Shown piece by piece: positions 1 through 64,000 of a stretch of 64,000 bases of DNA; position 1 is the first letter of the stretch; the number at the start of each line of letters is the position of its first letter. The notes beneath the pieces were generated by a model. That model saw only the letters and a list, made by a program, of their open reading frames with translations. It had not been told where the DNA came from and did not search any database. This DNA is from Vitrella brassicaformis CCMP3155 (taxonomy: Eukaryota; Protista; Chromerida): assembly GCA_001179505.1 (NCBI GenBank), contig CDMY01000791.1, positions 124,001 to 188,000 on the forward strand. The letters run 5' to 3'. The translations under genes were made by a program, and so were the position numbers.

Positions 1-1510
1 ACGAGTCAACCTGCCGCAGCTCGGTGCCAGTCGACCTGGCGACACTCGTGTTCGCCCGAGCTCAGTACGATGACCCTCTCGAGGTATGCTGTGCTATGCA
101 CGGCAGTCGAAGCCACAGCGAAACAGTCCGCTCACCCGACACGACCCGGTTGTTTTGTCCTTCCTCTGTGTGTGTCGCGTAGATTCACCCCGGTGACCAG
201 TCCCTGACGCCACCGCCGGCGAGCCCTCAGTCTGTGCGCGAGTATGTGGCCCAGGCGTCTGACACCCCTCCCTCCAGCAAACACAACGCCCTCTCGCGTG
301 TGGCGGACTGCCTGCGTGGCGCCAGGAAGCGGACCATCTCTCGGGTCAAGTCCTGGATCCACCACCAGGAGGGTTCGGTTTTTCCGAGGAAGTCGAGTGC
401 GAATTTCGAGGACCATGAGGACCCTGCGGTGTGGCGGAATCTTGACCCCAACTTGCAGTACCGCCTCAGGGGCTTCCCATCGCCCTTCGAGCCCGAGGAG
501 GACCGCAGACTCAGGGACCTCTACGTCCAACAGGTGGGGGAGGGAGCGAGGCAAGCAGAGAAGCATGGATCGATGTCTGCTCTCTTCTGTGTGTGTCGGC
601 TGGTTGGTGTGGTGCAGGGCAAGAAGGCGATCCAGGAGCATTTGGCCCTCAAGGCGGACACTCGTGGCTGGAAGCACGCCGGAACCAAGGGCGGTGTCAA
701 GGTACGTATGGCTGCTGTAGGAAGCACTCCCGCATGGATTGTATGTGTATGTGTGTGTGTGTGCTATCTTTCAGTGTTACCGGAAGGAAGTGACTGACCA
801 TTCGCTGCCTGTGTTGGTCAAGGGTGAGGTGAACTTCGGCAAGGGGCCCGGCGTCACCCCAGAGGATGTCATCGACTTCTTCACCATGATCGACCCCCAG
901 CTCTACAACAGCGAGCTCGACATATGTAAGATCTTACCACAGACAGACAGACAACACAATCCTTTATCTTGTGCGCGTGCGTGTGTGTCCGTGTGTGTGC
1001 AGCGATCCATCTGCGCAACTGGCGTGTGACGTCGTGGCCCGGCGTGTACGTCTTCTACCAGAGCTACAAGGGCATGATGGGCGTCCCCGGCCGCGACTTC
1101 ACCATCTTCCTCTACCGCGAGAAGATCGCCGATGACTACTACGCCTTCGCCAGCCAGTCCATCGACTGGCCGAGGACCGAAGACATGCTTCACGGCCGAG
1201 TGACGGCACACCTCCTCGTAAGCAACACACACCTCATAATAAGCTTCAACGCATGCGCCGCGCATTTTCACGTTGGTCTGTCTGTTTGTCGCGTGTTTGG
1301 CTCTGTCTGTCGGTCAGTTGGGTGCGATGGATGCCCGGTATGACGAGGAGGGCAACGTGATCCTGACGGCCATGTATCAGGCTGACCTGAGGGGGTCCCT
1401 GCCTGAGTGGATCAAGCGAATGGTGGCCATCAACTCGATCTCGTGGCTGGGCCAGGCCAAGACGCTCTACGACAAGACCTGGGGCAAGGGCAAGTGGGCG
1501 AAGGCGTGAT
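1..1510 (+). CDS. START/SRPBCC lipid-binding domain protein, multi-exon, 5' end outside window
   Basis: Spliced exons read WKHAGTKGGVK|CYRKEVTDHSLPVLVKGEVNFG...|YVFYQSYKGMMGVPGRDF...|ILTAMYQADLRGSLPEWIKRMVAINSISWL...KA*. The W...K-GVK start, PRDF-like motif and DLRGSLPEW are typical START-domain motifs. Introns are GT-AG. Confidence 0.8.
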
Positions 1511-2075
1511 GGGCGGGGGTGATTTGATGCGCGCTGTTGGACATATATTATATGGTGTGTGGGCTGCCTGATTTGGTGCTGTGCTGTGCTGCTGCATGTT
1601 CTGCTCTCCATCCCTCCGTTTTTGCGAGGGGCGTGTGCGTGTCTGCGGTGTCTCGTGCTGTGAGTGATATGTTGATGTGCTGCGGTCTGTGTGATGCGAA
1701 AGCCGTTGGGTGATGTGTCTGTCGGTGTGGGCGAGCGGTGGTGCATATATTGTGTGGGAATGGCACCTTCTGCTGTAGGCCATTCATTTGTCAGACCACT
1801 GACCTCCGTGTCTTGGCAGCTTCCTTTGCCTGCCATTTGCTCTCTCTTTGCTTCCATTGTCTTACTCGGTTTGTGGTTTGTGTGAGTCAAGTGCGTGTCT
1901 CTCTGTGTGTGACAATGTGTGTTGGCGGGATGCATAGCCTGATCCATCCGATACGTGGCATGCGATGGTGTGTGCATACTCCGCGTCTTTGCATTCTTGT
2001 GTTCTGCCTGTCTGTCTGACTGCAGTGAGTGCACTTGTGCATGTTCCTTGTACATAGCTGCCTGTTGGTTCCACA

Positions 2076-2103
2076 TGTTGTTGTTGTTGTTGTTGTTGTT
2101 GTT
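2076..2103. repeat. (TGT)n microsatellite, about 9 copies, between convergent genes
   Basis: Directly visible tgttgttgt... run. Confidence 0.95.
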
Positions 2104-2373
2104 GATGTGACCGAGAAGACAGACACACCAGCAAGCACATCACGTCAAATCCTTCCAAAGTGGCCCTGCAACCGCACTGCACACACAGCCCAAGAGAGCA
2201 GCAACCAATAGGCCAGTAAGCCGACGAACCATTCACTGCAGCAGGCTGGCCATTCAAGCCTCAATCAAGGGCGGGTAGAGCAACCAAATGTATCTAACCA
2301 ACAAGAACGACTCAAATCTTGTCTGCCTTAGCCAACAACCAAAGCCAGTAGCCTGCCCATCTGTCTGTCTGCA

Positions 2374-5300
2374 TCATGACGCCCAGTGGTCCAACGAAGC
2401 CCAGGCACTGTCCGGCGCCTCCTGGGGCATCCACGCTGCCACGATGGCGGCCAGGTTGCCGAGTACGTTGGGGCTGATGTTCTCCCAGTGCATGCCCTCG
2501 CCGATGTCCAGCCTCATGCCTCCCATGTCGATACTCAGCGGCTCCTCGCCCTCACCCTCCGCCAGCCGCCGCGTTGGCCGACTTGGCGCGGCAACCGACT
2601 CGCCAGGCATGAAGCCTCCGCCGCTGAGGGGGGCGTCGTAGGTCATGTTGGTGGCCGCCTGCAGGGCGCGGCGGTATTGCTTGCTCACGCAAGCGTAGCG
2701 CGGGAGGAACATCGCCAGGAGGGACAGCCCCTGCGACGCGCCGAACTGCGAAATAGTGGAGAGACATGTACTTGCCATTTGCGAATCAGTTCATTCATTC
2801 GAGACAGCACAGTGACAGTGCGCTGCGTAGCGTACCGGTTCCTCGCTCATCCACTTGGCCCAGAAGTCCTTGCCCGCATTCTTTCCGCGCATGTCCTTCG
2901 AGTCGACATTGGCCGTCTGGATGCACACCGTCCCGGGGGGGCAGTTGAGCGGACCGCAGCTGCGCTTCACAGACTGCCGCGCCAGATCCTTCCAGCACGG
3001 CACACTGTAGTCGCTGAAAACCGCGTCCAGCCTGTCGCATTTATCCTTGAAGTAGCCGGGGGTGGACAGAGCGCGGCCCGGCGGGGCCTTGGATTCGCTC
3101 AGGATGGACAGCACTTGCCAGGCGTCATTCTCCCACGTGTATGGAGGCCACTCGGGGAGGGATTTGTCGACATCGGGGATTCCCGTCTCGACGAAGGACT
3201 CGAGGTAGCGATGGTACGTGTAGACGGCCTCCTGCTCCTCGGGGGTGAAGCGGAATTCTGCAGGCACGTGCGTGCGAGAGGTATGTGTGGTCGATGTCTC
3301 TGACAGTCAGCCTGGTCGTCTTTGTTGGTTGGTGCTGATTTCTGACCTTTGCCGAGGTAGAGGCCAGCGTTCTGCAGCATCCAGGGCTTTTCCTCAAGAT
3401 GGCAACGAATGTCGTAGCGGGAACAGAACCGATTGATGATCTGAAATCAAGGGAGCACCTTCATTCATTCAATGAGACACTTGTCACATACACCTGTGTG
3501 TGTGGCACCATGCACAGCGTACGTATCCGTAGCTTGCAATGTCATTGCCTTCTGCCAGCTTCTCGTCCTTTGCGTATGACCATCTGGGCAGCCAATACAA
3601 TGCAGATATACATTGGAAAATTGGCGTACTGGATGATCGCTTAGCCTAGCTTACCCCTCTTCGAAAGTCCCGAGGTGACACCTGCCCCCTTTCTCGTTTA
3701 CCGCGGCACACAAGTACCGACCCGCGCACAGAAAGCGATGGTCGCCAAAGAGACTGACGAACGAACTTGCTGAGACAATATGCACATGCCACAAATTCAG
3801 ATAGATGTTCTTGAAGGTTGAAGGCAGGTGCGTACTTACCTGTGTCAGGCTGGTTTGGCATCAGGCCCCAGACTGCGGGCTCTCCAACACCGCTGGGGGG
3901 ATAGCCTTGCAGCACGTCGTACTGAGACACAACAGCAGGTGGACAAACAGGCTCGTAGAAGATAGTGAGACTGGAGAGGAGACATGATGTCGTATCAGTA
4001 TACTGACTGCATCTTCTCCAAAGAGATAGGTGACGGCAATGGACCATGTCAGACGGTTCAACACGAAGTTGGTGAGCCAGAATCGCAGTTGGTCTGGCAG
4101 CCACCGCGTCGCGGCGTAGAGGAGGGCTCTCATCAGCGGCGGGCCCTCATGTGCCGAAACCGTGTACATCAGAGGCACGTCTGTGTTGAACCATCCCTGC
4201 AAACATTAACACAGATGTGCGTTGAAGAAGAGCCACAAACACGTGTGGATTGGATTACCTTCTTGATTTTCTCAAAGCAGTCCTCTGTAATGAACTTTCC
4301 GTCGATGACAGGACTCCACGGCGTGGCGCCGAGGAACAAGTCTTCGAGCGCTGGATAGACACTCCCCAGTAGGCTGGCCACCTTCATCTTCTCGAGGGGA
4401 ACTCCCTTGAGGCAGGCCTTGTACGCTTCGGCGTCCTGGATGAAGTTACCGCACTCCTTGAACACAGCACCGAGAGCGAACCTTGTTTGGGATTTGCTGC
4501 GCTGAAGGACACAACAAACACAATGAAGGACATACAAGGGATAATCCTACAGACATGTTGCTCTCACGCACGTCGAGCCTTCTCGCGAATGAACAGCAGG
4601 GAGTCGACACAGCGATGGCCTTGTGGAAAAGGACCCCGGCGTTATCCGATGCCAGGTGACAGATAGTGCTTGTCGCCCCCGCGCTGAAACCCAAGAGCGT
4701 CACGCTGTCAGTCAGACCGCCAAAGTACTGCATGGTGGAAAGGATATACCATCAGAGTACACGTGCGCTTCTCTCTCAGCTGTGTCTCACATTGATGTAA
4801 TTGTGGATCCACTCGAGGGCCAAGGTCTGGTCTTGCAAGTGCAGGTTGCCAGGAGCCCAGTCCGCTGCAATGGCGCCGAAGAGCGCCAGTCGATAATTGA
4901 ACCCGACAACGATCTTGCCTGCACCAAAAAACTCAGGCTCCGATATGCATGGCGATGTGTCTCTTTGTGTTTTCAACGTGAGATACCCAGCGCGTTCGCA
5001 AATGCGGCGCCATCGTTGAATTTGGACCCCGACGTGCCTGCCAGGAACGACCCCCCGTGGATCATCGCTATCACATCGACGGTTGTCTTCTTCTCCCGCA
5101 CCACACTCGGCACCCACACGTGCAGATACAAGCTGCAACAAAACACACACACACATGACGTGAAAGGGCCCATGCATGGGGCTTTACGTGGCTCTCTCTG
5201 TGCACTGTGCGTGCCGTGCGCCTACCAGTCTTCCTCAACACGTGCCGGCCGGGACTCGCAGAAATATGGAGTGCCGACGTATTCGTCGCACATGCTGGGG

Positions 5301-5703
5301 CAGGCGGGGCCGTGCTCCTGAGCATCGATCTTGCCGGACGGATGGAGGAGATACGGCTCCTCGAACCGATGGGCGACTGACATTCCCCACAGAGATGGAG
5401 ATGGACATGCACGCGCTATGCACGCGCACAGCCGCAGCGATCAATCGTACCTACCTACCTCCATATTTGATGCCCAGGAAGGCGTCGGTGTCCGTGTCAG
5501 GCTGGTAGATGCCGTGAATGGTCGCATCTGAAGCATGGCAGGCACCACATACATGAATACTTAGCCGTCGGGACCGAGCAGACAGACAGATGAGTGCTGG
5601 CATACCTACCTTTGAAGGCAATGACAGGATCCCCCCACTTGGATTGGGCCCGCACGCGAAAAAGAAACAGAAGGGCAACAGCTGCGCCTCCAATGTGCTT
5701 CAT
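2374..5703 (-). CDS. Secreted type-B carboxylesterase/cholinesterase-like (COesterase) with C-terminal extension
   Basis: Signal peptide MKHIGGAAVALLFLFRVRA. Family motifs: EDC|LYLHVW, IHGGSF oxyanion loop, NYRL...GNLHLQDQTLALEWI, nucleophile GFSAG, SAHEG (acid), LFGDHRFLC, RCHLEEKPW (His) and YLESFVETGIP...LPEWPPY. The ORFs at 2374-3400 splice in frame onto the esterase. Confidence 0.9.
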
Positions 5704-5878
5704 TGTCAAAGGGCCCGGATTTCACTCCCCCCATGAGAAAGCTCGCATAACGTTTCACGACGTTCACGTCCCGCGCTATTCGGTGTTAACGCATCTTCTT
5801 CCCCCATCGGCAACCTGAGGCTCCCCCGTGTCATCCATCGCCACACTCCCATCACCTGCTCCTGCTGCTGACGAGGCG
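5704..5878. promoter_or_regulatory. Putative bidirectional promoter between carboxylesterase and lysophospholipase
   Basis: 175 nt separate the two divergent ATGs. Inferred from geometry only. Confidence 0.45.
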
Positions 5879-8157
5879 ATGTTGTGCGGCTTCCTGAAGC
5901 GGGAAATGTGGCTGCATTTCCCGTTTCAGGACCTGGTCTTCTGGTATCGCTACCTGGTGATGTGCGTCACCCGGCCGGAGTATCGGAAGGCGAGATGGCA
6001 CGGCATCTTCAATGGCTGGTGGCTGATGATGCTCATCCGGCACATAGGCGAATTACTGGGACTCATATCGCCCCCCAAAGCTGCTGTCCTGCGGGACCAA
6101 CTGGAGAGATGCGACGACAAAGTCCAAGGTACGTGAGATTCGTGGATGGGTCAGGCAGGCATGCCAGGGTATATGGCTTCTGTGTGGGTGGATGAGTGTG
6201 TGTGCAGAGCTGGGCCGCCCCAAGCTTCACACAACCATCAATGCGAAGGTACAATTCTGACCAGAGAGTGAGTGGAGGGCGTGAGGTGCGTGCATCCACG
6301 CAGCCTTGGGTGTGTGTGTGGTGTGGTCGGGCGTGCAGGGGCTGCACCTTCAGCGCTTCAGCTACGAAGTAGAGAAGCCTCGCGGGGCTATCATAGGTAC
6401 GCGCCCAACGCTTTGACGAGAGAAATGGCCTACAACCAGACAGACAGACAGACGGACAGACCGGCGATCAGTGTATCGTTCCCCTTTGTGTGTGTGATCT
6501 ATTGGCTACTAGCGATGCACGGTTACGCGTCACACTTCCGCTTCTGCTTCCTCACACTCCCCGGGCAAAAATACTACGGCAGCTGGATACAGAAGTAGCC
6601 CACGCACCCCCACCCGCACTGCTGTCTTCATGACACGGGATGTGATGCCATCCATCCATCCATCCATGGCGCCTGTGTGTCGTGTGTGGTCGTCAGGCTG
6701 AATTTGGAGGGCTTCAGCGTGTATGCGTACGACCACCAGGGACACGGCCTATCGGACGCCTGGCAGGACGTTCGGTGTGTACGGACACACAGACAGACAG
6801 ACAGACAGAAAACTAATGCCGACACACACACACGCACACATACATTGGACGGATTTGGGCTGTGCTGTGCTGTGCTTGCCTCTGTGTGTGTGTGTAGGTG
6901 CAACTGTGAGTCATTTGACGACCTAGTCAATGACGCGGCGGTGGTCCTCAATGACGTCAGAACAACCGTCGGGTGGGTGACACTGTGCCACACAGACACT
7001 ACGACACACAGATATGCTCCGCGCCCATCCCTACAGCCACCCATCCACGAGTCCCTCCCTTTCTCCCTGTCTGCTCGCCCCCTTTTGTTGTCAGTGGTTC
7101 GGTGCCGGTGTTCATGATGGGGCTGTCGATGGGAGGGAATGTCGCCGCCCAGGCGGCTGCTGGCGCGGCCGGCCGCATGCTGGACGGCATCGTACTGGTA
7201 AGATCGATCGGCATCATAGACACAGACACGCACGTACTGGCAGGCTCGTTTGGTTCCGTATGTGTGCCGTTTCCACCTTATATGTGCAGTTATCACCGAT
7301 GCTCGACATGACGATCATGAAGGCGGCCAACCGGCCCTTTTTGCCCCTGCTGCCCATGGCCAGCCGCATCGCCCCCCACCTGGCCGTGGGAAGCAGACCG
7401 GTCAGTGAGTGCATCTTTGCACACACAGACAGACAGACAGACAGACACCTCGCGGACGACGGGCGCGCCGCTATGTATGTATGATCAGGTGCACATAGAA
7501 GAGGTGATGTTAGAAATGGTTCTGGACCCGCTATTCTACACAGGACTGTAAGGCGGGCGGCTACAAAGATGGATTGCACCACACCACACCACACCACAGG
7601 CAGGCAGTCAGATGCAGATGTGTGTATCTCTTGTCTGTCTACACACATGTGGACACACGTGCAGGAGCCGTGCCCGCTTTGGGTTGGAGCTCATGCTGGC
7701 TGTCGAGAGCGTGATGAGCAAGGCGTCGTCGATCCGGTGTCCGGTGCTGCTGGTGCACTCCCACAAAGACGGCATCGTCGCCCCAGACGGATCCAAGACC
7801 TTCCTCCAGAAGGTCTCATCTGAGGTGGGCGGGCGAATGGGCATGCCAATATGTAGATGGGTCTGTCTGATCTGTGTGATGTGATGTGATGTGTCTGGCC
7901 TGCCTGCCTCTCGTGTGTGTCATCAGAAAGCCGATTTCGTGGTTGCGGACGAGATGTATCACCATCTGCCGAACGAAAAGGGCAACGAGAAGGTAGGTGG
8001 GCAGCCGCCGCACACACACCAGGGTGTGGTGTGCATCCGGTCGGTCAGGGGGCCGTGTATGTGTATATGTATGTGTATGTGTATGCGTTTGTGTCAGACC
8101 TACGAGCATGTGCTCCAGTTCCTGCTGGCCCACGCCCCGCCAAGAGACGCCACATAG
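5879..8157 (+). CDS. Alpha/beta hydrolase, lysophospholipase/monoacylglycerol lipase (Hydrolase_4; resembles apicomplexan PST-A family)
   Basis: Spliced: GRPKLHTTINAK|GLHLQRFSY...IIA|MHGYASH...GSWIQK|LNLEGFSVYAYDHQGHGLSDAWQDVR|CNCESFDDLVND, then nucleophile GLSMGG, PVLLVHSHKDGIV (Asp) and YHHLPNE (His). Stop at 8157. Confidence 0.9.
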
Positions 8158-8358
8158 AAAGACAGACAGATGGATAGATAGATCGACCCACACATGCACA
8201 TATTCTCTAGTTGTATAGACTCTGTCTCGCCCCCGCCCGCCCGCCCGCCCGCCTGTCTGCCCGCCTGACACGATTGACCCGTCATGTACATATCAACTGA
8301 CTGAGTGTTAATGCTTATGCGGCATTTTTCCGTTGTGCTTGACCTTTCGGTGAGATCG

Positions 8359-8390
<32 letters not shown>

Positions 8391-9555
8391 TGTGTAGTGC
8401 ACGTGTGTATACCTATGTGTGTGTGGCAGCGTCGGAACCGCGGCTTGCTCGTGGCTTGCTTGCGAATTGAGTGCTTGTTCGACGATCACCGCACCAGGCA
8501 TCGACGTTAGGGCGTACAGGGAAGGGGAAGGAAGGGGAGGACAGGGATGGGGATGGGTGTGACCAGCGGTGTGTGTTCTGCGTCCACTGATGTTCGCTTC
8601 CATGAGGTCTCTCATTGACATTACAGACAGACAGACCCGCGACACGCGTATGCAGTTTAATCGGATCTCATGCATGCATCTCTGTCTGTCTGTCTGTCTG
8701 TGAGGGCTACTTTCGTTGTGTGACAGGTTCCAGCGAGCCAAGTATAAGGTAGGCAGCCAGCAATTGTCTGCACACATGCATATGATGGATGGAGAGAAAC
8801 AATCAGCACCCAATCAAAGTGAAAGGAGAATTGGATCAATTGGCGTGTGTGCAGGCAGGCAGCTTTGTGCTGCTTGCTCTTTGTCTGACATCTGCCTGGC
8901 GGAGACAGACAGACAGACCATGTGGGTGGGTGGTGGGATGGATTCATTCATTCATTTGGACCTGTGACTCCGCTTGCTTCAGTTTCGATCCAATCCAATT
9001 CGTGTGCGTGCGAAGAGTCAGCCAGCCACCAGTCTGTCTACATGCATTCAGCCACACAGGCAGGCACACAGGCAGGCAGGCAGGCCACTCATTCACTCAC
9101 GCACACATGAACTCTAAAAGGATGCGGCCGCCACCTGCACAGAGAGCCAAGGCAGACGCATCAATCGATCAGTCAGGCACTAAGCAACTAAGTAGGTATA
9201 CGTACGCACCACGACCGCCTCTCACTTCACTCTGCGACACCTCCCTCCCTCCCTCCACCTGCTTCACACAGCCAGCCATCCGTCCGTCCATCCATCCATT
9301 CGTCCGGGCATCCATTCATGTAAAACTTAGAACATACAAATAACAACAGAGTGTACACTCATGCCCACCCATCCCAGTCCCCCCCATCCCCGCAGACAGA
9401 CAGACAGACAGACGCAGCCGTGCCACTAACCCATCCCCTGCAGACGCCCACACACACACACAGAGGAAACAGATGGGTGGCTGATCGCAATCCCAACTGT
9501 CTTGGTCTCCTGCGGTACCTGTCCAGTCTCGGTTGCTGTGTCACTATGATTATTC

Positions 9556-12500
9556 TCAACCCTGGTGCGGCCCGCCGTTGTGCAGACCATCAGCTCCTCC
9601 GTCGCCCTCCTCCCGCGGCCCCTCGGGCGCTGCTCGCGGGTCCACATCCACATCCATGGGCAGATCCCGCGCTGAAGCTGCCGGCTGTGGCTGTGGTGGA
9701 GGGGGAGGGCGACGGCGAGGAGGGGGCTTGAGAGACACTGTCATGGTGTTCTTCTGCTGCTTGCGCGGGGGCTTCGGCTTGGGCTTGGGCACCACCACAC
9801 GGTCGTCCCGCAGGTCTATCACCTCGGCCCTCGGTGCTAGTCCAGCTCCACCGGCCGTCTGCACACCGCCGCTCTCGCCTGCCGCTGGTGTTGAAGAGAA
9901 CAGGGGGACCGGTGGCAGCACCGGAGCAGAGACGCCGTTGACTGCTACAGGCTGTGAGGTAGGTGGTGACTGGGGGTGCTGAGAGAGTGGGGTCGTGCCG
10001 TCCATCACGTGGCTGCCGTTCAGCAACGGCTGAGACGACACGTGGCCACCACCCGGCGCCCTTGGCGGCACAGCACGTGCTGGCTCGGCCAGCACCTCCT
10101 CCTTGCCGTTCGCATCCACCTCTGCCGCAGCGCCACCATCGCCCTTTGGCGCCTCCTCTCCTGCATGTGTGAATGTGGGGGCTGGCGCTGCGGGTGCCTG
10201 CTTGGGCTTCATCGGTCGGGTTGGTGGCGGCTCGTAAGGAGCCAGAGTCATCTCAGGCAGACCGGGACGCACCACGGGCAGCATCAGAGGCTGCCGATGG
10301 GGTGCAGCGGGGGCCAGTGGCACAGAGGGGTGGATCGAGGGAAACGGCGGCGGGCGGGGGATCATGGGAGGGGGGAAGCCTGACGGCGGGAGTGCTGCGC
10401 CAGATGGCGACTTGGGCGGCGCCAAGGGCCTGTCGGCCGGGGGTGCTGATATCGCTATGAGGCTGGAGCTGGGGGCGGTCTGCCTACGGGCCTCCACAAA
10501 CAGCGACACGTTCCTCTCCATCTCCGGATTGGGCTGTGCCGGCCGCCCAGTCGCATCGCCACCATTGGGTGGCCTGGAGTGCCCCATCGCCCATGGGTAT
10601 GGCCGTGACGGCTGCTGCTGGTTCTTAGCAGGGTACGGGATTTGTTGAGGGCAGAGGCTGGGGCCGAAGTCCGGCAGCAGGAAGGGATGCAGACGCTGCT
10701 GAACATCGGCATTGGCCTCCGGCGGCGGGGGTGCATCTGGTGCTGTTGGCGGACTGGCCGGCGGCAGCTCCTGCGGTGGAGCGGGCTTGCGAGAGGGGCG
10801 GCTCTTGTTGCCTGTGACACACCACACATGCAGAGAGGTTGACTGAATGACGTGTTGACGAATGCGCTGTGCGGATGGGTATGGTATGGATAGCGGTGTG
10901 TGTCCTCTCACTTGCTGCGGGCAGCTGGTCGAGCTGCTCGTCAATGACGTCCGGTTGGTCGAGCATCTCCAGCACGCTTGACCGCTTCTTCTCCCGCGAC
11001 CGCAGCTGCATCCCCTCACCCCCACCGCCCTCGCCCTCCTGCTCCTTTGCCTCCTTATCGTCACACGTGAAGGGATCTGACACAGCACAACACACAGACA
11101 GAGATGGTGCGGTGCAGCCATCGATACAATACACTTCCCTTCAGTGACACCGCTTTCTCACCTTTGCGGGGTCGCTTCGGTCGAGAGGATCGCCGGCGAC
11201 TTTTGTCGTCTGCTTCGTCGTCCAGGAATCGAGCTGGCAAGCGGCGTGCGTCGTCCTTATGCCGCTCTGTGCGGCGCCTGCGGGGCTTCGGTGGCGACTT
11301 GCGGGGGGCCGGCTTGTTCTTGCGCGGGCCACGCTGGTCTATCTGCATCGGCACAGGCTCCTCAAGAGCCCTCGCTGCTGCAGACACACAAGATGACACG
11401 ATACCACATCCATCAACAAACAGATGACATGACCGTCATGGTTGATTGAGGTGGGGTAACCGTTGCGCGCTCTCTCCCACCTTTCCACCCGCGTACCCAC
11501 CTTGTGCGATGAGCGCCTCCTGCCTTGCCTTCCAGGCCTCGTGCAGTGCGTCGAGCATGGCGCCCACCCTCACCCCCGCCACCTCGATCCGATTGCCGTC
11601 CAGGGTGCGGCCGATGCCGACCGTCTCCATGGGCCTGAAGGGCTGCAGGGCCTGCTTGAACACGACGAAGCCACCCTCGCGCCACCTGATGCCGAGCTTG
11701 GGGCCGCGCAGGTCGGCGTTGATGCGGTCGGTGATGTCCCTGGCCTTCTCGCCGACGGTGGTGCGTGTGCGGGGCGGAAGGGGCGACACAAAGGGAAACC
11801 ACTGAGACAACTCTGAAGGAGAGAGACGACGGAACGTTCAGCGATGTCAAGTGTTGTTTGTCGAGAGTGTGGGCGTGTCCAGATAAGGTGACGTACCTTC
11901 TTGTGACAGTTGGCTTCGGTACTCGGCCACTGGGCCCTCCTCTTGCTGCTGCTCCTCTTGCTGCTTGGTCTCCTCTACGGCGTCATCCTTCTTGTCACCG
12001 TCAACTTGATGTCCATCCTTCTTGTCACTATCAGCTTGCCCCTGCCCCTCCGGCCCCTCCTTATCGCCACTGCCGTCCGCCGTCTGGTCAGCGGCACCCT
12101 CGCCCTTGTCCGCATCCTCACCCCCACCACCCCCACCCTCCTGGGCGGCACCACTGGCATCCACCATCTGCTGGTCGGACTCGCCCGCCTCCTTGTCGGC
12201 CTGATTCCCATCGACCGCCTCGCCGGCCTGGTCTTGGCTCTCCGCGCTGACCTGCTGCTGCTGCTCGGCCTCGCCCATATTGGCCTGCCCGTCTGCCGCC
12301 CCTTCGACCTCGACCTGCCTGTCTGGCATCGGTGTGTCTTGGATGGGCAGCTCGACGTCGCCACCGTCCCACTGGTTGGCCTTGCCCGGTGGCAGGACGG
12401 GCAGCCCCTCCGCGGGCATCCTGACGGGCCTCTTGGTGACCTTGCGGACGGGCGAGAGGACCTCGTGCTCGTCGGCGAGTGATTCGACCAGCTGTGCGAG

Positions 12501-15500
12501 TCCGTTGCGCTCCTTGACGGCCTTGGTGATGGCCTCGTCGAGCTTGCGCTGCGTGGGGGGCTCCACGGGGTAGATGCGCTTGGAGTGGTGGGTGCGGCCC
12601 CACCGGTCGGTGACGTACACCTTGAACGCACGGAGACGGCGGGAATAGCGGATGCCCAGACCTGCACATACAATTCCAATGAAGGCACACAAGAGAGAGA
12701 GAAGGTACCGTGCCGATGGGTAGGTACATCTGTCTCTGCTTGTCTGCTAGCCTAGACGGTGTGCAGGGCAGGACGGACATACCTGAGTGGATGGTGAGCC
12801 AGGTGACGTCTGAGTGTCGGCACTCGTCGATGCGGCAGGCGGCCTCGAGGAAGAGGGCGTTGTCGTCGAGGCGTTTGTCGCGGTCGTCAGGCACGAAGGA
12901 CCTCTGCAACTCCTCGTCAAGACGCCGCTGGTCTGCTCGCCCACCCCACCCACACGGACACACCAACGGCAAGAGATATGCACTCCGGGATCGCATCGCT
13001 CAGCGCATGTGTGTGTGGTCCGGTGGTCAGGTAAGGTACCTCTGTCCGAGAGTATGACGGCCCTCATCTCTCCATCCAGATCAACGCGCCGCACGTTGGG
13101 CTTCTCCCCCTCATCCGCACCCACACCCACACCCACACCCGCACCAATCTGACCCTCGTCTACATCCATCTTGGCCAAACCAGACACAGACCCCTCCCCA
13201 CCACCACTTCCGTCAACACTTCCTGCCGCAGCAACAGCAGCAGGTGATGCTAGAGCAGCAGCTGCTGCTGGCTCTGCCGCCACCGCCATCTCCTCTCCCT
13301 CTCGCTGACCCTCCGCCTCTGGCACTTCCTTCTTGTCCGCGGCGGCCGCCTGCTGCTGCTGCTGCTGCTGCGCCGCCTTCTTCTTCTGCTGCTTGCGTGC
13401 GAGTGTGCGGAGGAACTTCTGGTCCGCGGCCTGCACAGCGCGGTACTTGTCGCGGAGCTTGAGGATGGAGTAGAGGGCGACCTTGAGGGAGGCGATGGTG
13501 TCGGAGCGGGGCCGTATCTTGTGGAGGATCTTGGGGCTGCGGTGGCCCCGCACCAAGACGTACTGCAGCTGGTCCTCGTGCCACACCACACGGAGCTGGT
13601 TCTCGCGAGAGAGATGGTGGGAGGAGGTGACGGTGACGTCGAACCGACGCCGGAGGGACCCTTCATCGTCCTCCTCGCGGAGGGCCACACGCCGCTTGGC
13701 CTCGCGCAGGATGACACGGGCGCACTTGCTCAGCAACGGCGGGTCCAACATGCGCACCTCCTCTGGTCGACCGACACGAAGGAAGGACACGGGGGGAAGT
13801 GAGAAGCTAGCTTGTTTGTGTGCTGTGCTGTGTTCGTTTCTTTGCCCATCCCTGTGTGGCGTGCGGTGCGTACCGTCTTCGCTCTCGTCGGCACTTTCGT
13901 CGCCCTCGTTGGCGGCGTCCTTCTTGCTACCCCACACAAACGCTGCACACAGACACAGACCCGCACCCATCAGATCAGATCGTCACTGTCCCATCTCGCC
14001 CTCCCTCCCTCCCTCCCTCCCTCGTGTGTCTTACGTGTCCGTCTGGTTGAATTCTCGTCATCGCTATCCCTGATCTCGATGCGCAGGTCGCCCTCCATGC
14101 CGAAGGGCGCCGGCTGCACCTCCTTGCTGCCTGCGCCCCTTTGGCCCTTCCATGCATCGCTACGGCACGCCCCCAACGCCAGAGGCTCAGAGGGATGGTA
14201 CTCGGCCGGCAGAGAGGCAGATGGGGGCTCGGCGGCCTCGACCCAAGACGATGACGCCGCCGCTGCGGCAGCGGACTGCTCACATGAGCCTGAGGAAGGA
14301 AAGGACACTAAATAGAGATGCGATTACATTCACTTATTCATGTGTGTGGGTCTCCTTGTTGCCTCGCATCTCTCACCGGCAGCAGCAGCAGCAGCAGGAG
14401 CGTCTTTGTCCTCCTTGCGCTGCTTGTCCCCTCCCCGTTCCTTGGCGCTGGCAGCACTCCTGGCCTTCTTGGACGCACGGCCGTCCGAACCGCTGCACGA
14501 CGGGACCCCGCCCTCCCCGCTGGGCTCCAACCCGCCCTCAGCCTGGGTCTGGGGGGGTGCGGTGGCGGCGGGCGGCGACTGTGACGGTGAGGGCTCGTGT
14601 GGTCGTTTGGCGGCGCCATTCTTCTTGCCGCCCTTCTTTTTCTTGCCCTCGGGGATGAAGCGCTGCGATGGGTCGTCGGCGTCGAAGTCGGGGCTCCATG
14701 GGGGGATGATGGGCCAGCTGTTGTCGTCGCCCTTGGAGAAGAACCAGTGGTCGGCCTTCTCACAGTACGACCACCTGCACCACAGCACACACACAACACA
14801 CACCACGAGACGAGAGCCTTCCAGCATTCATTCACCCATGTGTGGATCGGCTGTGCTGTGCCCATCCCATCAGTCCTGACTGTCTCTGCTGCCCACCCCA
14901 CCTGAGCTGCTCCCCCTCTTTGATGGTTTTGACGGGCGTGATGGCACAGCAGTAGTCCCCCTGCACGCTATTCGCCACCTCGTCCGGCAAATACAGGTGT
15001 CTGGGCACCCACACCCTCGCGCAGTTGGCCCTGGGCACCCACTCGGGCGCACTGGCGTCGGTGGTGCCGTGGTTGATGGACACGGCAGGCAGCCAGATGC
15101 GCGAGCAGATGCTGTCGCCGAACAGCACCGACTTGGTCCCCGCCCCCGCCCTCGCCCCGGCGGCTTTGTCCTGCCTGTCCCTGTCCTGCTCCTCCTGGCC
15201 GAATGTGGGCTTGTGTGAGGGCTTGCTGGAGCCGTCGCGGTGTCCGGAGCCGTTCCACACGAGGCTGAGGTGTCCCAGCCAGTCGAGGTTGGCGATCTCG
15301 GCGCTGCATGGGATGGACATGCTGAAGCACTTGTCCCGCTCGGCCTTGAGGTCCGACTCGAGCTGGATCTTGCCCCCATACGGCAGCAGGAGGCCCTGGA
15401 GCATCCTGCTGCGGATGTCCTCGGTGTAGTGGGCCGAGCTGCTGTTGGGGACGGGCCAGCCCAGGAGGTCCCGCCGCGCGACGATCTTCTTCTCCTTGCT

Positions 15501-16375
15501 CTGGACGGTGTGAGGGGGGTAGGGCCGGGTGCCCGGCTCCAGCTGCCAGATGTGGCCGTGCATGCGCTGGTAGTTCCAGTTGAAGATCTGCTCGTCGGTC
15601 TCGAGACGCACGGCGCGGTAGGACGGCAGCAGACACCGATCCAGCAGGAACGAGAGGGACAGGTAGGCCTCGGCCTGGGTGCGCAGCAAAATGGTCGACT
15701 TGAACAGGTCATGGTCCTCATCCAAACCTATGTATGCAAGAGAGAGCCACACACCGAAGGAAGGGAAAGGTGCAGTGCATGGGATGTGTGAGCTGAGGTG
15801 TCTGTCCCCGTGTATGTGTGTGTGTGTGTGTGTGTGCGGTTGCTTTGCTTACCGACGGGTATCATTTCATCGTCGACCTCTACGTTGACCTGGTTCTCCC
15901 GCCTCTTCCTCAGCTGGAACCGGTGCCCCTCGCCATGAAGCTCCTGCCACTTCCACGTGGGACTATATCCCGACCCGCTGCCCTCACCACCACCCTTCTG
16001 CCCACCCTCTACCTCAGACGCCGGTGGCACTCCTGAATCCCCTCCTCCAGATGCAGCCGCTGCAGCCGCAGCCGCAGCCGCAGCCGCAGCCGCTGCTGGT
16101 GCTGGTGCGGCTGCGGCTGCCTCTGGTGCTGCCTCCTCTACTAGTGGTGGTGGTTGTGCAGATGCATCTGCGCCATCCTCCATCATGGCACGCTCCTCGC
16201 CCTCGTGCTGTTCCTGCTCAGGTTGGTCTTGGTCTTGGGGTGGCAAGGCCGCTGAGCTGCCGGCTGCATCTGCATCGGACGACGCCTGTGCTCGCGAGGG
16301 GATGGGGAGGGGGGGCGCCGACTGCTGCGGCTGCGGAGCGGACTCCTCCGCGTCACCATCGCCGCCGGGACACAT
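9556..16375 (-). CDS. Large (roughly 1900 aa) low-complexity protein with N-terminal SET-like domain and 1-3 AP2-like DNA-binding domains
   Basis: About 12 exons join in phase. SET-like: AVSINHG...ANC...CAITPVKTIKEGEQLR|WSY. AP2-like: GIRYSRRLRAFKVYV...SKRIYPV...DEAITKAVKERN, with weaker copies GIRWREGGFVV...ALHEAWKAR and RVVWHEDQLQYV...LKLRDK. The C-terminus is Pro-rich. Start codon uncertain. Confidence 0.7.
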
Positions 16376-16730
16376 TGCGTCCGCCAAGGAGCCTAGTAGT
16401 CAGCCGGTAGGTCACCTGGGCAGGTTATGGCTGGTATGCGTTTGAACAGCAGGACTTCCTATGCTGCGATGGCGCCATGAGCGGTTTCACGGAATGTTCA
16501 AAGGCGGCCGATAAGCAATCCCGACGAACGACAGGCAACAGGAATCACCCACGCACCCGTAGGGATAGGTGTTGGTCTGCCCCTCCTGACCCGAACCCTG
16601 CAAACCCTAAAATCAGGTGTAGGGTATGCTCTTAACGGACGGCGTACAGTGTAAACCTCGTGATTCATCTGAGCATCATCCCCCAAGAGATGACGGGGTG
16701 CAACGATGGTCATCGTGAGGACAGCGTCTG

Positions 16731-19700
16731 ATGGAGCTCTTCAGGCAGAAGCGGGAGCAAGAAGTGGCCAGAACCGCCCTCGAGAGCACCAGGCCGCAGA
16801 CACGGCAACCACCGCAGCCACCGCAGCCACCACAGCCACCGCAGCCACCTCAGCCACCTCAGCCACCCGCACGAATAGCTAAGCAGCGCGACGGCTGCGA
16901 GACCATCCTCACCGGCTGCGGCCGTGGTCTGGCGCGGCTCTTCACCCGATGGGGCGCTCTGTCTGGCCGCGCACCTCTGGTCCTGCTGGCGGTGGCATTT
17001 GTGGTTGGAGTGCTGTGTTGGATCCCTCTGGCGGGCATCGAGGAGTACACCGACTGGCAGAAGCTCTACTACCCGCAGAACACCCTCTCGCAAAAGCACA
17101 AGGGCATCTACGAGAAGGCCTGGGGGCCGCCGCAGATGATCTTCTCCTCGGTGGTGCTCACTCCCGTAGGACCGCCCAACGCCGGCAACAGCAGCGCCAC
17201 CACCGAAGGCAAGAATCGGACTACTGTGGTTGGAGTCAGTGACTTCAAGAACGTTTTGACGGCGGAGGCCTTCAGCGCAGCCATGTCGATCTATATGCGG
17301 CTGACGAATGCGACGGTGCAATCGCCCTCTCATCCCGGCAAGAGCATCACCTTCACCGACGTGTGCAGCCCGCCGCAGTGTGTGGTGCTGTCGGTGTTCT
17401 CCCTCTGGGCCATGGTGTGGGGCGGGGAGGGCTCCGACACCAACAACGGCACCAGCCTCGACACAGGCTACCCCTTGCCAGTGTCGACGGAGCAGCTGCT
17501 GGCCCAGCTCAACAACCCCATCATGCGCGACCCCACGACCAAGGGTCCACTCCGCGACAGCCCTGCCGTCCGGCAGGTGCTCGGGGGCGTCCAGACGGAC
17601 CCCCAAACAGGCGAGTTGGTGGGTGCCAAGGCCTTTCGGCTCCTGTTCCTCATGGATGGCTCAACCGAGGCCAAAGTTGCCAAAGCGCACGCATGGGAAC
17701 AGGGGCTTATCGACGCCGTTATGGACGGGGAGCAGGCCGGACAGTGGGCCGACAGGGGCTTCCGGGCGTTTGTGTGGGCAGACCGGTCCTTCGAGGAGCT
17801 GATGCAGACGGGAGGCGTCGACGCGGCCCTGCTGGCTCTCGCCTTTGTGTTCTTGTCGCTCTATGTTGTGGCCGTCAACGGAGACTGGAAGACCGGGGGA
17901 GCCGTGCGCTCGCAAGTCGGCATGGTCAGGCATGTCATCTCTCGGCCAGATGGGCTTCATATCTCTCACGTGTGTGTGTGTGTGTGTGGTGTGTATGTTA
18001 TGATATGAGACCACCATGCAGGCGCTAGGTGGTATCGTATGTGTGTTAGTGTCGATAGGGTGTGGGTTCGGCCTGACGGTGCTCATCGGCTTCCCCTGGA
18101 TCCCACTCGTCGGTGTCGCGCCCTTCGTCGTATTCGGCGTCGGCATAGACGATGTCCTCGTCATGTAAGCTCAGCTCCACCAGACAGACACACACAGGCG
18201 CCGATCTCACGGTACGGTGCCTAGAAATCCCCCTGCTGTCGGTCGTCAGGCTTCGCACGTTTCGGGAGACGTCTGCGTCGCTTTCCCCGACGGCTCGCGT
18301 GTGCGAGACTTTGGCTGTGTGCGGGGGTTCGATCTTCATGACCTCAGTGACAGACGTGGTGGCCTTTGTGGTTGGGGCGACGTCGTCATTCCCGTGCGTC
18401 AAGATCTTCTGCATGTACTGCGGCATCACACTCGCTGCCGCCTTCCTGCTCGAGGTAGGTCAGCCAGCCGCGGAACAAACAAACAGCACACAGAGCCGGA
18501 TGGCCGGCCCATCATATCATTCAGAGGATGTGTGTGTGGTGTGTGTGTCGACGTGATGCATTTCATTCAGTGCACGTTCTTCGTGGCGTTGCTGCACCTG
18601 GATGCTCGAAGGCAGGCGGCCAACAGGTGAGTGACATGAGGCAGGATCTGGTCGGTCGTTGGAGACGCCCTTTCTTTCCCTTGCCTCCGTACCCTGGGTG
18701 CGTTCATCTCATCAGGCGCGACATTGTTTACTGCTTCACCCCCGCCAAGACGTCGCCCGACGAGACGTCCATCCTCGACGGCGGCAAGGACAACGACACC
18801 GCCTCGAGCGACACCGTACCGCCGCCATCCGTCGACAAACACCCACACCCACACCCACACCAGCATCAGCACATCATCACACACACCAGCCAGCCGCCCG
18901 CATCCACGCCCACATTGGCCGCCGGGAAGCCCGGCAAGCTCATCAGGGTCGGCATCGGCCGTGCGCGTCGGTGTCTGTGTGTGGATGGGCCGCATTTGGA
19001 TTTGAACGAGATGGTGGAGCGGCTCCTGGGCCACTACCTGGTCGAGGCACTCGATCGCTCGCGGGGCAGACTCATTCTCAGCATCGTTTTCCTAGCAATC
19101 GTCTTCACAGGTAGGTACAGACAGACGCGGAGGGCAGGGGGGAAGCTTGGCTTGGCTTGGCTGGATGTGATGTGTCTGGTTGTCTGTCGCTCATCAATAA
19201 TCAGGTTTTGGGGGTCTGTTCTCCCTGAATGTTGATTTGAAGAACATCGACCTGGTGCCGGAGGACTCCTACCTGCACGACGCCATACTTGCACACGAGG
19301 TGGGTGGCCTCGACAAGACAAGGCAGCCTACCCACGCCATGCCATGTCACCCGTCGCATCCATCACTCGTCCTTGCGTCTCTGTGTGTGTGTTGGCAGGA
19401 TTACTTTGCTGACGTGCTGACGGTGCATGACGTGGCCATCGACCTGGCAGGGCTGCCCTTCCAGGACCTCCGCACTCGACAAGAGATAGAGGACCTCACT
19501 CTGCGGCTGGAGGCGTCTCAGTTCACCAACCACCATCCCGCATTCAAGGTCAGTGAGTCACTCAAGAGCCGACAATTCAGCTTGCCCTGTTTGTAGCGCC
19601 GGTGTATGTCTGTGTGTCTGTCGACCCCCCCAATCCAATCAGACCCGTAGTTTGTTCCGCGATTTCGAGAAGTGGGAGGAGCGTCGGATATGGCTGTCAG

Positions 19701-22699
19701 AGATGGACGACTCGGTCATGGACGAGCCCCTCCCCGACACATGGCCGGCCTTCCTCAACGACACCATGGCCAAGCTCAACCAGCTCCCCGACGCACTCAC
19801 CCTCCCCGGCTCCACACTCACCGCCGGCCGTGCCAAGAACATCCTCAAGGCCACCGAGCAGCGCACCAAGGAGGAGGGCAAGCTGCCCCCCCAGGCCAAG
19901 AAGCTCCTGGACGACGCCAAGTCGGGGGAGAACACTGACATGCTCACCCAGCTCTCGTGGGTGGCCTCCATGTTTGTCGAGGATCCCTCCGCCGACAATG
20001 CGTCGGATGGCTTCCTCGCCATCGCATCCGTCTCGTCGACCAATGGCAATGACAGCAAGGCCGGGGACGACGCGGCCGTCAACGCCACCAAAGGCGGCAG
20101 CGGGCCGAAGGGGCAGAGCTTCGAGACCGCCATGAAGAAGTTCCTCGATAACCCACGATACAACGTGAGAGACAGACGGACAGTGGGTTTGTCGACCAAC
20201 TTGGCGGGATGGATGGATTTGTGGGATTTGGTGGTTGCGTGTCTGGTTCATTCAGCATTATGCGCGAGACATTCACTGGGAGAAGGACGGCAAGGGTAAC
20301 GATCGCGTCAGGCGGGCCCGGTTCACCATATGCACCAAGGCTCTCTCCGGCTGGGGGGACGGGACAGACAAGGTAGATAGACGGGAGACAGACAGATGTG
20401 CACTACACTACAACCCATTCATTTGTACCCCTCCATATGTCCTCTCCCTGCCTCCCCCCCACCTTGTTCGGCAAACCAGGGTCAGATGATGCTGGACTAT
20501 CGTCGGATCATAGGCGACTCCTCCCTCCACGACGACGCCTTCGCGTACAACCCCTCGTTCTTCTTCTACGAGAGAAACATTTCCGTCCTGCCAATGGTAA
20601 CCACGCAATGGATGGATGGATGGGTTGATGGAGGCATGAACGTGACAACGCCTCTGTGTCTGTGTGGGGTGGACTGACTCAGACGATATGGAACCTGGTG
20701 GTGGTGGCGGCTGCCGTGGTGATCGTCACCTTCCTGTTTATCCCCGACCCTGCCGTCGTCTTCATCGTCCTGGTCAGACACACACACACACAGACACAGA
20801 GACAGAGAGAGAGAGAGAGAGAGGCATCTACCTACATGTGTGTATGTGCGTGTGCAGCTGATGCTGGTGCTGCTTGACGTCGAGTTGCTGGGGATGATGA
20901 GCTTCTGGGGCATCGATCTCAACTTCATCTCGCTCATCAACCTCGTCATGGCCACAGGATTCGCCGTCGACTACATCGCCCACGTGGCACACGCCTTCGT
21001 GCAGCACAAGGGGCCGCCCAAGGAGCGCCTGCAACACGCACTCAAGGGAATGGGCGTCGCTGTCGCACACGGTCAGATAGACCCACGTGGCTGAGCTGAG
21101 ACACACGGGGGAGCTGACCGACCTTGATGGCCATTTCTGTGTGAGGGTGTGTGTGCAGGTGGCATCTCTACGTTGTGTGCGATGATGCCGGTGGGTCTGT
21201 CGTCTGCCTACCTATTCCGCCTGTTCTTCAGGATGTTTATCCTCACATGTTTCCTCGGACTAGGTACGTACGCTGCCTCGATCGCTGTCTAGTCTACCCC
21301 CTTCCCCTCTCATCTGCCGTTTGCCGTTTGTTGTCTGCCATGCATACTGTCCCGTGCAGCCCATGGCCTTCTGTTCCTGCCTTTGGTGCTGTCTCTGGTG
21401 CGCGCCAAGGGCCACACCGTCTGCACCCGACGATCCAAAGGCAAGAGGGCTCTGAAACGACCAGCACTCAAGGACGGCACCATCGCCTCCTCTCTCTCTC
21501 GCCGTGACGTCACTCCCGCCACCCCCGACGTTGACGAGATCGACGGCTACTCGACCAAGGACACCACCTCAGTCACGTCGGCCAAGGCATGTGTGGAGGA
21601 GGCCCGCATGGAGGCGGCCACAGACCACGAGCAGGCCATCCTCCCGCCGCGTGTGGTGGACGAGCGGCCCTCGGATCAGTCTTCGTTTGTGGGGGAGCCT
21701 GAGCAGGAGTCGGTGGTGGGTGAGGGTGAGGGCGAGGGCGAGAGACAGGACATGGATGCCGTGTGTGTGACGCCGAGGGACCCGTCGACCATTGTGTGTC
21801 CGTCCGACCACGGCACAACGGTGTCGGTGCCGCCCCTGACACTGAGGATGGAGCGGCCGGCCATCCCTTCGCCCCTGCTGCCCCCGCCATCCATCGCCTT
21901 GTCTGATGCCGATGACGACGACTCCGATGATGAGGACGATGACGCCCCCTCCCCGCCCTCCAACTGCCCCGACACCCCGTCGGCCATCTTCTCGGCCCTC
22001 GTCTCGCCCATCCACCGCAGCAGCAGGTCGAGGCGGCATGTGACAGCCACCTCGCCAGTGGTCCTGTCCTACCTGCGCAATGCCGTCGACCGTGACGCCA
22101 GCCAGCCGCTGCCCATCCACCTGTCCTCCCCGGCGCTTCCCTGCAAGAGCCGTGTGAGGCGCCACAGGAGGTATAGGAGGGAGGACGTGCCCGAGATCGC
22201 CCTGCCGCCATGTGTGGTGGAGGAGAGCACCACCGAGGTGGCCAACTCGGGTTGGGCCAACGACACTGGTGGTGCAGCATCAGCATTGGCCCTGCAGCCG
22301 GCTGCCCGTCTCGAGGGCCGACACCGAAGGCGACGCGCCAGTCGCGCCATGCTCGAGGACGGCCATCCTCCTGTTGAGGGCGAGGGTGGCAAGACCGACA
22401 AGAGGCACAAGAAGCATCGAAAGGACTCGAGGCGGCGGCATCGCAGTGTGGATGTCGTTGTGCGGTGGGACGCCAACTCGGCTGAGCCGCGACCCGTGAC
22501 GCCACGACCGCCAAGACGCAGCAGGACACGGGGGAGGGAAAAGGGCAAAGGGAGGGGAGACGGCGGCACCAAGGCCAATAACACCAAGAATAATGAAAAT
22601 GTGACGTCAGGCGGTGAGGAAGGGCCGACTGCGGCGCATGCAGAGGGAGGCATGGCGGAGAGGTGCCATGATGTCACTGCAGATGTGTGGGACGTGTGA
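16731..22699 (+). CDS. Patched/Niemann-Pick C1-like sterol-sensing-domain RND membrane protein
   Basis: N-terminal TM and large luminal loop. SSD: GLTVLIGFPWIPLVGVAPFVVFGVGIDDVLVM...GGSIFMTSVTDVVAFVVGA. Second TM bundle: ISLINLVMATGFAVDYIAHVAHAF...LFFRMF...HGLLFLPLVLSL. Long disordered C-tail. Confidence 0.92.
16806..16868 (+). repeat. 9-bp coding tandem repeat (cagccaccN) x7 encoding QPP
   Basis: Directly visible; translates as QPPQPPQPP... in the Patched-like N-terminus. Confidence 0.9.
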
Positions 22700-23429
22700 C
22701 TTGAGCGAGTGAACACAGATGACGTGATTGATGTGTGAATGTGTGAAGGATGCGGGAAGGGAGGGCATGCGTACTTACTGGCTGACATACATACGTGTAT
22801 GGGTGGGTGTATAGACAGGCGGGTGAGTGAGTGCATAGTGAGTGAGTGCATTGACGGACGGACGGACGGACGGACGGATGGACGGAGGAGGCAGCATCAT
22901 ATCATGACCATGACAGGCAAGGCAGGTGCTGGATGCATATCATGTCTCTCTCTCTCTCTCTCTTCTATTTCTATGTGCGTGGCTGGCTGGCTGCATAACA
23001 TGTGTGTGTCCATTAATTGTCTGTCCAGTGTGTTTGGTCTTGGGTGCATGTCTACAGTACACAGTGGACAAGCTAATCGACTGGCTGGCTGACTTCGGCG
23101 GAGGGGGGGGGGTAGGTGAGGTTCCGTGTGGTTGGTGTCTTGTGAATGAATGCAGAGAGAGAGAGAGGTGCGTGCGGCTGCCGCCACAGAGCTCGCTCAC
23201 GCGTCAGTCACGATGGGTGCAGGCATGCATTTGTTGACCGACCAGCAGACTTACATTTGACAATTGCAATAGACTGTCATTGACCAACGACCCGCACCCT
23301 GTCACGACGCCCGGAGTGCCACTAGCATTTCATAGAAGCATACATACAGCACACACGGGCAGGGGCTGCCTGCCTGTCATATGTAGGTGGGAGGGAGGTG
23401 CTGCCTTAGTCTTCCCTTCTCTTGCCCAC

Positions 23430-25494
23430 TCATCGTGCGTGATTACTCTCCCAGTGCTGCTCGAGGGACCGCAGAGAGGGGAACAGCCGGCCGCAGCAAA
23501 AGAACACGTCATGACGCCTCACATTCTTGAGGTGCTGGTTCAGGCCGTTGGTGTCCCGCATCTGGGCGCCACAGTAGCCGCAGCTGTTCGTGTTGATCAT
23601 GTTGTTGAGCCACGTGGACCGCCGCGTATTCTGCCCGGCCACCTCGACGTCCAACTCCCGTGGCGTCTGCGCACACCGCCTCAGGCACTGCCGCCACGAG
23701 ACGGGCGGTGGGGGCACCGGAGCCACGCGACGGGGCGGAGAGGGGTCTCTCAGGGGCACAGGCGGTGCGAGGGGCAACGCCGCGGCCGCCTGCATGCACT
23801 CATCCACACAATTATCGATGCGTTCAGTTGATGTGATGTGATCTGGTCACTCACCGCAGGTGGCGGTGCTGGTGCGGGTGCGGGTGCAGCATCATGGGGA
23901 AACAGTTCGCAGCCTCCCGTACACACGCGCCCACGAGCGGGCCACTCAGCAGACACCTGGGAGCAAGGCAAGGCACATGAGTAGGACTGAGTGGGGCACA
24001 GCACATCATTCTGAGTGCCGATTGTAGCAGAATTCGAAGTTGCATCTGCATGTGATGTGGTAGCAGCCGTGAGTGAGCTGCACCACAGCACGGCAGCGGG
24101 GGCACCGCCGCAGCCTGCACACCGACCACACCAACACAACCACTCCGACACACACATCAATGACCTATCCTGTTGTCTTGGTGTTGGTGTTGGTGTTGGT
24201 GTGTGCTGATGGCAAGGCAAGGCAGACCGTACGTACCCCTCCTGTCTGCATTGACTGCGGAATCGTCTGTCTCCCGCAGACCGCTCATCGGCAGGCAGGT
24301 CCTGGTACTCCTCACACGTCAGGCCATCATGCCACTCCACACGACAGTTGACACAGAAAGGCTGTTTGTTTACGAAAAAGACAGAGAAGGATCCGACCTG
24401 TCTGGGGGCTGCACGCTTTCGTCTGACTGACCTGTTGGCACCACACACACGTGGCCTTGTCCTTCACCAAGCTACCGTCCATCGGCTGCCAGAGGAGAGA
24501 AAGGAGCAACAAAGATAGCTGCCTGTCTGTCTGTCTGCCCTCCTCCCCCCTGACCTGTGAGCAGTGTGTGTTGGGGCACCACATAAGGTTAGGTATGGTC
24601 GACTCGATCACCCTGCGCTCGAAGGCCACCCGCAGCTCGGGCGACAGCAAATCACCTGCTGTGTCCAGCGTCAGCTCCTCGCACTTGTCAAACGGACACG
24701 AAAGAGGAAAGGGCTCGTCGCGAATGGCTACCGAGAGGTACCTCTCGCCGCATGGCCGACAGAATTCGCGGTCGCACAGAAATCGCAGTGGTAGGCTTGT
24801 TGTCTCCTTGCAGGCCTCGCACTCACCGCTCGGGTAGGCTGCAGCAGCTGCTGCTGATGAAGACGGTGCTGCTGATGAAGACGGTGCTGATGCCAAGGGT
24901 GCCGGGAACAGAGGGGCACAGCTGCTCTTGGCGATGCAGCGGCTGATATCCCGGTCGCTCGCGCCGCTGGTTTCCATGTCGCCGATGCGCCTGGCCAGCT
25001 CATGGTCTAGGTCCACCATGGCGAGGTGCTTGACGGCCAGCATCGCCTTCTTGCGGGCCACCTCCCTATCGAGCCTGCAGGCGTCCTCCTCCTCCATCAC
25101 CGCCGCCATCAGCGACAGGTCCCTCGACAGCTGACACGCACTCAGGTAGTCGTCGGCCGCCATGAGCTCATTGATCTGCTGCTCGACCACCATCGTGAGG
25201 GCGTCGCTGGTCGGCTCGGAAGTGTCGGCACATGAGCTCTCGAGTCGCGAATCATGAACACCAAGCGCCAGCTCCTCAATCTGAAGAAGAGGAGAAAGCA
25301 GCAGCTGACAATACTACATAGCTCCTCTGCATCGTCATGTCCCCCACCTGCAGCTTCAGTGCAGCTTGGAGGTCTGCCTCGACGTCTGCCTCTTGATGAG
25401 AAGGCTGTGGTTGAGTGCCGGCCGGGCCCTCGTCGCCATCGGCTGCAATGGGGCGGCATTCCAATCGGTCACTCGTGCTCCCAGGGGACATCAT
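23430..25494 (-). CDS. RBR (RING-IBR-RING) E3 ubiquitin ligase with C-terminal C2H2-type zinc fingers
   Basis: RING1 CEAC...CDREFCRPC...CPFDKC. IBR WCPNTHC...CVWC..FCVNCRVEWHDGLTCEEY. RING2 RCPRCRAVVQLTHGCYHITCRCNFEFCY with the catalytic Cys. Tail CGYC...LNQHLKNVRRH and CCGRLF..LRSLEQHWESNH*. Confidence 0.9.
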
Positions 25495-25890
25495 CGTCCG
25501 CTCCGCTCCGCTCAAATGACAGCTGATCCAGCAGAAGGAACCGAAGATGCACCGCAAATGGTGTTGCCGCGCCGCTGGGGTGCTTCTGGCCTCCTCCTTT
25601 CGCGAACCAAACCGGTAATTTCCTCAAGGAGCCGCGCAACACAGATCACGTACTCCTGTCGTACAGGAATAGACTGGCGGGTGAAGTGATGCCTTATTCA
25701 AAAATGGGGCGGCAAACTGATGTAGCTGTGGCTGGGGTGTTGTTTCCCCTTGCTGAAGATCTGCGATAGGATTCAAGCTCGCCAGAGATCTGCGAGCTCC
25801 GCGGAGTCTTCATTTTTCGCGTTGTTTTGCCGCAACGAAACACCACTATTCCGCATCATCGCCTTGTCAACCCGGCCTTCAAGTTGCACG

Positions 25891-32733
<6,843 letters not shown>

Positions 32734-33033
32734 NNNNNNNNNNNNNNNNNNNNNNNNNNNNNNNNNNNNNNNNNNNNNNNNNNNNNNNNNNNNNNNNNNN
32801 NNNNNNNNNNNNNNNNNNNNNNNNNNNNNNNNNNNNNNNNNNNNNNNNNNNNNNNNNNNNNNNNNNNNNNNNNNNNNNNNNNNNNNNNNNNNNNNNNNNN
32901 NNNNNNNNNNNNNNNNNNNNNNNNNNNNNNNNNNNNNNNNNNNNNNNNNNNNNNNNNNNNNNNNNNNNNNNNNNNNNNNNNNNNNNNNNNNNNNNNNNNN
33001 NNNNNNNNNNNNNNNNNNNNNNNNNNNNNNNNN
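32734..33033. other. Assembly gap (300 N)
   Basis: Run of n, preceded by a G-rich stretch. Confidence 1.
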
Positions 33034-33431
33034 TTGCCCGCCACGTTGGTGGCAGATGCACAGTTTTTTGGTCAAGGGAAGGAAGGGTCGATAGAGTCGT
33101 GTCGTTTTAGTCGACAGGTTTCGCAGTCTACACGGACGGACGGACGAGTGGGCACGGCGGCCGCCATGTCATTGACGCTGTCTGTCTTGGTATGTATGTA
33201 CACCCACCACACATGCACAGACAGATAGACGCTGTGCTCTCCATGCGTCCCTCTTCTGCCTTCCATTATTCCATGCGAAAGACAGACTAACGACAAGAGC
33301 TACTACGTCGCAATGAATGACAAAAAATCAAACACTCACTGACTGCATCACCACCCCTGGCCCGCCACACGGGTTGACCAGGGCTGCAAACTGCGGTCCC
33401 TTAAGGTCACGCACGCACGCATCGATATATA

Positions 33432-34706
33432 TCATGACTGGACGCGTGTGACTTTGACCCCAGCAGCCTTGACCCGTCTGCCTGACGGCAGCGTCATGTA
33501 CTCCCCATCATCTTCCTGCCGCTTTTCCGCACTCCTCCTGGCCTTATCAGCCACTGGCTTCGCATCAAGCTTGGCCGCCCTCGACGGCGGTGGTGCCCCC
33601 GGTGCACCCTCACCAATGCGCTTCCCATACCTGAACCAAACCCACACAGTGACGGGACAGAGCAAATGAATGACGGGTCTGTCGCCATATACTAGTTCGT
33701 TCTGTGCTGTGGATGAGAGTGTATGTGTGTCTGACCGTTCCTCCATTTTGTCCAGGACTCTGTTTGCCACGGGGTGGTTGGCGTCGAGCTTGAGGACCGT
33801 TTGGAAGGTCTCCAGCGACGAGGGCAGGTCACCCTGCAACGCGTATGCATGACCTGATGGATGCATGGATGGATGGAACAACAGACACAACACACCACAT
33901 CACATCACCATGGCCACACCAGCGGTCTTCCCGCATATATCGGCGCGGTGCTCACCGAGGTTGCTGTGTGCCGTGATGTAGTCGGGCACCAGTCGTATGG
34001 CCTGTTTGTAGTAGTGGATGGCCTCGTCAGTCTTCTTGAGCCTGAAGTAGGCCAGCCCCACCGCGTTGCTCAGCACCGCCCGGCCGAGCGTGTCGAGCGG
34101 GTTCCACAGCTCCTTTGCCAGAGTGAAGGTCAGCGCCGCCTCCTCAAACATGCCGCGAGAGAGGAACGACCTGCCGATGCCGTACAAGACCTCACCCGAA
34201 CCCTTCTGCTGATCCTGCGTATGTATCGGACACACACAAGCCATCCATCCATCCATCCTCAGTGGCAGCCCTCCTTGCTTCCTTCCCCGCTCAGTCACCT
34301 CCTCCTCTATCTGTTTGTTGAGTGTCCTCAGCCGCTGCTCCAGCTGCACGTTGCCCAGCACGTTGCGCGTGCCCGGGAAGACAAACAGCGACACCAGCGC
34401 GAGAGCTCCCACGAGGTACAGCGGCGGGCCGACGTTCTTGATCAAGTCCTGCACACCCGGATCACGCCAGTCGAACGGGTTGAACACCGACAGCAGCTCA
34501 GACGACGATGTCAGCGACTCCAGCACATCGCCGTGGCTCTGCACTCTGGATGGGGTGCTGGGCGGCGGCGTGACGGCCCTTGGGCTGAGAGGGGAGGGCT
34601 TGACAGGGGAGATAAAGGCATCCCCAGCCCCCAGTGAGGCGCATGAGCACAGGAGGGCCGACAGGAGAGTGGAAGGGCGGCTGATTCTGAAACGATCATG
34701 CTTCAT
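33432..34706 (-). CDS. ycf37: Plastid-targeted TPR protein, Ycf37/Pyg7-like photosystem I assembly factor
   Basis: Bipartite leader (signal peptide ending GAGDA-F, then S/P-rich transit). One TM (PPLYLVGALALVSLFV), LEQRLRTLNKQI, then TPRs LYGIGRSFL..., LSNAVGLAYFRLKKTDEAIHYYKQAIRLVPDYITAHSNLG|HAY...ALKLDANHPVA. This layout matches cyanobacterial Ycf37 as I recall it. Confidence 0.75.
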
Positions 34707-34913
34707 TGGGCAGATCACAGACTGAACCATCTCAGGGGCTGTGGAAAGGCTGCAGCGGGGAAAAAAGCGAACTCAAAGGAGCTCTTGAAAAGGTGGTGTG
34801 AGTTGGAGTAGATCGCGTGTAACTGAACTCTGCCTCCTTCTTGTGAACCTTCTCTACCTCATCTGTTGCGGGCAACGACAACGATCCTCTACCAGCCTCT
34901 ACGTCGAGAAGAA
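34707..34913. promoter_or_regulatory. Putative bidirectional promoter (ycf37-like / cupin)
   Basis: 207 nt between divergent ATGs. Geometry only. Confidence 0.4.
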
Positions 34914-36120
34914 ATGGTGAACGTGGATACCAACTTCTCTGCGCGAGTAGGCAAAGATCTGATCTGGGGAGGGACGTGGTGATGAGTCGTATGTTGCAGG
35001 TTGTCAAAAGGCTCGCTGACGTCGAGTGGCGTGCGGCACCAAAGGTCAGCGGTGTCCACAGGCGCTTGCTCGACCGAATAACATTTCACGACGACGTCGC
35101 AAGAGCCACCAGGTCAGACACTTGAAGATCTACAGGATCCTCGAAGGAAGGAGGGAGGGAGGGAGGGAGGATGGGGCGAGCGAGGGCGCCCATGTTTTGT
35201 TTCGGTCATGCGCTTTGCAGTGTGGTTCGGTACGATGCCAACGCCAAGTTCCCCTTCCACACACATCACGGGGGAGAGGAGTACTTTGTGCTTGACGGGC
35301 ACTTTTGTGACAAAGATGGCGACCATGGCCCAGGCACTTACATACGGAACCCGTAGGCAACACAACACCCGGGCGGACCGGACAGACATTCAGGCAGGTG
35401 TCGGCACTGATGTCTGTCTTGTGTTTGTGTGTCTGCCTGTGTGCTGTGCAGGTGCGGTTCGTCGCACGAGCCGTGGACGAGAGAGGACGGCTGCACCATA
35501 TTCGTCAAGCTCATACAGATGCACAAAGACGACCCGGTCAGCAGCCAAGACACCCCAGCTGCTGCACCTAGCTGTGGAAACGACCATCTGTCCCTCATGT
35601 GTATGTGGGGGTGTGCTTGTCAGTTCGTCAAAACGAGCTTCTATGACGAGGCGGAGAGGCAGTGGGAGAGGTCGGCGGATGATCCGCTGCTCGAGACCTC
35701 GTTGCTGTTCAAAAGCCCGTTGACCAAAGAGGTACTGAAGCAAAGAACCTATGCGGGCGCTGTGCCGATTGGCTGCATATCTTTCGATTGGTACGTTTGT
35801 GGGCAGGTGGTGAGGTTGTATCGGTGGCAGCCCGGCGAAGCCTCACGGCCCATCGTGTCACCTGATGGCGGCATGGAGATCTATGTGCTGTCAGGACACT
35901 TTACCGACAAAGGTCAGTCAGTCAGTCAGACCTTCCCACTTGGATGGACATCGGCTGTCTGCATCGTTTTCCCATCGTGTCTGTCTGTCTGTCTGCAGAC
36001 GGCGAGTATGGCGACCACACTTGGCTGCGGCTGCCCGTGGGCTTTTCGTTCCTGCCGACCATCCATGCCGCCTCCATGTGGTACGTGCGCACGGGCGCCT
36101 TCCCCGTCATCAGCTGCTGA
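34914..36120 (+). CDS. ChrR-like double cupin (Cupin_7) protein
   Basis: Spliced: MVNVDTNFSAR|VVKRLADVEWRAAPKVSGVHRRLLDR...VARATS|VVRYDANAKFPFHTHHGGEEYFVLDGHFCDKDGDHGPGTYIRNP|CGSSHEPWTREDGCTIFVKLIQM. The second cupin reads GGMEIYVLSGHFTDK|DGEYGDHTWLRLP. Confidence 0.9.
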
Positions 36121-36849
36121 ACTTCTTGCTTGCGAGAAATGAGCAAGGCTTTTTTGACAATGCCTGCCTCCCCTCAATGAGGCCGTGGTGGTGCTTTTTG
36201 CCCGCCTCGCAAGTTTGTCGGGTGGGTACGTGTGAGGTGAGGTTTTGCGGAAGGAAGAACGTGTACAGACAGACACCGGCACACGAATGGAATCAATGAA
36301 TGGTTGTGTGTGTGGACACGTCCTACTGGCCATTGTAATGTAATAGCGGTCTTGGTATGGACACACACCTGACGTGACGTGACGAGACGTGCACACACGT
36401 GAACCCTCCCTCGCACCGCGCCAATTAACATGCACACACATGAGTGAATTGCATTGGTACCAAGAGCATTCCTCCTACCTACTACGTGTACCAATCAATG
36501 TATGTGTGTGTGTATGTATGAGCGGCCAGACAGGCAGGCAGGCAGGCACCAATCGGCTTAGACGGGCCACGCCAGCCACACGGCCACACGAAGCCAGGCA
36601 TGCAGCAGGCACCAAACAAGCAGGCAGACAAGGGCAAGGGGCGGAGAGAGAAGAGTACCCACTCAACCAAGTGCAACTAAGTACACACACCTATATAATA
36701 CAATCAATGGCTAATATATGGCTACAAATATATACGAAAGTCGACCGCCACGTGCAGCACAAGACAGACAGACAGACAAATGAATACACATGCCCTGCCC
36801 CCCTCTTCTCCCTCCCCTTGGTATTATGTCCCTCTCTCCATATGGTCGG

Positions 36850-39800
36850 TCACACGGCCGTGGGTTTGTAGCACTTGATGACCCCAGGCTTCGCCCCTGT
36901 GTCCCAGCAGCAGCCCTTGGACTGACACTCCTTACCCCCAATCCCATAAAAACCACAGTCACGCCGCGCGTCCAACTTGGGCTGCACACAGGTGCCTCCG
37001 ACGTGATAGCACCACGGCGAGCTGCCGTCCTCTGTGCGGCTCCAACAACAACCTGACGCACCGCACACCCACAGAGACACGTTAGTTAGTTACACCACAC
37101 ACACCGTGTCTCTGTCTGTCTCTGTGGCTATGCGGTTGTCTCACTCACCGTTGGCGACGCATTCCTGCTCGCGGATGCCCAGGTATCCGCAGTCCCATTT
37201 GTCTGCCTTAGTGGCGGCACACCGCCCGCCGGCTTGTGTCCGCTGGACTGGCACCTCCAGGGGTGATGGCTGCTTGTTCCTCTGCTCCACCTGCACAGGG
37301 GCATAGCACGACGGGGTCTTGGAGAGCTTGGGGGCCGGCCTGAAACAGCACCCTATCGCTGTCCACAGACACACACAGACAGACACAGACAGACAGACAG
37401 ACACACAAGAGCCAGGGAGGTGTTGGGTGAGGTACCAATATGGGGTCGTGTCGGTATCTATAGGTCACACACCTCTGCATTCTTCTGGCGTCATGTTTGG
37501 CCTCACCGGGTCGCACTGCTCGCGCTTGCTAGCGGCGATTTTGCACAGTGCCCCGTTGGAGCCGTGCTTGATCGGCCCTTGGTACCAGGGGCCGGTGTTC
37601 TCTTGGCCGTCGCTTCCCCCACTCCCCTCTCCCCCACTCCCCTCTCCCCCACTCCCTCCCCCGTCCTTACCCTCTCCCTCTTGCTTCCTCTCGGCATGTC
37701 TGTCGCGGCCAGGATCAAAGTGACCGAACTGACTCGCGCTCGCGACCTCTTTCCGTTGGTCGTTTTCGCCGAGAACGGCGAACTCCTCACCGCCCTCCAA
37801 TTGAGCAAACGCCTCGAGTCTCGGCTCATCGGGATCCTGCTGCTGCTGCTGTTCATCTTTGGCTTTGTCGGTTTCTTGGGGGCATTTGAGTGAGGGGATG
37901 GCATCCGACGCCGACAGCTGTTGGCCCTCTTCGTCTTTGGGTACAGCCATGTAGTACTGGCATGTAGCACCTGCCCCGGGCACCCGCAGGCTGTGCTCGA
38001 ACTGCCTCTTGGGGATGCGGGCAATGACGGTGGTGACGCTTGACGGGGAGGGGCCGCGGAGGATCTCCCAAGAAGAATGGACCGTTGCACCGTTCCATGA
38101 GACTGCAGGAGAGACCATGAATGACACCAGAGCATCACATATCTCGTCACGTGTACTGCACGGCTGGCTGTTAGTCGCTGTGTGAGACAGTACAGTGGAG
38201 TGTGGGAGTCTGCGACGGGTTGTCGGTGTCGATGACGAGTGTGGGTTTCCATCTCGGGTGGCCCCGCCAGTTGTTCCTCGGGATCTTCCTTGCCACCTGG
38301 CTGTTAGATCCATCCTCGAAATACATCTCCAGCAGCTTCTCGCCGTCCGACGATACCTCTGTCCAGAATGGCACTGCACCAGGTTCTCCAGTGACCAGCA
38401 GCCCAAAGCCGCCCCAGCAGATGCCTCGGTTGCCGTTCGGTAACCTCTGGACCGACCCGTCACCTGCACACCACACACAAGACAGACCACATCATAGTGA
38501 GTGCCGTTGTGCGCCCGTCCGTGGCCTTTCGCCCGCCCGTTGCTGACCGACCGATAGAGAAGATCTTGGTGTGGTCGTTGAAGTCCCATGTCCTGGTGGC
38601 CACCTGCCGCTTTTCATCGACGTGGTACTCGACCATCCGGGCGTAGAATGGCGGGTGGTGGTTGTTGTTGTCGAGCATCAGGAGGGTGTCGCCCGACACC
38701 ATGTGGGCGTCGTGCTGGCTGCTGAAGGGCCGCTCGTCCTGCAAAATCTGGAACTGGTTGAAGTTGGGGCGCCTCCCCATCGTCCACATGACCTCGGCCG
38801 TGACGCGGCTGACCTGTGTGGGCGCGGGAACAAAGCCAGAGGGGAGAGAGGGGAGGGGGACTTCTGTGTGGGGTGTGGACAGACATGTGTGTAGTGTGTT
38901 GGTCTGCTTGGTCACCTTCATGACGCCTGACAAACAGACAGAGCACGTGAGACATACATACCAGGCTTTCCGTATTCCTCTTCCCTTTGTGTGTCTGTGT
39001 GTGTCTGCACCACCCACCAAGGTGTCTGAACGAGTAGACGTGGTTGCCGTCATCGGTCCAGGAGGCCGCATTGCTGCCATCCCGTCGAAACACAGGCCCG
39101 CCCATCACACAACACAAGAAGCCGATTGTCCGTCCGTCCGTGTGTGCCTATGCATGTGGTCGGTCTCACGGGTGTGTGTAGTCCGCTGCCTCGTGTTTTC
39201 TCCTCTTAATGGAGCTCGCCATGATGTCCTCCACGGACATGTGGTCCCTGACACATACCACCCCCACACACAGACAGAGAGACAGTCTCTGCTGCTGACC
39301 CATCCTTTCCTTTCTCTCTGTCTGTCTGGTGGATGGCCGCACCATTGCCGCCACTCGAACAAGACATTGCCGTCCTGGTCCTGCTCCGTCACGATCGTCG
39401 CCTCGACCTCCTTGGGGTGGCCTCTGTACTGCACCTGCTGACGGTCCGTGTGCACCATCAACGCATAACCTGCCAAGGACAGCACACCAGAGCTCTCAGC
39501 CAAATGGTGCATGTCAGTCAGACGCTCCACATGCCTTGTCCGTTGACCCTGAAGCCGTAACCTGCAACACAATCGACCCATTGTTGAAAGACAAACCATC
39601 CCCTTACTTCGCCCACACTCACCGCTCAGAGCGTAGCCGTGTGGCGGCGGGTACTTCCTCTTGAGCCGGTAGCCGCTGTCCATGACCATGTTGGCTAGGG
39701 CGATCTCGTCAGCATTTGGCGAGAGGCTGAGGTCTGCGAAGGGGTTGTGGCCGTCGGTGTTGATGCCTCCGTCCATGTAGACGACCGGATCGCCACGTAC

Positions 39801-40848
39801 GTCGACCATGAGAAAGTACGGGTGGTGCGTGCCGCCTTTCATCGCCCGCTTGGCCTTCTTGTTGGCCACCATCAGATAGCCCTCAGCCACGCCCCTCTTG
39901 GGCGGCACAGCCAGCCGGATTCTGGGGTACGTCTGCGGCAGACTGACACACACACGCACCATGGCAGGTAGCATGACAACAGCCCGGCCAGCAAGGCCAA
40001 TATATGGTGCGTCTTTCTTGTTGTCTCGCTCATCGGCATCACTCTATCACTTACGTCTTGTAGTTGTGTGTGTGGGGGTGTGCCTCCTGGAGGGTCTTCA
40101 TGAAGGACAGCCCATTCATAAAGGGGTACCGGGGTGCCTTCCGGCCGCGGGGGGACGCATCGCTCCCATTGTGGGGCGCACCCCAGCCCATCAGCTCGTA
40201 GGGCGTCACCAGGCTGCCCTCCCCACTGCCACTTGGCAGCCTGCTGATCTCATTCTCATCCACGAAGTAGCGAGGCTGTCCTTCAGTCACCTCGGCCTTG
40301 ACCAGCTCCTGAGCCGTCATGTTGCCGCCCGAGCGACATGCGCCACGTGGTTGGCAATCATCAGAACTCGCGACCTCTGGCGTGTGTGCGGCAATAGAGA
40401 ACTCCCAAGAGAAGGACAGCACCGTCCGCCCGAGTTGCGTCTGGATGCCGGTGTGGATGTCCACGTGCACATTCTCGCCGGCAGCGAAGGGCTGATCGGG
40501 GTGGAAGACGATTGTGCGGTTGTCGGCGGCGAGGACGGTCCTGCCTTCAGTGCTGCCGGAGGTGTCGCCTCTGACCCTGATTCTGCCCTCGATGGAGTCG
40601 GACCCGATGGGCGCTTCGTAGCGAGCGGCAATCTGCGTGGCTGCGGACACATAGACACCCTCTGGCCGCGGATGGACATACCTGACGAGCACAGCACAGC
40701 ACAGCAATACAATGATGCATTGATTGTCTGCAGAGCTGTGGTGTCTTGGTGTGACTCACTCGAACGGCCCGAATCGGATAGCGCGCGCACAGCAAAAGAA
40801 GAAGAGACAGAGAAGCCACCTCAAAGCCCCATCGTTCCGCCGCATCAT
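36850..40848 (-). CDS. Secreted arylsulfotransferase (ASST beta-propeller) with N-terminal Ig-like (Big_5/SbsA-type) domain and three C-terminal trefoil (P-type) domains
   Basis: Signal peptide MRRNDGALRWLLCLFFFCCARA. Ig-like YVHPRPEG..VSAATQI...TIVFHPDQPFAAGENVHV. ASST motifs LFEW, DYTHP|NAASWTDDGNHVYSFRHL, SQHDAH, GSVQRLPNGN and SWNGAT. Trefoils e.g. RRDCGFYGIGGKECQSKGCCWD...KCY*. Confidence 0.88.
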
Positions 40849-40901
40849 CTCTTCATTTGCAACGGTCCGAAATAATAGTACACACATTGCTGCCTGTCCT
40901 G
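40849..40901. promoter_or_regulatory. 53-nt divergent spacer/bidirectional promoter between arylsulfotransferase and sulfatase
   Basis: Minus-strand ATGs at 40848/40845 and plus-strand ATG at 40902. AT-rich core aaataatagta. A minus-strand uORF ATG AAG AGA TGA overlaps the ASST start. Confidence 0.55.
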
Positions 40902-43900
40902 ATGGACGTGTTGCTCGTGTTGCTCGCGTGCGTGATCCAGCTCATCGTCCTCCAGTCTGTCCGCGGGGCGCCCTCACTTCTGCGGCCGAGCGAGCTGCAA
41001 GATGCAGAAGCACCACTCAACGACCCACAAGACCACCAGGTGAGAGCGGCACACAACACACGAGGCGCACCTATCTGTGCGTCAGGCGATGTTCTCTCTG
41101 CTGGCTGTTGGCAGCATCGTCGTGTGTCCACGAGCGACGACAAAAGCGATAATGGTCCACCGCAGAGCAGCGGCGACCACGGTGGAGGTTATGATAGCGG
41201 CCAGGACACATACGACATCTCAGTTGACGCACGTGTCGAGGCGGCCAAGTCAGGGCCCTCACTGTCAGCCACCAGCCTGCAGTGGGGCGTGAGCGATGCC
41301 GACTGGCGGGACCCCATCACGAGTCAGTTCTCGGCCGAGTGGTCGGCGATAGACGTCGACCCCACCAATTCCACGGGCCTCAAGGCTTGGGGCGTCGACC
41401 CCTCCAGCTCTCAGGACGGCCGACCCAACTTTCTGATCATACTGAGTGACGACCACAGGTGGGATGGGATAGGCAAGGTGCAGCAGCACCTACCTCAAGA
41501 CAAACGGCTCTTCCCATTTATCGTGTAAGGACGGACCGAGACGACAGCAGAGGGAGCCAGGGACGGACAATTGGATGGATCTCTTTGGATGTGTGTGTGT
41601 GTGTGTTGTGTGCAGAGGCAAGACCCCCAACATGGACGACATGATATCCGAGGGCGTCTTCTTCACAAACGCTTTCGTCAGCGACCCCCTCTGCAGCCCC
41701 AGCAAAGGCACACTCTACTCCGGTCGGTAACACACTCACTCCTTCCTCCACCTCCACCACAGCAAGTGTGTCTTAGCTAATTAGACACCAGACCAGATGA
41801 ATGCTCTGCTCTGCTCTGCTCCCTCCATCCATCAGGTGAGCGCGAGCACGTCCATGGTGTGCTGGGAAACGATGACGAGTTCCCCTTGCCCGATGCCGGC
41901 GACGGCATGACACACCTGGGCGACCTCACCATCGCCGAGCGGCTCAGGCGGCAGGGCTACCGCACCGGATACTTCGGCAAGTGGCACATGAAGGAGCAGC
42001 TCGACCGGCCTGGCTTCGAGACGGTCGCCACATTTCGCGGTCAGGGCGACTACTTCAACGGGAACCAGATGTGGGTCAACGGCAAGAAGACTAAGACGAA
42101 CCCCAAGGAGTTCATCGACGACACCGTCACCAACTTCTTCCTCGACTGGCTCAGGGCTAACCAAGACAACCCAAGACCATTCTTCGCCGTGCTCAGCGTC
42201 AAGGTGCACTGGGCGCTCACACATTTCGGCACTGCAATCTCTCTGAGACTCTCTCTCTCTCTGTGTGTGTGTGTGTGTTGGTGATCTGTTTGTCTGTCAT
42301 GGCATGGCAATGGCAGGCCCCGCACACCCCTCGCAGCCCGCATCCCCGGACCAAGGAAATGTTCGTGGGGGGGCTCATGAAGTCGCCGCCCAACTCGAAG
42401 AGCGGCTTCCCCCCTGCGCGCTTCAAGGAGGAGTACTTCGAGTCGGTGGAGACCATCGACATGAACATGGGCCGCGTGCGCAAGGAAATGATGAACATCG
42501 GCATACACGATACAACCATGACATTCTACCTGGGGTGGGTATGGGAATGGGAAGACAGGCATGGGTGCAGGGCAGGCAGTATTACTTGTCTGTGGTCTGT
42601 GGTGTGTGTATGCTCTCAGAGACAATGGGTACTTTCTCGGGTAAAACTTGGTTGGCACCACGCTAGCCGGCATGAGTGTCAGTCATCTTCTGCTGCCTGC
42701 GTTCTTCCTCCCTTGCTTGCAGCGAGCACGGCCTCGTCGACAAGCGCTTCGCCTACGAGGAATCCATCAAGAGTAGGCAGTGTGTACCACGCAGTACCAC
42801 CCACTGCACCGCACCGCCACCACACACACACGCGGTCCTCCACTCGCCTCGCCTCCCCCCTGTCTGTCCGTGTCAGTTCCGCTGATCGTGTCTTATCCGG
42901 GGGGCCGCGTTCGCCGCGACAGTTTCGAGGATGCGTTGGTGCTGCACATGGACATCCCCGCCACCATCATGGATTATGCCGGCCTCAACGGGCGCGACGT
43001 GGTCATGGGGAGGAGCATGCGGCCGCTGCTCGAGACGACCGGCAAGGAGATCTGGCCAGAGGGGGTGCTCATGAACTACTACCCCGAACACAAAATCGGC
43101 CCGCCATTCCAATGGTACCTCCCCTCCCCCGGGCCCTTTCAGCACCACACATGGGTCGGTCTTCTCTGTTCTCTGTCTGTTCCCGTGTTGGCAGGTTTGC
43201 GCTGCGCACCAAGACGGAGAAGCTGATTCACATAGCGCCCACCCTTTACGACCCCTTGTGCGGCGGACCCAGGACCAAGACCCGCTGCATGTACCTCAAG
43301 GGCCGGGAGGAGTTCTACAACATCAAGAACGACCCCTACGAGCTGCACGACCTCACCAAAACCAAAACCAGCAGCGGGGCGCAGGACACAATCGCCAGAA
43401 TGAAGAAGCAGCTCAACATCGTGCTTCTGCGCGAGGGGGTGGCCACCGCCATGCCGTTCTTCAGGGACACGCCTGTCGGCTTCCCCTACCCCAAATCAAT
43501 GTTCTTCTGGACATTCGGTGAGAGAAGACTAATTGGCGTCAAGACAAGAGCCGGTGGTCACATGTATTGTCTCTCGCTCCGTGTGCGTGTGTGAGTGCAG
43601 AAGGGCAGTCGACGGCCGATAAGCGGAAGCAGAACCGGTTGTCGCTCAAGGGCGGTGCCTATTTGTCAGCGCTGGACAAGAGGGCGCCTTTGGATGGTGT
43701 GCTGGTGTTGCCGCGCGGTGGCTGGGCGGACATCAGCCACGCCCACTTCACCAAGCGGACGGACGGCCGGACGGTGTCCATGTGGGTCAAGGCAGAACAG
43801 GGGCCGATGGAGGAGGCACAAGTGCTCTATGACGAGGTGGGTGGACGCACAGTGACCTCAGCTGATGGACGAGACGAGCCACAGGTGGATTGTGGTATGC

Positions 43901-45477
43901 TCGTGTGTCAGGGCAACGACTATGCTGGCGCTGCGTTGCGTCTGAAGGACAGCAAAATGGAGGGGATCATTCGCATGAATGGCCACACACTCAGGGTGGC
44001 CAAGCGATTCACACACCAGGTGGGGTGGGCACGGCACGCACAGAGACAGTCAGGGGGCCCGGACCTGCACCGGGACTGTGTGTCCGTGCCGTGTGTGGGA
44101 TCCATTAGAGCTGGGCGCATGTGGCCCTGCAGTACGGCGACTCGGAGGCCTGTCTCTTCCTGGACGGCCTCAAGATGGCCTGCCAGGCGGCGGGGGGCAG
44201 CAAGCAGAAACAGCCCAAGACACCAACCAACAACCCCAAAGGCAAGACACCGACCAACAACCCCAAGGGCAAGCAGAAGAAAGGCAAACGCCCCAAGAGA
44301 AAGGCAAAGGCCAGCAAGGCAAAGGCCACCAAGAAGCGAAGGAGACAACGACAGCAGCAGCAGCAACAGCAGCGACAGCAACAGCAACAACAGCGGCATG
44401 CCGATACGGTATACTTCGACGTCCCACCCCTTCCACAGCCCCACACTTCCAAGGTGGAGAAGCTAGACATCTCGCCCCCCATCACACTCGCCGTCACTGA
44501 GCCGCCAGCGGTGGATAGCCCCTCGGCTGACCTCACAGACGTGCTCCTGGACAGCAACCACAGCAGCTACAGCAGCTACGATGTGGACGACTCAGCCATG
44601 ACGATGAAGGGCACCACAATTGCGGGCCAGGCTGCCCTCGGCGCGTCGGTCGGCGGCTCGTCCTTCGGCGACCACAACAATCGCGAGTCCGACTTTTTCA
44701 CAGGGCAAATGGATGAAGTGCGTGTGTACGGCAGCTACAACGCCCCGTCTGAGGCGAACCTGGCTGCGATGGGGGGCGTGGTGGGTCGGTGGAAGATGGA
44801 CAGGGACGCCAAGGACGTGTCGGGGTTCACAGACGGGCAGGGCAAGGACTGGCACTTCGACACCAACAGGAAACAGGGCAACGGAGCTGTCAAGTGAGTG
44901 AGGACGGACGAATACATACACGCACACCGCACCGCACACGTGGCCTCCTCGTCCTGTCCGTATGTGATGCAGAATGGACGGCAGCGGTGAGTCCATTCGG
45001 CTCAAGTCCGACATTCTCAGTCGTGGCTTCACCTCCCTGACGGTGTGTGCCTGGGTGGAGCCTGCGTCCGGAACCAACGGCCGGCGCATCATCTACGAGC
45101 AGGGCGGCAAGAGGACCGGCTTCGCACTCAGACACCAAGGCGACGAGCTCCAGGCGGCCTTCGTCTCGCGTGGCGACCGGCAGATCGTTAAGGCGTCGCC
45201 GCTCCCAGACGGCCAGTGGACGCACGTGTGCTGCACCTTCGACAAGGGCAACGTGGCGCTCTACATGAATGGCCAAGAGAGGGCTGCCGAGAGCATCAAG
45301 CTCAAGTCGCTGCCGCACCACTCTGAGATGGCGTGTGCGATTGGGGAGAGCATGGGCACCAACGCCTTCGGGGAAAGGCCGTCGGGGAACTTCATGGGGT
45401 CCATTGATGACGTCATTGTGTGGGACCAGCCGCTGGGGAGGCGGCAGATCATCGACCTGCACAACAACCTCACATAA
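40902..45477 (+). CDS. Secreted formylglycine-type (S1) sulfatase, GlcNAc-6-sulfatase/mucin-desulfating-like, fused to two LamG (concanavalin-like) domains
   Basis: Signal peptide. RPNFLIILSDDHRWD, TPNMD..SEGVFFTNAFVSDPLCSPSKG, GYRTGYFGKWH, PFFAVLSVK|APHTP, GDNG..|EHGLVDKRFAYEESI|VPLIVSYP, EFYNIKNDPYELHDL. In-phase splice (TFG|EGQS) joins to LamG domains TVSMWVK...GQMDEVRVY and LTVCAWV...WTHVCCTF...GSIDDVIVWD. Confidence 0.93.
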
Positions 45478-46087
45478 TGGATGGGGGCAATCTCCCCCCC
45501 TCTGTCTTGTTTGTTGAGGTTTTTCAACAGCTGCATTGATTGCATCGCTGGTGACTTTCGCTCGTGTATAGGTGGGTAGAGCTGCTTCACTCTTGGGGCG
45601 CCTGTGGGCTTCGATTATTTGTCGGCCTACTTGTGTCTCGCCGCCCCTTTGGCCCATCTGTCTGTACTATCAATGAGTATCTAGTTGAGTAGCCTGTCTG
45701 TCTGTCTCTCTGTACTTGGGGGGTGGAGGGGGCGTCGTAGCAATTAAACGGTCCACACACACTGTTACAGAGATGCGATGCTACCGTGTGCTGTCTGTCG
45801 TGTGGGTGTGGGTGTGCCCTCCCCGTCCCCACTGACATCTATCGCTCACTCTTGCATGCTTCTTACCGCCAGACTGTGACAGTATTGACCCGTCCATCAC
45901 GTGGCACGATTGATCATGGGCCCAAGACACACACATGGATGGCTTCACTCACCACTCACACGCACATATGCATGCCTACGTACGTCAGTCACATCATTCA
46001 TTGTCCTAGTGCCCCTGGCCAATATATGGATGTCACACCCACACAACACGCTCACATACAATGCATGCAATGTGTCTGTCACTCAAC

Positions 46088-49000
46088 TCACGTGTACCGC
46101 CTCCCCGACACGACCCCCCTCTTGTGCACCGGTAGACTCTCGTTGTCGGCGTATTTGGCCTTCTTGAGCCAACATGTCAGCCGATCTGTCGATGCCTTGT
46201 TGGTATAGTGCGACCAGTATCTGCATGTGGGGTGGCTCTGGCAGAGGGACTGACACGCCAGGTGGGAGCTGATGTGGGCGATAGGCGTGCCCGGCAGCGA
46301 CTCGCCAGTGTACTCCACGTCCACGTCATAGCCCCCTAAGGCACGCGCACACACACACACGTGGAGAGAGAGAGAGAGAGAGAGAGACATGCATTGAGAT
46401 CTCTCTCGCTTTGTTTGTGTCGTCTCTTCGTCTGTCTCACCACATGCCTTTGGCCCGGTGACATATCCCTGTGCGTCAATCCCCTCTGTCTTCGTTTTCT
46501 GATGCCGCGCCCGCTTCAAGTAACACGCATACGCCCTCCCCTCCTCAATGCTGTCGCGGAGACCACTCTCGGCCGCATCACTGCTGGTCGTTTGCTCTTC
46601 TGTCTCCCCCACATACACAAACCCATTGCAGTTGACGCTGGCCTGACATAGCTCCTGACACACCAGCGGGGCGTCGATCAACACCTGCTGCCCGTTCTTC
46701 GGATGTGGGGCGAGCCGGGTGGAAGCCACCGGCATGTGTGGAAGGCTCTCCCCCTCACAGAATGCGTTGCTTTCCATACACTCGCACAGTCGTGGCCCGG
46801 AAACGACGTGGGCCTCCGGCTCCAGCACTGCTGGGCTGTGGCCTGCCTTCAGGACACATCTGAAGTCCTTTTCGTGCCATGAGAAACCGCCGCAGCCCGT
46901 GGTGTGCTGGCAGCGATATTGGCATAGTATGGCGGACATGATGCCCTCCTCTGGTGGGACGCGCTGCAGGTCCCGTGTGTTGGTCGTCTCGGGGAGCATG
47001 CAGCTGTGGTCCTCACGCGTGTAGGCCGGCAAGCTGCTAAAGCTCCGCTTGGCATCGCCTGCACACAAAAGGTACATATAAGAGACAGACAAGAGAGCAC
47101 CTGCGCATCCATTCATTCACTCAGACGTGCGCTCACCGCCTCCTGGCATGATCGCCCCCTGCCACACCTCCACCTCGCACAGCGACAAGATCCGCTGAGG
47201 AACATCCGCTGCGGCCTTGAGCACAAGCCACACATATTCGCCCTTAGGTAGGTTGTCACACGTCAGCTGGGTCCATTCGCTTGGTGGAATATCTCTTAGC
47301 TCAACTTCTGGCTCGCACTCTGTCAGATTGGCCTCCCCGAACCTCTCATCATCACTCTCGCCTACGAAGACTCTGATGTCCTCTGCACACACGCACAATT
47401 GGGGGTCGCTTCTCCAAGCAATTGTCTCCAAGGATCCGTCATTGTGTATCACCTAGCAATGAAGCACGTTTCGGAGCCAGGAAGCGGACAGCCCCGATCG
47501 AAAAGGGATGTGTAAGGGCTATGCGCAGCCACGGCTGGGGGGATGGCGGCGTCTGGCTGCCTGGCAATAGAGACACGTAGCGAAACAGAGACGATGAGGA
47601 TCATGTCTCACTTCTTTACATTTGGATGGATCGGGTGTGCCGTCGACAGCGGGGGACGCCGGCTGGCTGCCGCTGCCGCTGCCGCCATCGGGGTGCTGCT
47701 TGACAGGCCGGTGGAGCGCCAGGTTGGGCGGCGCCACCCTCAGTCTCTGCCTCATCTCTGTCTTCATCGCCTCCAAAGCCCTCTCGTCAAATCCCCACAC
47801 AGCCACCTCACACAGCGTCATGACGGCGTGTGGCGCAAACGGCAGCACCACCCACACGTATCGGCCTGTGGGGTACAGCACGTCCGTCACCCAGCCATAG
47901 TCCACGACTTTCTGGCATTCGATGGTCGTGGTGCCTCCGGCCATCCACTTGTTCATGCCGCCGCCGGGAGGGATGCAGGGTAGGTTTCCTGCTGCTCGAT
48001 AGGCGCCGGGGTCGTTGCCTACCCAGACTTGGAGGCCGACCAGTCTCTTTAAAGAAACACGCCGAACACTGGACCCTTGTCCTCTTGTAGGTCCACCCTC
48101 CACCACGGCAACTGCACGTGTGAAAGACAGACAGACAGCGAGAGAGATGCCGCATGTCGAAACCAAGGAAGATTGCCTGGCCCACCCATCCTTGGCCTCC
48201 CTGCGTCCTGGCACATTTGGCCGTGAGAGGGTTGCTGTCGACGTCGCCGTCCACAGCCAACTTGGACTCATGCCCGGACACCGTCGAGCTCTGCTCCGTG
48301 GGCTTGTTGACGGCCAGATTGAACCGGGCGTAGTCGGTGGACGGCGGCTCGTTTCCCGCCTCCACCGATATCTTCTCCCCCTGCTCCTCCTCGGGCTCTG
48401 CCGGCGTGCCTCCCAGCCATGGATGGAATCGCCTCCACCCGAAAATTTTTGCAGGCCTGTCTCGTTCGCGGATGCTAGGGCCACCGGGAGGACCGAATCC
48501 CCCAATACCGGAGGGACCGAATCCCCCAATACCGGAGGGACCGAATCCCCCAATACCGGAGAATTTTTTGCCGAAATCGGGTCCCATGATGGTGCCGGTG
48601 CGAGAGGCGAAGAGAGGCATCAGAGAGGGCAGCGAGAAGCGAGGATACCAAGTGGATGACGCGTTGGGCGGGACATGCAGTTTGTAGCCGGGGTACCACT
48701 GGCGAGGAGGCTCCGGGGGGACGGGCGGGGGCAGCTTGATGGCTGTGGAGTGGTTCCTTATAGCCGTTGCGTTGGGCTGGGTCGTGACAGGCACTCCCAG
48801 CCGGTCGTAGATTTCCTTAATCTCTGGCGGAGTCCTTGGCGGCACATCTGGCAGCCACTGTGGCAGTGTTTCCAGGATGCCCGGCATGATCTCCCGCAGC
48901 AGAGGGCACCCGCACTCGTAGCCAACCATCATGTACTTGGGTTTTCCCTCGCAGGGCGGCATACTTGGGTGTGTCGGGGAGATGCGCTTCAAGTCACACT

Positions 49001-50506
49001 GTGTTCGGTTGTCGCAGTAGGGGCTGATCCGGTCGGTGTGGTCGACCACTGAGCACTCGCTCTCACCCATTTGCACGTGGCGGCATGCGTACGGCAGATT
49101 GGGACTGCGGCCGTAACCCACGTACCGCACCATCAGGACCTGCATGACACACATACACACACTCGCAGGCAGCTCTCATGACGCACAAAACACCCGCACC
49201 TTGCCCATTTCGCAGGAGATGATTGCCTCGCTGTCCTCGTCGCAAAAGATTGACCAGCTAACGGCGGATGGGAGCAGGTAGTCGTCTGAACACCTCGGCA
49301 GAGGGTTCGGGGCGTCGGGCGGGGGAGCGATGCCCACCTTGCTGAGAGGAATGTCATCGGCTACACCACAGTGGCATAAGCGCCACACGCGTAGGTAGGC
49401 ACCTGCACAGGCAGACAGACAGACAGAGACACGAGCCAACGAATGACATAGACAGACACAGGGAGGCAGAAGTAGGAATGGAATAGAATGGAATGGAATG
49501 GGGTGCGGTGGGATGGTTGATGCATCGATGCATGCGTGCTGTATTATGTCATCCATCACCGACCCGTGCACGTGCTCTCTTCGGCGAGCGCGTCACTCAC
49601 GTCTGTGGACACATACACACACATACACACAAACATTCCATCCCCCGTGGATGGCATACATATTGAATACTTGCTGCACGTGTCCCTGACTGTCAGTCTC
49701 TTTGTCTCTCTGCCAGCCATCGATCCCTTCGTCCAGCAATTAAGCTTACAGACGTCACATTGCCTCTGTCCGTTGCATCTCTCCTGCAGCAGCCTGGTGA
49801 CGTCGTGGCTGCAGTCGGTCGTCACGGGCGATGGCCGACACATTAGCTCACCCCCCGCCGTGCGACCATACACTGCGAAGAGGATGTACAGCCCCTTGTT
49901 GGGCGGGCAGAACAGAAAGTCCCGCTCCCCGTCACAGATAAACTGCAGACCGACCGAGTCGTAGCACCCAGGAAAGGTTGACGCTGACGACGAGCTGGAA
50001 CTTCCAATCGACACACCGCCAAAAGCGTCCACAAACGCAGACGCAGGCCCCACTGCCGCTCTCCCAGTCTGATTATTGCCGCGGGGAGGGACCGATAGGA
50101 TAAGAAAGCTCCCCCACACATCATCGCGATTCGCGGCTCGTCCACCGTGCCAGTCAGACACATGGGCGTCAAAGCGATTCAGCGCCTCCTGCAATGAGTT
50201 GTTTGTCGTCTTGGACGTGGCATTGAGCGACGGCTGCAGCGCTTTCAACGCCTTCCGCTCCCGGCCGCGACACTGCAACCCGACACATTCCCAAACCCGA
50301 GAGGACCGCCCTCGGGTGACGCCAGTGAGGACGGCAGAGAGGCTGATGCAGGCGGCGGCAAAGACGAAAGATGACCGTGATGACCGTCTTCGGCGCCGAC
50401 GGGTGTGGGTGTCATGATCCTCACTCTCAAACTGCACCGGGGCGGACCAGTTGGCGGAGCAAAATGAGGACGAAAGCCTTGTTTGTCGTTGCCATGATCG
50501 CATCAT
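46088..50506 (-). CDS. Type-II-anchored multi-lectin adhesin: 2 SUEL/Gal-lectin, 2 F-type (FTP/discoidin-like) and 3 PAN/apple domains; reading-frame break near 48050
   Basis: Basic run plus hydrophobic anchor. SUEL: ICDGE..FLFCP...ILFAVYGR...CNGQRQCDV. FTP: NLAVNKPTEQSS...LAVDG...PWWRVDL...GRYVWV...MTLCEVAVWG. Apple: LCQYRCQHTTGCGGFSW...CVLK...VSGP, CQELCQASVNCNGFVY and CQSLCQSHPTCRYWSH...CWLK. Confidence 0.85.
48492..48561 (-). repeat. 24-bp coding tandem repeat x3 (GIGGFGPS/P)
   Basis: accgaatcccccaataccggaggg repeated back-to-back with no spacers. Confidence 0.95.
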
Positions 50507-52129
50507 TGCTGCCTCACGGAACTGCTGAGAAGGATCTTCCGTCCTCAGCTTCATTGAGACGTGAGACGCCACCCCCAGAGTCTTGTTAAGGGGGCCGATC
50601 GAACGCACACATCATTCCACGCGACGCACTCGTCAAAAATCAATGACATGAATGACACAGCGCTCGCCACACACACTCCACTTTCCTCCCTAGCTGCACA
50701 CACTCCATTGACCCGCAATGACAGACAGCATTAGCAACACACGCGCAACCAACCGGGGGACTGCAGAGTGATGCTTCCGTCTGCCTGCCTGCCTGGGCGT
50801 GTCCGTCGTAGGCGGGCAGCATGCGTGAGCAAAAGCGGTCAGATACATCGAATCAATAATTGAGCATCAGACAGCCAGCCAGCCATCAGCAGCAGGAAGA
50901 TCTCCGTACACAAACACATACATACATACACGCAGGCATGCACGCACGCGTGGCAGGGCCAACTCTGTCTCTCCAAGTAAAAATCATCACGTCCGTCACG
51001 TCGGCACAAAGGCCAAGTAAATTATAATGATGTCCGTCGTGAGCGGGCATGCAACAAGAGCAACGATGGACGAAAAGGGAAAACATATGTGCACTCACTC
51101 ACTCACCTGAAGTGACGACTCTCGTGGGTATGCATAAACGCCATACATTCCCTCACAGACCTCTCGGCACCGTCATTCTCTCATATGACACGCACCGAAT
51201 ACACCCCACCCCACCGCAACCCGTTGACTTGCACTGCAGCAGCTCTCTCCCCTCGCCGGCCTCTCCGCTCCGCTCGTCCCATACACAAATGTATATACAC
51301 ACGGACACACGGACAGACACCTGCCCCCCCTCCTCTCTCTGTACACACGACACTTGCCTGATCATATATCCGAGACGCCTTCATTGGTATACGTGTGGCG
51401 CGCATGTGATATGCAGAGACAGACAGACAGACAGACATCCGTGTAGGGTCGGATGGATCCAGATGGATGCAGCGGACAAACATCAGCAGGGAGCAGGCAA
51501 GGATGAGAAAGACATGTGTATCGACACACACACACACACACCTCTCACACGTATACAGACAGACATCGGACAAGAGGAAGGACAGCTCAGGGACTAGGGC
51601 AACAGAGAAAAGAGTGACATCCATCGGATGAATCAATCGGCGAGTGGGAGAGCGTGCGTGTTGAGCGAGTGAGTAAACTACATCGGCTTAGATATCAGGA
51701 TAGCTAGCTACAGGTAGACAGCCCCCATCGATGGGTGACTTCAACAAAACGACCCTGCTCTCTCTCTCCCCTGTTGCTTTTTGTGTACACAGCTACAGCA
51801 GCATCCGTATCGATACCCTCATGAGTGGTGAGTGAGTGACTCAGATCATCATCTCTCCAGGATTCCCCCCCCGCCCGCTCCAATGCAGACAAAAATCGTG
51901 ACCACTCGCAGCAAGCAAGCCATCCAGACAGACAGAACGTGACATCAGCCGATCAAGCATCACAAAATTGAAGAATACACACATACCCACACACATATAC
52001 GGGCAGACAGACAGACAGACAGACAGCCAGAGAGAGGAACACAGACGGGTAGAGATACATGCGCCAGAAGTAGAGGTAGGCAGGGCTCGCGGCCATCATA
52101 CACATCGATCGATCGATCGACCGACGTTC

Positions 52130-55100
52130 TCAGAAGGGCATCCACCTGGAGGTGACGTACTGGAGACTGGCGTCACCTCCTCCGATCCCCTCCCTGTCCA
52201 CCACACTGCAAGTCTCCGCGGCAGCCCCTCCACGCTCCCTGCTGCTTCTATCTGCCGCCACCGATGCTGCTACGACGTTGTCATCGCCCCTCTCCTCCTC
52301 CTTGGCGCCACTGCTGCTACTGTCGTCTCTTGTCGGGCCATCCTGGCCCTTCTGCCGCTGCCGACGCACAACGCGGTGCTCCCGATGGCCAACAACGGAG
52401 GGCATGAGTCGGTGTCGTCTCCCACGGCCAGCGCCGAATGTTGGGGGATGGAACGGGGTAAGGGATGGGGAGGGAGACGGGAATATGTCACGCCGGCCAT
52501 CGAATGAGCGAGAGGTCGAACTGTTGTCGTCCTGTTGCCTCGGGCGGTGTGCGAAGACGAACAGGTGTGGGGTCAGGTGGGGGAAGAGCGTGGCGACCAG
52601 GCAGTCAAAGACGTGGAAGGCCAGGTTGGTCAGCAGCACGGGGTGGGTCACAAACTCGTACACGTCGAGAATGCCCTCGACCACCGCCTGGCGGCTGATG
52701 ACGCGCTGCGTGACGACCGACTCGGGCACCACACACTGATGCAAGATGTCCCTCGCTTGGCCAAGCGACAGCTTCCGCCCCTTGACCGCTGCCCTCTCAT
52801 CGGCGGCCGGTGACACCACCGGCGGCCGAAACGTCGCTCCCCTGGGCCACAAGACCTCCTTACACTGGCTCAGCAGGCGCCCGATAGAGTGCTGAGAAGT
52901 CCATAGGACGAGGTGTCTGCGGACAAGGCGGCTGATAGGCGCCTTGACGACGGCAGCTAGCAACTGGAAGGCCAGCTGGTGCAGGGTCAGCAGCCGGATG
53001 GTCCGCTGGCTGTCGTTGGCAGACCTCCCAGTGGTGAAAGCGTGGGCGCCGCGTGTGGCTTGCGGGATGGCGAAGATCTCCTCCAAAAGGGCGAAGAGGG
53101 GGTTGAGGAGAGAGGGGTCTTGCGCCTCCAGCTGGCTCCTGCAGACAGACAGACAGACAGACAGGAAAGGAAGGCAGTCTCTCGAGATTGAGGTGCGTAC
53201 GCCTCTGGGCTTACACGTAGGCCGCTTGCCGCGCCATCAGGGACCTCTCGCGGCGCTTGAGCACACGCTCACGCTGACGGAGACGCTGCAAAGGCAGGCA
53301 ACATAGATCACCCACACAACGAGTGCGCATATCACAGTCACCACTTCCCCTCATGTGCAGTGCAGCCACTCACCTTTCGTCTCCCGAGCTGATGTCGCGC
53401 GTATCTCAGCTGGTCTCTGGTGTAGGGCGACGGCACGCCAGCCATCCCGCATATGTCCCGATGGCCGTCAGACGCCGATGCGCTCCGCACGAGTGATGGC
53501 GGGAAGGACGGCATGGAGGGCGACATATGCAGGGGCTGGTGGGACCGCTGCAGCCTCAACAGCGACTTCTCCTTCTTGTAGAGAAACCTCTCGCGACACG
53601 TTAGAGCCCGCTGCCACTCGACCAGCATCAGCTTCTCCTCCACATCGTCTACTTGAAGCTCACGAGCCTCCAAAACCTGAATGAATTACAGAGGCAGAGA
53701 GAGAGTGCGTTCACCGACCGTTCCCGGACCATGTGTGTCGTGTGTCTCACCCGGAGCCATTTGGTGAGTATATCCGGATCGCCGTCCTCGAGATCGTGCA
53801 CCAGGTCGAAGTCAAATGACGACGAAGAGCATGTGAAGCGGCCCCTCGCGTCACCCACACCAACCCCCAGACCGCCCTCCCTCTCCGACGAAGCGGCCGG
53901 GTCACTCGTGCTGGTCGACGACACAGACGAAAACGAGTACGAAAGGGGCATCGTGCCCCTCACTGGTGCGGCCAGCGGCGAGTCGGGGGGCGTGAGGGCT
54001 CCGCCCACACGCGACAGATGGTCGCTCTCAGACATCGATCGGTCCAGGGGTAGGGGCGACGTGTGTGGGGGTGTGCCCATGGGGTCCTCCTTGACACTCC
54101 ACGTCGACAGCGGCACACCGGTGGGGCTGGCCAATGGGTTGGCCACAGGGGATGACGGCGGGGGCGGGGGGAGGGGTGCCTCGGGCGGGCAGCAGGTCAT
54201 TGACGATGCGATGATGTGCAGTGGTGGGCTCTCTGGCAGCGTGCTGGCTTCGGATGACGACGGGTGCGGCCACTGCCGCTTCCCTTGGGGCGTGGGAGCC
54301 GACACACTGGGGAAGTCCTGCATGGTGATGACGACGAAGCTGCCGTCACTGTCGTAGCCCTCGCTGTAGACACCGCCCACCACCTGCTGCCTCCCGCCGT
54401 CATGATTCTCCGAACCAGACACGCTACATGACGAGCACCCCAAGGGGAGCCCACGCAGCGAGTCGCACGCGGGAGACGACACCGACTCCTGCCCTTCGTG
54501 GTTGGCCGTGTCCGCCCCCCCTTGCTGCTCGTGCTTGGCGACGTCCTGGCTGGCTACTGGCGACGTGGCCTCATTGTGATCCGCCTCAGCCTCAGCCGTT
54601 TCTAGCAGTGGCGGCAGGTGGTGTGTGGCGTGTGTGAGGGGAATGGTGTTGGGCGGCTTGGAACCCATAGCGATGCGCACGTCGCTGGGCGTGGCGGAGA
54701 GGAACCGCCACAGCTCGGCACACGGAGGGGAGCCGCCAAGCAGGGGATGACTCAGCAACGCCTGACCCATACCACATACACACAAGCAAGGAATAAGGGG
54801 AAAAGCAGGCGACTTCAGTGGATCTCTGCCTTGCATACACACCGCACCTGCATGAAGTCCTCTAGTTCCTGCCCCCTCCTCACGGCCGCCTGCTTCGGGT
54901 GCCAAAATCTCTGCAGCGGATGTCTCCCAGGCACCCTCAATCCCCCACGCACGCTTGGATGTGCCCGCACGAGTGCCGCATAGAGCCGCTTGAACTCGCT
55001 GTACCGTCGCAACACCACCCACTCCTTGCTGCTCGTGTGCACCCGCACGTGGAACTCCACATGAGGGTCCACAAAACTGCTCACGCGCGTGAAGGCCACC

Positions 55101-57275
55101 ACCGACGCCCGGAAGTCGCGTGAAGGCCATCGATGGACGCCGGCGGCCTGCAGCTGTGCGAGGGGAGGTCTGGTCCGCAGCAGCATGGCGAGCTTCTCTC
55201 GCACTTCCTGCATCCGGAACAGCCGGAGGGACGAAGGGGCGGGTGGCTGTGCCTTGAGTGGGAGGAGCGTCTGGAGCGTGCTCAGGAGGGGAGGGATGGG
55301 GGACGACAGCCGGGGCTGCACGGGGGCTGTCGGACCAGCAGCGGCAGCAGGGGCGTCCGTCGCATCACCGCCACTCGTCGGCTGAGACGCCGTCCCTGCA
55401 GCAGCTGTGGTCGATGCCGATGGAGCCCATGAAGCAAACAGCTGCGTGACGGACCCCATCCACGATGCCGACGACGACGAGGCCAGCACCTCCGCCTTGG
55501 CCCCCTTGTTGTCTCCCTCTGCCGGCTGGTCGCCGTGCTCGGAACAGGGACACACCTCCGGGCACGTGCAATCGTCATGCTCGGGTGTCTGCATGTCCCA
55601 TTCTCCAGCCCTCACGGCCGCCTCATCGCTCTGCTCGTCGGGCGAGTCGACCATCGATGGCATCGGGAAGAGCGGCGTGGTGGGGGGCGCTGCGGGCGGG
55701 GGCAGAGGGGGCACCGCGCTGGCCGGGAATGCCATCTCTGACACTGCCCTCGAACGCCGGTCGGGAGAGTTGTTGCTGTGCGTCCAGCAGCCGCTGCTGC
55801 TGCCCGTGTCCATGGCCATGAAGGAGCCGCCGGCGCCACTGAGGCGCGTGAGGCCCAGCAGTTGGAATATGCCGGTGGAGAAGCCCGTGGCTGTGCTTGT
55901 GGGGGGCTGGTCGGCGTGGTTGGCAGAGAGGCTGCGAGTGAGGCCTGGGAGGGGTGGGGGAGGGCGGAGCTGCTGCTGCTCCTCCTGCAGGGTGATCAGG
56001 TAGTCCTCCAGATATGAACCGTCTGCAGACAAGGGAATGAACCAACCATGGCACCGAATGAAGAAAAGGAAACTCAGGGGTCACTCGCATTTCCGGATTT
56101 GCTCACCACATGCAGCGACGAGAGGGATGACGATGTTCTGCGCTACTATCTCGGCGACCAGCTGCTGCACAAGGGGCGAGCACCGCGCGTCGCCCGACAG
56201 AGTGCCGCTGACGCTCGATGCCGATGACTCCCGAGAAACAACGGGACCGTCACCGCGAAGCAAGTCCCCCACTATCGACCTGACACACCGATATTGACAC
56301 ACGACAGAGCAAGTTGCGACAGAGGGCAGATGAACCAGTCATGTGTTTCATCTGCAGCGTATCGTGGCGTGGATTAGATCCCACCTGCAGACCAGCCGCG
56401 CATATTCCAGCTGCTCCTCCTCCCCATACGCAGCCACATGAAGCCTCCCGGCCCCCTTCACACCCGCGCCGCCCCGCTTGTCTCCCACTGCGGCCCTGTC
56501 CCATTCGGCCACAATCAGCTCATCGATGGTCCGCTGCACGTCGCCGGTGTTGGCTCTCGATGCCGACGCCACCCGCCTGGCCCGCTGCCTGACAGCTCGG
56601 AAGTGGCGGAAGTGCTGGGTGAAGATCGACAGCGTCTGCCGCAGGATGAACGACTGGCGGTTGAGCCTTGGGCCGGCCTGGGTCAGATTGAAGAGGACCG
56701 TATTGAAGACGCCGCCCAGATGGGACAGGAAGGGGTCACTGCTCCAGGGGCCGTCGTCACGATCGTTGCCACTGAACCAACGGCACACGACAGACACAGC
56801 AGTTCCAGATAAACATCTCCACAGGTCTGTTCTCGCGTACGTACCTGTCAGCCCCATCAGAGTCTTCCCGCTGGTCGTCCATCGACACCATCGAGTACCA
56901 TGACTCCACAAAGTCCCGCAGCACGAGGGCTTTGAGCGACCGCAGCACCTGACCCAGCTGACCGTAGTCGTCGAGAAAGGTGTCGTCCCGACTGCGACGG
57001 ATCAGGTCGTCGTTCACCGGGGCGGCAGGCGGGGTGGCCTTGTCGCTGCTTGGCGTCTGCCGTCGGGCCAGCTTGCGCCTCAGGGCTGCCACATCAGCAG
57101 CAGATGGCTGGGCGGCTGTCTGTGCCTTGATGGACGTGAGAGAAACGACGACCAGCAGGGCTGTCGCATAGAGCGAAGGGGGAATGAGGCCCGTCAAGGT
57201 GACGACCGCATAGACCAGGGCGCTCCCGCCTCCCACTACGACTACCACGAGTGCCATTGGCAGCCGATGCCACAT
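52130..57275 (-). CDS. PXA-PX-PXC (Nexin_C) sorting nexin, SNX13/14/25/Mdm1-like
   Basis: Two N-terminal TMs. PXA LVLRDFVESWYSMVS...LVAEIVAQNIVIPLV. PX WVVLRRYSEFKRLY...P...RRGQELEDFMQ|ALL. PXC LWPRG...ILDVYEFVTHPVLLTNLAFHVFDCLVATLFP. Confidence 0.88.
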
Positions 57276-57455
57276 GCTCAACAGGGTTCTTCGAGACAGC
57301 TGCGGTCCCAAGTATTTGGTCGTGTGAGCAGGCGGCGCCCTCAAGCGGCAGGCGCCCTCAAGCGGGAAGACGCGGCCGTCACTCTCTGCAGCTCGCGATT
57401 TCTGACTCCGTGAAACCGCTGAGACTGAGCTCACGCTGCCACGGGAGCCCGCGCA

Positions 57456-57888
57456 ATGGGCTGCTCACAGAGCCGCAGGAAGGATGGACCCCAAACCGCC
57501 ATCTCCCAGGCGGCCACGTCGACAGTTTCGGTTGACGAGTGCTTTCCCTCCCACCTGTGCCTGTCGGTGTCTGAGGACATCCCTGACGCCATCGACATCT
57601 GCGCCCACCTCACGCACAAGCCGCTCTTCACCGTACACGGCTGCAAGCACGGCAAGATGTCGGCCAGCAGGAAGGCGCGGTGGCACGTCAAGAAGGGCAG
57701 GGGCATCCTCACACACGCCAAGGCTCGAGTGGCGCCGGGAGGGAGCGTGGAGTTTGTGGATTTGTGGGAGGAGGAGTGCAAGGGCACCAAATGGGGTCAG
57801 GACCTGCCCATCACCAAGGAGGAGAGGGAGGCCGAAGCTAACGAAGCCGTCCTCGGGTGGACTGCAGACTTCAGGTCAGTCCAGCACC

Positions 57889-57919
<31 letters not shown>

Positions 57920-59727
57920 GATTCATCATCCACTGTGACGCCATCCATCCATTCATTCATTGCGGGTTTCTTCCTTCACACATACAAACAGCTGTTGTAT
58001 CGAGGACGTCGGTCGCTCCATCATGGCTGTCCCGTCGCCGTCAACGCCCCAGAAGGCCCCCGTCACGCCCCACTCGGACATCAGTGGCGTCACGCCGTCC
58101 TCTTCACCCCCTCCCTCCCCCACCCACCCCCCCAGCAGCGTCGCCACCGTGTCCATAGTCGTCAAGGGTATCGCACGGCTGCGCAACGGCAAGGGGCAGA
58201 ACAAGACCGAGGAGGAGGTGGCGGGCTGGGCCATCGAGTGGGTCAAGCCAAAACGGGCCTTCTACAAACTCATCTACCGGGGGAAACCGATGCCTGTGGT
58301 GAGCACATTGACGTCACCCGTCCAGCCAGCCAGCCAGAGAATTCACACGTTTGTTTCCGTCTGTTAACGGCTGTGTGCAGTACTTCCGTGTGGGTGAGGC
58401 TCGTGACATCGTGAAGCGGTGGCGGTGCGATGATGTGGTGGAGGTGGTCATCCGCAAGTCGAGGTTCTTCGGCTGCGAGAAGGAGGTAATCCTCGCAAAA
58501 CCCGACACCTGCGGGCGCTCTGAGGACTGCGAAAGGGACGGCATCTGGAAGACACTCGTGGCTAACGTGCTCGTGGAGTACCAGGGCCAGCACCTGGTGG
58601 GCGAGCTGGTGCGGCCGTCGCTGCGTCGCTGGTGCGTGTCCCACTCCGCAGTTGCCTACTTCCTCTCTCGCAAGGCCAACTGGGACCTGTCGTCCACCAG
58701 CAGAGGCAGCGCATCCACCATTGCCACTCCGCCAGGTGGGCAGGCACTGACAGACAGACGCACCATAGCACAACCAACCGACATCGCTGCGCGTGTGTGT
58801 GTGTTTCAAGGCAATGCTATGCCGCTGATGCCCCATCCCCCCACGCCCACAACGGTCTGTCTGAGCAGCCCCCTCAGCCACCGCACCCTCGCCCTTCGCC
58901 GAGGCATCAGCACCCAGTCCACTGTCGTCTCCTCCGTGCACCACCCGCCACACCGCTCTCTCACCAGAACCAACACCATGTCGTCGGCCACATCGTCCGG
59001 CCCCCCGGCCCCACAAAACAATAATGAGGGCGACGCTGGCGTCCCGCACATCGACACGGCCGCCACGGAGGTGCGGCCGTCGGACAGCAAGGGCTCGGTC
59101 CACTTCAGAGCCCAGAATAGCCTCATTCCGACCAACAGTGAGGACGAGGCGGCCAAGAGTGAGCCTGACGAGCATGACGAGACCCACGGGCTGATGGCCA
59201 GGGCCCCCAAGGCCAGCTCCAGTCTACTTCAACGACGGCAGACGGGCGGCCGGGCGCTTCAACGACGACAGACGGGCGGCCGGGAGTTGGGACGAGCTGT
59301 GGCGCCCCGATCCAACGTCAAGGAGGTGCCGGGTGTGCTCACCCAGCCGGCGTCGCCAGCGTGCCGTGGCAGCAGCCCCAGTAGCGGGGATGGGGCCTCC
59401 CGGCCGGCCACCGCGCTGCTTCCCCGGGCGTATTCGATGTGTCAGTCGCCTCCCCCGCCCCCCCGCAACGTCATCCTGCACGCTCGCGGCCTCAACCTGT
59501 TTGGCCGTATCATGGAGGAAGAGGAACAGGAGCATGAGCAGGAGGAGAGGGGGGACGAGGCGTCCAGCCAGGCGTCGCCCCAGCCCAGCTCGCAGCCGGC
59601 ATCGCCCGAGCCCTGCGGGTCACGCCCTATAGAGCCGATCATCACACGGATTGGTTCGGGCAACATAGCCATTGGCCCTGCCCGGCATCTGGTGCTGCCG
59701 GGAATTGTCAAAAGGGCGAGGGTGTGA
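57456..59727 (+). CDS. Hypothetical protein with MGCxxS dual-acylation N-terminus and disordered C-tail; weak LOR/tubby-like resemblance
   Basis: MGCSQS start, 4 exons with GT-AG introns, globular-looking beta-rich N-half. Fold assignment is only a guess. Confidence 0.65.
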
Positions 59728-61013
59728 AGGAGTCAATGAATGACCAGCGAACTAGGCTGCCTCGTGTCTTGTTTTGTACCCTGTCGTGTTTGTCATTGTG
59801 TGAGTGCATTCACCATGTGTGTGTGGGTGGGGGTGTGATGTGCGTGTGGGGTGCAACACGCACAAGCTGTGGAGAGTGTCGCTGCGTGTCTACGGTGGCC
59901 AATTTCCTTTATGATGATGATGACATGACCGTTTTTTGGCTCTCAGTGCGTTTTTCCCTCGAGCCCGTGTCGATCGATCGATTGGTCCCCTCTCAGACGC
60001 CCAGACGGATGGGTGGTCGACTCGACTAGTAGGGTGGGATGCTGGCTAATATATGGGGGGAGGGATGGAGGGGATTGGGGGAGGGAGGGGGTTGGGGGAG
60101 GGGGGCTTGCAGTGTGTGGTTGTCTCGCTAAGAGGGTCCGTCCGTCCGTCAGTCAGTCAGTCACCGACATGCTTGGGCGGGGCGTCGAGTGCTCAAGCCT
60201 CTGTTGCTATTTGTAGAGGCCCTCTTGTCCATGGATTGATGGATGGATGGATGGATGCGTCTGTCTTTCTTTTTGGATGAAGTCTTGGCTACTGCCCGCA
60301 CGTCGACTCATCGTCTCGCCTTCTCTGCCTCTGTCGTGCTCCCTTCTCTGCCTCTGTGTCGTGCTCTCTTTCTCTTTCTCTCTCTGAAAGGGCGGCGCAA
60401 GTGGCGGGGAGGTTTTCAAGCAGCACGTGGCTATGTGGATAGCGGAAAACTATGCGGGATCCATCCGCCATTTTTCCGCTCCTGTCTCACATGCCTTCTG
60501 GCCTCCCTCCCTGCCATGCATGTGTCACGTGTGTGTCGGTGGGTGTATCTATTGGTCGAGGGATTGTGTGCGCGCGTGTGTGTGTGTGTGTGTGTGTGTG
60601 CAGCGGGGGAGAGAGGAAGAGAGGCAGTCGAGCTTGTATGTGCTGCATGTCTGTCTGTCTCTGTGCACGCGTGTGTGTATTTTTGCTGAAGCGAGCACTG
60701 GCCGTCGAGGTCCGACCGAAAAGGCCGACAGCCCATGTCATGTCATGCGCATGTGTGTGTGAATACAATACAACATACATACATGGTATGAGTTTGCCCG
60801 GTGGTGTGATGGCCCGAGAGAGTGCTCGCGTTTTCTAGTGCGTGTCCGTCCCACTCACTGTGTGTGCACACCGATGACAATTGTCGGACTACTTGTACAA
60901 CCCAATAAATAAATGGATTCATCCAATGTGTGTGGCCATCCAATCGCAAGGGTTTGCAGGGTCCTGGGTTTTCGAGACCCTGGGATAATCTGATCCAACC
61001 ACCTCCACCAAAG

Positions 61014-61432
61014 ATGTTGCGTCTGACTCCGGCTGCCCGGCTGGGTGCTTTGCACCTGAGCGGCGCTCGTCTGGTCCAGGCGTCTGCTCCGCGTTTCGTG
61101 CACACGTCGGGGAAGCGCCTGAGTTCGTACGGCAGCGGTGCGATTGGCGTGCGCATCGGTACGTACATCACCAACTTCTACTTTCCGTTCGCCGCCGTAT
61201 CCGCGTTTCTGCTCCTCATCTTCATCCCGGGATACAAGTGGGTCAGGGCCGAGATAGAGAACTGGCTCGATGTAAGCTGAGCTGCAACGACATCACACTA
61301 CACCACACTACACACACTGCACAAAGGCCAACAAACAGCGTCACAGCTACAGCCTCTCATGTCGGTGCTGATTGGCTGTGTTTCTGTGTGTGTGCGTGTG
61401 TGGTGCAGGAGAGACGCGGAGACAATTTCTGA
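61014..61432 (+). CDS. Small (93 aa) single-TM protein with probable mitochondrial presequence
   Basis: MLRLTPAARLGALHLSGARLVQASAPRFVHTSGKRLSS is Arg/Ser/Leu-rich with no acidic residues. TM FYFPFAAVSAFLLLIFIPGY. Intron 61272-61408, then ERRGDNF*. Confidence 0.7.
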
Positions 61433-62078
61433 CTGATTGTCAGAGGTGTGCCACAGGTGCGCGGTGGGAAACGGATCATGTGAGGGAATTCTTTCGACGG
61501 GCGGGCGGGAGGGAGGAGGGAGGGGGTGCAGTTGCGCGTGGGTGAAGGGAAGCCCATGGCAGGCTATGCGGTTGAGTGTGGTGTGTGGCTGTACGTACAA
61601 TGATTGCCGTTTGTGCGTCTGACCTGACGTGCGCATGTCCGGACAAGAGCAGACAGTGCCTCCCTTCTATCCTCCTTGTGTGTGTACTGACTGGGAGGGA
61701 GGGAGGGAGCTTTCAACATGTGAGCGAGAGCGTTTTCCTCTCTGCTGCAGTTGCGTGTGAGGCAACAACACAACACCATCATGACGCTGGCTGGCTGTGT
61801 CGTGTCGTGTCGTGTCGTGTCGTGTCGTGTCGTGAAGGAACCATTCGTTCGTCAGTAGATCAGATCAAAACACTGACGAGAGTCATGACCACAAGACACA
61901 CACATACATATCAACCGGCACACGCCGGGGTCTTTCACAAGCATACAATGCATGCAGCCATCCACTCATTCACTCGTTCTCAATTACGCAGCACCACCAC
62001 CATACGAACAGATGGCTGCCCTCCGACCGACACACGCACCACCCATACACACCCAGCCCAACCCAAGCGTCCATCACA

Positions 62079-64000
62079 TCACCGCACGTCCCCCTCGTTG
62101 CTGCCCTGCCCCCTGCTCTGAGACTCCGCAGAGGGCGAGCCCCACTCTTGAGTGCCCGTCGTCTGAGCACCAAACCGGACCTCGCGGCTGGGGCTGTCGT
62201 CCTCTCTTTTGGCGTATGGCCGGTGATGCAAGCCGACGTCGATGCGCATCCCATCCCACCCACTGGGTGCCGATGGCGACCATTCCTCGGCTGCCTGTGG
62301 GGGAGGGGGGGCCGAGCGGTGGACAGCTGCTGGAGCTTGCTTGCGCACGCCCGTTGCCATCAGCTGATTCACTGCATTCTCCAGGGCCTCCTGCATTTAG
62401 ACAAACATATTCATGATCATGAGCAAGCGGCTGGGCTGCTCGCGGCGCTTGGGTGGGAGGATGATACCTGGTCCGCGTGAATGGGCGTGTCCTCTGCGTG
62501 CTGCAGGTTGCCCGCGTAGAAGGTGTTGGTGAGCTCCACCAGGTTGCTCCTGTACTTGACGAGGCTGTGGAGGTCTGCCTGCAGCCGCTTGACGTCCTCG
62601 CTGTGCCTGAGTGGTGGAAGGACACACAGACAGCAGAGTGGGGCGGTGCGTGGCTGTGACATGGCTGTGTGGGTGAGTAGGTGGGTGGCCCTGTCCCTGT
62701 TCGACCGATCGACTCTATCCCATCCCTCACTTGTGCTTGGAGTCGCTGAGTGCCATCTGCAGCCTGTCGACAGTGGATGTGCTGGCGGCGAGCAGCTTTG
62801 CGTATCCGTCGATCTCGCTCTTGACCTTGGCCAATGTCGCCTGGGATCGTTCGCTCTGCTCCTGATCGGTAGGTAGATGAGACGGATATTTTAACCAACC
62901 AAGCCACACATACACCATCCATCTCGTCTCGTCTCGTCTCGTCTCGTCTCGGCCCTGCTACCTTAAGTGCGTTGTGTGCCTTCCTGGCCTCGGTCTTGTA
63001 GTACTCAAGCTCGTCTTTAACGCTTTTGAGCTCGCCCTGTGTCCACACACATGCAGCCATCCCGTCACAACTTACAAAAGTCACCTGTCCAATCCAATCC
63101 CGACAAGTGCCCAGGTGTCACTGACCTTGGCCTGGATGACTTGTGCCTCTAGCTTCTGTTTGTCCCGGTCGTCTCCGTTGAGCATTGGCGTCCTGGCCCC
63201 CTTGGACAGCTGGGCGATGGCCGATTCGAGCTGGGCGTTCTTGACCGACAGCTGACGGATCGTCTGGGTCCGCACGTTGATCTCGCGATTCAGACGCTCC
63301 ACGTCACTGCCCCAGTCGAAGTCTACGCATAAGCCCACGCGGACAGCCAAGCAGACATGCAGTGCAGGGAGGGGAGGGGTGTGTTGGTGCGTGCGAGGCT
63401 GAGGACAGCGTCGTGAGCCCGGTGGCCTACTTGTGGACACTTTGCCCATGTCTCGCAGGCTTTTGTTGGTCGCCGCTTCACTCGCCTGCAGGCACGTGCG
63501 CACGGACCACAGGGGGGCGGGTGGGGTGAAAGGACTGAGGGTGTGTGTAGTGTGCCCCTGTGTACCTGTAGTGTCGCCACCACACGCTCCAGCCGCTCCT
63601 TTTCGGCCACGGCCGCCTCGTGCTGCAGCCATCCATCCATCCATCCATCCATGCCGCCACATCGGGCACACCAGATGCAATTCACCACAGTGCCCTCCCT
63701 TCCTTTGCTCATTTCCTGTCAGTCCAGTCGCCCCCCCGTACCATTTTGATGGCTCTGTTTTTCTCGGTGACGGCTTCCTCCAATTTGTGCTTCATCTCAT
63801 CATGTGCCTGGTTCATCTCGCCGGCCACCTCGCCCTCCATCTCCCCGCCGGGCGACGACCCACCCTCCACCCTCACCATCTGCAGCTCCTCTGTCAGATT
63901 CAGCATCTGGTCCGTCAGCTCCTCTATCGTACGGTCCTTCTCGGCCACCTCACCACGGAGCCGCTGCACCTCGCTGGCCGTGTCGGTGTCAGCGGGGCCG
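62079..64000 (-). CDS. Coiled-coil protein (cytoskeletal/centrosomal-like), 5' end outside window
   Basis: Successive short exons with heptad character (QRLRGEVAEKDRTIEELTDQMLNLTEEL; ERLNREINVRTQTIRQLSVKNAQLE; ELKSVKDELEYYK) ending at the 62079 stop. Confidence 0.75.

What the first reader, a model, noticed from the sequence alone, without database searches (positions are those of the whole stretch)
36850..50506. Candidate extracellular sulfated-glycan remodelling system: arylsulfotransferase and sulfatase head-to-head (53 nt apart), flanked by a multi-lectin adhesin
Seen: two secreted enzymes with opposite sulfate-ester chemistry, an ASST-family transferase and an S1 sulfatase, start 53 nt apart on opposite strands. 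This is the shortest divergent spacer in the window (the other five are 175 to about 400 nt). Each carries glycan-binding-type modules (3 trefoils; 2 LamG), and the next gene is a SUEL/F-lectin/PAN surface protein. Established: ASSTs move sulfate from aryl donors without PAPS; S1 sulfatases of this type remove sulfate from GlcNAc/mucins; vertebrate trefoil factors are mucin-binding lectins. Inference: a co-regulated 'writer/eraser' or sulfate-scavenging unit acting on sulfated mucus or cell-wall polysaccharide. This would suit a coral-associated chromerid. I know of no such cluster described in alveolates.
Basis: partly seen in the sequence, partly recalled or inferred. Interest (0 to 1): 0.88.

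Follow-up and report, generated by a model that had tools for sequence, protein, structure and literature searches.

The report
Head-to-head arylsulfotransferase and sulfatase genes
Two real, expressed genes for secreted sulfate-ester enzymes of the alga Vitrella brassicaformis do start 53 bases apart on opposite strands, but nothing tested here shows that they work together as one system.

Summary
An ASST-family gene lies on the minus strand (CDS 40848 to 36850: signal peptide, Ig-like domain, ASST propeller, 3 trefoils). An S1 sulfatase gene lies on the plus strand (CDS 40902 to 45477: signal peptide, catalytic domain, 2 LamG). Their ATGs are exactly 53 nt apart. The public Vitrella annotation agrees, and spliced contigs from one RNA-derived run cover both genes.

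The "writer/eraser system" reading is not supported by any test I could run.
- No sulfatase lies within 10 kb of 82 bacterial ASST homologues.
- No sulfatase lies in the loci of four other Vitrella ASST paralogues (six further paralogues seen).
- Vitrella is compact. The published median gene distance is 92 bp, and ten divergent pairs seen here span 56-653 nt.
- Both enzymes deviate at conserved catalytic positions. The ASST has Tyr where E. coli ASST has His252, a position that is His in 164 of 171 relatives. The sulfatase has C-S-P-S-K instead of C-x-P-x-R.

TSSs and co-expression remain unmeasured. The F-lectin module is unconfirmed. The scan has already noted the same ASST gene, and other ASST and sulfatase head-to-head pairs, elsewhere in this genome.

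The parts
36850..40848 (-). ASST-like gene CDS (13 exons, 969 aa including the first Met, stop at 36850-36852). Exons: 40848-40760, 40681-40055, 39942-39623, 39561-39535, 39469-39343, 39247-39170, 39073-39018, 38926-38916, 38813-38552, 38463-38194, 38102-37473, 37358-37149, 37052-36850.
   Evidence: Spliced RNA contig, record 9 of run X5. The frame is open through all joints. The annotated protein P0001 is identical except for a retained 102-nt intron and a start at the second Met.
40780..40848 (-). Signal-peptide-like N-terminus of the ASST protein (about 23 aa, hydrophobic core, ends A-R-A). The Ig-like domain follows directly.
   Evidence: Read from the translation. No signal-peptide predictor was available.
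40396..40677 (-). Bacterial Ig-like (Big_5) domain.
   Evidence: Pfam PF13205, 25.6 bits against a cut-off of 23.6 on the exon. The same N-terminal module occurs in bacterial homologues P0003 and P0004.
37906..39899 (-). ASST-family catalytic (beta-propeller) region, aa 254-688. Equivalents of the E. coli ASST active-site residues: His252 -> Tyr347 (39557-39559), His356 -> His422 (39172-39174), Asn358 -> Asn424 (39070-39072), Arg374 -> Arg439 (39025-39027), sulfo-carrier His436 -> His479 (38712-38714).
   Evidence: Pfam PF05935 and PF14269. PDB 9KF4 at E 4e-22. Profile mapping onto 3ELQ. Column counts. Coordinates.
36853..37518 (-). Low-complexity linker end plus three trefoil (P-type) domains. 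The first two are each split by an intron.
   Evidence: Pfam PF00088, 3 stretches, E 8e-25. PDB spasmolytic polypeptide and TFF1/TFF3 hits.
40849..40901 (.). 53-nt spacer between the two start codons. It must hold both core promoters, or the two 5' ends overlap. It contains an upstream ATG for the ASST mRNA at 40854-40856 (a 3-codon uORF overlapping the start).
   Evidence: Sequence. The ASST RNA contig appears to reach about 40853-40858, inferred from record length and the depth bins. The central 22-mer of the spacer was not found in public metagenome/transcriptome contigs.
40902..45477 (+). S1 sulfatase gene CDS (12 exons, 1193 aa, stop at 45475-45477). Exons: 40902-41039, 41115-41524, 41616-41722, 41836-42203, 42317-42534, 42620-42640, 42723-42772, 42877-43114, 43195-43517, 43601-44019, 44109-44893, 44973-45477.
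   Evidence: Spliced RNA contig, record 10 of run X5, for exons 1-9. The last two introns were set by GT-AG plus frame. The annotated gene has the same CDS ends, with a 1168-aa product.
40902..40967 (+). Signal-peptide-like N-terminus of the sulfatase (22 aa), followed by an acidic low-complexity stretch of about 125 aa.
   Evidence: Read from the translation. No predictor was available.
41418..43504 (+). Sulfatase catalytic domain (aa 148-620). Asp158/Asp159 (41448-41453); formylglycine motif C209-S-P-S-K213 (41692-41706) with Lys in place of the motif's Arg; Lys267/His269 (41979-41987); His344; Asp415/Asn416; Lys428.
   Evidence: Pfam Sulfatase and SGSH_C. PDB alignments show Lys aligned to the motif Arg and G-K-W-H conserved. 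Coordinates.
43603..45474 (+). Two LamG-like (Laminin_G_3) modules. The first (43603-44891) is interrupted by a K/Q-rich low-complexity insert of about 150 aa. The second (44974-45474) is intact.
   Evidence: Pfam PF13385 at 1.1e-24 (second) and 5.7e-5 (C-terminal part of the first). The two halves of the first align to the second.
46088..50554 (-). Neighbouring lectin/adhesion gene or genes. Annotated as two genes: SUEL-lectin protein (687 aa, 48049-50554) and PAN-domain protein (518 aa, 46088-47956).
   Evidence: Gene calls. Pfam SUEL_Lectin x2, PAN_1 and PAN_4. F-lectin not detected.

Best explanation
This is a divergent pair of two separately built genes for secreted, lectin-module-bearing sulfate-ester enzymes in the compact nuclear genome of Vitrella brassicaformis.

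What is shown:
- Both genes are transcribed and spliced in the same RNA-derived run.
- Their start codons are 53 nt apart, so they must use one very short bidirectional promoter region or have overlapping 5' ends.
- The minus-strand protein is a bacterial-type Ig-like + ASST propeller enzyme. It belongs to a family with at least 7 full-length members seen in Vitrella and an orthologue in Piridium. In this copy the family domain is fused to three trefoil domains.
- The plus-strand protein is an S1 sulfatase whose nearest solved relatives are S1_11 GlcNAc-6-O-sulfatases. It is fused to two LamG modules.

What is inferred:
- Each enzyme is delivered to the cell surface or extracellular matrix and held on glycans by its binding modules.
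- The sulfatase hydrolyses 6-O-sulfate from GlcNAc-type residues, provided its Cys209 is converted to formylglycine despite the Lys213 variant.
- The ASST domain transfers sulfuryl groups through a sulfo-His479 intermediate, with His422 as acid/base partner. Its third active-site histidine is replaced by Tyr347, so its properties may be altered.
- The close spacing most likely reflects genome compaction. At most it gives shared basal transcription. It does not mark a dedicated, conserved two-enzyme system.
For: Gene structure, expression and the spacer:
-.

Family assignments:
-.
- PMC13524802 gives the S1_11 identities of 9S8Y and 7P24.

Evidence against a dedicated system:
- There were 0 sulfatase hits at E<=1 in 82 bacterial ASST-homologue loci (1.36 Mb), with a working positive control on the window.
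- There was no sulfatase in the loci of Vitrella paralogues P0009, P0018, P0089 and P0051. Instead two of these form divergent ASST-ASST pairs.

Compaction:
- The median distance between Vitrella genes is 92 bp (PMC4501334).
- Divergent CDS spacers in loci seen here run continuously from 56 to 653 nt (n=10).

Family history:
- The Vitrella paralogues and Piridium P0129 form one clade nested among bacterial and metagenome sequences (FastTree; identities).

Catalytic core:
- The two-histidine mechanism for ASSTs comes from bioRxiv 10.64898/2026.10.08.757636.
- The active-site residue list comes from PMC13426309.
Against: - Under random gene order, an ASST gene sitting immediately next to a sulfatase gene is nominally unlikely. 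The expected count is 2 x 7 x S / 22,817, about 0.002-0.02 for S = 3-30 sulfatase genes (my calculation; S is not known). Adjacency is therefore some evidence for a link, although the pair was picked post hoc from a large scan.
- 53 nt is the smallest of the divergent spacers I could see.
- Both proteins carry glycan-binding modules, and the next gene is a lectin/adhesion protein. This fits a common extracellular glycan theme.
- An ASST-type enzyme that sulfates a sugar hydroxyl is known (Cpz4, PMC13426309), so glycan sulfation by the ASST is chemically credible.
- TSSs and expression correlation were not measured.
Confidence: 0.6

Rival explanations
1. The pair is a co-regulated functional unit driven by one bidirectional promoter. 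The trefoil-anchored ASST adds, and the LamG-anchored sulfatase removes or recycles, sulfate esters on the same extracellular mucus or cell-wall glycan.
For: - Divergent ATGs lie 53 nt apart.
- Both transcripts are present in the same RNA run.
- Both enzymes are secretory-type with carbohydrate-binding modules.
- The sulfatase is closest to S1_11 6S-GlcNAc sulfatases.
- Cpz4 shows that ASST-type enzymes can sulfate sugar hydroxyls.
- Chance adjacency is nominally unlikely (my calculation).
Against: - No conserved linkage in 82 bacterial loci or in the four other Vitrella ASST paralogue loci.
- The genome is compact, with many short spacers.
- ASSTs need an aryl-sulfate donor, and none is evident. 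Their physiological substrates are generally unknown (PMC13426309).
- Tyr replaces the His252-equivalent, and Lys replaces the motif Arg in the sulfatase.
- Expression depths differ between runs: X5 gives 45 against 101, X6 gives 15 against 2-5. This is too little to judge correlation.
Confidence: 0.2
2. One or both proteins are catalytically impaired. They act mainly as glycan-binding or structural matrix proteins (pseudo-enzymes), so no sulfate chemistry links them.
For: - The ASST has Tyr347 at a position that is His in 164 of 171 aligned family members. That includes its Piridium orthologue and the other Vitrella paralogues sampled.
- The sulfatase has C-S-P-S-K where the family-defining core motif is C-x-[P/A]-x-R.
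- Both carry several binding modules and long low-complexity linkers.
Against: - The sulfo-carrier His, its proposed acid/base partner His, and the Asn and Arg are all kept in the ASST.
- All other sulfatase catalytic and metal residues are kept, and Lys is a conservative replacement.
- Both genes are intact, spliced and expressed.
Confidence: 0.15
3. The 53-nt spacing is an artefact of wrong start-codon choice. The true start of one gene lies elsewhere, for example in an upstream exon, and the real spacing is much larger.
For: The sulfatase RNA contig in run X5 starts at about 40987 and does not reach the ATG at 40902. No public transcript containing the spacer or the start of sulfatase exon 2 was found.
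Against: - Both first ATGs open directly into signal-peptide-like sequences.
- The first splice joint of the sulfatase (41039/41115) is RNA-supported and in frame with the 40902 ATG.
- No in-frame ATG downstream of 40902 would keep the Asp-Asp catalytic motif.
- The ASST contig appears to run through its ATG to about 40853-40858.
- The independent public annotation uses the same starts.
Confidence: 0.05

Closest known systems
Bacterial PAPS-independent arylsulfate sulfotransferases (E. coli CFT073 AssT, PDB 3ELQ; Desulfitobacterium hafniense ASST; PDB 9KF4 'Sulfotransferase')
   Same: - Same Pfam families (PF05935, PF14269).
- An N-terminal Ig-like/beta-sandwich domain followed by the propeller domain.
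- Conserved H-x-N, S-x-R-H and Q-H-D motifs, giving the equivalents of His356, Asn358, Arg374 and the sulfo-carrier His436.
   Different: - It is eukaryotic, intron-rich (12 introns) and carries a signal peptide.
- Three trefoil domains are fused at the C-terminus.
- The His252-equivalent is Tyr.
- It is only about 30-40% identical to its nearest bacterial relatives (Chloroflexota, Ignavibacteria and others).
- No activity data exist.
Cpz4 of the caprazamycin pathway (Streptomyces), an ASST-type enzyme that sulfates a sugar hydroxyl
   Same: It is a precedent for an ASST-family enzyme acting on a glycoside hydroxyl rather than a phenol (PMC13426309).
   Different: Cpz4 is an intracellular, pathway-embedded enzyme with a dedicated aryl-sulfate donor supply. 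Here no donor-making genes are evident next to the gene. Sequence relationship to Cpz4 was not tested.
S1_11 carbohydrate sulfatases: Amuc1074 (9S8Y), BT3177 (7P24) and BT4656 (5G2V), all 6S-GlcNAc sulfatases
   Same: They are the best PDB matches of the catalytic exons. They share the Sulfatase + SGSH_C domain layout and the conserved Asp-Asp, G-K-W-H and Asp-Asn motifs.
   Different: - The motif Arg is replaced by Lys (C-S-P-S-K).
- There is an acidic N-terminal extension of about 125 aa.
- Two LamG modules sit at the C-terminus.
- It is a eukaryotic gene with 11 introns.
- Subfamily membership was judged from single exons only.
Vertebrate trefoil factors (TFF1-3, spasmolytic polypeptide)
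   Same: The three C-terminal domains match the P-type domain (Pfam E 8e-25) and solved TFF structures.
   Different: They are fused to an enzyme in an alga. Glycan specificity is unknown.
Bidirectional (head-to-head) gene pairs in compact eukaryotic genomes
   Same: Divergent orientation with a very short shared upstream region, and both genes expressed.
   Different: No evidence yet of a shared regulatory element or of correlated expression. In Vitrella, short spacing is the genomic norm (median 92 bp between genes, PMC4501334).

Membership tests
PAPS-independent arylsulfate sulfotransferase (ASST; Pfam PF05935/PF14269) | Domain match above the curated threshold | tested here: met
   PF05935 at 53.4 bits (cut-off 24.2) and PF14269 at 36.9 bits (cut-off 27) on P0001.
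PAPS-independent arylsulfate sulfotransferase (ASST; Pfam PF05935/PF14269) | Sequence similarity to solved ASST-type structures | tested here: met
   9KF4 at E 4e-22 with the single protein. The family profile A1 hits 9KF4 at 1.6e-86 and E. coli AssT 3ELQ at 1.3e-19.
PAPS-independent arylsulfate sulfotransferase (ASST; Pfam PF05935/PF14269) | Sulfo-carrier histidine (E. coli His436) in the Q-H-D motif | tested here: met
   His479 in S-S-Q-H-D-A. The column is His in 186 of 190 aligned sequences.
PAPS-independent arylsulfate sulfotransferase (ASST; Pfam PF05935/PF14269) | His356 / Asn358 / Arg374 equivalents | tested here: met
   His422, Asn424 and Arg439.
PAPS-independent arylsulfate sulfotransferase (ASST; Pfam PF05935/PF14269) | His252 equivalent (third active-site histidine, D-x-H motif) | tested here: not met
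   Tyr347 in L-S-G-Y-G-F. The column is His in 164 of 171 aligned sequences. The Piridium orthologue and the Vitrella paralogues P0009, P0018, P0051 and P0089 keep His.
PAPS-independent arylsulfate sulfotransferase (ASST; Pfam PF05935/PF14269) | Sulfuryl transfer from aryl sulfate donors (ping-pong, sulfo-His intermediate) | not testable with these tools
   This needs a recombinant enzyme assay.
S1 formylglycine-dependent sulfatase | Sulfatase domain match above the curated threshold | tested here: met
   PF00884 at 36 bits (cut-off 25) on a single exon, and PF16347 SGSH_C at 38.4 bits (cut-off 29.3). The annotated product carries both.
S1 formylglycine-dependent sulfatase | Core maturation motif C/S-x-P/A-x-R | tested here: not met
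   The motif reads C-S-P-S-K. Cys and Pro are present, and Lys213 aligns with the motif Arg in all three PDB alignments printed. The motif definition comes from PMC2459300. The RNA contigs show no sequence difference from the genome in this stretch.
S1 formylglycine-dependent sulfatase | Metal-binding and catalytic residues (Asp-Asp, Lys/His, His, Asp-Asn, Lys) | tested here: met
   Asp158/Asp159, Lys267/His269, His344, Asp415/Asn416 and Lys428 were read from the model. G-K-W-H aligns with 9S8Y. The assignment of the other residues rests on established motif knowledge.
S1 formylglycine-dependent sulfatase | A formylglycine-generating enzyme in the same organism | not tested
   No FGE query sequence was available by reference, and the window holds none.
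SulfAtlas subfamily S1_11 (6S-GlcNAc sulfatases) | Closest relatives are S1_11 members | tested here: inconclusive
   The top exon-level PDB hits are S1_11 enzymes: 9S8Y at 5.5e-12, 7P24, and 5G2V at 3.4e-5. Other subfamilies follow closely, for example 7LHA at 1.4e-9. No full-length subfamily phylogeny was done.
Trefoil (P-type) domain | Pfam match with the cysteine pattern, three copies | tested here: met
   PF00088, 3 stretches, 86.9 bits. TFF/PSP PDB hits.
LamG / concanavalin-A-like lectin module | Pfam match, two copies | tested here: met
   The second copy gives PF13385 at 87.8 bits. The first copy matches only in part (23.7 bits against 27.6), but both of its halves align to the second copy around a low-complexity insert.
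Co-regulated bidirectional gene pair / functional gene cluster | Divergent orientation with a short shared upstream region, both genes expressed | tested here: met
   53 nt between the ATGs. Spliced contigs of both genes occur in run X5.
Co-regulated bidirectional gene pair / functional gene cluster | Linkage conserved in relatives or paralogues | tested here: not met
   0 of 82 bacterial ASST loci and 0 of 4 other Vitrella ASST paralogue loci hold a sulfatase. Chromera and Piridium genomes were not available to test.
Co-regulated bidirectional gene pair / functional gene cluster | Correlated expression across conditions; mapped TSSs | not testable with these tools
   Only one read-laying run was allowed, and the runs are held as unstranded assembled contigs.

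The most novel reading that the evidence does not exclude
The pair is the first eukaryotic extracellular, PAPS-independent sulfation/desulfation module. A trefoil-tethered ASST uses environmental or self-made aryl sulfates to sulfate surface or mucus glycans. A LamG-tethered GlcNAc-6-sulfatase, transcribed from the same 53-nt bidirectional promoter, edits or recycles those esters. This would give a chromerid a way to remodel its own sulfated glycans, or those of its coral host, outside the cell.
Probability: 0.1. Interest if true: 0.75.

Novelty: new variant of a known kind. Interest (0 to 1): 0.4.

Why it matters
ASST-type sulfotransferases are treated as bacterial enzymes with unknown natural roles. 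Here one sits in a chromerid nuclear genome. It is intron-rich, expressed, and fused to trefoil domains. It belongs to an expanded family that also has a member in Piridium.

If these proteins are active outside the cell, they would point to PAPS-independent sulfation in a eukaryote. They would also offer candidate tools that come with built-in glycan-binding modules.

The specific claim of a two-enzyme "system" would matter for algal-coral surface glycobiology, but it currently rests on adjacency alone. The practical value of this check is threefold:
- It gives corrected gene models.
- It identifies two catalytic-site deviations that any functional work must address.
- It shows that linkage is not a general property of the family.

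Tried and rejected
1. Public transcripts carrying the spacer or the sulfatase 5' end. An exact 22-mer from the spacer and a 24-mer from the start of sulfatase exon 2 gave no match in metagenome/transcriptome contigs.
2. Run X7 (labelled RNA?) holds nothing of the region.
3. F-lectin module in the neighbouring gene. There is no Pfam hit, even at E<=10, on the three candidate exon stretches. It rests on motif-level resemblance only.
4. NCBIfam gave no family for P0001 or for the sulfatase exons.
5. Literature look-ups for PDB codes 9KF4 and 7EBP found nothing usable. I therefore cite 9KF4 only by its deposited name, 'Sulfotransferase'.
6. The word-indexed protein search with P0001 returned few hits. 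The exhaustive HMMER search was used for the family survey instead.
7. I could not obtain a protein id for the annotated 1168-aa sulfatase.
8. I considered a bacterial operon co-transfer origin for the pair and rejected it, because there is no ASST-sulfatase neighbourhood in the 82 bacterial loci.
9. P0002 (a 6711-aa titin-like butterfly protein, 26 matched stretches) was excluded from the alignments as an unrelated repetitive hit.

Full report
**What is there.**
The window is GC-rich eukaryotic DNA with short GT-AG introns. An exact protein look-up places it on contig CDMY01000791.1 of Vitrella brassicaformis CCMP3155 (GCA_001179505.1).

I laid public runs on 37600-43590. Run X5 gives spliced contigs with 15 canonical joints, so it is RNA-derived. 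One contig of 2292 nt (depth 45) covers the minus-strand gene. One contig of 5745 nt (depth 101) covers the plus-strand gene.

From those joints, and from GT-AG plus frame for the parts outside the laid stretch, I built two full models:
- An ASST-like CDS of 13 exons (40848 to 36850, 969 aa).
- A sulfatase CDS of 12 exons (40902 to 45477, 1193 aa).

The bases between the two ATGs are 40849-40901, exactly 53 nt. The public annotation has the same two divergent genes 56 nt apart, because it starts the ASST at its second Met.

**Domains.**
The annotated ASST protein is P0001 (1002 aa). It carries Trefoil x3 (E 8e-25), Arylsulfotrans (53.4 bits), Arylsulfotran_2 and Big_5.

P0001 differs from my RNA-based model by a retained 102-nt in-frame intron. 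The spliced form aligns with bacterial homologues without an insertion.

The sulfatase exons give Sulfatase, SGSH_C and Laminin_G_3. The second LamG is strong. The first is split by a K/Q-rich insert of about 150 aa, but both of its halves align to the second.

Both proteins begin with a hydrophobic, signal-peptide-like segment (read from the sequence).

The neighbouring minus-strand gene or genes carry two SUEL lectin domains and PAN domains. The annotation splits this region into two genes.

**Catalytic sites.**
A review of bacterial ASSTs lists the E. coli active site as His252, His356, Asn358, Arg374 and Thr501, with His436 as the sulfo-carrier (PMC13426309). A profile of 20 family members aligned to 3ELQ maps those residues onto conserved motifs.

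The Vitrella protein keeps four of them: His422, Asn424, Arg439 and His479. At the His252 position it has Tyr347. That column is His in 164 of 171 aligned relatives. These include the Piridium orthologue and four other Vitrella paralogues.

A recent preprint on the Desulfitobacterium enzyme proposes a two-histidine mechanism: a carrier His plus an acid/base His, with a third His nearby. By order and spacing, the third His corresponds to His252. That correspondence is my inference. If it holds, the catalytic core is intact and the substitution may tune rather than abolish activity.

In the sulfatase the maturation motif reads C-S-P-S-K. Lys213 aligns with the Arg of the family-defining C-x-[P/A]-x-R core (motif from PMC2459300). 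The other catalytic and metal-binding residues are present. Whether Cys209 is converted to formylglycine is unknown.

**Sulfatase type.**
The best solved matches of the catalytic exons are 9S8Y, 7P24 and 5G2V. A 2026 paper identifies 9S8Y as Amuc1074 and 7P24 as BT3177. Both are S1_11 6S-GlcNAc sulfatases (PMC13524802). 5G2V is deposited as an N-acetylglucosamine-6-sulfatase.

The margin over other subfamilies is modest, and it was measured on single exons.

**Is the pairing meaningful?**
I tested linkage in three ways.

1. Bacterial relatives.
   - A scan of 185,579 species genomes with the family alignment returned 80 loci, mostly Chloroflexota, Ignavibacteria and Bacteroidota.
   - I added two more bacterial loci.
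   - tblastn with the sulfatase catalytic domain found no hit at E<=1 in all 82 loci (1.36 Mb). The same query hit the window strongly as a control.
2. Vitrella paralogues.
   - Vitrella holds at least seven full-length ASST paralogues: P0001, P0009, P0018, P0089 and its 702-aa neighbour, and P0051 and its 727-aa neighbour, which has a weak Trefoil match.
   - None of the four other loci (82 kb) contains a sulfatase.
   - Two of them are divergent ASST-ASST pairs with spacers of 312 and 388 nt.
3. Spacing.
   - The genome paper reports a median of 92 bp between protein-coding genes in Vitrella (PMC4501334).
   - The ten annotated divergent CDS spacers I saw are 56, 123, 207, 287, 293, 312, 388, 447, 514 and 653 nt.
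   - 53-56 nt is therefore the low end of a continuous range, not an outlier class.

In favour of a link, immediate adjacency of one of about 7 ASST genes to a sulfatase is nominally improbable under random gene order. The expected count is about 0.002-0.02 for 3-30 sulfatase genes (my calculation). However, the pair was selected post hoc from a scan of many windows. Scan notes also list other head-to-head pairs in this genome: sulfatase with a peptidase, sulfatase with a xylanase, and several ASST fusions (unverified).

**Expression and starts.**
- The ASST contig has 96 letters beyond 40679. With the 78-nt first intron, this puts its 5' end at about 40853-40858, a few bases upstream of the ATG. 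I inferred this from record length and the depth bins, because that joint was not printed.
- The sulfatase contig begins at about 40987 and does not reach the ATG at 40902.
- The first sulfatase joint (41039/41115) is in frame with that ATG, which opens a signal peptide. No in-frame ATG downstream of 40902 would keep the Asp-Asp motif.
- TSSs are therefore not mapped, but a kb-scale widening of the spacer is unlikely.
- Depths in three runs are X5: 45 against 101; X6: 15 against 2-5; X7: none. These are too few to judge co-expression.

**Origin.**
In a FastTree of 139 family members, the Vitrella paralogues and Piridium sociabile P0129 form one clade among bacterial and metagenome sequences. 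P0129 is sister to this gene.

The family therefore predates the Vitrella-Piridium split, and it duplicated within the lineage. This copy then gained trefoils and lost the third histidine.

**Verdict.**
- The sequence observation is correct and precise.
- The domain and family assignments are right, apart from the unconfirmed F-lectin module.
- The "writer/eraser system" remains a hypothesis. It has some circumstantial appeal, but there is no conserved linkage, two catalytic-site caveats, and a genomic background in which tight head-to-head spacing is ordinary.
- I rate the compact-genome neighbour explanation at about 0.6 and true functional coupling at about 0.2.

Noticed in passing
window 38814-38926: The public gene model P0001 reads through a 102-nt in-frame intron (38814-38915), adding 34 aa inside the propeller. 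The RNA contig splices it out and uses an 11-nt micro-exon (38916-38926). The spliced form aligns with homologues without an insertion.
   Followed up: yes
window 39470-39534: One intron of the ASST gene has GC-AG ends instead of GT-AG. It is supported by the RNA contig joint, which the tool reported as non-canonical with 3 ambiguous letters.
   Followed up: partly
window 40845-40856: An upstream ATG at 40854-40856 (minus strand) opens a 3-codon uORF whose stop overlaps the ASST start codons. It lies inside the 53-nt spacer and is present in the mRNA only if the TSS is upstream of it.
   Followed up: no
window 46088-50554: The annotation splits the lectin/adhesion region into two genes 92 nt apart (687 aa with SUEL, 518 aa with PAN). 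The second gene's start (M-N-K-W..., 47956) falls in the middle of one continuous open frame that looks like a single domain.
   Followed up: partly
window 44190-44560: A lysine- and glutamine-rich low-complexity insert of about 150 aa, with repeated P-T-N-N-P-K-G-K units and poly-Q, interrupts the first LamG module of the sulfatase. The annotated product is 25 aa shorter than my model, so an extra intron may lie here.
   Followed up: no
window 45478-46700 (approx.): The sulfatase RNA contig (5745 nt) is about 2.2 kb longer than the CDS it covers. It probably runs on into the convergent PAN-domain gene, which ends 611 nt downstream. This suggests overlapping or abutting 3' ends in an unstranded assembly.
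   Followed up: no
L088:6645-12790 and L090:5966-12575: Two other Vitrella loci carry divergent ASST-ASST gene pairs (spacers 312 and 388 nt). One partner (727 aa) also has a weak Trefoil match. The ASST family is expanded in this genome and repeatedly fused to adhesion-type modules.
   Followed up: partly
L087 and L089 (Logan contigs of ERR558152): RNA-assembly contigs bridge divergent neighbouring genes (an ASST and its upstream neighbour). Continuous RNA coverage across head-to-head intergenic regions seems common in Vitrella. No such bridge was seen for the ASST-sulfatase pair in run X5.
   Followed up: no
P0129 (EukProt EP00745, Piridium sociabile): The non-photosynthetic chrompodellid Piridium has an orthologue of this ASST (684 aa, no trefoils) that keeps the histidine lost in Vitrella.
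   Followed up: partly
L004:15825-16622: The closest bacterial homologue, P0003 (a tandem double-ASST protein of 1453 aa), lies about 1.5 kb from a TauE-type sulfite-exporter-family gene. No sulfatase is nearby.
   Followed up: no
P0002: A 6711-aa 'titin-like' protein of the butterfly Vanessa tameamea matched the 87-aa ASST exon in 26 stretches (E 1e-40). It is probably a repetitive-sequence artefact and was left unexplained.
   Followed up: no
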